The position numbers were made by a program, and so were the translations under genes. A stretch of 60,621 nucleotides of DNA from a virus. Its lineage: Duplodnaviria > Caudoviricetes. The notes beneath the pieces are model-generated. The model was not told where the DNA came from and searched no databases. It worked only from the letters and a program-made list of their open reading frames with translations. The stretch lies in IMG/VR virus record IMGVR_UViG_3300029985_000047, positions 1 to 60,621 of that record. The stretch is one strand, 5' to 3'. Every line of letters begins with the position of its first letter. Position 1 is the stretch's first letter. Of the stretch, positions 1 through 60,621 are shown piece after piece.

Positions 1-99
1 TAAACTGCAGGGCGGTGAGTTCCGGGCTTGCACATGCACCGCCAAGGAACTGGAAACAGAAGCCGCTAGTATAGCAGAACCAGCAAAGGAGTAGTTGAA

Positions 100-477
100 A
101 TGGCAGAATTCAAGGATTTGGTGGGAGTAACACTCGCGTCCATAGTGGGCGGTGAAGTGGGAAGCGATCGGATCACCTTTGAGGCTCAAGATGGTCGCAC
201 TTGGTGCATGTACCACAGCCAGGATTGCTGCGAAGTAGTTCAGGTTGAGGATATAGCTGGTGATCTGAATGATTTGATTGGAGTGCCAATTACGCAGGCA
301 GAGGAGTCCAGTAATTCAGAAGACCGGAAGCAAGGAGAATCCATGGTGGGTGAGGAGTCATTCACATGGACCTTCTACCGTATAGCTACGGCCAAAGGAC
401 TAGTGGTTATCCGTTGGCTTGGAGAATCCAACGGATACTATTCTGAAAGTGTGGACTTTAAGTCGGTGCATGGATGA
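100..477 (+). CDS. Conserved phage hypothetical protein
   Basis: AAGGAG RBS; motifs YHSQDCCE, TWTFY and GESNGYYSE recalled from a widespread phage family. Confidence 0.8.
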   Translation: MAEFKDLVGVTLASIVGGEVGSDRITFEAQDGRTWCMYHSQDCCEVVQVEDIAGDLNDLIGVPITQAEESSNSEDRKQGESMVGEESFTWTFYRIATAKGLVVIRWLGESNGYYSESVDFKSVHG

Positions 478-640
478 CCCCTACGCCGTTCTGCTCGTGC
501 GCATGACAGACACCGACACCACCATCCGCAAGCGGTTCCATCAGCTTGCCGAACACCAACACCCGGACCGTGACGGGGCCAACGGCAAGCCCGGCCCGCA
601 GTGGTTCGCCATCGCACAGGAAAGGATTAAGAAGGCGTGA
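470..640 (+). CDS. Truncated J-domain (DnaJ-like) protein
   Basis: DPYAVL...IRKRFHQLAEHQHPDRDG with the HPD motif; paralog of 9409-9729; start refined to ATG 470. Confidence 0.7.
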   Translation: MDDPYAVLLVRMTDTDTTIRKRFHQLAEHQHPDRDGANGKPGPQWFAIAQERIKKA

Positions 641-990
641 TTAACCAAGCAGCCGCCCGTCAGTGGGCAGAGGACACATTCGGCATGATGTGCATGGACA
701 AGCATGAGCGGGCCATGCGGTTCTTGGAGGAGGCGTTTGAGGCGGCACAGGCGGCGGGTGTTACCGACAAAGACGCCGTGTGCCTGTGGCGCGTGGTGTA
801 CGACAAGCCTGTGGGCGAGTTGGCGCAGGAGATCGGCGGCGCTCTGCTGACGCTGGCCCTGCTGTCTGAAGGCGCTGGGCTGGACATGGAATGGGCTGGC
901 GACACTGAGTTCCTGCGTGCGCGCACCATGCCGCGCGACTACATAAAGGCCCGCCACGCGGTAAAAGTGGCTGCCGGGGTGGCCCGGTAG
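637..990 (+). CDS. MazG-like all-alpha NTP pyrophosphohydrolase
   Basis: RFLEEAFEA...QEIGG acidic helices; GTGA overlap with upstream gene. Confidence 0.55.
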   Translation: MINQAAARQWAEDTFGMMCMDKHERAMRFLEEAFEAAQAAGVTDKDAVCLWRVVYDKPVGELAQEIGGALLTLALLSEGAGLDMEWAGDTEFLRARTMPRDYIKARHAVKVAAGVAR

Positions 991-997
991 GCAAACT

Positions 998-1006
998 TGC
1001 TATAAT
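998..1006 (+). promoter_or_regulatory. Extended -10 sigma70-type promoter
   Basis: TGcTATAAT in the intergenic gap, followed by AAGGAG RBS of the 1039 gene. Confidence 0.55.
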
Positions 1007-1038
1007 GGTGTAGCAGCACTACAAGGAGATGTGCACAA

Positions 1039-1677
1039 ATGAAAATTGAAGAGATCTACGCAATCCCAGTAGATGGAGACGGATGGCGAATTCTGCCAAA
1101 CGGACACAGACTGAAACTCTCCCACAACGTTTCCGCACCCTATGGAATCAACGAGGCCAGGATCGGCGACGGGGCCAGCATCGGCGACGGGGCCAGGATC
1201 GGCAACGGGGCCAGCATCGGCAACGGGGCCAGCATCGGCAACGGGGCCAGCATCGGCAACTGGGCCAGTATCGGCGACGAGGCCATCATCGGCAGCGGGG
1301 CCAGCATCGGCGACGAGGCCATCATCGGCAGCGGGGCCAGCATCGGCGCCTGGGCCAGCATCGGCAACTGGGCCAGCATCGGCGACGAGGCCATCGTCGG
1401 CAGCGGGGCCAGCATCGGCAACGGGGCCAGCATACCGGTAGACGTGGAATTGAAATTCACACCGCTTGCCGTGCAAGGCACGCGCCATCTTGTAACCAAC
1501 TGCGCGCCGGGTCAAATTAGTATCGGGTGCCAGTTCTTTACCTTTGCTGAGTTTCTTGCCGCCAGCCCAGAGCAGCGCGCTGCGTACCAGACTGCAGCGG
1601 GATACACTCCCACCCAATGCGCAGAATATATCAAAATCGTGGAGTTTGTAATAGCAAATGGTAGTCAGCTGATCTAA
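1039..1677 (+). CDS. Hexapeptide-repeat (left-handed beta-helix) protein
   Basis: About 15 tandem IG[DNSA][GWE]A[SRI] units; AAGGAG RBS. Confidence 0.85.
   Translation: MKIEEIYAIPVDGDGWRILPNGHRLKLSHNVSAPYGINEARIGDGASIGDGARIGNGASIGNGASIGNGASIGNWASIGDEAIIGSGASIGDEAIIGSGASIGAWASIGNWASIGDEAIVGSGASIGNGASIPVDVELKFTPLAVQGTRHLVTNCAPGQISIGCQFFTFAEFLAASPEQRAAYQTAAGYTPTQCAEYIKIVEFVIANGSQLI
1156..1434 (+). repeat. 18-bp coding tandem repeat (atcggcaacggggccagc variants)
   Basis: Directly visible degenerate 18-nt periodicity. Confidence 0.9.
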
Positions 1678-1810
1678 GGAGTCTACCATGATCACAGGGA
1701 TGCTGTGATAAGCTTACTGAGCCCGGAAAGGCGTTTGATTGGTATGCTTTCTGGACGTGAGCTACTACTACACACGGAGTACGGGCCGTACGTACACAGG
1801 AGAATGAAAC

Positions 1811-2689
1811 ATGACTGAATTGACAGTGGACGAGCTACATGTTAGAGTACAAGACCTCGAGATGGTCTACAAAAGTCATCAGGAGCACTTGGCGGACGAC
1901 GCGAAAGTCATAGACAGTCTCCGGCAGAAGGTAAAAGCTCTCGAACGCCAGGTGGCAAATGAGAAACACATCAATGATGTGCTATCTAGGCAGTATGCTA
2001 AAAAGTCTGAAGAAGTACAGCATATTGCAGCAATTATGCCCTGCACTGTTGTGCAGCCATACAGGGAACTAGTAGAAAATGTTAAGGCGCTTATAAACTC
2101 ACATGAAGAGCTCCGCCAAACTGCAGTAGAGGCCATAGCTGAGCGCGACATGTGGAAGAACTACGCCTTCGATGGCGACTGCGGCGGCGGTAGTGATGGC
2201 AGTGTTCTACCCTATCCAGAGCGCTCAATGCCTAATAGACGGAAGACAGCTATTGAGAGAGGCTTTGAGAAGATTGAGAAACTGCAAGCTAAGCTAGACC
2301 ATGCAAATGCGCACAATGAGTTTCTCACTAGCAGCCTTCAAGCTACAAAGGCAAAGCTGAGCATAGCCGATGGCGTGCTTAACTGGCCGCCAGCCGGCAA
2401 GGCAGGCCTGACAGCTACGCGTGAACAAGTGGACGAGGCTATTTTGAAGACGTTTCGTGAGCATTACTGGCGTGGCGCAGTCGGGACCTTTGAAGAATTT
2501 CGGCGGCACGTAAGCGACTTGCTATTCCCGCCTGCTGTCCCGGTAGACGATGAGGACGTCGCCATTACAGGCAATGGGTTTGATACTGTGATTCTGGTGG
2601 ACCACAAAGAATTTTGCCGTACTCATAGTACGGACAATGCTGTAGAGATTCGTAATGCGCTCAAGGCTGTGAGAAAGGCAAAGAAGTGA
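1811..2689 (+). CDS. Coiled-coil hypothetical protein
   Basis: AGGAG RBS; heptad-rich N-terminal half. Confidence 0.75.
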   Translation: MTELTVDELHVRVQDLEMVYKSHQEHLADDAKVIDSLRQKVKALERQVANEKHINDVLSRQYAKKSEEVQHIAAIMPCTVVQPYRELVENVKALINSHEELRQTAVEAIAERDMWKNYAFDGDCGGGSDGSVLPYPERSMPNRRKTAIERGFEKIEKLQAKLDHANAHNEFLTSSLQATKAKLSIADGVLNWPPAGKAGLTATREQVDEAILKTFREHYWRGAVGTFEEFRRHVSDLLFPPAVPVDDEDVAITGNGFDTVILVDHKEFCRTHSTDNAVEIRNALKAVRKAKK

Positions 2690-3006
2690 TTCCAGATGAT
2701 CTGAAAGCTATTTACGCACAGTCTCAGTTAGACACCAGTATTGGGCAGCTCAATTTAGTGGGAGAGCTTATTGAGCGCGTAGGGAAGGCCGAGCAGTGTC
2801 TAGCTACGCAGAACGCAAAACTTGCTGCAGTTACGCAGTGGCTAAAAGATAACCAACAGGACGTGTTTAGGCGTGGGATTTGGGACGTTATTGTCAAAGC
2901 AGAGAATTCTGTAAAGAAGCAAAGACGCCAGACGGAGCATTGCTGCGCACAAGTGACCGATTGTGACTGCATTTGGCGTGAACCCGAGTTAGGGATGCCA
3001 CGATGA
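2686..3006 (+). CDS. Hypothetical protein
   Basis: GTGA overlap with upstream gene. Confidence 0.6.
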   Translation: MIPDDLKAIYAQSQLDTSIGQLNLVGELIERVGKAEQCLATQNAKLAAVTQWLKDNQQDVFRRGIWDVIVKAENSVKKQRRQTEHCCAQVTDCDCIWREPELGMPR

Positions 3007-3184
3007 CATTTCTTATAATGACCTTGGCAGCTGTGTGGGAGCAGATTAAGCACCCATGGTGGTCATCTACTCGCTGTGTAGATGCGGTAGAGTTGCGGCG
3101 TGTGTACCGGATGATGCCACCAAAGAAGGAGCGTACAAAGTGCGATTGATGGCTTTGCAGTCGTGATGAGGTATAATTAAGCTC

Positions 3185-4372
3185 GTGAACATTCTAAGTG
3201 AAAAGGTAGTTGCCTTTGGCGAGCATGATGAGAACACTCGCCAGCAGATTCTCACAGCGGCGCAGGACAAGCGTGTAGTTCGCGCTGCACTTATGCCTGA
3301 TGGGCACTACGGCTACAATGTGCCCATCGGAGGAGTGCTCGCCTACAAAGACGCTATCAGTCCTTCTGGAGTTGGGTTTGATATTGCCTGCGGCAATAAG
3401 GCAGTACGGCTTGATGTGCACGGGTTCGAAACACGCCCGCATATTGCTGCCATTATGGATGAGGTATTCAAGGTCATCAGCTTTGGTGTAGGCCGCAAGA
3501 ATAATGAGAAAGTTGATGCGGCGGTGCTGGACAAGAGCGGCCTGGGGTGGTATCTCGAGTCTACAAAGCCACTTTATGACAAAGCAGCTGCGCAACTTGG
3601 AACAGTGGGCTCAGGCAATCATTATGTGGATATATTCACCGATGAAGCTGACCGTGTTTGGATCGGTGTACACTTTGGCTCGCGTGGATTTGGGCATGGT
3701 ATTGCCACTTGGTTTCTGAAAGCTGCAGGTGCAAGTCAAGATATGGCCGCAGCACCATGCGTACTCGACATCAACAGCGATCTTGGCCAGCAGTACATTC
3801 ATGCTATGAGTCTTGCTGGGCAGTATGCCTATGCTGGGCGTGATTGGGTGTGTGAACGTGTGGCCAAGATTATTGGCGGTAAAGTACTAGAGAGTATCCA
3901 CAACCACCACAACTATGCATGGCTTGAAGAGCACAATGGCGAAGACTTGTGGGTCGTGCGCAAGGGTGCCACACCGGCATATCCTGGGCAGAAGTGCTTT
4001 GTTGGTGGATCACTTGGTGAGCAGTCTGTGATACTTGCGGGCATTGAAAGCACGGAGTCTAGCCTGACGCTCAGTTCGACTGTCCATGGTGCGGGCCGGG
4101 CAATGGGCCGCAAAGAGGCCACTGGTACGTTCGACCGTAAGACCGGAGAATGTAAGCGTCCTGGCAAGGTTACCCAAGAGATGCTGCAAGGCTGGGTAGA
4201 CCGCTCAGGCATTGAGTTGCGGGGAGCAGGCCTGGACGAGAGCACTGACTGCTATAAGCGGCTCGACAGTGTACTAGGCTACGTGTCCAACCAAGTGCGT
4301 ATTTTGCATAGACTGACTCCCATTGGTGTGGCCATGGCTGGAAAAGACACTTTTGACCCGTACAAGGACTGA
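3185..4372 (+). CDS. rtcB: RtcB family RNA 3'-phosphate/cyclic-phosphate to 5'-OH ligase
   Basis: MPDGH, GFDIACG, GTVGSGNHY, HFGSRG, NHHNYA, RKGAT and HGAGR motifs. Confidence 0.95.
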   Translation: MNILSEKVVAFGEHDENTRQQILTAAQDKRVVRAALMPDGHYGYNVPIGGVLAYKDAISPSGVGFDIACGNKAVRLDVHGFETRPHIAAIMDEVFKVISFGVGRKNNEKVDAAVLDKSGLGWYLESTKPLYDKAAAQLGTVGSGNHYVDIFTDEADRVWIGVHFGSRGFGHGIATWFLKAAGASQDMAAAPCVLDINSDLGQQYIHAMSLAGQYAYAGRDWVCERVAKIIGGKVLESIHNHHNYAWLEEHNGEDLWVVRKGATPAYPGQKCFVGGSLGEQSVILAGIESTESSLTLSSTVHGAGRAMGRKEATGTFDRKTGECKRPGKVTQEMLQGWVDRSGIELRGAGLDESTDCYKRLDSVLGYVSNQVRILHRLTPIGVAMAGKDTFDPYKD

Positions 4373-4401
4373 TGTGGTACAATTAGATGTATAAGGACAC
4401 T

Positions 4402-5964
4402 ATGAAATCCAAAATCTGCAGTACACAGCATGATGTAGACTACTCGGCATTGCTTAGCAGTGTCGTAGAGCACTTCAACACTGTCACTCGTAACCAAGCC
4501 AATCTTTTCACTACTGATATTGACGGAGACAAGCTCTGGCTCTACTACCTGAACAACTTAGACGAAGACATTCGTCAGCAGCATAACTGCCATTGCTGTA
4601 AGAGTTTCATTACTCGTTATGGTGGGCTGGTTGTTATCAATGAAGATGGCACCACTACATCAGCACTGTGGCCAAAGAATGAGACTCTCAGCATCTATGC
4701 AGATGCTTTCTGCGGGTTGAGACTTGTGGCTGAGCAGGCCAAAGTGACTGGGGTGTTCTACGGTAAGACTCCAGTGCTTGGTACGCCGCAGACTGGTACA
4801 TGGTCGCATATTGCAGTTACTGCCAGCAGGTTCCAGAATATGGACCGCTTGCTTATGGCTAGTCAGCACATGGCCGCTACTGTGCAGTCTTACCAAACTG
4901 TGCTAAGCACATTGTTCGACAAGGCCGGTAGCAAAGAGAACCTCGACCAGATGATCCGTGTGTTTGAAGCCGCAGCCTTACCGCGCTCAGAGAAGTTCAT
5001 CGAGCCCATTAAGTGGCTTCGTAAATTGCATGATCGCCCTAAAGGTAAACTAGGTGCTAATGTCCTATGGCGTGAAATGGCAGCTGTACCTGAAGGCTTC
5101 TTGCACCCGCGCGCCTCTGTTGTTTGGCCGTTGTTGGAGACACTACAAGCGGGCGGAGACTTTGAGGATATCAAGCGGCAGTTCATCAAAATGGCAGATC
5201 CGCTCCATTATCAACGTCCACAAGCAGCACCTACAGCTGGCAACATCAAGCAAGCTGAAGAAGTGATCGCCAAACTTGGCATTGCAAAGAGCCTAGAGCG
5301 CCGGTTCGCGCGCCTGGAAGACCTTACTACGAAGGTTTGGTTGCCAAAGGTTTCGGAAGCCCATGTGGAGGATCCTGGCTCCGTCTTTGGGCATCTTAAA
5401 GCTAGGGGCGCCACGCAGAAGAGCCTTCCGCTAGACCTGCCGGCTAAGACCATGACTTGGGAGAAGTTCGTCGACCGCATATTGCCTACAGTGCAGAAGC
5501 TGGAGTTCTATGCACCTAACCGTGGCAACTACTGCGCATTGCTAACGGCGGTGCATGCTGATGCGCCCAATATCATGAAGTGGAGTAATCCTGTATCGTG
5601 GTACGTCTACCACCCTAGAAGCTTCGCGCGGGACTGGGGCTTGTCCTCTATGCTCTGGAAGCAGGTGACAGCCGTAGTAGACACTCCCAACAAGTGGGAC
5701 GGAAAAGACTACCTTGCAGAAGGCATAGTGCTTGTGCTTAAGAACTGTGTAGACCGGCGAAGTGGACAAGGAAATGCATTGTTTCCAGAAAATCTGCGAG
5801 GTGATTTGTACAGTGTACGCTCGACCATCGAAGCGTACAGCAGAAGCGCTGAGATACAAGGCCGCGAAGAAGCCACAGCCTGTGGTTACATGATCCGTAA
5901 AGAGTCTTGCAGTATCGGGCTGCGTGCTGACGGGCAAGTCTACGTGGTGGACAGATGGGAGTAG
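4402..5964 (+). CDS. Conserved large phage protein with HNCHCC motif, function unknown
   Basis: Long ORF; QQHNCHCCKSFITRYGG and SLERRFA motifs; AAGGA RBS favours start 4402. Confidence 0.8.
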   Translation: MKSKICSTQHDVDYSALLSSVVEHFNTVTRNQANLFTTDIDGDKLWLYYLNNLDEDIRQQHNCHCCKSFITRYGGLVVINEDGTTTSALWPKNETLSIYADAFCGLRLVAEQAKVTGVFYGKTPVLGTPQTGTWSHIAVTASRFQNMDRLLMASQHMAATVQSYQTVLSTLFDKAGSKENLDQMIRVFEAAALPRSEKFIEPIKWLRKLHDRPKGKLGANVLWREMAAVPEGFLHPRASVVWPLLETLQAGGDFEDIKRQFIKMADPLHYQRPQAAPTAGNIKQAEEVIAKLGIAKSLERRFARLEDLTTKVWLPKVSEAHVEDPGSVFGHLKARGATQKSLPLDLPAKTMTWEKFVDRILPTVQKLEFYAPNRGNYCALLTAVHADAPNIMKWSNPVSWYVYHPRSFARDWGLSSMLWKQVTAVVDTPNKWDGKDYLAEGIVLVLKNCVDRRSGQGNALFPENLRGDLYSVRSTIEAYSRSAEIQGREEATACGYMIRKESCSIGLRADGQVYVVDRWE

Positions 5965-6084
5965 TTGCTGAAGTTCTCATTGGCGTCTTTTGTCTACTGA
6001 GCCTAGGAGCGTTGTTTCTAGGCCCAGTAAAAGTAGACTGGCATAGTATGGACAAGGATCCTGAAATGAATCCTGGATTGGACG

Positions 6085-6909
6085 ATGATGATTAAGATCT
6101 ATAATGACGATTTCAAGCTAAGTCGGTTTAAGTTCTCTGGCGGCGAGTTGCAAGTGCGCGTAGCCGTGGAGGGCCTAGCGCTCGCTCCAGGCAGCGTAAC
6201 CCTCAGTGCTGACCTGCACAGCTCTGACGATATTATGGAGCTTATTCTCACAGTAGACGCTCTACGCCGGGAGCTGCCCGCAGGAACTCCTTTTCATCTT
6301 GTTTGCCCGTACTTGCCTTACGCACGGCAGGATAGAGTATGCGCACCAGGCGAGGCACTGAGCGTCAGTGTGATGACTGATCTCATCAATCTCTGCGGGT
6401 TCCACTCTGTCAAGCTATGGGATGTGCATAGCGACGTCAGCCTCGCATTGCTGCGGCGCGTCATTAATGTGCACCAGAAGGACTTTGTCAGCTTAGTGCA
6501 CTGGGACCCGGGAACTATTTTGGTAGCTCCTGACGCCGGAGCGCGTAAGAAGACGGCCGAAGTAGCGAAGCTTCTGGGACTACAGATGATCACCGCCGAT
6601 AAGACTCGCAGCGTAGAGACAGGCGCCATTACAAGCACTGTGGTGCATTTTGATGGCATACCAGTAGAAGAACTGGCCAAGAAGGACTTTCTCATTGTGG
6701 ACGATATCTGTGACGGCGGCCGGACGTTCATCGAGCTAGCAAAAGTGCTGCGTCCATGGACTACTGGCAAGATTTACCTGTATGTCACGCACGGCATTTT
6801 CAGCAATGGGCTGGACGTATTCAATAGCTTGATTGATGGTGTGTATACGGCCAATCCGTTCCCAAAAGTGGACCTCAATCACAAACTGCTGACGGTGGTG
6901 TCTGCATGA
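6085..6909 (+). CDS. Ribose-phosphate pyrophosphokinase-like protein (candidate NARP1 Adps)
   Basis: FSGGE, PYLPYARQDR, DVHS, APDAGA, IVDDICDGGRTF and THG motifs. Confidence 0.9.
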   Translation: MMIKIYNDDFKLSRFKFSGGELQVRVAVEGLALAPGSVTLSADLHSSDDIMELILTVDALRRELPAGTPFHLVCPYLPYARQDRVCAPGEALSVSVMTDLINLCGFHSVKLWDVHSDVSLALLRRVINVHQKDFVSLVHWDPGTILVAPDAGARKKTAEVAKLLGLQMITADKTRSVETGAITSTVVHFDGIPVEELAKKDFLIVDDICDGGRTFIELAKVLRPWTTGKIYLYVTHGIFSNGLDVFNSLIDGVYTANPFPKVDLNHKLLTVVSA

Positions 6910-7325
6910 ATGACCCTTACCTGTATCAAGAACTGTGTTTTAACCGCTTGCTAGCTGAGTATCGCCTGCATAAGCGGCTGATCGTGGCGGTAGACTTTGA
7001 CGATACCGTGTTTGACTTTCACAAGGCTGGATACCAGTATGAAGCCGTACTGCGGTTGCTGCGTCGTTGCACGGCCCTGGGTTTCTACATCACGCTCTTT
7101 ACTTGCAGTGACCCATCAGAGTATGCCAGGCAAATAGCCTACTTGCTTGATTATGGCGTGCTGGTGACGAGCGTGAATGAGAACCCAGTCCAACTGCCAT
7201 TTGGCAATCATGGCAAGCCGTACTACAACATTCTGTTGGATGACCGCGCTGGATTGTGCGCCGCCTATCAAACCCTGGAGAGCGTAGCGACCCAGGCCGA
7301 AGCAGACAAGGAGCACGTCGAATGA
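6906..7325 (+). CDS. HAD-superfamily small phosphatase
   Basis: IVAVDFDDTV (DxD motif I) and LLDDRAG (motif IV); ATGA-coupled on both sides. Confidence 0.8.
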   Translation: MNDPYLYQELCFNRLLAEYRLHKRLIVAVDFDDTVFDFHKAGYQYEAVLRLLRRCTALGFYITLFTCSDPSEYARQIAYLLDYGVLVTSVNENPVQLPFGNHGKPYYNILLDDRAGLCAAYQTLESVATQAEADKEHVE

Positions 7326-8797
7326 ACATCTTTATGCCGCATGCAAAAGACTTCTACAAGAGTGGGCACGTCTTTCAGTATCCTAAAGGAACAGAGTACG
7401 TTTACAGCAATTGGACCTGCCGCAGTGATAAGTGGGCCAGCGTACTACCGGACTTCGCGCATAAGGTGGTGTTCTTCGGCTTGCAGGGAGTTTGCCAGTG
7501 GATGCTGATCGACGATTGGAACACTAGCTTCTTCAGCCAGCCACTTAAGGAAGTAGTAAACAAGTATCGACGTCGTATGGATAAAGCTCTTGGCACTGGC
7601 CGAGTGACCGTAGACCATATCGCTGCGCTTCACGTCTTGGGCTATTTACCTGTGCGCATCAAGGCATTGCCGGAGGGTAGCCGGGTAGATACCCGCGTGC
7701 CAATGTGGACAATCGTCAATACTTTGCCCGAGTTCTTTTGGGTCACCAACTTCTTGGAGACCCAGCTGAGTGCTGAGCTCTGGTTGCCGCTAACCAGTGC
7801 TACTACGGCGTACGAATATCGGCGCTTGTTTGATAAGTACGCCGAGCTTACCGGGGCCGTCAAGGCATTTGTGCCGTGGCAGGGACACGACTTCAGTATG
7901 CGTGGTATGACTGGTATCACTAGCGCGACACAGTCTGGTGCCGCACATTTGCTCAGTTTCACAGGCACAGATACTATCACTGCCATTGACTACTTGGAAG
8001 ACTACTACCACGGAGAGGCGACATTCGTAGGCGGCAGTGTACCTGCCACAGAGCACTCAGTAATGTGCATGGGAGGCGCGGCAGACGAGTTGGAGACATA
8101 CCGACGGCTCATTACTGAGGTCTATCCAGATGGTGTAGTCAGCATCGTCAGTGATACATGGGACTTTTGGCGCGTGCTTACTATCACGCTTAGAAAGCTA
8201 AAGGCGGAGATACTGGAGCGTGACGGCAAAGTGGTTATCAGACCAGATTCAGGTGACCCAGTCAAGATTATCTGTGGTGATCAAGATGCAAAGCCAGGCA
8301 CACCAGAGTACAAAGGCGCTGTACAATGTCTCTGGGAGATTTTTGGCGGTACAGTAACCCACAAGTGCTACGATACACTGGACTCTCACATTGGGCTGAT
8401 CTACGGCGACAGTATAAGTCTTGAACGTGCTCAGGAGATTCTCGCGCGTTTAGAGGCGAAGGGTTTTTCTAGTGATAATATCGTATTCGGTATTGGAAGC
8501 TACACTTACCAACATGTAACGCGCGATACGTTCGGAACGGCTATCAAAGCGACCTGGGGCGCAGTGAACGGAGAACCACGTGAGTTGTTCAAAGATCCTA
8601 AGACTGACAATGGTGTAAAGAAGTCTTTGTGCGGCCTCATTCGTGTAGAATATGAGGATGGACACTATATGGCATATGACCGTCAGGCTCCAGACCAAGA
8701 GCAGGGCGGCCTGCTAGAGCCGGTATTTGAAGACGGCCTACTAGTTAGAAGCCAGTCTTTGCAGGAGATTCGTATGAGGCTACATAGTGCTGGGTAA
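7322..8797 (+). CDS. Nicotinamide phosphoribosyltransferase-like protein (candidate NARP1 Namat)
   Basis: DFYKSGH, HDFSMRG, VPATEHS, SIVSDTWD, IRPDSG, IYGDSI and KDPKTD..KKS motifs; start refined to 7322. Confidence 0.93.
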   Translation: MNIFMPHAKDFYKSGHVFQYPKGTEYVYSNWTCRSDKWASVLPDFAHKVVFFGLQGVCQWMLIDDWNTSFFSQPLKEVVNKYRRRMDKALGTGRVTVDHIAALHVLGYLPVRIKALPEGSRVDTRVPMWTIVNTLPEFFWVTNFLETQLSAELWLPLTSATTAYEYRRLFDKYAELTGAVKAFVPWQGHDFSMRGMTGITSATQSGAAHLLSFTGTDTITAIDYLEDYYHGEATFVGGSVPATEHSVMCMGGAADELETYRRLITEVYPDGVVSIVSDTWDFWRVLTITLRKLKAEILERDGKVVIRPDSGDPVKIICGDQDAKPGTPEYKGAVQCLWEIFGGTVTHKCYDTLDSHIGLIYGDSISLERAQEILARLEAKGFSSDNIVFGIGSYTYQHVTRDTFGTAIKATWGAVNGEPRELFKDPKTDNGVKKSLCGLIRVEYEDGHYMAYDRQAPDQEQGGLLEPVFEDGLLVRSQSLQEIRMRLHSAG

Positions 8798-8993
8798 TGA
8801 AGTTCCTTGCGCTACGCGCGCAGTGACCATAGTAGAGATGACGCCGTGTGCTGAGGCTGAACTGCGTCCGGCTAAATCTCATCGGATGCTTTGCGATGCT
8901 CACGCTAGCAAGTTAGTAGAAGAAGATGGCGACTGGGTGCGCGGGCAAAAGCTACCACTTACTACAACCATACTTTGTCAGTGGGGAAGGTGA
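8787..8993 (+). CDS. Small Cys-containing hypothetical protein
   Basis: Fits the tightly packed operon. Confidence 0.5.
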   Translation: MLGNEVPCATRAVTIVEMTPCAEAELRPAKSHRMLCDAHASKLVEEDGDWVRGQKLPLTTTILCQWGR

Positions 8994-8994
8994 T

Positions 8995-9240
8995 ATGATC
9001 ACGCAGCAAGTAGAGTGTGATATTTGTAAAGCTTTAAAGAAAGAAGTAAACCACTGGTATGTAGTGTGCCCTGTTGGTTCTAGTGTCCGATTACATACAT
9101 GGAGCTCGGCGGATACTATGGGACTGCTGCGAAAGCCTCGTGTAATACACTGCTGTGGCCAGGCGTGTTTGCACAAAGCGTTAGATCAGTGGGTAAACAG
9201 GAAAGCGGAGGTAGTAGATGTTTTTGAAGAAAAAGCGTAG
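8995..9240 (+). CDS. Small putative zinc-binding protein
   Basis: CDIC...CCGQAC; AAGGTG RBS before ATG 8995. Confidence 0.6.
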   Translation: MITQQVECDICKALKKEVNHWYVVCPVGSSVRLHTWSSADTMGLLRKPRVIHCCGQACLHKALDQWVNRKAEVVDVFEEKA

Positions 9241-9241
9241 T

Positions 9242-9409
9242 ATGCGCATTTACACAATCAGTTTTACAGACAGCAATGACGCAGTTAATCATGCTGCCGA
9301 AGATGTCATGCTAGGTAAAGAGTGGACACTTTTACTAGTCGGTAAGAGAACAGTAGCTGCTATACGCACAGATACAATCGATACAGTTCTTTCGGAGCCT
9401 GTTGACTAA
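9242..9409 (+). CDS. Hypothetical protein
   Basis: Operon packing; TAATG overlap with next gene. Confidence 0.5.
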   Translation: MRIYTISFTDSNDAVNHAAEDVMLGKEWTLLLVGKRTVAAIRTDTIDTVLSEPVD

Positions 9410-9729
9410 TGACACCCTATGCAGTTATGCTTGTAAAGCCGAATGATGGAGATGTGGCTATTAGAAAACGGTTTCAGATGCAGAGTAAGAAGCAGCATCC
9501 AGATCGTGACGGGGCTAATGGCCAACCAGGGTCGGAGTGGTTTAGTTTGGCAGCAGCTTATAGCCAGATAAAAACAGAAGGTCTACGTACTGCTTGGGCC
9601 GCCAAGAACAACCTACTAAGTAGGCTATGCAAGCCGTGCAGTGGTCTTGGTGTGCGTGGAACACGCATTGGTGGTGGCAAGATTATAGTCTGCGATAAGT
9701 GTAACGGCGAAGGGCGGTTAGTAAAGTGA
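9409..9729 (+). CDS. J-domain protein with DnaJ-type zinc finger
   Basis: TPYAVM...QHPDRDG plus CKPCSGLG and CDKCNGEG (CxxCxGxG twice). Confidence 0.85.
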   Translation: MTPYAVMLVKPNDGDVAIRKRFQMQSKKQHPDRDGANGQPGSEWFSLAAAYSQIKTEGLRTAWAAKNNLLSRLCKPCSGLGVRGTRIGGGKIIVCDKCNGEGRLVK

Positions 9730-9917
9730 CGGGCGTGGATAGTGCCATAAGCAGGTTTGAGACTAGGCTTGAAGCTCTGCTAGACGAGCTAAACGAGATT
9801 GAGAAGCGAATCTTTTTGGTAGCAGCTAAGCGGTCATTCGATGCAATTTACGAGCAGTACAATGCGGATGTGATGGCGAAGCCAATTGGTGTATAATAGA
9901 CATAAGGAGGCTTGTCA

Positions 9918-10424
9918 ATGGCCGCCAAAAAGAAGAGTGAGGCTCTAGCACCAGAAAGAGCTTCAGATGTGGTCTACAAACCAAACACAGTTCTATGCTG
10001 GGAATCATTTTTTCAGTGCCAGCGTCACCCAATGCTGCGGTCACAATTGCTTACGGCGCTTATGGCTGGCACACCTCTCAGCCTAGAGTGGCTGCCTACA
10101 CCAATGCTGCTTGATGTTGTGCTAGTCTGTACTGCTGCGCGTAATCACTGCGATGCAGAAATCATTGATGATTATCGTGGGCTGCTTGACAAAGTGAATG
10201 AGCTATGGAGCCAGCCTAATTGGAGCTGCAAAGTATTTAGCAGTATTCACGGCAGTAGAGCTAATAGCATACTGCAAGGGTCGGCAGAGTTTACTTGCAC
10301 AGAAGAGCTCTATATACCTGCGATGGTAGACTGGTACTTGACGCATGAGCCACCACAGTATCTAGCTGTAGAGTTTGAGACCGATGCGCAGGAAAAAGCG
10401 TGGCGGAAGAAGTATAAAAAGTAG
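9918..10424 (+). CDS. Hypothetical protein
   Basis: TATAAT at 9892 and AAGGAGG RBS before ATG 9918. Confidence 0.75.
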   Translation: MAAKKKSEALAPERASDVVYKPNTVLCWESFFQCQRHPMLRSQLLTALMAGTPLSLEWLPTPMLLDVVLVCTAARNHCDAEIIDDYRGLLDKVNELWSQPNWSCKVFSSIHGSRANSILQGSAEFTCTEELYIPAMVDWYLTHEPPQYLAVEFETDAQEKAWRKKYKK

Positions 10425-10442
10425 CTCCAAAGGAGAGTTTAC

Positions 10443-10703
10443 GTGTTTACATCCATGAATTGCCTGTCTAAGAAGCAGTTACGCCTGGCCGTCCAGCAAG
10501 GCATGCCCATCATTGCTTACTCGCCCGTTATGACTATGCCGGCAGTAACTGGCCGAGTGCGCGTAGAAGGCCCTTGGCCCGGTACGCACGTGCCTGTGGA
10601 AGAGATTCGCGGCAAGCATGGGCGTATGAAGCCGCGTGAGATCGTCAAGCCTTGGCACGCTGACGTTATAGTATGCGACATGGCAATTGTGGAGGTGTGC
10701 TGA
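10443..10703 (+). CDS. Conserved small phage protein
   Basis: AAGGAG RBS; SKKQLRLAV...VEGP...WHA pattern. Confidence 0.7.
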   Translation: MFTSMNCLSKKQLRLAVQQGMPIIAYSPVMTMPAVTGRVRVEGPWPGTHVPVEEIRGKHGRMKPREIVKPWHADVIVCDMAIVEVC

Positions 10704-10861
10704 TGCCACAGATTATCGTGCAGCTTTTGGTGAGCACAAATGTGCCAGCACTAGTAGACTCTGACGACAAGATGTGGCTAGATACGGCGTATAAGTCTCT
10801 TGAGATGGCAAAGTCAGACTGGCCATTAGAAACGTATCGTGTGGTGGAGGTGAAGGAGTGA
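10703..10861 (+). CDS. Hypothetical protein
   Basis: TGATG and GTGA overlaps with neighbours. Confidence 0.5.
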   Translation: MPQIIVQLLVSTNVPALVDSDDKMWLDTAYKSLEMAKSDWPLETYRVVEVKE

Positions 10862-11787
10862 GTTTACTTTGGCTTCCTTTGTTGGCGGCTAGCTTGCCCA
10901 TGAAAGACGGAGACTTTGACTATTCCTTAGTACCGTTTCCAGTTTACGCAAGCCCCAAGATCGACGGGTTTCGTGCCATGGGGCAGAACAACACTTTGAT
11001 GAGTCGTGGCGGCCTTGCGCTACGCAATGCGCAGTTGCAAGCTCGTGTACGGACAATTCACTTTGAAGGCCTAGATATTGAGTTGACTGATGGTCCAGCA
11101 AATGGTGTAGATGTGTTTAATCGCACTAGTCATATTGTGAATAACGCAAAGGCTGATGCAAGCAATATTTTTTTGAATGTATTTGACCGGGCGGCATATC
11201 GTAGTGTAGACTTCCGACAGCGATACGAAGACCTGCTAGACGGCTATAGTAGCAAAAAGGCTATGAAAGCAGGTGTGCGCATTGTTGAGCAGACACTTGT
11301 CGATAACATAGCGCAGCTGAAAGAGTACGAGACAGCTCGTTTAGCCGAGTGCTATGAAGGGACAATGCTACGTCGTGCAGACCAAGGGCCTTACCCACAG
11401 AAGACCGGTAAAGCGAATCGGTCTACGCTCAGAGAGTTTAACTTAATACGCATGAAGCGGTTTGAATACGAGTTTGCTACACTGACTGCTGTGCATCCAT
11501 TAGAGCACAATATTAATGAAGAGCGTACTGCTACAGGCAAGCGTAGCACTAAGAAGTCAGGGCGTGTAGTAGATGCTGGCGGTTTGAAAGGCAGTGCTAC
11601 ACTGCGTGACGTAAAGACTGGTGTAGAGTTCAATACTACAATTGGTCGAGCTGCATTGCGTGCTTGGGCTGGTTGGGCCGATGAAAAGAAGTGGAAGGGC
11701 ATTAAAGTCCGCTATAAGTATCAAGTCTGTGGCACAGTTGACAAACCACGAATTAATACTGCAGACTTGAAGGAGCTACTGCCATGA
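10858..11787 (+). CDS. lig: ATP-dependent DNA ligase
   Basis: KIDGFR adenylation motif, YEGTMLR, RMKRF and C-terminal OB-fold KPR. Confidence 0.9.
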   Translation: MSLLWLPLLAASLPMKDGDFDYSLVPFPVYASPKIDGFRAMGQNNTLMSRGGLALRNAQLQARVRTIHFEGLDIELTDGPANGVDVFNRTSHIVNNAKADASNIFLNVFDRAAYRSVDFRQRYEDLLDGYSSKKAMKAGVRIVEQTLVDNIAQLKEYETARLAECYEGTMLRRADQGPYPQKTGKANRSTLREFNLIRMKRFEYEFATLTAVHPLEHNINEERTATGKRSTKKSGRVVDAGGLKGSATLRDVKTGVEFNTTIGRAALRAWAGWADEKKWKGIKVRYKYQVCGTVDKPRINTADLKELLP

Positions 11788-12050
11788 GAATGTGCAGGTT
11801 TATGGTCGAGGTTCTGGTTCCAGAAAGCGAAGATACTTTTGACGAATCAGCTACTTTGGAAAAGGCTATCGAGTTCGGAATTGAGCAACAGGCACTATAT
11901 ATTAATGCTGCGCACATTGATGCTTTAGTACTGAGTTGCAAAGTAGTTGATCTAGATATGCAAGAAGTGAAGCGATTAAAGAAACTTGATATTGAGCACC
12001 GAAAGTATGGCTGTGATGATTCTAAGTGTGGCGTGAAAGGCTGTCTATGA
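11784..12050 (+). CDS. Hypothetical protein
   Basis: ATGA overlap; AAGGAG RBS. Confidence 0.6.
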   Translation: MRMCRFMVEVLVPESEDTFDESATLEKAIEFGIEQQALYINAAHIDALVLSCKVVDLDMQEVKRLKKLDIEHRKYGCDDSKCGVKGCL

Positions 12051-12268
12051 AAGTTCTGCGTATCAGCATTGAAGTGGAAGTTCCTTATGGCGATGATCTG
12101 CCACTAATTCGCAGCCTGAACGAAACTGTAAAAGCTTGTCTCACTAGTAATCTTCCGACTTTTGTACCTAGGCAGCACCAGATATGGGAGAGCATTAGTC
12201 CTAACAATCACATTGGAGTTGTGACAGAATGGCCACCAAGAAGTGCTGCAAGTGTAGAAAAGTCTTAG
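12047..12268 (+). CDS. Hypothetical protein
   Basis: ATGA overlap with upstream gene. Confidence 0.55.
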   Translation: MKVLRISIEVEVPYGDDLPLIRSLNETVKACLTSNLPTFVPRQHQIWESISPNNHIGVVTEWPPRSAASVEKS

Positions 12269-12381
12269 AAACTGCTGTAGTATGCCGCAGTTGTGGGCAC
12301 CTTGTTTGTGGGTGTAAAGTCTGCAGAGATTGCGCCCACGAACGATGTGTGAGCGCTACTTGTACTAAGAAGAGGTGAACT

Positions 12382-12642
12382 ATGATCATTCGATGGAAGA
12401 TGGTCGGAGCTACAGAGTACGTAGCTGTGTGGCAAGCGAAGTCCTTGTCGGTTCGATATACTGTCGAAGCAAAATGGCGCGTGTATGTTGATGAAGAGCG
12501 AGTCAAGGGCACATGGTTCACGCCACAGTCAGCTATGGAAGCTGTGGACGTTGCAGCTTGCAAGGTCATCAAGGTACTGGGCAGGTCAGTACAGGCGACA
12601 CAGCGCGCTTACGCAATGAGAAGGGTGGTATCCAATGCCTAA
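12382..12642 (+). CDS. Hypothetical protein
   Basis: GAGGTG RBS. Confidence 0.65.
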   Translation: MIIRWKMVGATEYVAVWQAKSLSVRYTVEAKWRVYVDEERVKGTWFTPQSAMEAVDVAACKVIKVLGRSVQATQRAYAMRRVVSNA

Positions 12643-12862
12643 GATCGCGGCAAGTATTCACATCACTATAGATGATGTAGGTACAATCGCAACGTCGATT
12701 GATGGGTCTCAGATGCTGGTGGCGGGGCTTATACGCTGGCTAGATACTTATGATCGCATGCTAGTCACACGGCAGATCGACATGGAGCAAGTACAGAATA
12801 CAGTGGCCACAGACGGATGCGTGACAGCTCACTACAGAGAGGCTGACAGTGCCTCCAACTAA
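12635..12862 (+). CDS. Hypothetical protein
   Basis: Operon packing. Confidence 0.55.
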   Translation: MPKIAASIHITIDDVGTIATSIDGSQMLVAGLIRWLDTYDRMLVTRQIDMEQVQNTVATDGCVTAHYREADSASN

Positions 12863-13358
12863 ATCTGGGCCTAGTGTTGATATGCTTGCAGAGTATCAGG
12901 CTGCTGCTAAGGCTCTAGCGCCTGCAGTTAAACGGCTAGAAAAGGCTTTGAAGAACTTGGATCCTTCAAAGATTCCAATTGGTGCCGTGTCAGATACTTT
13001 GTACGCATTACGCGCAGCGGCAAAGCTGCCTAAGTTGCTTAATGATCCATTTGAGGATATCTTTGTGCCTGCGATTAAAGCTCTTGAAGACTACTTTATT
13101 GAGACACTTAAAGTGGGCGAGTCAAGTGGTGTGCAGGGGCATCTGAGTCGTGTGCAGGTTACAGACAGTACTGTGCCTGTTGTGTCCGACTGGCCAAAGT
13201 TCTATGCATATATCAAAAAGAACAGCGCATTTGAGCTGCTCAATCGTGCAGTCAACAAGGCGGCCGTAAGTGAACGCTGGGAGCAAAAGAAACAGATTCC
13301 TGGCGTTAGTGCATTTAAAGCAAAAAAAGTCAGCTGCACAAAGTTAGGAGGTAAGTGA
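12849..13358 (+). CDS. Conserved replication-module phage protein
   Basis: VSDWPKFYAYIKKNSAFELLNRAV...IPGV pattern typical of genes upstream of phage SSB and PolA. Confidence 0.7.
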   Translation: MPPTKSGPSVDMLAEYQAAAKALAPAVKRLEKALKNLDPSKIPIGAVSDTLYALRAAAKLPKLLNDPFEDIFVPAIKALEDYFIETLKVGESSGVQGHLSRVQVTDSTVPVVSDWPKFYAYIKKNSAFELLNRAVNKAAVSERWEQKKQIPGVSAFKAKKVSCTKLGGK

Positions 13359-13879
13359 TAGGCTACTATGTGGCAGGTTGTCTCGGCGTGATAGTAGGCC
13401 TTTTGTTTGTCATTTCTATGCTTGCAGTCGACAAGTCTAAGCTGCTAGGAGAGCTAGAGGAGGAGCGTAAGTGCTACCAGGCCGCACGTTGGTTGGCACA
13501 GTATAACTACGCCTATATGGCAGCTGTGCGTAATGTAGCTGCACGTGATCTCCATTTAACTTACAATGCATTAACCTGTATGGTAGATGACGATCTGCGA
13601 AGACATGCTTACTATGGGATGGCCGGACAGGTAATACCATTGATGTATGTACCCAAGGAACTACGAGGCGCAGCTGCTGCGTTCAATAGGCGTGTGTTTG
13701 CCAATTGGCCTGCTCGGTATACAGAGAAAGTAGACCGTGGTGAGACTGTTGAGCAGGCACGTATCCGTCAGCTGCAGGATGCAGTAGTACTATTGCGAAA
13801 GGCAGACTTACCACGCCGTGTGCGCGATGAGCTCGAAAAAGTTTTAGGGCCTCTGAAAAACGATACACCGCACATTTGA
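13355..13879 (+). CDS. Membrane-anchored hypothetical protein
   Basis: N-terminal hydrophobic helix; AGGAGG RBS. Confidence 0.65.
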   Translation: MIGYYVAGCLGVIVGLLFVISMLAVDKSKLLGELEEERKCYQAARWLAQYNYAYMAAVRNVAARDLHLTYNALTCMVDDDLRRHAYYGMAGQVIPLMYVPKELRGAAAAFNRRVFANWPARYTEKVDRGETVEQARIRQLQDAVVLLRKADLPRRVRDELEKVLGPLKNDTPHI

Positions 13880-13931
13880 TAAAGTGCGACAATACTGACT
13901 AGTAGAACAAACCGCTAAGGAGAAACAGCAA

Positions 13932-14756
13932 ATGGCAGTAGCTAAGAAAACAGCAAGCAAGACGACTACCACCACCATCGTGCCATGGAGCGAGCGATTC
14001 GCAAAGCATGCACAAGCAGCAAAGGAGCAGGAAAAGGGCGTAGGTGGATTCGGTCAGCGCGTAAAGTTTGGACCAGGTGTCATGACAGTGGCAGGCGGGT
14101 CTTTGCCCGGTGGAAAGCTCGAGTGTGTGGTAATTGGATCATGCGCAGCTAATGCTCTGTACGAGGGTGCGTATGACCCAGATGCACCTGAGACACCTGT
14201 GTGCTATGCGTTCAATGTGCTAACGGAGGATATGGCTCCGCACGAAGATGCTCCACAGAAGCAAGCCGGCAATTGTGCAGAGTGTGAGCAGAACCAGTTT
14301 GGTAGCGCAGCTACTGGCAAAGGCAAAGCCTGTGCTAACACGCGCCTTTTGGGTCTGCTCACATCAAAAGACTGTGAGGATGCAGCAGCTATTAGTACAG
14401 TAGAGCTTGCTGTTGCGCGTATCAGTCCTACCAACCTGAAGGCTTGGGCTGGATATGTGCGCGCAGTTGCTGATGAGCATGGTCGTCCACCGTGGGGCGT
14501 AGTGACAGAGATCAGCTCACACCCCGATCCTAAGACACAGATTCGTCTCGAGTTCAGGATGGTAGAACTGATTGACGACGGCGATACTCTTGAGGCACTT
14601 GAGAAGCGGGCAGGCGATAAGGTGCAGGAAGTTCTGCAGCAGCCGTACACAGCGCTGCCTGAGCGGCCTGCTAAGCCTGCAAAGGCTGTTAAGCCCGCAA
14701 TCAAGGGTGTGAAGACGACAGTCGCAAAGTCGTCGAAGTTTGCAGTGAAGCGGTAG
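13932..14756 (+). CDS. Putative ssDNA-binding or annealing protein
   Basis: CAECEQNQFGS...GKGKAC motif; strong RBS, own terminator, position before DNA polymerase. Confidence 0.65.
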   Translation: MAVAKKTASKTTTTTIVPWSERFAKHAQAAKEQEKGVGGFGQRVKFGPGVMTVAGGSLPGGKLECVVIGSCAANALYEGAYDPDAPETPVCYAFNVLTEDMAPHEDAPQKQAGNCAECEQNQFGSAATGKGKACANTRLLGLLTSKDCEDAAAISTVELAVARISPTNLKAWAGYVRAVADEHGRPPWGVVTEISSHPDPKTQIRLEFRMVELIDDGDTLEALEKRAGDKVQEVLQQPYTALPERPAKPAKAVKPAIKGVKTTVAKSSKFAVKR

Positions 14757-14763
14757 TAGTTAC

Positions 14764-14802
14764 AGGGCGTGCTTTGAAATAGGCACGCCCTAAGTTTATT
14801 TT
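14764..14802 (+). terminator. Rho-independent terminator
   Basis: agggcgtgc...gcacgccct stem followed by aagtttatttt. Confidence 0.7.
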
Positions 14803-14815
14803 AAGAGGGCAATGC

Positions 14816-16729
14816 ATGGCGACGAAAGTACCTCCAGTTATTGTTGCAGATTTTGAAACACATGGGATAGAGGCACGGCCTAAGTATCCGCCAAAACCGG
14901 TTAGCCTAGCACTAAAGTGGCCAGATCAGCGCGAGTACAGGCTAATGGCTTGGGGCCATGGAGATGGCTCGAAGGCTGCTGGCAATAACTGCACAGAGAA
15001 GGAGGCACGGGGAGAGTATAAGAAAGCACGCGATAGCCGATATCGTATGCTCTTCCAAAATGGTTCATTTGACCAGGATGTCGCCGAGACTCACTGGGAA
15101 ATTCCGCTATTGCCCTGGGAGCGCTACGATGAGACTATGTATTTGGCGTTCCTCAACAATCCACACTCGCCTACTTTAGCTTTAAAGCCTTTGTGTGAAT
15201 TGCTGTTAGGTATACCACCTGAAGAACAAGATTCTATGTACGCGTGGATTATTGAAAATGTATCAGAGGCAAAGAAAAAGCCGAGCACAGCTGGTGCATA
15301 CATTAGTCAATGTCCTTACCAGATTGTTAAGCCTTATCATAAAGGCGATCTGACGCGCACTCTGGCATTGTTCAATTATCTTTATCCACGTGTAATCGAT
15401 GCAGGTATGTCTGAGGCATATGATGTAGAGCGCCAACTGATGCCTGTGCTGCTAGAGAATGCGCGCATAGGTATGCGAGTGGATGTTGAAGGCCTTGGGC
15501 GTGATCTGCCAGTTATGAAGGCTGGTATTGAGAAGGCCGATGTTTGGCTGCGCAAGCGGCTAGGCGATATAAACTTCAATAGCGACCGTCAACTAGCTGA
15601 TGCTCTGCTAAGTAAAGGCGTAGTTAGCGAATTATCAAGGACGCCTAAAGGCCAGTTATCTGTCAGTAAGAAGTCACTTACTGTTGATAAGTTCATTGAC
15701 AAACGTGTGTGGCAAGTAATGTCTTACCGCAGTAAAATGAGTACTTGCGTTAGTATGTTTGCCGAAGCTTGGCTAGAGCTGGCCGACAGTAATAACTATC
15801 TGCATCCACAATGGATGCAGGTTCGTAGTCCCAAAGGTGGAGCTGATGATACTAACGGAGCACGCTCAGGCAGGATTATTTGCACAAGACCTAATTTCTT
15901 AAATGTTAGTAAGTCGTTCTCAAAGGATATATCAGCAGGCTATTCGCACCCAAGTTTTTTGAAGGCAATGGAACTGCCTAAGATGCGCACTTACTGTTTG
16001 CCAGATAAAGGTCAGACTTGGATTAAGCGTGACTTTTCTAGCCAGGAGATTAGACTAGTAGCACACGCTGAGGATGGGCCTATGATGCAGGCCTTTCTGG
16101 ATAATCCAAAGCATGATATCCATGAGATAGCACGAGTGGAAATTGAGCGAGCACTCATAAATGCAGGATTGCGAGATAGCTTTGATCGCGACACTGCAAA
16201 GACTGTAGTATTTGGCAGGATTTACGGCATGGGCGTTAGTGGCCTGATGATAGCGCTAAGGCTAGCTGATAATGAGCGGGCAGTTGCTAAAATTATTCAA
16301 CGTGCAATTAATGATGCACTGCCAACACTGAAAGCACTTGATGATGCTATGAAGGCTCTCTTTAAAGCGGGTCAGCCTATTAGAACAATCGGGGGCCGCA
16401 TATACTACTGTGAACCGCCTACATATAATGCAAAGTTTGGGCGCGATATGCACTATGAGTTTCGCGCTCTAAATTACTATGCACAGTCAAGTGGAGCTGA
16501 CGTTATGAAGCGTACACTTGTAAAGTACAATGCACATCCTAAGCGGCGTGGCAGACTTACAACATCTGTGTATGATGAGGTCGACGCATCTTGCCCTGCA
16601 AAAGCGCAGAAAGAGGAGATGGCAGTACTGAACGACTGTATGCTGAATAGTGTTCAATGCGATGTGCCATTACTGTCAGAGGGAGCTACTGGGCCTAACT
16701 GGGGCGCACTAGTTAAGTGGGTAGATTGA
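14816..16729 (+). CDS. polA: Family A DNA polymerase with 3'-5' exonuclease
   Basis: Exo I DFET; SGR...PN; motif A DFSSQEIR; motif B RDTAKTVVFGRIYG; motif C VYDE. Confidence 0.95.
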   Translation: MATKVPPVIVADFETHGIEARPKYPPKPVSLALKWPDQREYRLMAWGHGDGSKAAGNNCTEKEARGEYKKARDSRYRMLFQNGSFDQDVAETHWEIPLLPWERYDETMYLAFLNNPHSPTLALKPLCELLLGIPPEEQDSMYAWIIENVSEAKKKPSTAGAYISQCPYQIVKPYHKGDLTRTLALFNYLYPRVIDAGMSEAYDVERQLMPVLLENARIGMRVDVEGLGRDLPVMKAGIEKADVWLRKRLGDINFNSDRQLADALLSKGVVSELSRTPKGQLSVSKKSLTVDKFIDKRVWQVMSYRSKMSTCVSMFAEAWLELADSNNYLHPQWMQVRSPKGGADDTNGARSGRIICTRPNFLNVSKSFSKDISAGYSHPSFLKAMELPKMRTYCLPDKGQTWIKRDFSSQEIRLVAHAEDGPMMQAFLDNPKHDIHEIARVEIERALINAGLRDSFDRDTAKTVVFGRIYGMGVSGLMIALRLADNERAVAKIIQRAINDALPTLKALDDAMKALFKAGQPIRTIGGRIYYCEPPTYNAKFGRDMHYEFRALNYYAQSSGADVMKRTLVKYNAHPKRRGRLTTSVYDEVDASCPAKAQKEEMAVLNDCMLNSVQCDVPLLSEGATGPNWGALVKWVD

Positions 16730-17416
16730 TGAAACCTTTGTACGTATACTGGTTACGCGCACCAATGCTTGATAATCAAATAGTGTATGTGGGATGTGGG
16801 GATAACCCAGAAGCGCGCAGAAAGGCTGCTCAGCGGCGTTACCATATGCAACTAACTATGGTGCACTCTGAAGCTTACACTGACTACACCGAGGCAGGAG
16901 CGCATGAGACTTTAGAGATTGGTAAGCATTGGTCAACTGTATTTAACATAGTGCGTAAATCAGCTATCTCGGTAAAGTTTGCTGAACGCAGTGTAAAGAT
17001 TAGGGTATCACTTACTGGTATTGTGAGAAGCTCTGAAACTCGGGCGAAGATAAGTGCTTTTAGAACAGGTCAGTCTAATGGGCCACATTCTATGGAAGCC
17101 CGTAAAAAGATTGGCGATGGAAATCGAGGCAAAGTAGTTACAGAAGCAACTCGTGAACTAATACGCCGGGCAACTACTGGTAAAAAAACAATCGGCAGAG
17201 ACTATTGCGAAACGCACGGCTAAGACAACTGACCAGAGAAGAACTGAGGAACAGCGTAAGTGGCTTTCCAAGGCTATGACAGGCAAATCGTGGTCGCCAG
17301 CTATGATTGCGGCAAAGGCTAGGCAGTATGAACGACACAAGCTTAATCAGTCCGGCTACGGCCATCCGTGGCGCGTAAAGAATCTTAGTAAGGAGATACA
17401 GGAGGCAATTGGATGA
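16729..17416 (+). pseudogene. GIY-YIG/NUMOD3 homing endonuclease, frameshifted at the A7 run 17182-17188
   Basis: YVYWL...YVG N-terminus with SxETRAKIS repeats; dropping one A continues as GKKQSAETIAKR... to TGA 17416, which overlaps the next ATG. Confidence 0.75.
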
Positions 17417-17604
17417 CCGACAAGCCACCAAGATACCGCTTTGGTAATGTTGATGGAGCTATGAAGAATGGCACTGCTGTATCAATTGGCTTCGACAGTG
17501 CAGACCAAGTAACTATTGAGTTTAACTATACCGACCAGCAAGACGGCCAGCTTTACCACGTCTATGCTAGAGGACACCGTACCAAGATCAATAAGGAGAC
17601 ATAG
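17413..17604 (+). CDS. Hypothetical protein
   Basis: AGGAGG RBS. Confidence 0.65.
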   Translation: MTDKPPRYRFGNVDGAMKNGTAVSIGFDSADQVTIEFNYTDQQDGQLYHVYARGHRTKINKET

Positions 17605-18345
17605 TTGGCGATCACATCAGGAATCAGAAAGACCTACGCACAGCTCAAGAGCTGGAGCTACAGTACTTACACGCAATATCTTGGATGCCCGTATTCTGTG
17701 TGCCTTGAAAAGATACAGAAGGTTCGAGTAGTAGAACCAGAGAATCCACACTTTGTCAAAGGCAACAGAGTCCACGGTTCTGCCGAGCAGTATATCAGCG
17801 CGCCTGGACGGGCGCCTGGAGCACTTGAGCCTGAGTTGACGAAACTCAAACCATTGCTCACTCGTCTGCGCAAAGCAAAGGCGCGCGTAGAGCAGGAGTG
17901 GGCATTTGATAAGCTGTACAATCCAGTCGCATGGTTCTCGCCACAGGCATGGCTGCGTGTTAAGACCGATGTGTGTGCTGATACACTTGCGCCGCCCGCC
18001 GTAGAGATCGTTGATTGGAAGACTGGCCGTCCGCATGATGAGCATAGACAGCAACGTAGTCTCTATGCACTTGGTGGTTTGCAGCTAGTCCAGCTAGGTG
18101 CACTAGCAGGTGGCAGTAAAGATACAACACTGACTGCGCAGCATGTCTACGTCGATTGGCCTGACTCCACAGCTACCGAGTCTTACGCCATGAAGCACCT
18201 GCCGGCATTGAAGCGTGAATGGGCGGCGCGTATCAAGCCGATGATGGAGGATACACGCTTTCTGGTTAAGCCTGGATCTGCATGCCGCTGGTGCAAGTTC
18301 AATGCCAAGAACGGCCTTGGAGGCCCGTGCCAAGATGGACGTTAA
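17605..18345 (+). CDS. PD-(D/E)XK Cas4/RecB-like exonuclease
   Basis: SWSYS...CP, GNRVH, KTD...IVDWKTG, QRSLYA and CRWC...C (Fe-S cysteines). Confidence 0.88.
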   Translation: MAITSGIRKTYAQLKSWSYSTYTQYLGCPYSVCLEKIQKVRVVEPENPHFVKGNRVHGSAEQYISAPGRAPGALEPELTKLKPLLTRLRKAKARVEQEWAFDKLYNPVAWFSPQAWLRVKTDVCADTLAPPAVEIVDWKTGRPHDEHRQQRSLYALGGLQLVQLGALAGGSKDTTLTAQHVYVDWPDSTATESYAMKHLPALKREWAARIKPMMEDTRFLVKPGSACRWCKFNAKNGLGGPCQDGR

Positions 18346-18505
18346 GCCTGTAACTGAAAAAGAGTTACGCAGCTGTCATGTACGAGGAGCTTTAGGTGTC
18401 TGCCTAGAGCTCCAGCTGCCAATTGAGACTGTAACTATGGTCTGTGCAGCATTGAAGATTACACAAGAAGAACTGCAAGAGGTGATCAATGGCAAGAAAG
18501 CTTAA
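18335..18505 (+). CDS. Small HTH-like hypothetical protein
   Basis: Operon packing; ALKITQEELQEVI. Confidence 0.45.
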   Translation: MDVKPVTEKELRSCHVRGALGVCLELQLPIETVTMVCAALKITQEELQEVINGKKA

Positions 18506-18782
18506 GATTGTAAAAGAGACCGACCGTGATGTAGAGTTGCGCAACAAGGTCCGGGTTCTACTCGAGGAAGTTTGCTTTGAGCATGGGCCCCAGTATGATG
18601 TCAGTGTCAAGACGCTTAAACCTGGGCATGTGCGATGCTGCTTTAGAGACACCACAGGCCACTATATGTACATAGAGCTACGTGAGGCAGTGCTGAGTCG
18701 GCCTAAACAAATTGCGCAGGCAGTCAACAGAGAGTGGAGTAGGTGGTTCTTTGGCGAGGCGCGAAACTGTCCTAGAAGCTAG
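18489..18782 (+). CDS. Hypothetical protein
   Basis: GAGGTG RBS. Confidence 0.6.
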   Translation: MARKLKIVKETDRDVELRNKVRVLLEEVCFEHGPQYDVSVKTLKPGHVRCCFRDTTGHYMYIELREAVLSRPKQIAQAVNREWSRWFFGEARNCPRS

Positions 18783-19122
18783 AGCTTGCAAGTGGGCCCG
18801 CTTGAAAGGCTGTGTAGTAGCTAAGATGACGGAGTGTGACGGCGTCCCGGACAGAGTCTTCTTTGTGCCGGGTGGCCGTCCAATTGTCATTGAGTTTAAA
18901 CGGAAGGGCGAGGTGCCTGAGGGTCTTCAGCACTGGTACCTTGACAAGCTTCGTGAGCTCGGCTACTACGCTCGTTGGTGCGATACATGGGAAGGCTTCT
19001 TGGAGATAGTCAATGGATTTAGTTCCAAAGTCAGTAGCACTAAAAATGGAAGAAAGCAAACGGACGGCAAAGGCTTGGACACCGTGGCCATACCAAGAGC
19101 GCGCTCTAAAGGCCTTGCTTGA
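18712..19122 (+). CDS. VRR-NUC domain nuclease (start uncertain)
   Basis: E..LE, GVPDR, IEFKR and LQ motifs; directly upstream of the SNF2 helicase. Confidence 0.88.
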   Translation: MRRQSTESGVGGSLARRETVLEARACKWARLKGCVVAKMTECDGVPDRVFFVPGGRPIVIEFKRKGEVPEGLQHWYLDKLRELGYYARWCDTWEGFLEIVNGFSSKVSSTKNGRKQTDGKGLDTVAIPRARSKGLA

Positions 19123-20521
19123 GAACGGCCAGTATGGCCTGTTACTTCAGCCCGGACTTGGGAAAACGTCTGTAACATTGGCTGCAGTAAAGATTCTACT
19201 CGCTAAGAAACTAGTTAAGCGTGTCTTGGTTATAGCACCATTGCGACCTGCCTACGAGGTGTGGCCAGTAGAGGTTGCTGATTGGAAAGACTTCAATGCT
19301 TTTGGTGTGGCGCTATTGCACGGGCTTGCCAAGGACAAAGTCCTGCGCAGCTTACAGCTAGAGCATCAGGTTGTGATTATCAACCCAGAAGGGCTAAATT
19401 GGCTGTTCAAAGACAAAAAGCGGGCGAAGCTTCTAGGCGCCGACATGCTTGTTATCGATGAGTCAAGCCTGTTTAAGTCTGGCACTTCAGTCCGCTTCAG
19501 AAGACTGCGGTCTGTGCTTGGCCAGTTCAAGCGCCGAGTTATTTTGACTGGATCGCCGCGGCCTAAGAACTATGAAGACCTATGGGCGCAAGTCTACTTG
19601 CTCGATCAAGGTGCCTCTTTGGGCAACTACATCACGCACTATCGCAATCAGTACTTCTTTCCAACAGGATTTCAAATGCGCGAGTGGTCGCTGCTGCCGG
19701 GCGCAGATGAGACGATCAACAAAAAGATTGCGCCGCTTGTTCTGCGAATGGACGCGGAAGACTATCTCAAGTTGCCGAAGCTGACTGATCAGACCCACTT
19801 TATTGAGCTGCCGCCTAAAGCACGTGAGCTTTATGAACAAGTAGAGTCGGGGCTTATGAGCACTTTGTTCACTGCTCCTATGGTGAACAGTACAGCCGCG
19901 CGAAGTCGCTGTGCACAGATAGCTAACGGCTCAGTGTACTTAGACCCTACTGATCCGGACGACATTGAGTCTTGGAAGTCGTCTAGACGTCCAGTTCAGG
20001 TTGTACACACAGCAAAGGTAGAAGCTTTAATGGAGCTTGTGGGCGAGCTTCAAGGCGAACCACTTCTTTGCTCTATTGGGTACCATCATGATGTAACAGC
20101 TATTCGTGTGGCGGCTGGCAAGGACACACCTTGTATCAATGGAGCTACTACGCGAACACAGCTGTCAGACTATATCACGCGATGGAACAAAGGATTGCTT
20201 CCATTGCTGATGATTCATCCAGCTGCGGCCGGCCATGGCCTGAATATGCAAAAGTGTAATGGGCGACACATTGCCATATTTGACCTGCCAGACAACTATG
20301 ATACCTACTTTCAGATGTTTCAGAGAGTCTGGCGTCAAGGCAATAAGGCTGACTTCTGTATCCGGCACCATTTCGTGGTCCGGAATACAGTAGACGTAGC
20401 TAAACTACGCAATCTCAGAAAGAAGGGTGACGGCCAGAAGGCTTTTCTCGATGCAATGAAGCAATATGCAGAGGAAAAAGGCCTGAAAATAAATGCGCCA
20501 AAGCCTAGAAAAGCGGTATAA
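19013..20521 (+). CDS. SNF2-family DEAD/H helicase
   Basis: PYQ, PGLGKT, VIDESS, LTGSP, GHGLNMQ and RVWRQG motifs. Confidence 0.93.
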   Translation: MDLVPKSVALKMEESKRTAKAWTPWPYQERALKALLENGQYGLLLQPGLGKTSVTLAAVKILLAKKLVKRVLVIAPLRPAYEVWPVEVADWKDFNAFGVALLHGLAKDKVLRSLQLEHQVVIINPEGLNWLFKDKKRAKLLGADMLVIDESSLFKSGTSVRFRRLRSVLGQFKRRVILTGSPRPKNYEDLWAQVYLLDQGASLGNYITHYRNQYFFPTGFQMREWSLLPGADETINKKIAPLVLRMDAEDYLKLPKLTDQTHFIELPPKARELYEQVESGLMSTLFTAPMVNSTAARSRCAQIANGSVYLDPTDPDDIESWKSSRRPVQVVHTAKVEALMELVGELQGEPLLCSIGYHHDVTAIRVAAGKDTPCINGATTRTQLSDYITRWNKGLLPLLMIHPAAAGHGLNMQKCNGRHIAIFDLPDNYDTYFQMFQRVWRQGNKADFCIRHHFVVRNTVDVAKLRNLRKKGDGQKAFLDAMKQYAEEKGLKINAPKPRKAV

Positions 20522-20554
20522 TCATTTCAGCGCACTGGAAAGGGGCGCTAGAAA

Positions 20555-20866
20555 ATGAAGAGAATTGAACAAGGTACTTTGTTTCCAGCTGACGGTTCAC
20601 CTGCCAAGATAGTCACTCCAGCAGATGGAAAAAAGTTTTCACTCGATGAGCTTCAGAAGTTTGTTGGTGGGTATATTGAATCCATTGTCTGCGTGAAGCC
20701 TTACGTCCGCGCTTTTGTCAATGAGGAGGGCGCTATCAAAGGCGATTTGCAAGATAACCCACATACCTGGTCAGTACTAAATCGCAAGGTGTACGCCTTA
20801 AACGGCTACGCAGAAGGCTTTCGTGTATCAGGCGACATCATTGCAGTACAGCTGGTGCAAGCATGA
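20555..20866 (+). CDS. DUF3846-like protein
   Basis: SLDELQKFVGGYIE...VNEEG...N...GD. Confidence 0.8.
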   Translation: MKRIEQGTLFPADGSPAKIVTPADGKKFSLDELQKFVGGYIESIVCVKPYVRAFVNEEGAIKGDLQDNPHTWSVLNRKVYALNGYAEGFRVSGDIIAVQLVQA

Positions 20867-21156
20867 CCAACAAAGCCACAGAGTACCTAAGCATACCGGA
20901 GGGCGACCGCAATGTCGCCCTCCCAATGACGCTTGCAGAAGCTGATGCCAAGGCCAAGGAGCTGTACGGACCGAAAGCTTATGCCTTTGATCGGTTATCA
21001 CTGCTACCGGGCCTTTTAGACGCTAAGCCACTGCATACCTACATTGATGAAATAGGGCGGTACTACATCGGTGTAGGTGAGGCTCTGTACGGCAACGGCG
21101 CCACATGGAAAGAAGCATTCGCGGCGGCTGCAAAGATGGCAGAGGCGAGGCTATGA
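20863..21156 (+). CDS. Hypothetical protein
   Basis: ATGA overlaps on both sides. Confidence 0.6.
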   Translation: MTNKATEYLSIPEGDRNVALPMTLAEADAKAKELYGPKAYAFDRLSLLPGLLDAKPLHTYIDEIGRYYIGVGEALYGNGATWKEAFAAAAKMAEARL

Positions 21157-21235
21157 CCCACCTTATTGATGTCTTACTTGGAGCAGTAGTGGGCATGGCT
21201 GCTATGCTTTATTTGCAGCGGCCTGGAGGTGGCCG

Positions 21236-21442
21236 GTGACTGACTTGCAGAAGGGTAGTACGTGTGAGTACACGGACTTGGGCGGCCAGACATGGGTTGG
21301 CACAGTTGAGTCTGTAGGCCGTAAGTACTGCGAAGTACCCCGCTGCGCAGACAACAGAGTGGAGCGTATGCTTCTGACTTCTGTGCGAGAGTTCACGTAC
21401 TCTATCTTTCATGCTCGTGATTTTCTCAGAGGCGGACGATGA
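21236..21442 (+). CDS. Small SH3-like hypothetical protein
   Basis: GGAGGT RBS; WVGTVESVGRKYC. Confidence 0.55.
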   Translation: MTDLQKGSTCEYTDLGGQTWVGTVESVGRKYCEVPRCADNRVERMLLTSVREFTYSIFHARDFLRGGR

Positions 21443-21533
21443 TTCAAATCTGTGTTTATGTCTTTGTGGCCCTGGCTTTGGTACGCCAGATCTGTGTTGC
21501 TGTTTACGTCATGCGCGGGAAAGGCGGCTTGAA

Positions 21534-21827
21534 ATGAAGATCATCAAGATCTACGAGCCGTCGCCATTTCACAACACAAGAGCACTGAATATGCGTCAGC
21601 TTCTCAACCCTATCTTCTTTTCAGTAGACTGCCGGCACCCAGACCAGAAGCGACAGCGCTCCTCAAGACGTAGGACGCGAGCGCTACATAATGCGCGTAA
21701 TTTGAAGGCACAGCAGCTTACTTGGGTTCCAGACCTACCGACGACTGATGCTTGGGAGAAGTGGTTTGCGGCCCGTGGCTGGACTAGAATGGCTAGCGTA
21801 CTGGGGAGGACTTTCGATGAGTACTAA
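21534..21827 (+). CDS. Hypothetical protein
   Basis: Start refined to MKIIKIY. Confidence 0.5.
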   Translation: MKIIKIYEPSPFHNTRALNMRQLLNPIFFSVDCRHPDQKRQRSSRRRTRALHNARNLKAQQLTWVPDLPTTDAWEKWFAARGWTRMASVLGRTFDEY

Positions 21828-21938
21828 GAGTCCCACTGGGCGGCTCAAGGGTATTAACGAGTCTGAACTGCAAAGTACTTCACTGTCTGTCGAGCACAGT
21901 GTTTGCGCGCATAAGTACTGGGCGACTGCAGACTTTCA

Positions 21939-22136
21939 ATGCTAGAACAACGCATACTAGCTGGTCCATTAGCAGCACAGGAGCCAAAGAAAGCTTCATT
22001 TCCTTATCGCTTTGGGTCAGCTAGTCTCATTGCAGCTTGTTCAGTAGAAGCACGCAGTGAGGACCGTATTCACCGGCTTCTTCTTGAGCTAGGTTATATC
22101 TACGACGTGAACACAGGAGAGTATCATGAAGCCTGA
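21939..22136 (+). CDS. Hypothetical protein
   Basis: Operon packing. Confidence 0.45.
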   Translation: MLEQRILAGPLAAQEPKKASFPYRFGSASLIAACSVEARSEDRIHRLLLELGYIYDVNTGEYHEA

Positions 22137-22293
22137 AGATCTTACCAAGAAGCAGATGAAAGCATTGTTCAAAGCTCTGCACATGCTGGATATCGTCAAC
22201 TTGTACGCCACGGGTGATCGGTTACGTAGAGCCTTTGGTGTAGAGCTGGAAGTAGTGAAGGCGCACAAGAAAGACGGGCTGGGCGATGACTGA
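22126..22293 (+). CDS. Small hypothetical protein (55 aa, absent from the ORF track)
   Basis: AGGAG RBS; MKPEDLTKKQMKALF...; overlaps the next small ORF 22286-22462. Confidence 0.55.
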   Translation: MKPEDLTKKQMKALFKALHMLDIVNLYATGDRLRRAFGVELEVVKAHKKDGLGDD

Positions 22294-22458
22294 GCTTAGT
22301 GAAGAGCAGCTTAGCAGAATGCGGCGGAATTTGCGTTTAATGGCTGAGTATGCAGCATGGTTTGCCATGAATGCACGTGCACCACAGCCCACTACAAAGG
22401 TTGAGCAAGGGCACATAGGGTGCAAGAAGTCAAACTTACTGCCGCGTAAGGAGCAGCC

Positions 22459-23145
22459 ATGACGACTGATCTACGCCTGTTCGGTCACCTGTTTGGTGTA
22501 GGCAAAGAAGAAGCGGATATGCTCAGTCGTCTGGCGGGGCCATGTCCTGCGCTCCACCAGCCTACAGCGCCTTTCATGGGCGGAGCAGCAGAGGCATTCC
22601 AAGCGCTCAATCGGCGGGGCAGAGAATCACTTGCCAAGATAGAAGTACTGACTGCCACCACTGTGAAGCTCCCTAAAGACAAACGGCGGGGCAAGCTCGA
22701 TACCTGGCAGACTATTCATGAGTTCATCTATGCTGGCAATGCGCGCTTTACTTTGCTCAGTTTGAAGACTGGCCAGCGCTACACGTACAAGGTGCAGGTC
22801 AAGAAAGCCGACTTGGTACTGCATCCTGAAGATCCGGTGTACTTTGTCAACTTACTACGTGGTCCAGACAATACTGCAGACTATGCCTATATGGGAGTAA
22901 CAAGACGCAATGGGCAGTTCAATCGTACTAGTGCAAGCAAAGTAAGTGACCTTGCACAGAGCTATAAGTCTTGGGTTTGGTTCTTAGAGCGAATGCGATC
23001 AGAGCGCGCTGACGTACTTGGCGCCTTAGTAGAGTTTTGGCACGAGGGCCGGTGCTGCTGCTGTGGCAGAGTGCTAACTGTCCCAAGCTCAGTGCTAAGC
23101 GGCTATGGCGAAGTTTGTAGAAAGGCACGAAATACAGGTGCCTAA
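22459..23145 (+). CDS. DUF6011-like zinc-ribbon protein
   Basis: AGNARFTL.S.KTGQRYTY, GPDN..DY.Y.G and HEGRCCCCGRVLT.P.S...GYG..C. Confidence 0.8.
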   Translation: MTTDLRLFGHLFGVGKEEADMLSRLAGPCPALHQPTAPFMGGAAEAFQALNRRGRESLAKIEVLTATTVKLPKDKRRGKLDTWQTIHEFIYAGNARFTLLSLKTGQRYTYKVQVKKADLVLHPEDPVYFVNLLRGPDNTADYAYMGVTRRNGQFNRTSASKVSDLAQSYKSWVWFLERMRSERADVLGALVEFWHEGRCCCCGRVLTVPSSVLSGYGEVCRKARNTGA

Positions 23146-23163
23146 CTGCAGTATAATTAATCT

Positions 23164-23493
23164 ATGCGAATGTGGATGATTGACCCAAAGATCCTGTGTC
23201 GTAAGCACCTGCTAGGTGAGCACGTTGAAATACATATGCTTGTCGGTAGCCTGCAGCGAAAGCGCTCCATAGCCGGCTTCTTAAACCAAGGTATTCTCGA
23301 GCCTCAAAACGCGCTTAAGCGCCATGCTGCTTTAGTTGCCGAGATGCAATTGCGTGGCTACAAGCATGCTTCGAAGCTCCAGGACGTCCCACATGGAGCT
23401 CCTAGTGGCCATGTTGACCAGGTAAGCTCACTTACTGCTCTGCTGGCGCGCTGTGAGGCTTGTTCTACGCGCTATAATGATCTTAGGAGCTAA
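23164..23493 (+). CDS. Pyrimidine-dimer DNA glycosylase (DenV/endonuclease V-like)
   Basis: MRMW..DP..LCRKHLLGEH.E.H and RH..LV.EM..RGYKH.S. Confidence 0.85.
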   Translation: MRMWMIDPKILCRKHLLGEHVEIHMLVGSLQRKRSIAGFLNQGILEPQNALKRHAALVAEMQLRGYKHASKLQDVPHGAPSGHVDQVSSLTALLARCEACSTRYNDLRS

Positions 23494-23497
23494 TTGT

Positions 23498-23743
23498 ATG
23501 CGAACCTTTGAAGTTGAAGACGCTGTAGTACCAATGCTTGCACTTGCAGTAGCTATGGCTGTTCATGAACGACGGCTTGTTGCAATGGAGAATGTTGATT
23601 CTTCTAGTCTAGCTTCTCAGCAGGTTCGCAGAGAGATTGCTCAGTTAGAGGACTTTCTCTCGAAGCTGAATGCGCCATTACCGGCTTTGCACACCTTATT
23701 GGCGCAAGAAGAGCAACGGGCCGTTAGCTCAATTGGTCAGTAG
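23498..23743 (+). CDS. Hypothetical protein whose 3' end overlaps the tRNA
   Basis: AGGAG RBS before ATG 23498. Confidence 0.6.
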   Translation: MRTFEVEDAVVPMLALAVAMAVHERRLVAMENVDSSSLASQQVRREIAQLEDFLSKLNAPLPALHTLLAQEEQRAVSSIGQ

Positions 23744-23795
23744 CACACGACTCATAATCGTTAGGCTGCAGGTTCAAGTCCTGCACGGCCCACCA
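23718..23795 (+). tRNA. tRNA with CAT anticodon, probably tRNA-Ile2 (lysidine) rather than Met
   Basis: GGGCCGT/ACGGCCC acceptor, ACGA-CTCATAA-TCGT anticodon arm, GCAGG-TTCAAGT-CCTGC T arm, encoded CCA. Confidence 0.9.
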
Positions 23796-23875
23796 AGTTT
23801 AGTACTTTCATGGATGCATTAATATGGCGATCCAGCAACCTAAACCCTAACCGTAGCAAGGAGACTTAAACTACC

Positions 23876-24145
23876 ATGGCTAAAATCAATATCGTCCTCA
23901 GTCCGAAGCAGCTCGCCAATCTCGTCACTGCTTTGCAGGGCGCACCCAAGCAAAGCAAGACTGTCGAAGTACTCACGGCGAAGTTCACGGCTGTAGAAGT
24001 GCCTGAAAATGCGAAGAAAGTTACACTGACAATCAGTGGCGCAGAGGCACAGAACACAGTCAAGGCTCTCGGAACACTGCCCAAGCAGACTGCTACTGTG
24101 ATCGCGCTCTTCGGCAAGATCAGCGCCGCCCTGGGTGCCGAGTAG
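23876..24145 (+). CDS. Small protein made of two internal repeats
   Basis: AAGGAG RBS; halves align (KINIVLS...PKQ / KVTLTIS...PKQ). Confidence 0.75.
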   Translation: MAKINIVLSPKQLANLVTALQGAPKQSKTVEVLTAKFTAVEVPENAKKVTLTISGAEAQNTVKALGTLPKQTATVIALFGKISAALGAE

Positions 24146-24240
24146 CACTTGTAATTTAGTGTATTATGGTCCATTCACTCCGTGGATGGACCACATTTGT
24201 GTGTTATAATATGCTCAGTAGTTTGAAAGGACTGCTGACT

Positions 24241-24558
24241 ATGAAAAACCTGGATCCTGTAGAGCGGCTTCGGAAAGACTTTGCTCGCATCCTGGACGCG
24301 ATAAGTACGTTGCACGGCGTTCACACTCCAGCGCAAAAGAACCGACGCATTTCCCCCAATGATTCGCGTCAAGTAAAACTTCTGGTGCGCAAAAACCCTC
24401 ACAAACCGAAGACAAAAGCTTGGGCAGCATTTGAGATTCTGAAGCATTGTCGTACTGCACGCGACTATGTGCGTACTGTGCACAAGACTGCAGGCGACAA
24501 AGTAATTATGGGCTACCTCAACTGGGCCGTTAATCGTGGGTACGCACGACTCATGTGA
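24241..24558 (+). CDS. Putative DNA-binding protein, paralog 1
   Basis: NPHK..TKAW..FEIL..CRT..Y...MGYLNWAVN; TGnTATAAT at 24202-24210. Confidence 0.7.
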   Translation: MKNLDPVERLRKDFARILDAISTLHGVHTPAQKNRRISPNDSRQVKLLVRKNPHKPKTKAWAAFEILKHCRTARDYVRTVHKTAGDKVIMGYLNWAVNRGYARLM

Positions 24559-24562
24559 GTGC

Positions 24563-24599
24563 TTATTGGGCCGTATGTGCTTTGCGTACGGCCCAATAA
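24563..24599. terminator. Hairpin between the paralogs (possible terminator)
   Basis: ttattgggccgta / tacggcccaataa 13-bp perfect stem. Confidence 0.55.
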
Positions 24600-24685
24600 A
24601 TACGACGTCAGTGAGCAAAAGTGAACGCACTTGAAAGACCACTCCGGTAGACAATGTAACTAGCGGTCTAAGGAGCCGCCACTCA

Positions 24686-25057
24686 ATGCCAAATATTCTT
24701 GCGAAGATCGGATCGAAGTCAGTACTTCCGCCGTACATGCGCATCAAGGTACTACCAGCTACAAAGGCTTCGTTCAGTAGGCGTGCAAATAACCCGCCAC
24801 AAATATTGCTCAACCGTCGTGCAGACGATATGCAGGCTCATCGTGTGTCTGTTTGTGATACTCGTAATGTGCGTCTTCTGACTCAGACCAATCCACACAG
24901 AGCGCACACTAAGTCTTGGGTAGCTTTCGAAATCCTGCGTCAATGCAGGACCATGAAAGAATATGTAAAGTCGGTTCGTGCTGTGACAAGTGACAAGTCG
25001 ACTATGGGCTACCTCAATTGGGCTGTGAATCACCAATATGCCAAGTTGACTGCTTAG
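24686..25057 (+). CDS. Putative DNA-binding protein, paralog 2
   Basis: AAGGAG RBS; NPHR..TKSW..FEIL..CRT..Y...MGYLNWAVN. Confidence 0.7.
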   Translation: MPNILAKIGSKSVLPPYMRIKVLPATKASFSRRANNPPQILLNRRADDMQAHRVSVCDTRNVRLLTQTNPHRAHTKSWVAFEILRQCRTMKEYVKSVRAVTSDKSTMGYLNWAVNHQYAKLTA

Positions 25058-25159
25058 GCAGCAAGTAAAGCGCGCCGGCTATCAAGTTTGCCGGCGCCTA
25101 AAATAAACTTTAAAAATGTAGTATTTCCACTGTATAATTATTGAAGTGAGGAAATTTAC

Positions 25160-25291
25160 ATGACTGGACACCAGCTCTTCTGGCTGTGCGCTCTCGTAAT
25201 TCAGACGATTCCCTTGGCAGTATTCCCGCATGTATTTGCATGGTGGAGAGAATTTGCCGCTGAGAACTTTGTTCAGGAGCGTGACAAATGA
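25160..25291 (+). CDS. 43-aa membrane peptide (absent from the ORF track)
   Basis: TATAAT at 25133, GAGGA RBS, hydrophobic MTGHQLFWLCALVIQTIPLAVF, ATGA overlap. Confidence 0.55.
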   Translation: MTGHQLFWLCALVIQTIPLAVFPHVFAWWREFAAENFVQERDK

Positions 25292-25488
25292 ACTACGGAA
25301 TCTTGATTGCGATCAGTAAATCTGGTTTTCAGATCGTGGGCGCTGTGGACACCTTGAACGAGGCGCATGAGTTAGCCGGCGAGTATGTCAGGTTTGGGCC
25401 AGACAGTGGCTACCTTGCGCCTGAGTATTTCGAAGTCCATAGTCGTGGGCAATATGGTGGGTACACCATTGTGCAACGCCTGAAATAG
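25288..25488 (+). CDS. Hypothetical protein
   Basis: AGGAG RBS. Confidence 0.65.
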   Translation: MNYGILIAISKSGFQIVGAVDTLNEAHELAGEYVRFGPDSGYLAPEYFEVHSRGQYGGYTIVQRLK

Positions 25489-25546
25489 TCTGAATTTTGT
25501 CGTTGCAAACTCTAGTTTCTGTAGTATGATTTCAGGAGCACAGACA

Positions 25547-25777
25547 ATGACTGAATGCGAGTTTCACACCACTTTCTACGGCCCGCGTAATACGCCCAAT
25601 CGTGAAAAGCTGTGCAAGCATCTTGGAATTACTGGCTTTGCTGGTTTGAGTTTGAAGCGCATGGGCTGGACCGGTTTTGTCAATGCTCTTGGCGACTACC
25701 ACGGGCTTGATGTGCGCAATTTTAGCTGCCAAGCAACCTTTATGGATGCCATCGCAGAAAAAATAAAACTGCTATAA
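25547..25777 (+). CDS. Hypothetical protein (cassette 1)
   Basis: Starts at the repeated RBS-ATG element. Confidence 0.7.
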   Translation: MTECEFHTTFYGPRNTPNREKLCKHLGITGFAGLSLKRMGWTGFVNALGDYHGLDVRNFSCQATFMDAIAEKIKLL

Positions 25778-25825
25778 AGCGCAGAATCTGCAGTATGATT
25801 ATTTCAGTGCAGAGGAGCACAGACA

Positions 25826-26155
25826 ATGATTGCCAAAATCGAGTGGAAAGTGGCCGAAGCGCCTACCGGAAAGTATCGTTCATTTCAGCGCCGTGGATGG
25901 CCCACTGGCACCATCAATGGTTGTGCTGCTGTGTCGCTCTATGCTGACAATGACTACTCAAAGCAGGCCGCAGAAGGCGGCTCGGTCATTACTGTGTGCG
26001 TGGCTGACTGGACTGTCGGTCAGACTGCTGAAGGTAAGGCTAAGTATGGCGCATTTACATGGCGCACACTGAAGGCACGCGCAGCCACCCTGAAGGAGGC
26101 TAAAGATCTTGCGGTACGCTTCCACGCAGCTCATCCAGAGTACACCTCAAAATAG
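25826..26155 (+). CDS. Hypothetical protein (cassette 2)
   Basis: Starts at the repeated RBS-ATG element. Confidence 0.75.
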   Translation: MIAKIEWKVAEAPTGKYRSFQRRGWPTGTINGCAAVSLYADNDYSKQAAEGGSVITVCVADWTVGQTAEGKAKYGAFTWRTLKARAATLKEAKDLAVRFHAAHPEYTSK

Positions 26156-26223
26156 TCTGAATTTTGTCGTTGCAAACTCTAGAAACTGCAGTATGGTTAT
26201 TTCAATGCAGAGGAGCACAGACA

Positions 26224-26391
26224 ATGATTTTTACCTGGGCTGATGTTGAAGATTTTCTTACGTATAGGCCTTGGATTTTGGCTCATGTGCGAGCTATTTA
26301 TGGCGAGTACGTACTAATTTGTGGCGGCGCAGTAGCGACTGATGATGCTACAGTTGCTATGCGCATGTTGTATGATGCCGCTGGAATTTAG
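26224..26391 (+). CDS. Hypothetical protein (cassette 3)
   Basis: Starts at the repeated RBS-ATG element. Confidence 0.65.
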   Translation: MIFTWADVEDFLTYRPWILAHVRAIYGEYVLICGGAVATDDATVAMRMLYDAAGI

Positions 26392-26442
26392 CAATTACGT
26401 AGTGCAATTGATTGTAGCGGCTCAGAAAGGACCGCCACTCAC

Positions 26443-28317
26443 ATGACCAAAGCAAAGGCCACGACGACAGCGCCTCTCAAAGGCAAGACGAAGGCCGCCT
26501 CCAAGGCTGTCAAAGCAGCTCCAGTGAAGAAGGCCACAGCGGTTCCAGTGAAGAAACCTGTGCCGGCCAAGAAGACCGCTCCCAAGACTGTACCGGCTAA
26601 GAAGGCTACAGTCTCCCCAATGTCGGCTAAAAAATCACCGTCTAAGGCCGCCAAGAAGACCAGCGAAAAGACGTCGGCCGCGCCCAAGGGTGCTGCTTTG
26701 ACAGCGCCAGTGGCGAAGGCCATGCCTACAGCAGCCGACGCCTGTGTGGCTGCTATTCTTGCCTCTGGTTTTGCCCTGCAGCGCAGTGACACTGTCGACA
26801 AAGTGGCCGCGTATGGTTATGGTGACGCAAATGGTCGAGCTGTTCTGCTGACTGTGAAGACTGATGGTGATACTACTTGGACACTTGTAGCTGCAGATGG
26901 AGGCAGTAGATGCGGTGGCAAGGACGCTGAAACACTGAAAGTTGCCCTTGAGCGCCGTGCACCAAAAGCAGAGGCGCCCCCGCCTTTGCCCCATGTGATT
27001 CGTGCTATTGAGCAGCTGCGAGTGGCTACCAAGGGCACATATGCAGCGCATGAACTGCGTGGTGACGATAATTACCCTGTACGTCTGCGGATCCTTAAAA
27101 GTGCTCTCAAAACTGACAAGGTTCTGGTCGAGCAGAGTGGCATCAATGCAGTTGTTAAGACACTATATGGGCTGCTTGATGTGCCGCCGGCTTCGATTGC
27201 TGCGCAGCGTACATGGTTTGCAGCGGCCTGCACCAAGGTTCTTGCGGCATCGCGCAAGGCTGATCGTGAGCACGACAAGGCTGAGAAAGCTCTCATTGAG
27301 AAAGAATTACGCCGTACAGTTTTTGAGCGTATGGTCCCTGGAACTATTTTGCCGCCGCCAACAAAGCACTTGGGCAAGAAAGCCCAGGCCGAGAAGGACG
27401 CTGCCGATAAGCTGGCAATTTACCAGGAAGCTCAGATTGCTGCTATGTGTCCTGAGAGGCCAGCGGAGCAGGTCGCGAAACCCAAGAAATCTACTGAAAA
27501 GGAGGACTACCAGGCCGACCTTGCAGTCATCGATGACGGGTCAGAAGAGCGTGCAGGTGCTCCCCTAGCGGGTTCTACGGCCTACCGTGCAGAGGACATC
27601 TGGCTTATGGAGCACACGATGACTGGTCTGGTGCTGCTAAAGCTCGAAAAAAGTAACTCGCAGGGCGCCATTTGTGTGTATAATAATGGTAATAGAGTTG
27701 CTTGTGGCGTTGTGCCAATCGAGACACTCTTAAAGTTCAAGCGGATAGAGGATGTGGACATTCTTGAGTCCGTTCGCCAATTATTGAAGCCGGCTATTCC
27801 CGGCGTGATAATCACCCCCGTGGCAGAACGCCACTTAAACGCAGTCTTGCACTGTAAGGAGCTAGCAGCCATGACCTTTGCCAAGAAGTCTTCCGCCAAG
27901 AAGTCCACCGATGTTGTTGAAACCGCCAAGACCAAGAAGTTTGCCGCACCTGAAAAGGCGTCCAAGAAGCCCATCGTCGCCAAGAAGCCTGTTGTTGTCG
28001 AGACTGAAGCAACTGCAAAGCCTTCCAAGGCCAAGAAGGCCGCGAAGGAAACCGCTGAGCCCTCCGCTCGTAAGAGCTCTTTGTTCCGCCTGAAGAACGA
28101 CTCAAAGGCCACCTGGAGTGCGTTCAAGGGCCAGAAGGCTGAGCTTGTGCAGGCTTTCATTGACCTCAGTGCAGTGGGCGCAAAAGCTGCCGGCGTGACG
28201 CGTGGCGCTTTGATCGATGCTCTGCCGAACATCGGGCCAAAAAACATAAGCTTTTATTTGAGCACCTGGCAGTCCGGGGACGCCCCGATCGTCGAGAAGT
28301 TGGCAGCTGCAGAGTAA
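26443..28317 (+). CDS. Histone H1-like K/A/P-rich protein with internal in-frame start at 27871
   Basis: PVKK/PAKK repeats at the N-terminus and after residue ~477; TAAGGAG before ATG 27871. Confidence 0.8.
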   Translation: MTKAKATTTAPLKGKTKAASKAVKAAPVKKATAVPVKKPVPAKKTAPKTVPAKKATVSPMSAKKSPSKAAKKTSEKTSAAPKGAALTAPVAKAMPTAADACVAAILASGFALQRSDTVDKVAAYGYGDANGRAVLLTVKTDGDTTWTLVAADGGSRCGGKDAETLKVALERRAPKAEAPPPLPHVIRAIEQLRVATKGTYAAHELRGDDNYPVRLRILKSALKTDKVLVEQSGINAVVKTLYGLLDVPPASIAAQRTWFAAACTKVLAASRKADREHDKAEKALIEKELRRTVFERMVPGTILPPPTKHLGKKAQAEKDAADKLAIYQEAQIAAMCPERPAEQVAKPKKSTEKEDYQADLAVIDDGSEERAGAPLAGSTAYRAEDIWLMEHTMTGLVLLKLEKSNSQGAICVYNNGNRVACGVVPIETLLKFKRIEDVDILESVRQLLKPAIPGVIITPVAERHLNAVLHCKELAAMTFAKKSSAKKSTDVVETAKTKKFAAPEKASKKPIVAKKPVVVETEATAKPSKAKKAAKETAEPSARKSSLFRLKNDSKATWSAFKGQKAELVQAFIDLSAVGAKAAGVTRGALIDALPNIGPKNISFYLSTWQSGDAPIVEKLAAAE

Positions 28318-28338
28318 GCAACTACACAATTTGTTTTA

Positions 28339-28370
28339 AGATGACCCACAGACCATCGTGGGTCATTTCT
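28339..28370 (+). terminator. Probable terminator
   Basis: atgacccac / gtgggtcat stem followed by ttct. Confidence 0.55.
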
Positions 28371-28403
28371 ACGCCTCTAAAACCAAACAATACGAAGGAG
28401 CTT

Positions 28404-29192
28404 ATGGAGTTTATTCAACCACAGGTATTCCATGTTGCGCAGACCACACTTGATCCTGGCGGGCTTCACGACTATCTTACTGCTGTAGGTGTGCCAACTT
28501 GGACCAGCGATGCCCCGAGTCATGCTGAGGCGCTTCAAGAGGTTATGGGGCGAACTTGCTACAATTCTTTCAAGGTCGGTCTCAATCCTAATGTGACACG
28601 TATTAGGGAAGGTAACTCCACTTATTTAAAGAGTATCGTAGAGTCAGGGCACGGCTCAGTGCTCGAGCATGCGTGTGACTCTTGGATGCTGTTCAATATT
28701 AGTCGTGTTGTTACACACCAAATTGTTCGGGCCCGCGCTGGTACTAGTTTCAGCCAAGCCAGTGGCCACTACATCCGGGTTGACGGCATTAAGAGCTGGT
28801 TCCCACAAGTACTAGAAGACCATCCACGACGTGCTGAATTGTTTGACTTCTATCGTACGCGATTTAAGAGCCTCGAGCAGGCCCAGATTGAGCTAGCCCA
28901 GCTTCTTGATGTGGACAATCAGCCATTCAAGATGAAGAAGAAACTAACGACCGCAATGCGCAGGTTAGTTCCTGACGGCATCGCCACGGTTCTTGGCTTT
29001 ACAGTTAATCACCGCCAGCTTCGCTTTATGATCGAGCAACGTACATCAGCAGCCAACGATGAAGAAATCAGAATTGTGTTTTTTAAGATCTTCGAGCAAG
29101 CTATAAAACTTTACCCTAATATGATGTTTGATGCTGATGTAACTATAGTCGAAGGCCTTGAAGAAGTCACATTTGCCAATAAGAAAATCTGA
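28404..29192 (+). CDS. thyX: FAD-dependent thymidylate synthase, deviant motif
   Basis: GRTCY.S, GHGSVLEH, ISRVVTHQIVRAR, N.R.L..R...A..EIR; start refined by AAGGAG. Confidence 0.88.
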   Translation: MEFIQPQVFHVAQTTLDPGGLHDYLTAVGVPTWTSDAPSHAEALQEVMGRTCYNSFKVGLNPNVTRIREGNSTYLKSIVESGHGSVLEHACDSWMLFNISRVVTHQIVRARAGTSFSQASGHYIRVDGIKSWFPQVLEDHPRRAELFDFYRTRFKSLEQAQIELAQLLDVDNQPFKMKKKLTTAMRRLVPDGIATVLGFTVNHRQLRFMIEQRTSAANDEEIRIVFFKIFEQAIKLYPNMMFDADVTIVEGLEEVTFANKKI

Positions 29193-29228
29193 TGCGTGGC
29201 AAGAAAGATTAAAACCCAAAGGAGAAAC

Positions 29229-29546
29229 ATGGCAACGAAAAAATCTAGCGTACCTACAGCAGATACAATTGACAGTATACTGAAGGCTCGGCAAACAACC
29301 CATGGAACCTTTGCTGTACATGCGGCCATTGCACAGGCACTTAAGCATGCTATGCGCTTTGATAGTGAAGACCAATTACGTGAGTCTTGGCTGGCGCTTG
29401 ATGACGACATGGCCGAGGCGCTAGAAATGAACCAGCATAAAGTAGCGCGGATCTTAGCAGGTGACCCAACCGTGATCGATCATTGGGACGATATCTGTGG
29501 GTATTCTAAGCTTGTGGCTGACCGCCTAAGAAAGGCTGCAAAATGA
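29229..29546 (+). CDS. DUF6378-like protein
   Basis: L.AR..THG.F...EALEM..HKVARIL.GD...DHWDDICGY. Confidence 0.8.
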   Translation: MATKKSSVPTADTIDSILKARQTTHGTFAVHAAIAQALKHAMRFDSEDQLRESWLALDDDMAEALEMNQHKVARILAGDPTVIDHWDDICGYSKLVADRLRKAAK

Positions 29547-29627
29547 TAGTAGCAAGGGTTTTAATTCTACTGATGGCATGGGCTATTCTGTTTGCAATTT
29601 GCCTACGTCATGCACTGAAGGCATCCC

Positions 29628-30092
29628 ATGAGTAGACCCTCTCTCGATGAATACTGGCTCTCGATGCTGCCCCTAGTAGCGTCGAGAGCCACTTGCCCGC
29701 GACGATCTGTCGGTGCCATTCTGATTGACAAAGATGGACGGCTAGTCTCAACTGGTTACAATGGAACTGCATCAGGACTGCCGCACTGCTCTAACACACC
29801 GTGCCCTGGTTCGCCGGCTATTGGAGGCACGCGGGATGAGTGCCAGGCCCTTCATGCGGAGTCCAATGCTCTTATGCAGGCGTTCGGCAGTCGAAGAGCT
29901 CCGTGGACTCTCTACTGTGGCCTGACGCCTTGTTTTGCGTGTTCTAAGTTGCTACTTGCGGCCGGAGTACGTGAGGTGGTAGCAGCAGAAGCGTATGCCC
30001 ATGATGACAGAGGCCCGAAGCTTTTAAATAAGGCCGGCGTCCTCGTGTGGGTATGGCGAAACGATGAACGAACGCCTTGGAGTACTGCATGA
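29628..30092 (+). CDS. dCMP deaminase
   Basis: RATCPRRSVGA, TGYNG, HAESNA and PCFAC zinc motifs. Confidence 0.93.
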   Translation: MSRPSLDEYWLSMLPLVASRATCPRRSVGAILIDKDGRLVSTGYNGTASGLPHCSNTPCPGSPAIGGTRDECQALHAESNALMQAFGSRRAPWTLYCGLTPCFACSKLLLAAGVREVVAAEAYAHDDRGPKLLNKAGVLVWVWRNDERTPWSTA

Positions 30093-30721
30093 GACATCTG
30101 AAGGAAGATGTTAGAACGGCTCTTCAGAAGCTGCCTACTGGCCAATACAAAACACTGTATGCCGATCCACCTTGGAAGTGGATGAAAGGTGGAACTAAGC
30201 GCTATACACCTACACAAGGCGCCAATGTCGGGCGTGAATTTTCTGCAGTTGGCGATACTCCATATGGCGGTCTAAGCACGAAGGAGCTGGTTACACTTGG
30301 CGATCAGGTCAAACGTGTGGTTGCACCAAATGCACATCTTTACCTGTGGACTGTGAACAAGACTGTACCAGATGCCGTAGAGATTATTGCAGCCTGGGGT
30401 TTTAGGTGGGTAACCATGATTACATGGGATAAGGGTCGGCCTGGTATAGCCAAGTATTTCCAAGGTATCACAGAGCACTGTGTATTTGCAGTTCGCGGAG
30501 GTCTGCCGTATAAATTCGTCGATGGTAAGATGGCGCAGGGTCGGACTTTAATCTCAGAAAGAATGACAGCCCACTCACGCAAACCGGCCGCAATGCGCGA
30601 GATGATTGAGCGAGTGTCTTACCCGCCTTATCTAGAACTGTTCGGAAGGACGGTTCCCAAAACATGGGATGCAGTAGGTTTGCAACTCGGTGAAGATATG
30701 AAGGAGATTCCAAAAAGATGA
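30089..30721 (+). CDS. MT-A70 family DNA methyltransferase
   Basis: YADPPW, LYLW, WGF, TWDK, TEHC, HSRKP and YLELFGR. Confidence 0.92.
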   Translation: MRHLKEDVRTALQKLPTGQYKTLYADPPWKWMKGGTKRYTPTQGANVGREFSAVGDTPYGGLSTKELVTLGDQVKRVVAPNAHLYLWTVNKTVPDAVEIIAAWGFRWVTMITWDKGRPGIAKYFQGITEHCVFAVRGGLPYKFVDGKMAQGRTLISERMTAHSRKPAAMREMIERVSYPPYLELFGRTVPKTWDAVGLQLGEDMKEIPKR

Positions 30722-31296
30722 CCTGTAAACAGATGGTGGCCGAATTCCATAAGTTGAACGGTTCAGTAATCAACGGCTTCAACAATGGCCCTGAAGTGGC
30801 TGTTCTTCGCACTAGGTTGATCCTAGAGGAGTTCGCAGAGACGTACGCGGCACTGCATGAGAACAATGTCGTGGAGGCTGCTGATGGACTTGCAGACTTG
30901 CTTTATGTAGTTGTAGGTACAGCAGTTTCATATGGCGTGCCATGCCCTGATGCCTTTGAAGATCCGCAGGGCCAGCCGGCGCTAGAATTTGAGCGCAATG
31001 ACATTGTGCGCTTTGCTCGGCTGATGCTACCGCGGCTCCAACGGACTTACTTAGCAATTACTCTAACACCTGCATACTGCGGGGCAGCTTTGACTGACTT
31101 AGCGGCTGAAATTTGTGCCACTGGCTCTAGGACATGGGGCTTCCCAATGAAAGAGCTTTTTGCTGAGGTGCATCGCAGTAATATGACTAAGACATTTGCG
31201 TCTAATACATCAGGTGGCAAGTATGGCGCAGTCAGTCCCAAGGGTCCTGGATACACGCCACCGGATATTATTGGCGTATTGACAGCAGCGGCCTAG
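30718..31296 (+). CDS. MazG-like nucleoside triphosphate pyrophosphohydrolase
   Basis: LILEEFAE...EAADGLADLLYV...EVHRSNMTK...KGPGY.PP. Confidence 0.88.
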   Translation: MTCKQMVAEFHKLNGSVINGFNNGPEVAVLRTRLILEEFAETYAALHENNVVEAADGLADLLYVVVGTAVSYGVPCPDAFEDPQGQPALEFERNDIVRFARLMLPRLQRTYLAITLTPAYCGAALTDLAAEICATGSRTWGFPMKELFAEVHRSNMTKTFASNTSGGKYGAVSPKGPGYTPPDIIGVLTAAA

Positions 31297-31434
31297 TGCA
31301 GGCACCAATACTTATTCGTCCAGTAGTGCCCAAGGACGATAATGCACGTAAGGCTGGGTGCTCTTGCAATTATCGTAGCTCACAACGAAGTAGCCAACAT
31401 CATACAAAAATGTCTGCTGTATAGCAAATAAAAT

Positions 31435-31479
31435 AAGCCCCGTTGCTCAAGCCTGCTATAGGCTTGAGCAACGGGGCTT
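31435..31479. terminator. Bidirectional terminator between the convergent arms
   Basis: Perfect 20-bp inverted repeat with 5-nt loop; A-rich left flank and T-rich right flank. Confidence 0.9.
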
Positions 31480-31485
31480 TGTACT

Positions 31486-32166
31486 TTAGAACAGCGATGG
31501 CGTAACGTGACTATGGATCCACAATACTACAGCGCTTACTACGCCTAGCTTAGTCAGCTTCTTTTTGTCAGGATGCAGCAGCTCGTGCTCTTTCTGCTGC
31601 CCCTCAGCAAGCATCTTATCGCCACTAGTGCTCATGCCGTTCAGGTGGCTTACAAGCTGTATTATTTGTTGGTCTGACACACGGTCGTCTATATGGTGGA
31701 GAATGGCTGTGCTTGCATCTAGCATTGGTGCTACCGTATCTAGTGTAGTATCTACCTTGCTAATAGTGCCTTGTGCCAACTGCATTGTATTGTGCACGTC
31801 ATTAAACAGTACAAGCTCTTGTGCATCTAAGGCTGTAAGGTTCTTGTCTTCATGTCTCGCAGCGACCTCCACAGCTCCTACAGTGCCTCGTACAGTAGCC
31901 AAGGTACGATTGACATCAGCCAGTGTTCCGCACGCCTTATGGGGCACGCAAGGCGCATTAATGGCCGCTAAAGTTGCAACCAGTTGGTCTGCTACGCTTG
32001 CAAACTTATCGGTAAGCACCTGGCTGTCAGTAGCAACCTGCACTGTAAGCTTACCAGACTCCAGTCGCAAGTCATGACTAGCTAGGCCTACTTCCCAGAC
32101 AGCCCAACTTGCTATCAATACAAAAAGGACCCCCGCCGAAGCGAGGGCCCCTAGTATGTAGCGCAT
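31486..32166 (-). CDS. Membrane-anchored coiled-coil protein in the lysis module (spanin-like candidate)
   Basis: N-terminal TM helix, long helical body, hydrophobic C-terminus. Confidence 0.6.
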   Translation of the reverse strand: MRYILGALASAGVLFVLIASWAVWEVGLASHDLRLESGKLTVQVATDSQVLTDKFASVADQLVATLAAINAPCVPHKACGTLADVNRTLATVRGTVGAVEVAARHEDKNLTALDAQELVLFNDVHNTMQLAQGTISKVDTTLDTVAPMLDASTAILHHIDDRVSDQQIIQLVSHLNGMSTSGDKMLAEGQQKEHELLHPDKKKLTKLGVVSAVVLWIHSHVTPSLF

Positions 32167-32170
32167 AGAT

Positions 32171-32764
32171 CTAGGCTGCCACAGTCGGCACAGCCTCAAG
32201 AGCCGTAGCCAGCAATTGTGTATTGGCGAGGGCCCTGGTAACAGCTGCTACACTGGCAGGATTAGTGACATGACCAGCTGCAAGCACAGCGCTCAGATTG
32301 GTAGTGGCACTAGTCAGTACGCTGGCGACAGATGGATGGGCTCCAAAGTCGTAGAGCAAAGAACCCGCGGCAATTACGCCCGCCTGGGCTTCAGAGATGG
32401 CGGCAGAGACGACAGACCCTGCCGCAGCTCCACCTTCAATAGTGGCCGCGATAGTCAGTGCACCGCCGGCGTACTTGAGAATCGCAGTAGCGGTCTGCTC
32501 GATCTTAGGCTCGGCCTTGACAGCGGCGGCAAGTTCCTTTTCAACCCAGGCGGCAAAAGTGTGCTCAGCATTAGCGAGCGAGGCGAAGATAGACATTGTG
32601 GTATTCTCCTTGGCTTGTACGGCAACGACAGGCGCTGCGGGTTTTACTGCTTGTTCTACTACAATTACGGCTGTAGTAGGTGGTGGTGGTGGTGGTGGCC
32701 AGGGTGCGGGGGCTGTGAGCCTCGAAGCGCCTAGTGGCGGAATCTTCGACCACGGCCAGTTCAT
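32171..32764 (-). CDS. Ala-rich lysis-module protein; stronger internal start at 32596
   Basis: AAGGAG before ATG 32596; upstream poly-Pro extension begins at an ATGA overlap. Confidence 0.6.
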   Translation of the reverse strand: MNWPWSKIPPLGASRLTAPAPWPPPPPPPTTAVIVVEQAVKPAAPVVAVQAKENTTMSIFASLANAEHTFAAWVEKELAAAVKAEPKIEQTATAILKYAGGALTIAATIEGGAAAGSVVSAAISEAQAGVIAAGSLLYDFGAHPSVASVLTSATTNLSAVLAAGHVTNPASVAAVTRALANTQLLATALEAVPTVAA

Positions 32765-32958
32765 TGCTGATCCGTAGGCTTGCTACTGCCGCGTACTGGC
32801 TGCAAAGCCCCGATACCCCCAGCAACAATGGTGCCGGCAATAGCAAGCGCAGACATAGCCACAGTATCTGGCAGTGGATGAAAGATGATTACACCTAGCA
32901 CTGTAAGCACCAGCAAGGCACCAACAATTACCAGGACAGTAGGCTCGTTTATTTTCAT
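32761..32958 (-). CDS. Holin-like two-TM protein
   Basis: Two hydrophobic helices; coupled to the endolysin stop. Confidence 0.65.
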   Translation of the reverse strand: MKINEPTVLVIVGALLVLTVLGVIIFHPLPDTVAMSALAIAGTIVAGGIGALQPVRGSSKPTDQQ

Positions 32959-33416
32959 ACGCTCCTCCAAATAGCTTGCTCAGCCTGACGGCGCTTGACT
33001 AGGCCAGGCTCGATGACTCCGCCAGCAAATATCCAGCCATGTTGGGCACCTTGCGAGTCAGTGTAGTAAAGCTGAGCGCATGCGGCGTCGAAGTTGCCTG
33101 CATTCACCAGCTGCATCAAGGACGACGCGACTACACGATGCACGCCGTTGTTATACGCCAAGGACACGAGAGCATCGAACACGCCCTGCTTCACTGGCGC
33201 CTTAAGCGCGTGGTTCACGCCCTCTACAGCGTCTTGGGTGTCGTCGGCTAGAAGCACAGTTGCTTGCCCATCTGTAACTCCGTTTGGAAAAGTATCGCCA
33301 GGCATTAGCTTGTGCCCGTAGCCGATAGTGGGCAGTCCGATTCCATCCTTGTACACATGGCTGCGAAAGCCTTCAAACTCCTTGATAAGAGCGAGGCCTT
33401 TTTCTGACAGGTTCAT
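32955..33416 (-). CDS. Endolysin, GH24 lysozyme
   Basis: IKEFEG...YKD...TIGYGH (E-x8-D-x5-T), FDALVS..YN.G and GLVKRRQAE. Confidence 0.95.
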   Translation of the reverse strand: MNLSEKGLALIKEFEGFRSHVYKDGIGLPTIGYGHKLMPGDTFPNGVTDGQATVLLADDTQDAVEGVNHALKAPVKQGVFDALVSLAYNNGVHRVVASSLMQLVNAGNFDAACAQLYYTDSQGAQHGWIFAGGVIEPGLVKRRQAEQAIWRSV

Positions 33417-33535
33417 TCGGCCTCTTCTTCTACCGGCTCTTCAGCAGTGTCAAAAGGAAGCTCGGGCTGCTCTTCATCAATGCAAGGAATTATGGGCTGT
33501 GGCATGGGGTGCCCTGGACGTGGTATTGTCGACAT
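33413..33535 (-). CDS. 40-aa acidic peptide (absent from the ORF track)
   Basis: TAAGGAG RBS; MSTIPRPG...EEPVEEEAE; stop overlaps the endolysin ATG. Confidence 0.6.
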   Translation of the reverse strand: MSTIPRPGHPMPQPIIPCIDEEQPELPFDTAEEPVEEEAE

Positions 33536-33546
33536 TGAAAGTCTCC

Positions 33547-33990
33547 TTAGTGCAATGGCGGCATGGATCCGCCGGCATCTTGCTGGTGAGAGTTAGAAGC
33601 ATGGGCTGAGCCATCTGAGCTAGAAACCTTAGCCGGAATTTCTGACTTATGCACTGACTCCCATTCTTGCAGCATTTGGTACATATCATCCGCTGACTTT
33701 GCCACCTTTGCGCCTAGCCAACCTGATAGGGCCAGGACAAGCGGAGCCAGGATACTGGCTATGGCAATGCGGTTGGAGCGCGTCTCTCTGCGTCGTGCAA
33801 GACATTTTAGCTCGACTTCTTCTGCGAGTTTTATGGCCTTCTTCTCAGCCTCTTCGCGTTCTTTCCGTACGGCTCTGTACTCGGAAAAGAACTCACGTGC
33901 TTCCACTTGAAAGTCGCGAAAGTTTGACACGCCCTTCTCTACTATCCTCAGGCGCTCATCGTGGCGGGCTATTTCTGAATCTTGGGACAT
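33547..33990 (-). CDS. Single-TM coiled-coil protein (holin or antiholin candidate)
   Basis: Central hydrophobic helix; upstream of the endolysin. Confidence 0.65.
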   Translation of the reverse strand: MSQDSEIARHDERLRIVEKGVSNFRDFQVEAREFFSEYRAVRKEREEAEKKAIKLAEEVELKCLARRRETRSNRIAIASILAPLVLALSGWLGAKVAKSADDMYQMLQEWESVHKSEIPAKVSSSDGSAHASNSHQQDAGGSMPPLH

Positions 33991-34000
33991 GGGGCCTTTC

Positions 34001-34096
34001 CTATTGGGCCGTGCGAAAGTTAGAGACGCCCTGCATGAGTTCTTTGATTTGCTCTGTGTGCGTTGCGAGCTGCTCTGCCATCTGTCCGGGCGTCAT
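34001..34096 (-). pseudogene. 31-aa remnant paralogous to the N-terminus of 33547-33990
   Basis: GAAAGGA RBS; shares H.E.....GVSNFR..Q with the next gene. Confidence 0.55.
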
Positions 34097-34158
34097 GCGA
34101 TTCCTTTCATTTGCGTCCTTCGCGTTCAGGTAACGTAGCGGTTATCTAGCTCCGGAGT

Positions 34159-35910
34159 CTATTGCATCCCCGTCATTTTGTACTGGCCCATCATGCTTAC
34201 GGTTGGGTATGTAGTTGTGCAAGATGCGCCGGGAGAATTAATGGCAAGTTTGATGGTGTGCCCAGCCGCAACCACATACGGAGTTGTGGAGATAACCTGA
34301 GAAGCAACCGAGTTCGAGATGGTTCCAATCGCGGTATACGATCCATTATCAATAACACCGACTGTGACAGCGGTACACCCGACAGCCTGCACGTTAAAGC
34401 CAACATCTATGCTGAGTATTGTGATGCTCGATGTTGGAGTAAATTGAAAAAATGCAGATTGGGTGCTGGTTGAGTTAGCTGTCGGTGATCCTCCCCAAAG
34501 TGCTAGTCGGACGGGCGTACCAACAGACCCAAAATTGACATTCAATGGGCCGTCGATGGTAAAAGGCTCTACGGAATTTGTAGGTCCTTGTGTGTAGTAG
34601 TAGGCTGGCTCTATGTAGTTCCCCGATGTAGTAGCGTATCCTGTTACATCGTTCTTAACCGCCGGATTTCCTGCGGAGGCACTACACCGTGCATTCTCCA
34701 CGGTGATTCCCCTCAACTGACCCGATACGGTTTGACTCAGTTCTATACAAGGCTGGTTTGCAGAAGCTGTGTGGTAAGAAAAGTTTGGATTATAAAACGC
34801 GACGTTTGCGGCATCTTTAACAAGAATCTCCCCAGTAGTATTACCAGAAAAACCCTCAAATTGAGTCCCAAAAAAAGCGATATTGTACATCTTGTCACTG
34901 TTTCCGGACCCATTGACGTACAGTTCGTTATTACCCGATCCAGCGTGCTCTATCGCCCCTCCGAACCAGCTTACCGCGCTTATTTGACCCGTACCTGTGT
35001 AGTCGATAACTACAGGCTGCGCTCCGGTATTTCCTAATCCGTTCACCCATACGTTGTCAAAAGAAAGAAGGTTTAAGCCACCAACTGCGAATGCGTCCGA
35101 GCGAATATGAAGTCCGACAGATGAGGCGAACCCATAAATAAGATCGTAGCGGAGAGCAGATGGTACATACAGATTATCAAGATCTACGCATCCGTTGGTA
35201 GGAGAATAACCGTTGCAGTTTATGTTCCACCCTTGCACAAGGAAAAACTCTTGCCCTGTACTGTGTGAAAGATTTGTGAGTAGAGAAACAGGAGACCCAA
35301 CTTGAGCTGATACCAAGTTACATCCTCCCGCGGAAGACGCATTCCCGACCGAACCAAGACAAATCATGGAAGACCCGCTAGCAATCGTAACCCCTGAGTT
35401 GCCAGTAACCGTAATAGTAGTTCCAGTACTAGCGAGTAGCGTTACTGCTTGGGTAGGGGAGCCTATAGCCAAGGTGGTCAGCGTCTCTGTGTAGTTTGGG
35501 GGAGTCATGACGGTTCCCCCAGATGCCGGGAGGGCCACGATTGCAGATGCGATATTAGGATGCACAACACCATCTACGTAAACTGTAGAATTTATACTTG
35601 GCCCGCTAAGTGGCCCGCTAAGAGCACCCCCAGGACTCACGATGTTCGTAAAGGCCCCTGCTTGCGAGTTCGCCCCGGTTCCGCCACTCGATACCGGAAC
35701 CGGAGTCGTTGAGGCGATAGCGCCAGCCGCGACGGTGCCTGAGACGTTGAGGTTGCCGGTGATCGTGCAATTCCCGGGACCCGCGCCGCAGCCGTTGATG
35801 GTAGTGTTAGCGCCAATCTGCACCGAGCCTCCGCTGCCGATCTGCACCTGCGCGGTTAGGGATGTTGCTGCGATCAAAAGTAGAGCAAATGCGCAAATTC
35901 GAAGTTTCAT
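34159..35910 (-). CDS. Tailspike/depolymerase-like beta-helix protein with Sec signal peptide
   Basis: MKLRICAFALLLIAATSLTA/Q; IASAIVALPASGGTV pectin-lyase-type start; N/G/I-rich body. Confidence 0.75.
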   Translation of the reverse strand: MKLRICAFALLLIAATSLTAQVQIGSGGSVQIGANTTINGCGAGPGNCTITGNLNVSGTVAAGAIASTTPVPVSSGGTGANSQAGAFTNIVSPGGALSGPLSGPSINSTVYVDGVVHPNIASAIVALPASGGTVMTPPNYTETLTTLAIGSPTQAVTLLASTGTTITVTGNSGVTIASGSSMICLGSVGNASSAGGCNLVSAQVGSPVSLLTNLSHSTGQEFFLVQGWNINCNGYSPTNGCVDLDNLYVPSALRYDLIYGFASSVGLHIRSDAFAVGGLNLLSFDNVWVNGLGNTGAQPVVIDYTGTGQISAVSWFGGAIEHAGSGNNELYVNGSGNSDKMYNIAFFGTQFEGFSGNTTGEILVKDAANVAFYNPNFSYHTASANQPCIELSQTVSGQLRGITVENARCSASAGNPAVKNDVTGYATTSGNYIEPAYYYTQGPTNSVEPFTIDGPLNVNFGSVGTPVRLALWGGSPTANSTSTQSAFFQFTPTSSITILSIDVGFNVQAVGCTAVTVGVIDNGSYTAIGTISNSVASQVISTTPYVVAAGHTIKLAINSPGASCTTTYPTVSMMGQYKMTGMQ

Positions 35911-35920
35911 TTTTCCACCT

Positions 35921-36847
35921 TTACTGATAAATGACTTGAATAGTAAGCGTTGAATTTACAACGATCCCCGCTCCAGTCGGATTGTAAATGGTAGCGTAAG
36001 GGCCTCCTAGCGCGGAGATGTATGCGTTGATGATCAACGGGGCATATGTGGCCGAATATCCCTGCCAAGTTGTAATTACAGCCGATGTAGATTGCCCCGT
36101 GGCGCTTCCGGCACATACTTCAGTACCGGCGGCCGGTATTGTTACCGAAATAGAGCAAGCGTAAAAGGCGGGGAATTGTGCTGAGACAAACGCTGTCGTA
36201 GCGACCTGTGTGTTGTTGGTGCCAGGCGATGCTGTCGGCGCTGTGGGCGTTCCGGTAAGCGCCGGCGAAGCCGTGAGCGCCAAAACAGTCCCCGCGCCAG
36301 ACGTGCTGTAACTCGTGCCCCATGCACTGCCCGTTGAATTCGGAACTCCTGCTCCTGGATACACCATTGATCCGGAAACTGTGCAAGTGCTTCCTAGTGC
36401 GCACGTCTGCCCGTTTACCGTAGTCGAGGGATTCGCTAGTGCGCTGTTCGGTATGGACGATGCCGCAACCGCAAGTGACGGCGCAGTGGTCGAGTTCGTC
36501 ACGGTCGGCACCAACCAGGCAGGCCACGAACCGGACGGCGCGGCGAAGGTGGTAACCGTTCCGCCTCCGGTTGAGCACCCAATGCTTGCGCAGGCGCTAG
36601 CCGCTGTCGTGGTGTCAAAGTTCCATGAGGCTGTCATGGTGCTGAGCGGACCGATATGCACCGAGTACGCAGGAGTGGGGCCTACCAAAAGTCCGCCTGA
36701 ACCGCTGCTAGAAATACCCGGTAGCATGAGATTAGTAGTAAGAAGAGGGCCGCCGATCTGTGCGTTAGGATTGATCTTGGTGGCCGTTTGTGCCCATCCC
36801 AAGGTGACACACATGAACAAAAGGCTAGCCGTGAAAGTACGTGACAT
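35921..36847 (-). CDS. Fibre-like protein with Sec signal peptide
   Basis: MSRTFTASLLFMCVTLGWA/Q; SPALTGTPTAPTA..GTNNTQVATTAFV fibre repeat. Confidence 0.75.
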   Translation of the reverse strand: MSRTFTASLLFMCVTLGWAQTATKINPNAQIGGPLLTTNLMLPGISSSGSGGLLVGPTPAYSVHIGPLSTMTASWNFDTTTAASACASIGCSTGGGTVTTFAAPSGSWPAWLVPTVTNSTTAPSLAVAASSIPNSALANPSTTVNGQTCALGSTCTVSGSMVYPGAGVPNSTGSAWGTSYSTSGAGTVLALTASPALTGTPTAPTASPGTNNTQVATTAFVSAQFPAFYACSISVTIPAAGTEVCAGSATGQSTSAVITTWQGYSATYAPLIINAYISALGGPYATIYNPTGAGIVVNSTLTIQVIYQ

Positions 36848-37235
36848 AGATTTGATCTCCTACCACAGTGGGCGTGTTGAAATTGATGCTGTTCACTACT
36901 AGTCGATAATCGGCTGCTGGACCGGGAGTTTGAAACACGCCGTTCTTATACACGCCCAAAACTATAAGTGGGACGTGGCTGGTAATGTATGCTGATGTGG
37001 GAGCCGTGCCTGCGGGTGCCTCCGCGATGTAGGCATTCGCCAGCAGAGCCACAAAGTTAGATACGGCGAAATTACCCACCGTCAGGTTGGTAACCGATAG
37101 GCCGGGAATGGTGAAACTGCCACCGAAGATTAAGTCCAGCAGGCCCAGATCGTATTGAATGGGCACCTGCCAGTTGAATTGTCCATAGCCCGGGATCTGC
37201 AGGCCCACATTGGGTGTTACTGTCTCACTGGCCAT
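36825..37235 (-). CDS. Small tail fibre or adaptor protein
   Basis: TPNVGLQIP N-terminal anchor; C-terminal NGVFQTPG..DY domain. Confidence 0.7.
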   Translation of the reverse strand: MASETVTPNVGLQIPGYGQFNWQVPIQYDLGLLDLIFGGSFTIPGLSVTNLTVGNFAVSNFVALLANAYIAEAPAGTAPTSAYITSHVPLIVLGVYKNGVFQTPGPAADYRLVVNSINFNTPTVVGDQIYVTYFHG

Positions 37236-37804
37236 TAGCTCACCACCATGGGGCCGGTTGCATGCAGGGCCAGGTCAGACAGCACCATAAATGTCTGCTG
37301 ACTGTGCCCGGTGGCACCACCATCTACAGCGCCTAAGCCGTGTAGTGTATTAGTGAACGTCACAGAGTGGCCACCCACGCCATCCTGAGAAAATGCAAGC
37401 GTAATAGGTTGGTAGGCTACAATGCTTATTATCGTAATGGAGGTGTTGGCCGTCAGTACTATCTCCCAACCATTGGCGAGCGAGGCGTCCAGAATAATGG
37501 ACGGGCTGAATGGTGCATATGCCATAGCAGGCTTAATGTCTGCTGTAGTCAGCAGACAAGACAGCGCACCAGCCAGCACGGCTAGATTGCTGTCATTAGT
37601 ACTGAACCCTTTATTGGCTAACATCTGCATCAGTGCTGCCACACCTGTGGAAGTCTGATAGAACAGCTTGTTAGCACAGTTAGACGGGAAGATGGCCCCC
37701 ACACCTGCACCATTGGACCGGGTACTGTCCGCCGTGTACGCTGCGTCAGACTCTTGATTGGCCTGCGTAGGGTTGAATTGCTGAAAGTTTGTTGTGCCAG
37801 CCAT
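37235..37804 (-). CDS. Short baseplate-attached tail fibre protein
   Basis: NKLFYQ...AAL.Q anchor pattern; follows the DUF2612-like gene. Confidence 0.7.
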   Translation of the reverse strand: MAGTTNFQQFNPTQANQESDAAYTADSTRSNGAGVGAIFPSNCANKLFYQTSTGVAALMQMLANKGFSTNDSNLAVLAGALSCLLTTADIKPAMAYAPFSPSIILDASLANGWEIVLTANTSITIISIVAYQPITLAFSQDGVGGHSVTFTNTLHGLGAVDGGATGHSQQTFMVLSDLALHATGPMVVS

Positions 37805-37807
37805 AGC

Positions 37808-38440
37808 CTAAACCCACTTTCCTGTATCAAAGCCTGCGATGAATACATTGTCGAGATCAAAGCCAAACATAGGCAGGGCTCCGAAGAGGTATGTGTACTG
37901 CACGCCTTCAGGTCTGGGAACTATGTAACCGTTCCTAATCAGGTCCTGCATGATGGAAGTAAACGTACCCGTCATGAAAATGTTGGCTGACATGTTTTGG
38001 TTGTCAGCAATGATGATGTTACCAGCCGGAAACAGCTGCTGCCATAGCGGGTACAGACTGTCTAAAGTGCCCGTCCATTGGTTCTGCGCAATCTTTGCTT
38101 TGATGAGAATACGAAACGTGGTGTCGTCCAACACTGGGCTGACGCCGCCGCTGGGCTGAAACCCAACTGTGCGGTACGCTTGTACTGTTTGTCCGAGCAT
38201 GTCAAGCTGTACGCCAGAGGCAGAGTCTAAATCAAAGGCGGTGTCCATCAGCATGATTACGTTCGTCACGTCATCAAACTTGCGTAACAGCACATACAGA
38301 AGCTTGTTTAGCTTCGGTGAATTGACATACTCACTGGACAGCAGCCCGATGTAGTATCCAAGTGGCAGGGCCTCAAGTGGTTGGTTGCCGTAGCCACCGA
38401 AGCCGAAACCACTAGTGCCAAAATAGGGATTAGTGCTCAT
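37808..38440 (-). CDS. DUF2612-like baseplate wedge protein
   Basis: FDLDSASGVQLDMLG...LDD..FR.LIKAKI..NQW.GT...PRPEGV. Confidence 0.88.
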   Translation of the reverse strand: MSTNPYFGTSGFGFGGYGNQPLEALPLGYYIGLLSSEYVNSPKLNKLLYVLLRKFDDVTNVIMLMDTAFDLDSASGVQLDMLGQTVQAYRTVGFQPSGGVSPVLDDTTFRILIKAKIAQNQWTGTLDSLYPLWQQLFPAGNIIIADNQNMSANIFMTGTFTSIMQDLIRNGYIVPRPEGVQYTYLFGALPMFGFDLDNVFIAGFDTGKWV

Positions 38441-39669
38441 ACTGTAGTCACCACCACGTTAGCTGCCACACCTTGCGACACATTATAGTAATGCGCCATG
38501 GCCAGATCCACTGCGCCGGTCGGGCTAGCTGTGAGGCCCATAGTGAGAGCCTGCACACCAAAGGCAGGGCCTAGCAGGCTGGCATTCACAGCCATGGCCT
38601 CGTAATTGATGGCCGAGATAGCCACTGTCTCTCCAATGGCCAATGCGTTCAGGTAGTTGACGATGGCAGTCTGCACAGCAGCCACGACAGCTGTAGTAGG
38701 CGTACCAGTGTAACCGTGGATGCTTACACTGATATAGATGGGGACATACGTAGGCCTGAAGAAACTGATGTTCATGGTGAAACTAGTATTCGCATCGGTG
38801 ACCGTTACCGTAGTGGTTCCGTTGGTGAAGCAGCCTATACTCCGTGCACCATAGATGGCCTGCGCCACAGCGGCATCAGTGCCGTTCTCTACCACCATGC
38901 TGATAGAGTGTGCGGGATTGCCCCAGCTATCAGTAACGCCGGTAGGGTTCTCAATAGAGCTTCCTGGGCCACCTGGAGTTGGTACGCCAGGATTGACGCG
39001 TGTAACACCCGGCACGGCCAGACATGCGGCCACTGTAGAGGCCAGCGCAGTGACGGATGGTAAGGCCACACTGACGGCCTGCCGTGCACGGGCTTTGCTG
39101 TCTGTTTCAATAGGACTGCCTGGTACGGCTGCCGCTGCATTAGTCACAGTAAACCAGCCGTTAACAGGCGTGTTAATGATCGTAATGCTTCCCGCAGCTG
39201 CCGTTATGCTGCCCGGAGTTGTGCATGAAGCAGCAACGTTGATACTGCCGGTGATGGGTATGATCACAGTGGATGGAAGTACCCACAGATTACCGTTGAT
39301 GTCCTGAGCCGCACCACCTGTTACAGTGGTGGGCGTGATGGTAGAACCGCCCAGTGTCAGTACTGTGGTGGAGTATGTAAACGCGGCGCGCGCTAGCCCA
39401 TTCATCTTCAATTGACGGTCTAGCCCTGCACCCACCGCTGTAGCAGGCGAACTCTGGTTGTACACAAGCTGCAAACCAAGGTTACAGTCCGCGGCTTTCA
39501 GTGACAGGATTGAGAGCAGCTGATAGACAGCTGCATTAGGAGTGACGACTTGTGTAGGGCCGTAGATGTTCAAAAATGCCTGTAAGTTATCGGCCAGAAT
39601 GGACTGATATGAGGCTACTGTCAGTCCTGCAGGGCCTATAGAAGGAGGGGCGTATGCTGGCACTGACAT
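38437..39669 (-). CDS. Baseplate J-like wedge protein
   Basis: P.TA.G..LD, G...ETD...RAR and PAHSI..VV..G.D..VA.AI. Confidence 0.9.
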   Translation of the reverse strand: MSVPAYAPPSIGPAGLTVASYQSILADNLQAFLNIYGPTQVVTPNAAVYQLLSILSLKAADCNLGLQLVYNQSSPATAVGAGLDRQLKMNGLARAAFTYSTTVLTLGGSTITPTTVTGGAAQDINGNLWVLPSTVIIPITGSINVAASCTTPGSITAAAGSITIINTPVNGWFTVTNAAAAVPGSPIETDSKARARQAVSVALPSVTALASTVAACLAVPGVTRVNPGVPTPGGPGSSIENPTGVTDSWGNPAHSISMVVENGTDAAVAQAIYGARSIGCFTNGTTTVTVTDANTSFTMNISFFRPTYVPIYISVSIHGYTGTPTTAVVAAVQTAIVNYLNALAIGETVAISAINYEAMAVNASLLGPAFGVQALTMGLTASPTGAVDLAMAHYYNVSQGVAANVVVTTV

Positions 39670-40052
39670 TAGTTCCCCAGACTCGCCGAGTCACCCGGCG
39701 CACTAGAAACGGTTACCTGACCAAAGGTCGTAGTAAATGTGGCTGTAAAAGAAAACTGGCCGTTGGAGAATGACGATTGAATACCGGTGACAGATACAAC
39801 GTAGGGTGTAGCTAGAATGGTCTGCTGGATAATCAGTCGCACGGCATTCTGTGTCTTAGAACTCGCCAGCTGACCGAGCATGCTCTGGAACACAGGCACC
39901 CCCAAGTTGAGGTCTTCCCACCACTCGCCCAGAAACAGCTTGAGTCTGGTCAGCACATCTTGAGCCACCGCCTGCGAGTCTGCTAATGCGTAGGCGGGGT
40001 CAAAGATGGGGTCGTAACTAGCATCAAGCTGTAAGTACGTCACGCTGGGCAT
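39669..40052 (-). CDS. Baseplate sheath-initiator (gp25/gp46-like)
   Basis: AVAQ.V.TRLKLFLGEWW.D...G. Confidence 0.8.
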   Translation of the reverse strand: MPSVTYLQLDASYDPIFDPAYALADSQAVAQDVLTRLKLFLGEWWEDLNLGVPVFQSMLGQLASSKTQNAVRLIIQQTILATPYVVSVTGIQSSFSNGQFSFTATFTTTFGQVTVSSAPGDSASLGN

Positions 40053-40064
40053 TATGGATGTCCT

Positions 40065-40514
40065 TTACCAAGTGTCATTGATGGCGCCGGGCAGGAATGT
40101 GCTGGCTGCAAAGCTGTCGGTAGCATTACGTAGTGCCGTTAGTGGTCCTGTGTACACCGTATTAGCATTGACTAGTCCTGCCCCTGCAAGCGTGCCCGAT
40201 GACACGCTATAGCCACCAGAAGTAATCCAGTATCCAGAAGTAAGATTAAGACATAGAACTAAGTTGGGCGCGCCCTGCAGCACGGTGAAGCCGGTATCCT
40301 GGGAGGCACTCTTTAGTACGGTTCCAAAGCTGTACGTCATACACGCGGTGTTGGCTGTCCAGTCATACATCTTACCTGTAGCTGTGGCATACGCCGCCGA
40401 GCCACCTGGAGCCACGGCACTCGCTGGCCCCGCGACTCCGTACGCAGTGGTTAGAGTGATTGAAGCGAAGGCCGTGGTGCCGACCAATAAAACAGCAATC
40501 GCGATCCACTTCAT
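40065..40514 (-). CDS. Secreted-type small protein with Sec signal peptide
   Basis: AAGGAG RBS; MKWIAIAVLLVGTTAFA/S with AxA cleavage site. Confidence 0.75.
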   Translation of the reverse strand: MKWIAIAVLLVGTTAFASITLTTAYGVAGPASAVAPGGSAAYATATGKMYDWTANTACMTYSFGTVLKSASQDTGFTVLQGAPNLVLCLNLTSGYWITSGGYSVSSGTLAGAGLVNANTVYTGPLTALRNATDSFAASTFLPGAINDTW

Positions 40515-40528
40515 GTAGTTCTCCTTAG

Positions 40529-43168
40529 TTACGGAAGCCACGTGCACTCAGTTCCGGGCTCGATCAGAAGGGCGTCAGAAACATTGCTGGTCTGCCCATA
40601 CAGTGTCACTGTGTTTGCCGCTGCTGTAAAGCTGGCTGTTACGTAGATGTCGGTCACGTAGGCCGTCGCGGCCGCTCCGGGAGTCAGGAACGCCGTGGCG
40701 TCCGTTGTGGTGATCGTTGTGATGTCAGTAGTGCCTGTCCCGAATGGGACTGCCGTCGTTCCCACGTAACTGACCGAAGTCAGCGACATGTGCGTCGGCG
40801 CGACACTCGTGCCGACGCCAAACTTTACTGTGGCGACGCCTATGGCTTGCTCCCAAGAAACATGACACAGACCGCGATAGGTTCGCGCCGTGGTTGCGTA
40901 GGTGGCCGGGAAAGCTATTCCAGTCGTGGTGTACGTTGTTGTTGCAATAGAGGTCGCCGTGGTTCCGGTGAGTTGGTTTCCGTTCGTGGAGTATAGTGGT
41001 TCTGTGGTTACCATGACGGCTGTATTGTCGAGCAGACTAGAAGCTGCTGGCGTAGTTCCATTTATCCTAATTAGTGCGTTTGGTGTGATAGCAGCAGTAA
41101 CGCTGAGCGCAGTAGAAGAACTTCCATAGGTTATGCCGCCCGCCGAGGATGATACCGGAAAAGAGATAGCAGACCAGACAGGTGCTGCGGCGGTCTGGCC
41201 AAGCAAAGGACCGTTGTTGAGCGTCGGCGCGGCGTTGTGGTCCATAGTGGTGGTAGCGCTGAAGTACGGCACTGCCCACGCTACGCCGCCAGTCACCGTC
41301 TGCGGGAAGGTTATAGATCCGCCCGATATTGTGTTGCATCCCAAAGCGTGGGTAGTGGTGTTGTAGGTGAGAGCGTTGGTAGCGCCCGCGCAACCGTTAG
41401 TTCCTGTGGTGGGCATGGCCACGGCCGATGGGGCTGCTGTGGAGGCAGTGAAGTTTGCAACCACGGTGTCTGAGGCTTGAGTGGAAATGCCGGACAGAGG
41501 AATGGAGGCTGAGTAAGTGGCCTGCGCAGATCCGCCCGGCGAGAATACGTAGCCAGTTCCAGGCAGGATCGGAGAAGAGGCGAAAGTGAAGATTCCGGTC
41601 GCATCAAAGCCTCCGAAGTCTACCGACGGTAGGCCGCCCGCTGTCAAGTTGCCGTTGCCGAAGTGCAGCGTGTCGGATGCGCCACTGGCCAGCCAGCCCG
41701 CGCCCGTGGTGTACAGGATCTTAGTTCCATCGGTAGCATCCAGTGATGGCCCTACACCGTTAGCCTGCAGCAGACCGCCGCTGAACTGATGCGTTGTCCA
41801 TACGTTCTGCGTGGACAGTAGCGGTACGTTAGCGCCGCTGGTACCTATGTTCTGCGTGGATGCCGTACCAAGTCCACTGATCTGAGTGTTGGGAATGGTG
41901 GCAATGAAATTGGCTGGGATGGTGCTGCCTGAGCTATAGCTAGTTCCCCACGCGCTAGAACCGTTATAGTTCGGTATGCCAGCGCCACCCGCAGGCCAAG
42001 TCATTGATCCACCGGATCCGAGTGGTCCGGTAGTGGCCCCATTGATTCTGGCAAACACACCCGCCGTGGTAGTCCACAGGTCGCCATTAACAGGCGCTGT
42101 GGGAGCCGCGCCGTGTGGCAGATTGAACCCGGCAGTGCCGACGGCAGAGGCCAGTGTAATCACCTCGCCCGTGAACGTGCCGCCGCTCTTAGGCATCGCG
42201 CCAGTCACTCGCGTGTCGTTGCCTACGGTGGCGCTAGCTGCTGTGGTCCCGTACGTGACGGAGATAGCGCCGCTGGTGTTGGTGATGGTGGTTCCGTCCG
42301 GCTTTACAAGACCCAGCGTGCCTGCTGAAGCTATACCGGGAGGCGCGCCGCCGTCAGACAACAGAGTGCCGGAAGTATTATTCAACAGTGCGACGTGGCC
42401 TACAGTGGCCGCGCCCGGTCCAGTCACCGGATTGGTCAGCGTGGCTTGCTTGCCGTTCAACTGCGTCTGCACACTGCTGGTGGCGTCCATGAACGCCATG
42501 GTAGCAGGTGTGACACCGTCAACGGTCTTGTTAGTCAGCGTCTGCGTGTCAGTGGTGCCTATGATAGTACCAGCCGGAGCGGTTAGAGAAGTCCCCCACG
42601 TACTAGCGCCTGCGTACACTACGATACCAGCCGCAGCGGGCCACGTCATCGATCCGCCTGACGGCGCGTGGCACTGCGCGTCTTGTGGACTGAGTAACCA
42701 CGTGGCGGTGGTGCAGCCTGTAAGGCCCTGCAGCAGCGCGTTCACTTGAGCCGCTGTGGCTATGGTAGGTGCACCCGTGGCTGTGGTGTTGTACAGCACG
42801 CCCGTGGCCAGCCCGGACAGCAGCACACCGTTCAGGCCCTTGACCATGGTGGCCCCGCCGGAGCTAGTGCTTACAGCGTCGCCAGTAAGCGCCGTGAAGC
42901 TGCCACTGCCACTAGCGCACCCAGCGGTGGTCAGTGCGCCATTCAAGCCATTAGGGCAGATGGGCGAAGTGCTTTGCGGTATGCCGCTGACCAGCAGTCC
43001 ACCTGTAATAGCCACTCCATTAGCACCATCTGCAGCTACCCCAGGTAGCATTAAATTAGTAGACAGCAAAGGCCCGCCGATCTGATTATTGGGATCAATC
43101 TGCGTCGTAGCTTGCGCCAGAGCGCCTATGCACCCGCAGCAGAATAGAACAACAGCTAAAAATTTCAT
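40529..43168 (-). CDS. Long G/T/A-rich fibre protein (879 aa) with Sec signal peptide
   Basis: Start at TGATG overlap; MKFLAVVLFCCGCIGALA/Q; fibre motifs TDTQTLTNKT, VQTQLNGKQ, GLVKPDGTTI and MPKSGGTFTG. Confidence 0.8.
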   Translation of the reverse strand: MKFLAVVLFCCGCIGALAQATTQIDPNNQIGGPLLSTNLMLPGVAADGANGVAITGGLLVSGIPQSTSPICPNGLNGALTTAGCASGSGSFTALTGDAVSTSSGGATMVKGLNGVLLSGLATGVLYNTTATGAPTIATAAQVNALLQGLTGCTTATWLLSPQDAQCHAPSGGSMTWPAAAGIVVYAGASTWGTSLTAPAGTIIGTTDTQTLTNKTVDGVTPATMAFMDATSSVQTQLNGKQATLTNPVTGPGAATVGHVALLNNTSGTLLSDGGAPPGIASAGTLGLVKPDGTTITNTSGAISVTYGTTAASATVGNDTRVTGAMPKSGGTFTGEVITLASAVGTAGFNLPHGAAPTAPVNGDLWTTTAGVFARINGATTGPLGSGGSMTWPAGGAGIPNYNGSSAWGTSYSSGSTIPANFIATIPNTQISGLGTASTQNIGTSGANVPLLSTQNVWTTHQFSGGLLQANGVGPSLDATDGTKILYTTGAGWLASGASDTLHFGNGNLTAGGLPSVDFGGFDATGIFTFASSPILPGTGYVFSPGGSAQATYSASIPLSGISTQASDTVVANFTASTAAPSAVAMPTTGTNGCAGATNALTYNTTTHALGCNTISGGSITFPQTVTGGVAWAVPYFSATTTMDHNAAPTLNNGPLLGQTAAAPVWSAISFPVSSSAGGITYGSSSTALSVTAAITPNALIRINGTTPAASSLLDNTAVMVTTEPLYSTNGNQLTGTTATSIATTTYTTTGIAFPATYATTARTYRGLCHVSWEQAIGVATVKFGVGTSVAPTHMSLTSVSYVGTTAVPFGTGTTDITTITTTDATAFLTPGAAATAYVTDIYVTASFTAAANTVTLYGQTSNVSDALLIEPGTECTWLP

Positions 43169-43908
43169 CACTGGCCTTTCAATACGGTGGTTTCCGCCAA
43201 GCTGGCAATAGGAGGAGCAGGCCCGAGGTAGCCTTTGGACACTAGGAATGGCTGGACATTTATAACGTACCACTGGTAGAATGTGTCATTCATCAGTGCT
43301 TGTGCCGTACCGCCGTTAGTGGCATGTATGGAAGGTGATGTTATAGTCACACTGGAGGGGGCTGATATAGACACCGCATTACTGCTGACCGTCACGGCTA
43401 CTGTGCCGTCGTCTGTTCTAAGCTGCATAGCCGTAGTGGAGTAGCTAGGCAGCAATCGTGTCTGGTTCCACATGCCTGGTATGAATCCGCAGTCATGTAT
43501 ATGATGACGGCGTACCACGCGCTGTTGATTGGTGCCTGTGGGTGAGCTGGACTGACCACTGGCCCACCAAGTGTCGAAGCAGGTATCGCAGAATACGAGC
43601 AGGCCCTCATCGCCGGGGTTGATGGGCATGGTCAGGCAATAGCCACCAGCGCGCGGCAGTATAAGCGGTACGCGGTTAATCGGCACAATAGGTATCCACT
43701 TCGGGCCCGCCGTGGTGCGCACGCGCTCTTGAAGAGCTATCTGCACGCTGACGGTCTGCGTAGCAGCGTCAAACCCATTAGGTGCGACGAACGCCACGGT
43801 AGCACATCGGGTGTCGTTCAGTGCGTCCTTCACGGCCTGCCGCCACTGCGAGAATTCTATCTGATTGACTTGTGCAGGGCTTAGTAGCGGACTACTTACG
43901 GTGCTCAT
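43168..43908 (-). CDS. Baseplate central spike (Gp138/gpV-like)
   Basis: VP..LPRAGGY.LTMPI.PGDEGL.VF.D...D.W, R.HH..D..FIPG. Confidence 0.85.
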   Translation of the reverse strand: MSTVSSPLLSPAQVNQIEFSQWRQAVKDALNDTRCATVAFVAPNGFDAATQTVSVQIALQERVRTTAGPKWIPIVPINRVPLILPRAGGYCLTMPINPGDEGLLVFCDTCFDTWWASGQSSSPTGTNQQRVVRRHHIHDCGFIPGMWNQTRLLPSYSTTAMQLRTDDGTVAVTVSSNAVSISAPSSVTITSPSIHATNGGTAQALMNDTFYQWYVINVQPFLVSKGYLGPAPPIASLAETTVLKGQ

Positions 43909-44939
43909 GCATTGACTCCCCAAATTCCGTATGAAAGACCCTTGGCGTACGTTGTGCTGTAGCCAATCACTTCTGTCTGCCAGTCGTTCCCGCGCGTGTC
44001 GCCCGTATGACGAAGCTGTGCGACGAAAAACGAAAGATCATCGCTCAACGGCGATACAAGCTGGCTATTTGGGTTAGGCCTGATTACTGTCTGTGAGATC
44101 AGCGCCGACCTATCAATCTGGATCATCATAGGTGGCACTTTGACTAACAAGCGGGGGTCCAAAAGAACCGTGAAGATGCAGCCTTGCGGTATCTGCCGTG
44201 GCGTGCCTATCAAGCTGGCTGTGACACTAGCCGGAAGACTGGGCGCATTAGTGCCAGGTCCTGGCTGCGGTGCGTACACAAAGCTGGGCGTGGTGTTGGG
44301 ATTAACCATGTCAGACATGTAGGCGCTGTTTCCGTCAGTGAAGAACTGTGCGTAGTTGTCATCAGCAATACGGCCCAGAAGCTGGCTGGGCTTTCCGAAC
44401 AATGTGTCGCCACGTGGTAGTACTTTAGAAGTCATGCTGGTCTGTATAGTCTGACTCTGTGTACCCGTAGCCTGGGACAGCGGTGGCAGCCCGATAGCCT
44501 GTAGCATGCTTGCGACCACCTGCTGCTGAGTCACCAACGGACCCATGGGCATGTTTACCACATCGTCCATAGCATATGGATTGGCAATACAGTGCAGTGT
44601 AGTGACTTGATCGACCACTCCGTCCCGTGTGAGTGTAACTTGAAACACACGCCCGTTCCAAATAGTGGCCATCTGTGTAGGTCCGTACTGAAACCCGGCC
44701 TTTAGCTGGGCCCATGTGGCATTGAATAGAGCGTTTTGAATATCCGGCCGGTCTAGATTGTAAATGCTGATATCAGCATACCACCAGCATTCTGATATAC
44801 TGCTCTGTACCACGTCAAATGTAATGCGTAGTGCCTCCGGCTCCCAGGAACTAGAGCTGAATACTTGTTGCGTATTATCCCCAAACCCAACTGTGAGTTC
44901 ATACGCCTGTCCCCACAGTGGAATGGTAGATGTGCTCAT
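43905..44939 (-). CDS. Baseplate hub (gp27-like)
   Basis: LRITF.V, A.ISIYNL, LKAGF, LIGTP and H.GDTRGNDW. Confidence 0.85.
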   Translation of the reverse strand: MSTSTIPLWGQAYELTVGFGDNTQQVFSSSSWEPEALRITFDVVQSSISECWWYADISIYNLDRPDIQNALFNATWAQLKAGFQYGPTQMATIWNGRVFQVTLTRDGVVDQVTTLHCIANPYAMDDVVNMPMGPLVTQQQVVASMLQAIGLPPLSQATGTQSQTIQTSMTSKVLPRGDTLFGKPSQLLGRIADDNYAQFFTDGNSAYMSDMVNPNTTPSFVYAPQPGPGTNAPSLPASVTASLIGTPRQIPQGCIFTVLLDPRLLVKVPPMMIQIDRSALISQTVIRPNPNSQLVSPLSDDLSFFVAQLRHTGDTRGNDWQTEVIGYSTTYAKGLSYGIWGVNA

Positions 44940-45271
44940 GGTGTGTCGCTCCATACAAGACTGAACTGCCCAAGGTTGTCACGGCCGGGATAGTCGGCTG
45001 CAATGTTGCCCGTGTTGAGCAACGCGGCGCTACCAATGGCGAGGTAAACATACTGGGCTAGCAGATTGGCTGCTGGGTACCAGCCAGTGATCAGCGGCAC
45101 AGATGCAATCAAAGCATTTCCATTCACATCCGCGACACTCATCTGCCAGTAGCCAGCCGTGGAACTGTAGCTGAGTGAAAGATTGAGCGTCAAGGCATTA
45201 CCGTCTACAATCAGCTGGGCAGAGAATACTTGATTGGCAGCTGACGTCAGAGGAATAATCTGATCAGCCAT
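44936..45271 (-). CDS. Baseplate plug-like protein
   Basis: IPL....Q.F...W.M....G..L...VPL.TG..LL.QY.YL. Confidence 0.75.
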   Translation of the reverse strand: MADQIIPLTSAANQVFSAQLIVDGNALTLNLSLSYSSTAGYWQMSVADVNGNALIASVPLITGWYPAANLLAQYVYLAIGSAALLNTGNIAADYPGRDNLGQFSLVWSDTP

Positions 45272-46131
45272 TAATACACCCCGGGAGCAGAACTGAGCGC
45301 ATTAGTTATGGAGCTGGTGACAAGCGTATTGGAGCTAGAGTAATTGCCTGCGCCTTGCACTTGACTCTGCTTTACAGGCACTACACCGCCATAGTTATTG
45401 ATATTGAACTGCTGTGTGGTGGCGGCTGGCACAGGTATGGGAGTGACTGAGCCTAGCGGCGTATTATCTGTGTCCTGCGTGCGGGCACTGACCACTGGCT
45501 GAGACTGCGAAATAGTAGCTGTGCGAATCTGACCAAACGACAGCCGCATGCGCACACCACCATAAGAGCGATAGTCTTCCGGGGCCTGCACATTGGTCAC
45601 CATCATGTTGTAGTAAGTGCGTAGCCGAGTAGAAATTATTAGTGGCACGCGAGCCGCCTGCAAAGCTATCATCTGCTGATAGGCAGAAACGCTCTTGCTT
45701 GGGCTGCCAGTCCATGGCGTGGCTTTGGTTGCGGTAGAAGCGCCGACAGTGGTGGTGTTCGTAGATGTATTGGCATACTGGTCTACAGAATCACTCATCA
45801 GGATAGACATTGAAAGCGTGGCAGGCATCAGGTATGCATGACTGGAAATGTCCGCACCAGTCTGCACTGGATGCTCTGTCATGCGTAGCTGCTGATCATG
45901 GTCTAGCTCCATCACAGCATCAAATACGTACACCACAGGAACTGAGGCCGTAGTATTAGAGGCGACATGAATGGTAGCTTCGTCGCCGGACACTACAGAA
46001 CCCAGCGTGGCTGTGCTGTTCAAACTGGCAGGCGAATTGTTGGCTGCAGGAACATAGTTGGCAGGCACCGTGATGGTGATAGGCGTAGTGTTCAGACCCC
46101 ACTGCGGAGGTCTGTATATGGCAGTGCCCAT
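45271..46131 (-). CDS. Baseplate/tail-tube initiator (Dit-like)
   Basis: FDAV..LDH....TEHPVQTGA.IS.HAY..P. Confidence 0.8.
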   Translation of the reverse strand: MGTAIYRPPQWGLNTTPITITVPANYVPAANNSPASLNSTATLGSVVSGDEATIHVASNTTASVPVVYVFDAVMELDHDQQLRMTEHPVQTGADISSHAYLMPATLSMSILMSDSVDQYANTSTNTTTVGASTATKATPWTGSPSKSVSAYQQMIALQAARVPLIISTRLRTYYNMMVTNVQAPEDYRSYGGVRMRLSFGQIRTATISQSQPVVSARTQDTDNTPLGSVTPIPVPAATTQQFNINNYGGVVPVKQSQVQGAGNYSSSNTLVTSSITNALSSAPGVY

Positions 46132-47678
46132 TATGCGCTCCAGCCTAGGTTCTGCGCCTGCGCTATGTTACGTTGAACTGCCTTGGCCTGTGCCTGGCGC
46201 ACGGTGTCGACTACTACACGACCTACGTCCTCATTAACAGCGTTAGGCTTGGCTACGTGAATGGTGATGCTGCCTACAGTAACGTCACCTGTACCACCGG
46301 CACGTCCAAGTACACTGGAGATGTAGTTCTGAGTCTCTGCTGGAAGCGTGGCTTTGCCTGCCAGGAACTTGTCCATGCGACCCGGACCGGCATTGTATGC
46401 ACCCACAGCGTCGGCCACATTGTTCCCGTAGTGGGCTAATAGCTGATTGAAGTATCGTTCGCCACCTTGCATATTTTCGGTGGGATTGTAAGGATTTACG
46501 CCCAGCCCCGCAGCCGTGTTGGGCATCAACTGCATAAGACCGATAGCGCCCTTAGGTGACACTGCGCTCTGATTGCCACCGCTTTCCTGCATCATTATAG
46601 CGTGCAGCAGACTATCAAGGCTGCTAACTCCTGCCGCGCTACCAGCGGTCCCGTTGCCATGCCCTGCGCGCCAGAAGTCCCAGGCACCGCCCGTAACTGC
46701 GCCTGCACCTGCGCCTATAGCACTACCGGCAGCTCCACCGCTAACGATGCCAGCTAGTATGCCGGCGGGTCCTAGTGGCAGTCCCGCGATTCCGCCTATG
46801 ATGGAGCCTACTACACCACCCACGCCGCCGCCTGCCAGCAAGCCGGTAAACGTGCCGGTAAACTTCAGCATGTTTTCAACCAACACAGCGAACCAGTGGG
46901 CCACCATTTGTACGGCTGTAGCAAACTTCTCCATGTTGAATGTGCTGCCCTCTATGGCCTTGTCACCTGAAAGCATGCCGACAACATTAGTGAACATGGT
47001 GCCAAAGTCCGCCAGCACTGCGCCCGCAGCTTTACCTACTTCAGTGATGTCTTTCCAAATGGGAAGGAACCACTTAGCGATGCTGTGCGCAATGTCAGGC
47101 ATCTTTTCAATGACCCACTTGTTGAACTCTTTCAGCTTGGTCAGCAGTGTGTCCGGTCCGAGACCGAGTCCTTTCATAAACTCCGTGACGACGTTCATCC
47201 CGAGGTACTCAAGTTCCACGTGCATACGCGTGAACTCGAACCTGACGTCACGAATCTTGCGCATCTGCTCATCGTAGTCTTTGCCTGGAGCCATAGCCTT
47301 TTGATCAAGCAGAAGCTGATGTGCACGCCCCCGTAGTTCTGGGTCCCAGGCCATATCTTCCATACTGACGCCGAGAGCATCAGTAGCTACTTTGAGCCCC
47401 CGTGCAGCATCCTTCGACATATACATGTGGAGCGCAAATAATCGAAATGACTGATCTGCCATTGCGGTCTTGTCAATAAGCCCGATAGCTGCGCCACCAA
47501 TTGCCACGAACCCTGCGACTATTTCTGACTGAGCCTTGAGAAAAGATCCAGCCATTCGCATGGACTGGGTCTCCGCAACAAAGGCTGCCTCACGCAGAGC
47601 ATTATGGAATCGTGCCAGACCAGCCTGGTCTACCACTGTCCCAAGTTTTATTAAGTATTCATCAATCACGTTGGGCAT
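46131..47678 (-). CDS. Tape measure protein with C-terminal lytic transglycosylase (SLT)
   Basis: Helical N-terminus; QESGG...SPKGAIGLMQLMP, AYNAGPG and ETQNY. Confidence 0.9.
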   Translation of the reverse strand: MPNVIDEYLIKLGTVVDQAGLARFHNALREAAFVAETQSMRMAGSFLKAQSEIVAGFVAIGGAAIGLIDKTAMADQSFRLFALHMYMSKDAARGLKVATDALGVSMEDMAWDPELRGRAHQLLLDQKAMAPGKDYDEQMRKIRDVRFEFTRMHVELEYLGMNVVTEFMKGLGLGPDTLLTKLKEFNKWVIEKMPDIAHSIAKWFLPIWKDITEVGKAAGAVLADFGTMFTNVVGMLSGDKAIEGSTFNMEKFATAVQMVAHWFAVLVENMLKFTGTFTGLLAGGGVGGVVGSIIGGIAGLPLGPAGILAGIVSGGAAGSAIGAGAGAVTGGAWDFWRAGHGNGTAGSAAGVSSLDSLLHAIMMQESGGNQSAVSPKGAIGLMQLMPNTAAGLGVNPYNPTENMQGGERYFNQLLAHYGNNVADAVGAYNAGPGRMDKFLAGKATLPAETQNYISSVLGRAGGTGDVTVGSITIHVAKPNAVNEDVGRVVVDTVRQAQAKAVQRNIAQAQNLGWSA

Positions 47679-47901
47679 TGTGGACCTCTCGGCTTCGGCG
47701 CTCGTTTTCTTCTTTAACGTCCAGGAACTCTAGCACATCGGCAAGGTCGCCCACGTCGTAAGTGCCGTCCGTTAATTCATGCTGACGCCACAGCCCAGCA
47801 GCTACCGGCCGCCACGCAATGGGGTTTATGGTAGGAAAGGCTACAGGCTCAAATCCTAGCCTGCCGTTGGAGTGGCCGCCAACGGGCGATCGGAGAAAAA
47901 A
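47662..47901 (-). CDS. -1 frameshift extension of the tail chaperone (gpGT-like)
   Basis: T TTT TTC at 47901-47895; the -1 frame reads WRPV..G...ELTDGTY...ENE to TGA 47662. Confidence 0.8.
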   Translation of the reverse strand, partial: FFLRSPVGGHSNGRLGFEPVAFPTINPIAWRPVAAGLWRQHELTDGTYDVGDLADVLEFLDVKEENERRSREVHNAQRD

Positions 47902-48314
47902 CTGGACAAGCTGAACACCAGTGATTCCGTGGTGATGTTGTTGACCAACGAAATATCGTCAGCAATCTCCGGAATGGCCCAACGCCCAAAGTCATTCATG
48001 ATGGGTATGGTGATATCTGTGCCTGTAGGTGACGCTTCAATGCGTGATGTGGCCTGCATACACTGGCGCTGCGCAAACTTCAAGTCCTCGTAACTGAGGC
48101 CGCGCATAAAGGCCAATGTGCACAGCATCCGCGCCTTGTCCTGCTCCGTGGGCTTGGGCGCATTTTCGTCCGCGTCAGGCGTGGCCTGCGCATCTGCTGA
48201 AGCTGTCAACAGCACGCCCATCATCTTCATGTAGATGTAGCTGCCTACATCAGGCAGCAGCTTACGTAGCTGGTACCGTTGCCCGTTTATTTCTACCACT
48301 GTTGTTTTTGCCAT
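47856..48314 (-). CDS. Tail assembly chaperone (gpG-like)
   Basis: Between tube and tape measure; ends SSFF at the slippery site. Confidence 0.85.
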   Translation of the reverse strand: MAKTTVVEINGQRYQLRKLLPDVGSYIYMKMMGVLLTASADAQATPDADENAPKPTEQDKARMLCTLAFMRGLSYEDLKFAQRQCMQATSRIEASPTGTDITIPIMNDFGRWAIPEIADDISLVNNITTESLVFSLSSFFSDRPLAATPTAG

Positions 48315-48331
48315 TGTTCTGTGTCCTTCAG

Positions 48332-48796
48332 CTACAAGTTAACGATGTTGGCTGCCATAAGATTCCAAGTGACATTGGAGCCTGTAGCATGATACGGCTT
48401 GTCAGGTACTTTCTCGAAACTGACGCCGTCGCACAGATGTGTGGAACCGTCAAGTAACGTGCGAAAGCTGATGCTGGTGCTCGCCCAGCCACTGACATCA
48501 TCACCATCAGCAGCTAGTGTGGCCAAGTTGTACAGGTCCAATAGCGCGTGATGGAGCGAAGACGTCTGCTGCACTTCAATAGCGATGGCGCCGTTATTGC
48601 CTGGGATATAGTTGGGCATGACGGTACCATCTGAGGCTACTTGGTGAGCCGTGCGACTGGTAGTCATGGAGATGGTAATCTGGCCCAGGCCTACGTTCCC
48701 ACCCGTTAGCGGAAATGCCACAGCGAACGCACTGTTAGTCAGCGCGCCCACCAAGTCTTTGAATGAATACGTTACGCCAACATTGCCGACGGCCAT
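48332..48796 (-). CDS. Tail tube protein (DUF3277-like)
   Basis: TYSFKD, SDG.V, QQTS..H and K.PD motifs; follows the sheath. Confidence 0.85.
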   Translation of the reverse strand: MAVGNVGVTYSFKDLVGALTNSAFAVAFPLTGGNVGLGQITISMTTSRTAHQVASDGTVMPNYIPGNNGAIAIEVQQTSSLHHALLDLYNLATLAADGDDVSGWASTSISFRTLLDGSTHLCDGVSFEKVPDKPYHATGSNVTWNLMAANIVNL

Positions 48797-48808
48797 TGGT
48801 TCCTCCTG

Positions 48809-50206
48809 TTAAAGCTGCACATAGACGCCGATAAGCAGACTGACAACTGCTCCCGCCGTGGTAATGGCCGAAATAATCGGCATAGCCTGCCCGGCGGCAC
48901 GTGCGCCAGAGGACTGCTGTGAGTACGGCTGCGACTGGTTCAAGTAACCGAGCGGAATGGCTTGTCCCGAGGTAAGCGAGATACCTGGCACATTAACAGC
49001 GGGCCCAGCCCAGTTAGCACCCGACAAGAAACCGATGCCTGCAAAAGTAGCTCCAACGGCATTAGCCGCCTGGATAAACAAGTGCTGGCCACCGTTAGTC
49101 TGTGGCACGGCGGGCAAGCTAGCTAGTACATTCAGCTCTGCAATCTGCAACTGTGCGACATACATAGCCAAGTAAAGCCACAAGAATGATGGAACACCGC
49201 TGCTCATGAAGCCCGGCTCAAATAGTTGGTATGGGTTGTAGTTGCCGTAGAAGTTGAAGTTAGCTGCCTTAATATTGGTAGCCTGTGTCTCTGTTAGTGG
49301 CTCTGCAGCTATGCCAACTAAGTCTTTATGCGCTACAGTGAAGAAGCTACCAGGTAGGCCAGTATTAAGCCCCATCTCCATACCCATCAATGCCGCGGCG
49401 GCATAGACATTGTTAGGGTACAGACCACTTTGCGTGGTAGAGTAGACCCCAAGCACACGGTACTGCAGTGTCCGCAACTGAAGCGCAATGTTGGCCGCCG
49501 TGCCGTTGGGAATGCCGACAGACGAGGACCATGCATAGTAGCGTGTAGTCTGCCAGTTAGGGTCGGCCCATGCAGCCAGCGCCAAGTTGTCGGCATCAGC
49601 CGGGTTGTTGACTGCGAGCCCATACCACAGTGAACTCGCAGCACGACATGCCTGTGAGGCCTGCAGCAAAGTCTCGCCTACAGCTGTAATGTCTACTGTG
49701 AGGCCTGTACCACTGCCGCCTGTGGTAGCCAGCGCCGTGGCCACAGTGTACGCAGTACCCTGTGTGCCTGCCACAACGCCCAGTGTGAGCACTGCGCCCG
49801 TACCAACGTTGATGGTAAGCACCGTAAGGAAACCATTGGATGCACCGCCTTGCGTGACGCCTACTATATCACCAACCTTGTAATTAGTGCCTGCTGAGCC
49901 TGCGTGTGGAATGGCTGTGGCAATAGCTGTCAGGTCTTGACAACCGATCCAGATGTAGCCAGGTGCTGGTGTCTGTGCGAGGTAGATGTTGGCGGCGATA
50001 TACTCCGGCTGAACGGCCGTGAATCCGTCAGAAAGCATGGCCGCTGTAGTGGCGTACTTGCGCAACCGGGAATTAGCCCCGTAAGAAGGAATGACGGCGC
50101 TAGGGCCGACGAACAGTCCTTGGTTGAAAGAATTGGCCGTTGCGGCCGTCGGAGCTACTGTAACAGAAATGTTTACTATGTCCGACAAAGGAAGTGGAAT
50201 ACTCAT
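48809..50206 (-). CDS. Tail sheath protein (DUF3383-like)
   Basis: LSDIVNISV, PEY.AA..Y.AQ.P.P, K.L.GI..E.LT and AGAV. Confidence 0.9.
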   Translation of the reverse strand: MSIPLPLSDIVNISVTVAPTAATANSFNQGLFVGPSAVIPSYGANSRLRKYATTAAMLSDGFTAVQPEYIAANIYLAQTPAPGYIWIGCQDLTAIATAIPHAGSAGTNYKVGDIVGVTQGGASNGFLTVLTINVGTGAVLTLGVVAGTQGTAYTVATALATTGGSGTGLTVDITAVGETLLQASQACRAASSLWYGLAVNNPADADNLALAAWADPNWQTTRYYAWSSSVGIPNGTAANIALQLRTLQYRVLGVYSTTQSGLYPNNVYAAAALMGMEMGLNTGLPGSFFTVAHKDLVGIAAEPLTETQATNIKAANFNFYGNYNPYQLFEPGFMSSGVPSFLWLYLAMYVAQLQIAELNVLASLPAVPQTNGGQHLFIQAANAVGATFAGIGFLSGANWAGPAVNVPGISLTSGQAIPLGYLNQSQPYSQQSSGARAAGQAMPIISAITTAGAVVSLLIGVYVQL

Positions 50207-50216
50207 TTTCTAGCTC

Positions 50217-50813
50217 CTAGCCTACGGTGATATCGGCCACTTGGCCTTCGTTGGTATCCACCTTGATCTCCACGCTAGTGGCAATGCCGGGTGAAATAGT
50301 TTCTGTGACGGCTTCATACATGTTGCAGTAGAAGTCAGCTCGCTCCCACCACTGGGCGTTGAGCAGCTCAGGCACGCGCCTCGGAAGTGGCATGTTAGGC
50401 AATGGGAACAGGCTGCTTTCTGACAGGCTATCTGTGAAGGCGTCCATGAACAGCGCACTGTGAATAGCCCGTGCACGGTCGAATGAGTTGGGGCCGTATA
50501 GCGTCCAGCTAACTCGCCACGCCCGTGTGTACGTCCATGATTGAGTCAGTACACCGCCAGTCTGTGAAAGATACTGGTCACGAATCAGGGTGTATGGATC
50601 GTCTGTCAGTAGGCATCCCAGATAACACACATCTGCATTGACGTCCTCGAATGGCTGCCCTGCCGTGGCCCAGTCGATGCGTACTTGGCTATAGTCAGGC
50701 GCGGGCATTCCTAGCACACTGCATGTGAGCGGCTGTAATGCTGCATTTATAGCGGCTATAGTAAGTGCTGTGCTAGTGAGCACTTGTCCATTTGGGTAGG
50801 CAATAGTTGTCAT
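50217..50813 (-). CDS. Tail terminator/neck protein
   Basis: YGPNS.D.A and R.PEL.N.QWWERAD. Confidence 0.8.
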   Translation of the reverse strand: MTTIAYPNGQVLTSTALTIAAINAALQPLTCSVLGMPAPDYSQVRIDWATAGQPFEDVNADVCYLGCLLTDDPYTLIRDQYLSQTGGVLTQSWTYTRAWRVSWTLYGPNSFDRARAIHSALFMDAFTDSLSESSLFPLPNMPLPRRVPELLNAQWWERADFYCNMYEAVTETISPGIATSVEIKVDTNEGQVADITVG

Positions 50814-51400
50814 GAGGCACTCATCCTAGTTCCTAGTGCTTTCCAGTAGCCACTGCCGGGGTAGTGCCTGACTGACAGCACTCTGTACTGTTCTCCTACG
50901 TACACAAGTATGTCGCTCGCATCTGTTCCGCTGGCAGAGTTGACAGTCTGCACAGCATAGAGATTGCCACCTACTTTAGTGGACCAGCCGAGCAAACTGA
51001 TGGTGCTTCCTATGAGAGCGTAGTCTATTCCTGGAGTAAGCATCAGTCCGTTGTAGAATAGAGCTACGCCACTAGGATTTACAGGCCCTGTAAGTGTGTA
51101 CGTGTTGCCTGGGTGCGCGCCCTGCGGCACTTGGCCCTTTGCACTTGGTGTCTTCGCTTTAGCTTGCGTAGTGTTTATCGGAATGGTAGACCAAAAAGCC
51201 ATGATACCTGCTATACGGTCTGCTTCAGGCATCATGTTTACTTCTTTATCACTGGCGCGCTGCACGGGACCGACAGTATTAATGGGCGTAACTGATGATT
51301 GAAATCCGCCCAGCACAAACTGCCCTGCAGACCGCAGGATGATGAATGGCTGCGGCGCGGCTAGTTCGGCGTCTGCGACTATGTCAGCTACGCTTATCAT
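50810..51400 (-). CDS. Head-closure protein with inserted beta domain
   Basis: PEADR...[insert]...SDIL.Y.G..YRV...GYWKA. Confidence 0.75.
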   Translation of the reverse strand: MISVADIVADAELAAPQPFIILRSAGQFVLGGFQSSVTPINTVGPVQRASDKEVNMMPEADRIAGIMAFWSTIPINTTQAKAKTPSAKGQVPQGAHPGNTYTLTGPVNPSGVALFYNGLMLTPGIDYALIGSTISLLGWSTKVGGNLYAVQTVNSASGTDASDILVYVGEQYRVLSVRHYPGSGYWKALGTRMSAS

Positions 51401-51401
51401 G

Positions 51402-51833
51402 TCAGTTTCCTATCGCGATCCAACTGAATGTAGAGCCACTACCATTACAGCCCACATTGAAGCCGCCCGCGTCAAATCCGGACATATACCCAACACGATC
51501 GTTATTTCCATTTATAGTTCCCACTACCGTGAAGCAATTGCTCGGGAATGATGCGGGAAAACTCACACGCATACCTGTACCGCTACCACTAGTAGCTGTG
51601 ATGGTAGACGACACACCCCACTTTATGACAAGTCCGCCCGGCAAGGGCAGTGAGCCCGACCCAGACTGCGTCCCCGCTAGAGCGGCCGTAACCCAGGCAG
51701 TAGTCGCTGCATTCTGGCTGTTGTCCCCGGCACCGGGCGTAATGAACTGTGCAGTGCTGGGAGAGGAGCTGCCTATGGGCGAGCTGTCAATTGTAGAACT
51801 GACCACCTGCAAGCTGTTTACTTTTGTTGACAC
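51402..51833 (-). CDS. Small neck fibre-like protein (gp53-like C-terminal domain)
   Basis: TP..GDNS..AATTAWV; LPGGLVIKWG...FP..F...WIAIGN. Confidence 0.75.
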   Translation of the reverse strand: MSTKVNSLQVVSSTIDSSPIGSSSPSTAQFITPGAGDNSQNAATTAWVTAALAGTQSGSGSLPLPGGLVIKWGVSSTITATSGSGTGMRVSFPASFPSNCFTVVGTINGNNDRVGYMSGFDAGGFNVGCNGSGSTFSWIAIGN

Positions 51834-52388
51834 TTAGTCCTCCCGTACAAGTCCGATGATGGAGGCGCGCAAAGCGCCGGTGTCGATTAATGGCCGATCA
51901 CTGCCCTTAGCTGCGATGGTAGCAGGCTTATTCGACTCCCAGCCATTGCGGTCGTCCGTAAACCACCCGCGTGCTGCGTTTTGGCCGGCTAGCGCCGCCC
52001 TCATCATCTTTGCTTCAGCGCCTGGCTTATCGCCAGCTAAGTTTGCCTTGACGGAAGCAGCTAGCTCTCTGGCAATGATGTGCTTATTAGGCTCGGCCTC
52101 CGTTGCAGGCTCAAGTACCGGGCGTGCAGGAATATGCTTTAATGGTGAGCCTTTGGTGTGGATATATAGCAGCTCGGCATTGCTTACATCAGACTCCGCG
52201 ATGCTTGTCAGCCTAGCTCGCTTCTTTTTGCTCTTTGTCTTGCCGGCCATTTCAAGCAGTTGAGATGATCGCTCCGTTGCATCAGATGGAATCCCTACAT
52301 ATGCTGCAAGCTTGCCGAGTCCAGCCAACCTCTTAGCGAGCGCAGCTACGCCAGACTTACGTCCTAGTGTAATCTCGGGACGGGTCAT
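51834..52388 (-). CDS. Neck/tail-completion protein
   Basis: VGIP, IPARP.L and TIAAKGSDRPLIDTG.LR.SI. Confidence 0.85.
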   Translation of the reverse strand: MTRPEITLGRKSGVAALAKRLAGLGKLAAYVGIPSDATERSSQLLEMAGKTKSKKKRARLTSIAESDVSNAELLYIHTKGSPLKHIPARPVLEPATEAEPNKHIIARELAASVKANLAGDKPGAEAKMMRAALAGQNAARGWFTDDRNGWESNKPATIAAKGSDRPLIDTGALRASIIGLVRED

Positions 52389-53335
52389 ATAGCACCGCTT
52401 AGCTGCGCAGACTTTTCTTTACGAATAGCCCAGGCTTTCTTAGCCGCTTCGCTGCATCTAGCACGTGCAGCTGGATTTTCGTACGCTTTCCGTACACCAT
52501 TTGATATACTAGTACGGCATGCTTCAGTTCTATGGGCCTCTAGCATGCGTAGTTTTACTTCCGGGTCTGCTAGGCGCTTTTTCTGTGCCGCCGATATCTG
52601 GGCCTTTTGGGCCTGAGTTCTTGTCGCGCCCTTTGGTCCCAGTATCTTACCTAGAGCTTTATACTGGGCCCAAGTATTTTTTGCAGTACGTGAACTGAGC
52701 TCGGCTGCTACAGGATTCTCTGCAAAATACTTCGAAACAGCTACAGAAGTCTTAATGTGTTCTTCTTTGTGCTGATATCGCTGCATAGTAGCTCGCGAAG
52801 TTTTAGCACGCTCTTCCACACTAGCGTATCTTTTATAGGCACTTTTTGACGCTTTTTCGCGCGCATCTGCGGTAGTATGAGTTTCTAAGTGAGCCTGCCT
52901 ATTTGCGGGATCGCTGAACCATAGGCGTTTATTAGCCGAGTTTCTTGCGCGAGCTTCTGGAGAGCCTAGCAGTAGCTTCAAAAGTTTCCTTGTCTGCTCT
53001 GACACTCCAGTACCTTGTCGCCCACCAGTTGTAAGGTTATAGCCGCCACCTTTAGGGCCGTCTACAAATGATCTAAACTTCTTGATATAAAAAATTTCTT
53101 TGCTATTAAGAAGCTTAACTGGTCCACTCCAAAGTACCTCTGCTGTAAAACCACTTACTCCATACTTGTTAATTGCGCGATGAATATACAGCTTAGAAGA
53201 TTTTTCAGAGTCGTATATATGGCTGCTCCATCTGGTCTCTACAGTTAGAAAGTTTTTATGCTGCCCAATGTACCACTTATCAGTAGCCAGACAATGCAGC
53301 CCGTAAATGCAGCCGTGCTGAGCCTCGATTGCCAC
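52385..53335 (-). CDS. GIY-YIG homing endonuclease, free-standing
   Basis: CIYG...WYIGQ, RW..H, AI.KYG, GYNLTTGG and basic helical repeats; AAAGGAGG before GTG 53335. Confidence 0.9.
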   Translation of the reverse strand: MAIEAQHGCIYGLHCLATDKWYIGQHKNFLTVETRWSSHIYDSEKSSKLYIHRAINKYGVSGFTAEVLWSGPVKLLNSKEIFYIKKFRSFVDGPKGGGYNLTTGGRQGTGVSEQTRKLLKLLLGSPEARARNSANKRLWFSDPANRQAHLETHTTADAREKASKSAYKRYASVEERAKTSRATMQRYQHKEEHIKTSVAVSKYFAENPVAAELSSRTAKNTWAQYKALGKILGPKGATRTQAQKAQISAAQKKRLADPEVKLRMLEAHRTEACRTSISNGVRKAYENPAARARCSEAAKKAWAIRKEKSAQLSGAI

Positions 53336-53345
53336 CGGACCTCCT

Positions 53346-54311
53346 TTACCAAATAAGTGCCGGACCACTCCCAATCACTTTTGCCATGCTAGCCAGCTGA
53401 ACACCGTACACCGTCAAATTCCACTGGCCCCAAGCTTCAAGCGAGGTAAGCTGAGCATAGCTGACGCTTACGTCGCCTACGCTCTTGCTTACCTCGATGC
53501 CCGTGGCAATTCCTTGTGCCGCCACTTGTGCTGCACCGTAGACGACAGGTGTACTAGATGTGACTGGTGTGGGCCACACTGCATATAAATGGTCAGTCGT
53601 CTTAGTGGCTAGACTCAACGTGACGGTGATACCAGACAGACTGTAGTCTACTCCAGGCGTCTGGAACACACCATTGCGTGTCAAGGACTGCAGCTGCCCA
53701 CCTGGTGGAACTGCACTAATGGTATACACTGTACCTGGCTGGACACCTACTGGAATTTCGCCGTGGATACCCGTCTGCGTGTTGCTTAGCACCTCTGCTA
53801 CGTCACTCTTGACGTAGAGTGTGAGGTAGTGCGCAATGAACCACGACATGGCGAGATACCACGCGTCCTGCCAGCGAGCTTGAACTAGTGAAGCTTGCGC
53901 CAAGTTTAGGTAAAGCTGGATTACCATGATAGGCACTATGGGCGCCTCATACACTTGCAGCGTAACAGTCCCAGAAGCTGTAGCAGGCTTGTTCACTGTA
54001 ATGGAGCTAACACCTAGCACTGTAATTACCGTACCAGGTTGGAGTCCTACGCCTTGTATGAACTGCCCGTAGCCCAGGCCTGCTAGAGAAGCCAACGCGA
54101 CTTGATTAGAGCCGGCAACCGTTGTAGCATTTCCTACGAGAGTAGCCGCTCCAAAGAACTTCGGATTCACAGCTAGAAAATCATCAAGGTAATACGGTGG
54201 GTTGGTGCCGAACACAAAGCCGACATTACCTACGCCCGGCTGCGCACACCAGAACTCCGCTCCGGAGCCCCACGCAGTTTGCAGCCATCCGTTGAAATTA
54301 GGTGTACTCAC
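53346..54311 (-). CDS. Head-tail adaptor (DUF4054-like) with two inserted beta domains
   Basis: FIAHYLTL, SKSVGDVSVSY and W.LT.YG. Confidence 0.85.
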   Translation of the reverse strand: MSTPNFNGWLQTAWGSGAEFWCAQPGVGNVGFVFGTNPPYYLDDFLAVNPKFFGAATLVGNATTVAGSNQVALASLAGLGYGQFIQGVGLQPGTVITVLGVSSITVNKPATASGTVTLQVYEAPIVPIMVIQLYLNLAQASLVQARWQDAWYLAMSWFIAHYLTLYVKSDVAEVLSNTQTGIHGEIPVGVQPGTVYTISAVPPGGQLQSLTRNGVFQTPGVDYSLSGITVTLSLATKTTDHLYAVWPTPVTSSTPVVYGAAQVAAQGIATGIEVSKSVGDVSVSYAQLTSLEAWGQWNLTVYGVQLASMAKVIGSGPALIW

Positions 54312-54329
54312 CGTATTACCTCGCTTTGC

Positions 54330-54746
54330 TTAACGCCGGGTGTTGATCAAGCCCTTGGCGGCCTTAGGCGCTTTTGCTGCAGCCTTAGGCGCGGCAAACT
54401 CCAGCTCGTCGTCCTCATTGATCTCCTCAGCACCCGCGCTGGGAGGCACTACTGGAGCAGGGCCCATCTCCTCGTCGCCTTCATCAAGCTCAATGGCCTC
54501 AGATGCCGTACTGATCTTGTCAAGTGGCGGAATGACGACAGGAGCTTCAACTGGTATAGCTGCTGTAGGTGGCGTCAAGTCCACAATGCTGCCGTCAGCA
54601 ACACCCAACTTATAGCCAATAGTCTTACGTACCCAGTTGGGAGCAGGCACTGGGACATTGCCGGCCGGGGCCTGGAACCTGAGCTCACGATCGCCGTGGT
54701 TGGCGAGAAAGATTTTTGAACGCTTGAAAAACAATTGCAATGCCAT
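54330..54746 (-). CDS. Hypothetical protein with acidic/Pro tail
   Basis: AAGGAGAGG RBS; follows the major capsid gene. Confidence 0.75.
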   Translation of the reverse strand: MALQLFFKRSKIFLANHGDRELRFQAPAGNVPVPAPNWVRKTIGYKLGVADGSIVDLTPPTAAIPVEAPVVIPPLDKISTASEAIELDEGDEEMGPAPVVPPSAGAEEINEDDELEFAAPKAAAKAPKAAKGLINTRR

Positions 54747-54774
54747 GTAGTTATCCTCTCCTTGCGGAAGATTG

Positions 54775-54900
54775 GTTGAAGTGCTGCACGGATGTCAAGT
54801 TGTCACCCGAAGGCGGCAAGGAGCACCCGAGTGCCGTTTGGCACCCGTGCAACCCGGTTAAAGGCATCCATCGCGGCAATGGGACGACCGTGGCGGAGTT
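54775..54900 (-). ncRNA. Candidate structured RNA element
   Basis: 12-bp closing stem with G-U pairs enclosing two hairpins, one with cUUCGg; additional upstream hairpin. Confidence 0.5.
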
Positions 54901-54931
54901 TGCGGCCTTAAAGACGAGTAATTGGGCATGG

Positions 54932-54960
54932 AAAAGCCCACGGTGTGATCCGTGGGCTTT
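54932..54960 (-). terminator. Terminator after the major capsid gene
   Basis: aaagcccacgg / ccgtgggcttt inverted repeat ending in a U run. Confidence 0.8.
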
Positions 54961-54967
54961 CTAGAGT

Positions 54968-56008
54968 TTAGATTCCGTCCTGATAAACTGCAGTTTGGGT
55001 GCGCTTGAAGATGACCTGCGAGATACAGCCCGCAAACATAGTTTCATAAGCCCCGCCTGCCCGTGTAGTTGGCACGGACAGTGCTTGCATCATAGGCTGT
55101 GGGACTTTGAGATACAAACTTTTCTTGGAGTTCTTATAGTACGTGCCACGATCAAGACCATTGCCCTGCTGACCGACTGGAGCAGTGTTGCCTACACCTT
55201 GGCCGCTGATCCACGGATTCGGCAAGAAGTTGATCTTGAACTGGACGCCGTGGTGCGCTGCAACACAGTTCTCTTCAATGTACTTGATGGTGCTCATGGT
55301 CACCGCAGAACCGCCGATGGTCATAGGCTGGGTCAAGTAAGCGAACTGAGTATAGGGGATAAGCAGACGATCGGCCATGCCCTCTTCGCTAGAGTAGCCG
55401 CTGTTCTGGACAGTCTGATTGAGCGCCGTATTGACGTCCGCCAGAATCTCCTGAGGTGACTTGCCAGACCAAGTGGTTTTGCCGCTTGCGCCCGCCGGAA
55501 CTGTGTACTCATACACATTGGGGTTGTTGATGAGACCGGGATCGCCCAGGAAACCGGCGTAGACAACAAAGTCAAGCGCCTTGCCCCAGTTGGCCTCGAC
55601 AGACTCCTCATAAAGCTCCTGCAAGCTAAACGGCGGAGCCTGCCCAGTGTGGAGAGCAGTCTCCATGCGGCGCAAGTCTACCCAGGTGATGGTCATGCCC
55701 ATCGCCCAGATATACGTTTTCCAGATGCCCTTCTGGATGTCAGCCTGTGCTTCGGGAATCTCCGTGTTGTTAGTTCCCTGGAGACCGAAGTACTGCGAGC
55801 CGGTGGTGGCGTAGTTGGAGGCAAACGCCGAGATGAACTCAGGGAAGCCGCCGCCTACTTCAACATGGATGTCACGCTTGTGCGTAACAGCCTGCAACGG
55901 ACGTACAAGGTCCGTGTCGATGATTTCCAGTTGGCTCTGAAGGAACGCCAGACCAGAAGCGCCTGCAGTGTCGAATGCCTGAGCGCGATTGCCGGATTTG
56001 CGAATCAT
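54968..56008 (-). CDS. Major capsid protein (DUF2184/encapsulin-like HK97 fold)
   Basis: FL.SQLE.ID, G..GLINNP, W..KSP.EIL.D.N and Y.DGI C-terminus. Confidence 0.92.
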   Translation of the reverse strand: MIRKSGNRAQAFDTAGASGLAFLQSQLEIIDTDLVRPLQAVTHKRDIHVEVGGGFPEFISAFASNYATTGSQYFGLQGTNNTEIPEAQADIQKGIWKTYIWAMGMTITWVDLRRMETALHTGQAPPFSLQELYEESVEANWGKALDFVVYAGFLGDPGLINNPNVYEYTVPAGASGKTTWSGKSPQEILADVNTALNQTVQNSGYSSEEGMADRLLIPYTQFAYLTQPMTIGGSAVTMSTIKYIEENCVAAHHGVQFKINFLPNPWISGQGVGNTAPVGQQGNGLDRGTYYKNSKKSLYLKVPQPMMQALSVPTTRAGGAYETMFAGCISQVIFKRTQTAVYQDGI

Positions 56009-56032
56009 GTAATCTCCTGTGGTCTAGGTTGC

Positions 56033-56845
56033 TTAGGCCGCGTTGCGGATCTTGATGGTGATTTCCAGAACGTTGTTGCTGTCCACGTAGCCGGTACGAG
56101 CGACCATGTTGGGCAGTGCAACCAAGTTACTGAAAGTGAGAGGTGAGGTGGCAGTGATAGCGGTGGTCAGGGCCTGACTCAGCACGATAGCGGTATAAGC
56201 GCCGGCCGTGCCCGTGCCGCTGACTACATACGTACCAGGCTGGACACCAGGACCACTAACGGGCTGGCCAACGAAGACATTAGTGCCGGTCAACGTGATG
56301 GCAGTAGCACCTGCAGCAGCCGCAGTAGCGCCCGTCAGAGTGAACAGGTCAGTCGCGGCCGGATTGGTCTCGTAGTCACCAATAGTACCAGCGGTGACGG
56401 CCGTGTTCAGTACAACACGAGTGTAGATCTGAGCGCCCGCATTCGGCGTGCCGACGGCAAGGTTGATAGTGCCCGAACCACGCTCCATAACCTCAGCGAT
56501 CTGCAAGTTGTTGTAGTTACCCAGCTGCTGAACACCAGGAGTGACAGCGTTGGGGTAGACAAGCTGAGTCTTGACCTCACGCACTGCCATGCCGGCGAAG
56601 TAAGCGGCGACGTTAGCGATGTTCGCAGTAGCAGCCGCAACGTAGTCAGCAACGGAAGTATAGACTCCGCCCTGTGCATTAGGAATCTGAACCGCTGGAT
56701 CACCAAAGTTCAGGACATTGGTGACGTTGGTCGGCATGAACTGACGCGCTACAATGACGCGCTCACCGAATCGAGAGACCGCGCCCGGGAACCCAATATT
56801 GGGGCCGGTTACGGGAATAGTCTGCCCAAAAGCATACTGGGTCAT
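56033..56845 (-). CDS. Capsid decoration/cement protein
   Basis: GFPG.VSR, FG.P.V and F.G.AVR.VK; lies between protease and capsid genes. Confidence 0.8.
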   Translation of the reverse strand: MTQYAFGQTIPVTGPNIGFPGAVSRFGERVIVARQFMPTNVTNVLNFGDPAVQIPNAQGGVYTSVADYVAAATANIANVAAYFAGMAVREVKTQLVYPNAVTPGVQQLGNYNNLQIAEVMERGSGTINLAVGTPNAGAQIYTRVVLNTAVTAGTIGDYETNPAATDLFTLTGATAAAAGATAITLTGTNVFVGQPVSGPGVQPGTYVVSGTGTAGAYTAIVLSQALTTAITATSPLTFSNLVALPNMVARTGYVDSNNVLEITIKIRNAA

Positions 56846-56847
56846 GG

Positions 56848-58404
56848 TTACTTATCTCCTTTGGCAGCGTTATCATAGAACGCTTGCAGTTTGGCAACGG
56901 CATCTGCACCGCTGTCGTTCGCCTTGCCAGTTTTAGAGTCATGCGCACGCGCGCTACCCGCAAACTTGCCATAGCTACCAGTACTAGCCTTGCTGCTACG
57001 CTTCACACTACCCAAGGCAGCGTTGAACGCATTGACCACGGCAGCGTCATTGCTGCGTGCAACGACAGGGCGCAGAAGCTTAAGCACGGCAGCAGCACCA
57101 TCCTTGGCATCACGCGCGCGGCCTTTCTTCTTGTCGTCAGCAGGCTCGAGCTCCTCCTCGCCAGACTCGACAACCTCCATACCAGGCTCGCCCTCGTCGT
57201 CCTCGGCCTCTTCCTCTTCTTCCTCAGAGTCGTCGGCTTCTTCCTCAGAGTCGTCGGCTTCTTCCTCTTCTTCAGGATCAAGCCCAAGGATATCGTCAAG
57301 CTTCTTTACTTCTGCGTCCTCAACTTCGACAGGCAGCTCTTCCTGCTTGGCGTGCGCGGGCTCTTCCTCTTCTTCAGAGAAAAACTCACTGAGCAGTGAC
57401 TTCAGCTCTTCGAGGTCAGTGTCGCGCCCACGCTTATCCTCTGCGTCGAGCTTACGATCAAGGGCGTCATGCATACGCTTACGATGGCTGTCCTCAACCT
57501 CTTCTTCCTCTTCTTCGGGCTCGACATCGCGGGACTTCTTCTTGTCCTTGCCGCGCTTCTTGTCGTCAGCCGGATTTACCTCGACTTCGCTGCCTTCATC
57601 AGGCCACTCATCGCGACTCTTTTTCTTATCGTCAGCCTCATCAGGTGGTGCGAGTTCTGCCAACTGTTCCGGCTGGATATCAGCGTCTTGCGCCGCCGCC
57701 CTCAGCCCGAGGCCCCAGATGTGCTTCCGTAGATTCTTCATCACGGGTTTGCTCTCCTTAGTGGTTAGTAATGCGCTAAGTTTAGATACCACAAGTCCGT
57801 TCCCGGACCTAGGCGGCGTGGCCGCAGGTTCGGACGGAGCAGCATCATTTATACGAGCCTCGTGGCCAGCTCTTCCACGTGGCACCACAGCTTCATGGTT
57901 GCCCCTGATACTGGCCATACAAATCTTTTTGCCGCGCGCTTTAAGCGCATAGTCATATCCTGCAGAAAGCTCCTCAACTTCTTTGCGCTTGACTTTTCCA
58001 AGCAGAGGCTCTGCAGTGATAATGACATCAGCAAGCAATGGCCATTCACCGTCGTCCAGAGGCTCATCACCTTTGCGCACATTTTGAATATGGCCACATG
58101 CATACTTTTTAAAATTCTCTGGGTTAATAAAATCGGGCGGATGCTCGTCTGTTACGGGTTTGCCCTCGAAGCTCGCAATGGTCGCAGGGTCGAACACATC
58201 ATCAGGATGCCGATAGATGTCGATGCTAGCGCTTGGGTTTGAAAGATCAACTCCCAAGTCTCCGGCAGCTTCTTGTGGAAGGTCCTTTACTTGATAGGAC
58301 TGGAAGCCGGTCCTAGCAATGACGCACCCGGGCACAATGAGAAACCCTTCCGGAGTCTCGCTGCGCCCTGCGCTGAGTCGGCTTGCGTAGTAGCCGCGCG
58401 CCAT
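56848..58404 (-). CDS. Prohead protease-scaffold (DUF2213-like)
   Basis: TPEGFL, IARTG, SFEGKPVTDEHP, ELSAGY and NHEAVV.RGRAG; acidic scaffold tail. Confidence 0.92.
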   Translation of the reverse strand: MARGYYASRLSAGRSETPEGFLIVPGCVIARTGFQSYQVKDLPQEAAGDLGVDLSNPSASIDIYRHPDDVFDPATIASFEGKPVTDEHPPDFINPENFKKYACGHIQNVRKGDEPLDDGEWPLLADVIITAEPLLGKVKRKEVEELSAGYDYALKARGKKICMASIRGNHEAVVPRGRAGHEARINDAAPSEPAATPPRSGNGLVVSKLSALLTTKESKPVMKNLRKHIWGLGLRAAAQDADIQPEQLAELAPPDEADDKKKSRDEWPDEGSEVEVNPADDKKRGKDKKKSRDVEPEEEEEEVEDSHRKRMHDALDRKLDAEDKRGRDTDLEELKSLLSEFFSEEEEEPAHAKQEELPVEVEDAEVKKLDDILGLDPEEEEEADDSEEEADDSEEEEEEAEDDEGEPGMEVVESGEEELEPADDKKKGRARDAKDGAAAVLKLLRPVVARSNDAAVVNAFNAALGSVKRSSKASTGSYGKFAGSARAHDSKTGKANDSGADAVAKLQAFYDNAAKGDK

Positions 58405-60621
58405 TTACTTGGCCTCACTGTGAAAGTGCTTAAGGAATGCTCCACGTATATGATCCGGCAATTTCATCCAGCTTTCGCCGGCCCAATTATGCGCTTGACC
58501 CGCCGTAATACCGTTTGCAATAAGAATCTTTTCTTGAGCAGCAAATGGCAAAGACGCCCATGCAGTGCTTGCGGCGCCATCCTTCGCCCTCTTGGTACCG
58601 GCGGGAATCACCTCAAACCCACTATCAGTAATCCGAACAGACTCGCCCGCCCGCGTCCGCTGCAAAGCAGAAGTCAGTGCTCTGTCAGCGGAGTCGAATG
58701 CCTGATGCTTGCCCTTAGATGGATGGTCGTACAGACCCTCGTGCCCGCCGACAAGGCGCCGCTGACACTCTACGATGCCATCTCTGGCGCTATCCTCACC
58801 TTGGTGGTTGCCAAGTCTACGGTAGCCAGTCGCAGCAGCGCGGTAGCTGTCTAGAGCACGCGCACGGTCGCCTGCAATCTCGTACTGGTTAGCACGAGCT
58901 AAGTGATCTTGCGGCTCAGAACCGGAAATTTGGGCGGAGTCCTTGGCCTTACCTTCCACAGCCTCTTTTGCAGCCGTTACAGATGGGTAGAGGCCTCCTG
59001 AAAGATGCGGCATGTAGCGAATCTCTCCACCCGCCGTCTTCACCTTCCAGATGCTCTCGCCCTTAGCCGTGCCTACTATCTCCAACCGTTCTGGACCGGC
59101 GTCCTTGGCCTTCTTCTTCTGCCGCTCTGCGTGTTCACGAGCATTTGCTTCACGCAGTTCTGCTCGCCGGCGCTCCCATTCTGCCTGGCGAAACTCTGGA
59201 GACTTGCCCGCTGCAAAACCAATCGGTACTTCGGAGTCTTTTGCTGGCTTTTTCTTTGGCGTACCAGCCGGCTCGATCTTTACACGGCCGCTGCCGGCAC
59301 AAGTTACACAAGTACTGCCTTTCGTACGTTCACCGGCACCACTACAAGTTGGGCACCAAGCATTGTCAGCATCCTTCCCCGGCACTGGAATAGGCTCCAT
59401 GTCAAGCGCCTTTGCTCTTGCGTCTCTCAGCTTCTTCAAGTCGTCGCCCTTTCCAAGTGCATAAGGTACAACCTTCTCGCCCATTTCTTTCATGGCAGAC
59501 TCATGCGCACGCAACCGGTTGCTCGACTCGCCAGGATTCTTTGCTTCAAGCTTGGCCTGATGCTTCTTGCGCAGGTCGAAGTACTTCTGCTCTTCGGCGC
59601 TGGACCATTTGTCGGTAGCTTTATGTAGCAGGCTTGTCTTGCCAACTTCCCAAGATTCAGTAGTAGACTTTAGCCTATCAGGAACGACAATAACTCTGCC
59701 GCCTTTTTGCTCCACTACTGTACCAGTCTCACCACTAGAGCGCTTAGCCGCCTCACCTTTGTAGAAAGGCCCATCATTGTCCTGACTCTTCGTAATACCA
59801 GTAGCATGCTTGGCAAGCGCCAGCTTCTTCTCGGCTGGTGTGGGGATGGGCTCCAAAGAGTCATCTTTTGCTTTGGCGGCTTTCCGCGCGGCATAGTACG
59901 CAGATTGCAGTTCCTCGTATTTATTACGCAATTTAGCTTCACGCTCAGGCGTGCTCGACTTACTACGCCGTGCGGACTCGTACGCAGCTAGAGCCTTGCC
60001 AGCCGCTCGTTTAGCTGTGTACTCTGCCTCGTCTATATCTACGTCTTTCCCCTCGCCCTTAACAGGGATGGGCTCAAGGTCGCTGTCTTTTGCTGGCGCA
60101 GGCGCTTGCCCCCCATTCTGCAGCATACTAGTCTGTGCCTTCCAAGCCTGGGCTTTCGTCGCACCTGGAAACTTCTTTACGTAGTTCTGATAGAAGCCGG
60201 CAAACATGTACGCGCCTTCTTCTGATGCATTCGCAAAGTTACAGGCCCACTCAAATGCAGGACGTTGTGCTGATGTGATTTTAAAAGCATCCTCGCCCCT
60301 CTTGCTGTAAGCAGGCGCTTGCCCCCCATTCTGCAGCATACTAGTCTGTGCCTTCCAAGCCTGGGCTTTCGTCGCACCTGGAAACTTCTTTACGTAGTTC
60401 TGATAGAAGCCGGCAAACATGTACGCGCCTTCTTCTGATGCATTCGCAAAGTTACAGGCCCACTCAAATGCAGGACGTTGTGCTGATGTGATTTTAAAAG
60501 CATCCTCGCCCCTCTTGCTGTAAGCAATCGCAACGGCTTGTTTCTCGGGCTTGCCTGCTTTGCGCTCAATGGCGATGTTCTTCTCAAGTGCAGCTCTGCT
60601 CTTACCAGGAACTAACGGCAT
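58405..60621 (-). CDS. Modular head-region protein, candidate protease-processed polyprotein
   Basis: MPL..GKS...NI..E...GKP.KQAVAIA N-terminus, then short modules separated by [AGS]xD motifs. Confidence 0.85.
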   Translation of the reverse strand: MPLVPGKSRAALEKNIAIERKAGKPEKQAVAIAYSKRGEDAFKITSAQRPAFEWACNFANASEEGAYMFAGFYQNYVKKFPGATKAQAWKAQTSMLQNGGQAPAYSKRGEDAFKITSAQRPAFEWACNFANASEEGAYMFAGFYQNYVKKFPGATKAQAWKAQTSMLQNGGQAPAPAKDSDLEPIPVKGEGKDVDIDEAEYTAKRAAGKALAAYESARRSKSSTPEREAKLRNKYEELQSAYYAARKAAKAKDDSLEPIPTPAEKKLALAKHATGITKSQDNDGPFYKGEAAKRSSGETGTVVEQKGGRVIVVPDRLKSTTESWEVGKTSLLHKATDKWSSAEEQKYFDLRKKHQAKLEAKNPGESSNRLRAHESAMKEMGEKVVPYALGKGDDLKKLRDARAKALDMEPIPVPGKDADNAWCPTCSGAGERTKGSTCVTCAGSGRVKIEPAGTPKKKPAKDSEVPIGFAAGKSPEFRQAEWERRRAELREANAREHAERQKKKAKDAGPERLEIVGTAKGESIWKVKTAGGEIRYMPHLSGGLYPSVTAAKEAVEGKAKDSAQISGSEPQDHLARANQYEIAGDRARALDSYRAAATGYRRLGNHQGEDSARDGIVECQRRLVGGHEGLYDHPSKGKHQAFDSADRALTSALQRTRAGESVRITDSGFEVIPAGTKRAKDGAASTAWASLPFAAQEKILIANGITAGQAHNWAGESWMKLPDHIRGAFLKHFHSEAK
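60098..60526. repeat. Perfect in-frame 213-bp tandem duplication
   Basis: 60098-60310 is identical to 60311-60523, with a gca microhomology at the junction. Confidence 0.95.

Follow-up and report, generated by a model that had tools for sequence, protein, structure and literature searches.

A chain of exchangeable small modules encoded beside the prohead protease of a peat phage, a candidate cargo polyprotein of the phage head

In this work we have analysed a 60,621-nucleotide stretch of DNA (the window) from an uncultured peat phage of about 100 kb, whose head genes have a PB1-like architecture. We propose, with a probability of roughly 60%, that the 738-aa open reading frame at 58405..60621 on the minus strand (P0001), with 17 sites of the form [KRQPE][AGS]xD, encodes a cargo polyprotein which is packed into the head and cut by the neighbouring protease into many mini-proteins. 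Its start codon, an ATG, is formed by the final three bases of the window, and the gene lies directly upstream of that for a 518-aa protein carrying a Pfam DUF2213 match. According to this model, the polyprotein would be a string of modules of 10-70 aa, with [KR/Q/P/E]-[A/G/S]-x-Asp at the end of every module. The precursor would be co-assembled into the prohead, probably entering via a near-universal core and not via its N-terminal module, and the DUF2213 protease would then cut after Asp wherever the motif is exposed, just as it would cut where the capsid leader ends and all along its own scaffold tail. The products would be around twelve mini-proteins, mostly basic, together with short acidic spacers, and related phages would gain, lose, duplicate and reorder the modules as cassettes bordered by the cut motifs. 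Presence in the prohead, cleavage at the motif and retention of the fragments in the virion are the steps which we infer.

A preliminary description of this DNA, made from its letters, had noted a chain of short segments separated by a recurring Asp motif, and all 17 sites which it listed are present (D40, 111, 179, 193, 253, 281, 337, 394, 407, 417, 462, 507, 561, 591, 610, 643 and 681). The motif is also far more frequent than in composition-matched shuffles, as that description required: the pattern [KRQPE][AGS].D was observed 17 times, compared with 3.6 +- 1.8 in 2000 shuffles that preserved composition, and the narrower [KR][AGS].D 11 times against 1.8 +- 1.3, neither count being reached in any shuffle (0/2000 for each), with the motif itself defined post hoc, after the polyprotein sequence had been seen. 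Motif sites amount to 2.30 per 100 aa and take up 50% of all Asp residues in the polyprotein, eight times the density seen in the 63 other long, mechanically called reading frames of the window (45 sites in 16,124 aa, 0.28 per 100 aa, 6.3% of Asp). The 518-aa protease-scaffold protein has 14 sites of the wide motif (2.70 per 100 aa, 26% of Asp), and among 12 polyprotein homologs [KR][AGS].D was enriched in 11 (p<=0.004). Predicted folds leave most of these sites free, though not all of them. In the AF2 model of the polyprotein, which is of modest quality (pLDDT 63), ten of the 17 sites fall in regions with pLDDT under 50, four at helix ends and one in a loop, while D591 (RALD) and D610 (QGED) are placed within core helices that are modelled with confidence, and might remain uncut. 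A KALD is also found within the capsid fold, at D146, and the motif by itself therefore cannot define a cut.

The candidate protease occupies residues 1-190 of the 518-aa protein (57835..58404, minus strand; Pfam PF09979, E 2.9e-38), directly downstream of the polyprotein as had been described. Residues 14-187 match PF09979 with a score of 131.9 bits, where the cutoff is 22, and the protein also matches the head maturation proteases of PHROG 530 (E 2.6e-44). The domain models as a T4 gp21-type (assemblin/gp21) prohead protease fold: its model aligned with gp21 (5jbl_A) at Z 10.0 and rmsd 3.4 over 140/165 residues, the next match had a Z of 5.5 and the VZV protease scored 4.9. Foldseek likewise placed gp21 best (E 0.014); the protease model is of moderate confidence, with a pLDDT of 51 for the whole and blocks of 51-82 over residues 1-170 and of 65-82 over residues 11-150. 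His88, His105, Ser147 and His170 are invariant in A3 of the protease, and a PDB sequence search with the protease gave 0 matches. We infer that this enzyme cleaves after Asp; the open-access literature, as judged from titles and the openings of abstracts, appears to contain no report on the cleavage specificity of DUF2213 proteases. The acidic scaffold tail of the same protein (56848..57834, minus strand) is filled with the motif, including every site named earlier (KSRD twice, RGKD, RGRD, RARD, RAHD/S and KAND/S), and its sites occupy conserved positions. It is followed by a 270-aa protein (56033..56845, minus strand) which sits in the cement/decoration slot of PB1-like phages by synteny in 18 loci; it matched neither Pfam nor PHROG, and its PB1-type counterpart matches Pfam Phage_cement.

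The same motif reaches into the major capsid protein (PF09950; 54968..56008, minus strand), whose 13-aa leader (55970-56008) ends in RAQAFD/T, as had been noted. Capsid leaders are 10-22 aa long and vary, in sequence as in length, as far as R-[AG]-x-[AV]-F-D, and the capsid alignment begins right past the leader Asp motif in 12/12 capsids inspected. Among cultured phages, even the closest capsids show less than 35% identity; that of Agathobaculum phage AB434P2 (34%) has RAMD/AAG at the leader-end position. A PDB sequence search with the capsid gave a chance match only (E 0.37). In phage E217, residues 1-65 of the capsid protein are invisible, and its authors leave undecided whether they are cleaved or disordered (PMC10329688); the model (PDB 8frs_B) spans residues 66-382. 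The PB1 capsid sequence reads SAMD64-S65-N66 at this point, and the E217 model thus begins two residues past A-M-D.

What does the polyprotein consist of? Its N-terminal module (residues 1-40, 60502..60621, minus strand like all modules below) ends in RGED, matches phrog_2423 (E 1.6e-12) and is modelled by AF2 as a helix hairpin with pLDDT 81-96. The motif RGED/A occurs twice because of an exact 213-nt tandem duplication (60098..60523), in which residues 34-104 equal residues 105-175; it copies one module plus the motif preceding that module. A 14-aa spacer, SDLEPIPVKGEGKD (residues 180-193, 60043..60084, pLDDT under 50), lies between two motif sites, and its LEPIP type of linker recurs at residues 254-262 and 408-413. 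It is followed by a module predicted by AF2 to be a helical hairpin (residues 194-253, 59863..60042, ending in KAKD; helices 196-219 and 225-254, pLDDT 91-96) and by a conserved module with the pattern LALAKH..G.TKSQD (residues 254-281, 59779..59862), which a regular expression found in 41/62 family members; its D281 is almost invariant in A1. The GETGTVVEQKGGRVIV module (residues 282-337, 59611..59778, ending in KATD) had been taken for an SH3/KOW-like segment. We could not confirm this, since the segment is modelled with pLDDT under 50; segments resembling it, judged by eye without alignment, are present in the relatives P0032 and P0041.

The helical module of residues 338-394 (59440..59610) is also found in the loci L002, L008, L014 and L015 beside different neighbours, with 58% identity to residues 433-488 of the L008 protein and 46% to L014. 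A zinc finger had been proposed for residues 418-462 (59236..59370, ending in PAKD). The CxxCxGxG...CxxCxGxG segment is indeed there, as a candidate zinc ribbon, but its match to Pfam DnaJ_CXXCXGXG is sub-threshold (E 0.016); the relative L007 has a similar-looking CxxCxGxG module flanked by RARD/ and VKD/. The next helical module, SEVPIGFAAGKSPEF... (residues 463-507, 59101..59235, ending in KAKD; AF2 helix 475-507), can also be recognised by eye in P0012, flanked by GKD/ and KAKD/. For the small alpha/beta module of residues 508-561 (58939..59100, ending in KAKD), structure searches of the ESM Atlas pointed to stand-alone viral proteins of 58-113 aa and to DUF1508-like clusters, with scores below the bar of the search tool, as leads only. 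The core module (residues 562-681, 58579..58938, ending in RAKD) would combine TPR/MIT-like helices with a small beta unit; residues 570-620 are modelled at pLDDT 94-97, and the TPR/MIT resemblance in the ESM Atlas also scored below the bar. The core is the sole part common to nearly the whole family (60/62 members). The C-terminal helical module (residues 682-738, 58408..58578) was otherwise found in L008 only. With the whole polyprotein model, Foldseek found nothing in the PDB at E<=0.001, and the weak MIT/TPR-like rows reached E 0.57 at best. A Pfam scan of 23 polyproteins gave 0/23 at the curated threshold (best E 0.0015) and a PHROG scan of the same proteins matched phrog_2423 alone; no module matched a known effector family or domain in either scan, and Pfam found no peptidase family among the 23, including zincin-like ones (MPTase).

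Could the long reading frame be an artefact, that is, a spurious ORF or the chimeric or mis-assembled end of a contig? It does begin at the last base of the contig and does contain the exact 213-nt repeat. However, in 4/4 other runs the depth of the repeat unit is about double that of its flank, the copy-copy junction is at flank depth and is present in a junction contig, and contigs extend 2.2 kb beyond the end of the window. A profile search among 1.84 billion sequences found 51 representatives at E<=1e-10, with homologs of 216-1001 aa, and homologs with the same neighbours occur in 20 viral loci. Most relatives also share the MPL-type start (38/62 begin with MPL, MPM or MPT), and we regard an artefact as effectively refuted. 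A circular read-through of the frame over the contig ends was considered, 72 codons at 1..216(-) being in frame, and was rejected because these codons overlap a plus-strand ORF and the contigs of other runs continue differently. Against 50,697 GenBank phage records, the whole polyprotein (tblastn) and positions 54000-60621 (megablast) gave no match.

The order polyprotein, protease-scaffold, 270-aa protein and capsid is kept in 18/20 related IMG/VR loci, L009 and L020 being incomplete. Identity in these loci is 75-89% for the capsids and, in the best HSP, 42-49% for the proteases (55% for the 228 aa present in L009), and the polyproteins share only scattered modules, the best match being the core alone in most loci. 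In L008, L012 and L019 a MuF protein and a portal-InPase fusion are encoded upstream (InPase domain PF18823, E 6.8e-28); the equivalent region of our phage lies beyond the window end. That modules are gained and lost at the Asp motifs had been predicted, and the comparisons agree: in 49/99 clean insertions each of the two ends lay no more than 4 aa from a motif Asp, against 11.6 +- 3.1 expected (300 randomisations, maximum 20). HSP ends coincided with a motif Asp in 85 instances among 23 polyproteins (21.5 expected) and in 272 among 62 proteins (104 expected), counts which use a broad motif, [AGSTVC].D, picked after inspection and which are not independent because the sequences are related. 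A residue profile free of the motif gave an Asp excess at HSP ends of just 2.0-fold, a smaller effect than in the tests anchored on the motif. In 51/765 protein pairs the modules stand in inverted order. In L018 and L019, a 45-aa module flanked by ASD/ and AND/ is inserted within the core, and in one phage a 61-aa module common to the polyprotein and a second head-module protein (62% identical, E 3e-19) ends at the motif in both. Taken as sequence comparisons, these results support a chain whose modules can be exchanged independently and have the Asp motif at their borders. The idea that the linkers serve as long recombination homologies was dropped, because the linker DNA repeats are short and imperfect (e.g. 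30 nt at 73%).

Such a chain might also be a sacrificial assembly core, an internal scaffold or filler which, like the scaffold tail, is chopped so that its peptides exit before DNA entry and which has no later role. Its motif density does resemble that of the scaffold tail, the predicted fragments are 10-71 aa long, and no module has a known enzyme or effector match. Work on SPN3US describes long propeptides which are cut several times and mostly exit the head (PMC10052503). However, the modules are kept as units (46-62% identity) beside unrelated neighbours and are shuffled and duplicated, which argues for selection on each module and not on bulk. Module content also varies widely between phages with capsids of about 80% identity, which would be odd for an essential structural part, and 13/18 of the predicted fragments are basic (pI >= 8.3), whereas the scaffold tail is acidic. 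The PB1-type relative of the N-terminal module, moreover, stays in virions (see below). We therefore consider a purely sacrificial role unlikely.

It may be, too, that the protein is never cut and acts as a minor head or ejection protein, beads on a string joined by flexible linkers rich in Lys, Ala and Asp. The D-x-L-x-P-V/I element and a C-terminal ..EVQPV would then be short binding motifs, for example anchors to the capsid interior that resemble cargo-loading peptides. The linker past the Asp is indeed conserved within clades (LEPIPV in the window, ELQPVG or ALPLPV in relatives), and 33/62 family members terminate in ..EVxPV, as a docking peptide would. The N4 virion RNA polymerase, a polyvalent protein, is packaged unprocessed (PMC5512222). 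On the other hand, the invariant element is the Asp with its small P3 residue and not the linker downstream. The linker is missing at many sites, in the scaffold tail and in the capsid leader, which share x-[AGS]-x-D only, and the identical motif stands exactly at the capsid leader boundary. An uncut protein seems to us quite improbable, and the two readings are compatible in one respect, since the linker could form the primed-side part of the protease site. We also note that 47/62 family members finish 3-12 aa past their last motif Asp. From the sequences, such a stub is difficult to account for without processing at the last Asp or a role of the stub as a signal; the polyprotein of the window lacks it.

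For the cargo reading, how the precursor would enter the prohead is also of interest. The preliminary description assigned this role to the N-terminal MPL..GKS..KQAVAIA segment. The comparisons do not support this: phrog_2423 was matched in 14/23 polyproteins and a regular expression for the segment in 23/62, and several full-length relatives begin directly with other modules. An obligatory targeting signal should be universal, which the N-terminal module is not, and we consider this role unlikely. A tblastn search with the module gave matches in 432 phage records, 303 of them from Pseudomonas. A match in Tunturi_3 was set aside, since it lies in another frame than the annotated CDS and not in a head module. 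In PB1-like phages the order is portal, MuF, N-module protein, DUF2213 protein, cement and capsid, and the homologs of PB1 (gp20) and SCUT-S1 (ORF22), Pbunavirus proteins of phrog_2423, occupy the corresponding slot, between MuF and the DUF2213 protein. ORF22, of 68 aa, is 60% identical over 35 aa to residues 1-35 of the polyprotein. SCUT-S1 virions yielded 7 of its peptides, which cover 77% of it (PMC6521218, Table 1), from which we conclude that the N-module is head-associated. In PB1 gp20, KKAKD and a 21-aa tail come after the N-module, which gives a two-piece protein in place of the 17-site chain of the peat phage. Mulock and AB434P2, more distantly related cultured phages that also have DUF2213 proteases, lack the polyprotein.

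The internal proteins of T4 bear an IP capsid-targeting sequence, and the T4 protease has the specificity L/I-x-E. Like T4 IPI-III and Alt and the inner-body and ejection proteins of the giant phages phiKZ and SPN3US, all processed by gp21-type prohead proteases, the peat-phage protein is encoded among head genes. It shares with them a short protease motif (small P3, acidic P1) common to capsid and scaffold, several predicted cuts per precursor and, in the model, a protease of the gp21 fold. It differs in that P1 would be Asp and not Glu; head proteases of giant phages cut after A-x-Glu (the AXE motif of SPN3US), several times per propeptide (PMC10052503). It differs also in that their precursors yield one mature protein and a discarded propeptide, whereas about a dozen unrelated mini-modules are predicted here, behaving as site-bounded cassettes. 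Closer in other respects are the polyvalent proteins, multi-domain, mosaic and fast-evolving proteins linked to MuF or portal, for which travel in the virion and proteolytic release were proposed (Iyer et al. 2017, PMC5512222). Many domains in one polypeptide, mosaicism and, in relatives of our phage, the MuF/portal association are common to both, and the InPase domain on the portal of these relatives is among those which that paper describes. The polyvalent proteins, however, have recognisable enzymatic or DNA-binding domains and often a zincin-like peptidase of their own (PMC5512222), whereas the modules described here are far smaller (10-70 aa), without a Pfam match at threshold, and would be released in trans by the prohead protease at a fixed inter-module motif. 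In the open-access literature on phage head polyproteins, DUF2213, DUF2184, PF09950 and PF09979, we found this type of gene nowhere described. RNA viruses and retroviruses also make many products from one frame by cutting at sites of a virus-encoded protease during particle maturation. Their polyproteins have no homology to the peat-phage gene, whose products would be accessory mini-proteins of a tailed dsDNA phage.

Perhaps the prohead serves more generally as a loading dock, in which any small protein cassette placed between x-[A/G/S]-x-Asp sites becomes cargo and the mini-proteins are injected before phage genes are expressed; we offer this extension tentatively and regard it as rather doubtful. 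Such cassettes would be carried by the polyprotein, by the second head-module protein and by the portal at its C-terminus. The freed mini-proteins would act ahead of phage gene expression, e.g. against host defences, and the array would turn over quickly by cassette exchange. Injected phage proteins can act before transcription, and T4 IPI* and P1 Dar are examples of counter-defence. If so, this would be a phage counterpart of viral polyprotein processing, used for swappable, pre-made early effectors. Even the conservative result is new, namely the annotation in peat phages of a cassette-built head-module protein family without a Pfam family. If the cargo reading is true, a simple grammar of carrier, cassette and protease motif would serve to load and exchange many small capsid proteins, and it would supply a sequence rule for spotting such cargo in metagenomes and a route for packaging foreign peptides into phage heads. 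It would also suggest Asp-specific processing by the widespread but little-studied DUF2213 proteases, including those of therapeutic PB1-like Pseudomonas phages.

The polyprotein P0001 occupies the last 2,217 bases of the record (58405-60621, minus strand), and the ATG of its 738-aa reading frame is the record's final triplet. Downstream on the same strand lie a 518-aa protease-scaffold protein (matching PHROG head-maturation-protease families and, at residues 14-187, Pfam DUF2213 with E 2.9e-38; an acidic tail makes up the remainder), a 270-aa protein without a family match, the major capsid protein (PF09950) and a DUF4054 head-completion protein. A pattern scan of IMG/VR gave 20 related loci, and the order polyprotein, protease-scaffold, 270-aa protein, capsid was seen in 18 of them, L009 and L020 being truncated. 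Identity to the window's proteins was 75-89% for the capsid, 60-77% for the 270-aa protein and 42-49% for the protease (55% in L009, over the 228 aa present there), and the best polyprotein match was usually limited to about 110 aa of the core (P0001 residues 562-681). A word-indexed search returned 11 homologs of P0001 which covered just 7-28% of the query. When 1.84 billion proteins were searched with a profile of the core, 51 representatives, 216-1001 aa long, scored E<=1e-10; the weaker matches were made up of several stretches in the first half of the profile and may be helical-repeat proteins. P0001 is a real and conserved gene of the head module.

The record itself is a linear IMG/VR record of 60,621 bp with a CheckV completeness estimate of 60%, and the contigs of related phages reach about 100-105 kb. 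Contigs from other runs extend 2.2 kb beyond position 60621, the longest records there being about 105 kb; since the record stops at the ATG of P0001 while these contigs run on, the portal/MuF portion of the head module is absent from the window. In 24 listed runs (23 peat metagenomes, one permafrost), 86-97% of the words sampled from positions 59700-60621 were present, so the phage is recurrent in that habitat. Other genes of the window encode a DUF3383 protein, an SLT transglycosylase-domain protein, a family-A DNA polymerase, a SNF2 helicase and a NAMPT-like enzyme. The last of these, at 7256-8797 (plus strand), matches NAPRTase/NAMPT (PF04095, E 6.5e-38; NAMPT_N, E 2.3e-06), and its sequence suggests phage-encoded NAD salvage. 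A 329-aa reading frame at 52385-53374 (minus strand), which separates the DUF4054 gene from the next structural gene, matched nothing in Pfam at E<=0.001; by eye its N-terminus resembles a GIY-YIG homing-endonuclease motif. At 1000-1700 long reading frames overlap on both strands, and on the plus strand this stretch would encode the hexapeptide repeats GASIGN/GASIGD.

The preliminary description had read P0001 as a candidate head-packaged chain of small proteins separated by a recurring motif, written here as x-[AGS]-x-Asp, with the presumed cut after Asp (marked by a slash). All 17 sites which it named were found in P0001, where they hold half of the 34 Asp residues. The pattern [KRQPE][AGS].D was observed 17 times, compared with 3.6 +- 1.8 in 2000 shuffles, and [KR][AGS].D 11 times, compared with 1.8 +- 1.3; none of the 2000 shuffles reached the observed count for either pattern. 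Because the sequence had been inspected before the motif was defined, the figures are a description of an excess and not a test of a prior hypothesis. Motif density was 2.30 per 100 aa in P0001 and 2.70 in the protease-scaffold protein, compared with 0.28 in 63 other long reading frames of the window (45 sites in 16,124 aa), a mechanical list of which some members are perhaps not genes. P0001 is strongly enriched in a defined Asp motif, which it has in common with the scaffold tail and the boundary of the capsid leader.

One module of P0001 has been copied in place. An exact 213-nt tandem duplication at 60098-60523 makes residues 34-104 identical to residues 105-175, and its unit is one module plus the RGED site in front of it. 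In each of four other peat or permafrost runs the unit was assembled as a contig of its own, about twice as deep as its flanks (145 vs 66, 154 vs 71, 13.2 vs 7.1 and 13.3 vs 8.5), and the junction between the copies was bridged by a 57-nt contig at flank depth; the doubled depth together with this junction indicates that the duplication is real.

Are modules in the relatives also gained and lost at the motif, a comparison which the preliminary description had suggested for orthologs? When the sequences were read by eye, recurring modules were seen in varied combinations and orders, each ending in x-[AGSTV]-x-D, and past the closing Asp there was often a linker typical of the clade, LEPIPV in the window and ELQPVG or ALPLPV in relatives. 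The counts say that they are, with the reservation that all of the following figures come from related sequences and the events are not independent: among 23 proteins, BLASTP HSPs ended on the motif Asp 85 times (21.5 expected) and one residue past it 62 times (20.5 expected; 522 ends), and they started three or two residues ahead of it 39 and 35 times (16.9 and 18.6 expected; 484 starts); in a set of 62 proteins, which is 65 minus three contained in others, 272 of 2,562 ends fell on the motif Asp (104 expected); and 49 of 99 unique clean insertions (at least 15 aa in one protein and at most 5 aa in the other) were bounded at both ends by a motif Asp within 4 aa, compared with 11.6 +- 3.1 and a maximum of 20 in 300 randomisations. 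A profile of HSP ends made without the motif gave an Asp excess of just 2.0-fold. Of 765 protein pairs with at least two HSPs, 51 had modules in inverted order. Single examples are unambiguous: between two AKD sites L018 has a 57-aa cassette (ERTVRE...YSRAKD) that is missing from L005, and the P0001 module 338-394 recurs among unrelated neighbours in L008 (58% identity) and L014 (46%). Insertions occur in the core as well: in L018 (1818-2318) and L019 (8013-8513) an alpha/beta-looking module of 45 aa, flanked by ASD/ and AND/, sits in an interhelical loop of this otherwise conserved unit. L021 carries a shorter, different insert at this position. Modules are therefore gained, lost, duplicated and reordered at the motif in the manner of cassettes.

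Could P0001 nevertheless be a multi-domain protein which stays uncut and whose linkers are binding motifs? Its AlphaFold model (23-row alignment, pLDDT 63, pTM 0.27) contains confident helical units at residues 9-42, 196-254, 341-382, 475-507, 570-623 and 645-671, with low-confidence stretches between them. Ten of the 17 motif sites lie in segments with pLDDT under 50, four are at most 2 residues from a helix end and one, D643 in QAFD/S, is in a loop and repeats the four residues of the capsid leader's site. Predicted folds spanning a motif, named in the preliminary description as an argument against its reading, were seen only at D591 and D610, within confident core helices. The core is therefore likely to fold as one unit, for which cutting at each of its motifs would be unnecessary. 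An uncut protein, the weaker of the two main rivals to cutting by the protease, we regard as improbable. Cutting by the protease at all sites would give 18 pieces of 10-71 aa, 13 of them basic (pI at least 8.3) and three acidic, these last being short spacers or pieces. No piece reached the threshold for a known family in Pfam, the 23 polyproteins included; Atlas look-alikes of residues 508-561 (small stand-alone viral proteins, DUF1508-like clusters) and of the core (TPR/MIT-like clusters) are leads only. That such fragments are injected effectors or anti-defence factors, as first proposed, is possible and in our judgement rather unlikely.

The best explanation in our view, to which we would give a probability of about 60%, is that the DUF2213 protease, with the fold of T4 gp21, would cut the motif sites of P0001 inside the prohead. 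The model of the protease protein is of moderate quality (pLDDT 65-82, residues 11-150) and superimposes on the T4 prohead protease gp21 with Z 10.0 and rmsd 3.4 A over 140 of 165 residues. Among 48,161 representative chains gp21 was the sole outstanding match (next Z 5.5; a herpesvirus protease, Z 4.9), and it also ranked first in Foldseek (E 0.014). In the alignment of proteases Ser147, His88, His105 and His170 are invariant. The motif recurs in scaffold tails at positions conserved in the alignment, e.g. DRAR-AAD/GA and SARARD/K. Capsid leaders are 10-22 aa long and of diverse sequence as far as R-[AG]-x-[AV]-F-D, and all 12 inspected capsids align from the first residue after the leader Asp. 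In relatives the motif also marks parts of other head proteins which are likely to lie in the capsid interior. The portals of L008 (2205-5171) and L012 (2600-5041) have a C-terminal InPase domain (PF18823, E 6.8e-28) joined through the motif (..QARD/A or ..RATD/E); the L008 portal has additional motif-bounded inserts. An upstream head protein of 300-600 aa (L008:5394-7196, L012:5872-6909) has 1.7 motif sites per 100 aa (MuF has 0.33 and a 1,417-aa neighbour 0.14). One of its modules, 61 aa long, recurs at 62% identity (E 3e-19) in the same phage's polyprotein and ends at the motif in both. The upstream protein begins with a domain of about 110 aa (phrog_5845, E 1.6e-15), followed by a variable chain of motif-bounded modules, and looks like a second cassette-type head gene; its N-terminal domain, starting G-x-C-F...LASIL, looks like a candidate peptidase.

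How would the precursor enter the prohead? The N-module (residues 1-40, ending RGED) had been proposed as the targeting signal, a role that its distribution does not favour: it is present in 14 of 23 polyproteins and 23 of 62 family members, and the apparently full-length P0009 and L007 polyproteins open with MPL.. and pass straight into other modules. Of the 62 family members 60 have the core signature, and if a single element brings the precursor in, the core would probably be the better candidate. Most family members (47 of 62) end 3-12 aa past the last motif Asp, 33 of 62 with ..EVxPV or similar; this stub, missing from P0001, may reflect what the protease needs on the primed side of its site, or may be a docking peptide at the terminus.

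Is the polyprotein perhaps a sacrificial assembly core? According to PMC10052503, SPN3US gp245 cuts after A-x-Glu, several times inside long propeptides, and the resulting pieces mostly exit the head. Giant-phage cleavage thus gives precedent for a small P3 and an acidic P1, Asp here replacing Glu. Material related to the N-module reaches virions. This module (phrog_2423, E 1.6e-12) matches 432 phage records (303 from Pseudomonas phages), and its homolog in PB1 and SCUT-S1 is a 68-aa gene between MuF and the DUF2213 protein (E 1.1e-32), with a Phage_cement protein and then the capsid following, the architecture of the window. PB1 gp20 consists of the N-module, KKAKD and a 21-aa tail. SCUT-S1 ORF22 (7.46 kDa), 60% identical to P0001 residues 1-35, was identified in virions by 7 peptides covering 77% of it (PMC6521218, Table 1). 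A sacrificial role, the stronger of the two main rivals, we rate as unlikely. Asp-directed cutting by the DUF2213 protease also fits the capsids: in the E217 cryo-EM structure capsid residues 1-65 are invisible, which according to PMC10329688 may mean either cleavage or disorder, and the deposited chain 8frs_B comprises residues 66-382. The PB1 capsid reads ..SAMD64-S65-N66 at this boundary, and a Firmicute phage capsid, just 34% identical, has RAMD/AAG at the homologous one. These PB1-type data are consistent with Asp-directed processing in DUF2213 phages and do not prove it. In PB1 (L025), a stretch of about 550 nt from gp21 to the DUF2213 gene (5344-5896) lacks annotation, and none of its three forward frames is open.

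The polyprotein was not found in any cultured phage in searches of GenBank phage records and of the nearest cultured capsid relatives. In the open literature, searched for phage-head polyproteins, cleavage motifs of internal proteins and family names such as DUF2213, no account of this type of gene was found. Compared with the internal proteins of T4 and the giant phages and with Iyer's polyvalent proteins, the modules of P0001 are much smaller and without known families, the cassette border is a fixed motif for a protease acting in trans, and P1 is Asp.
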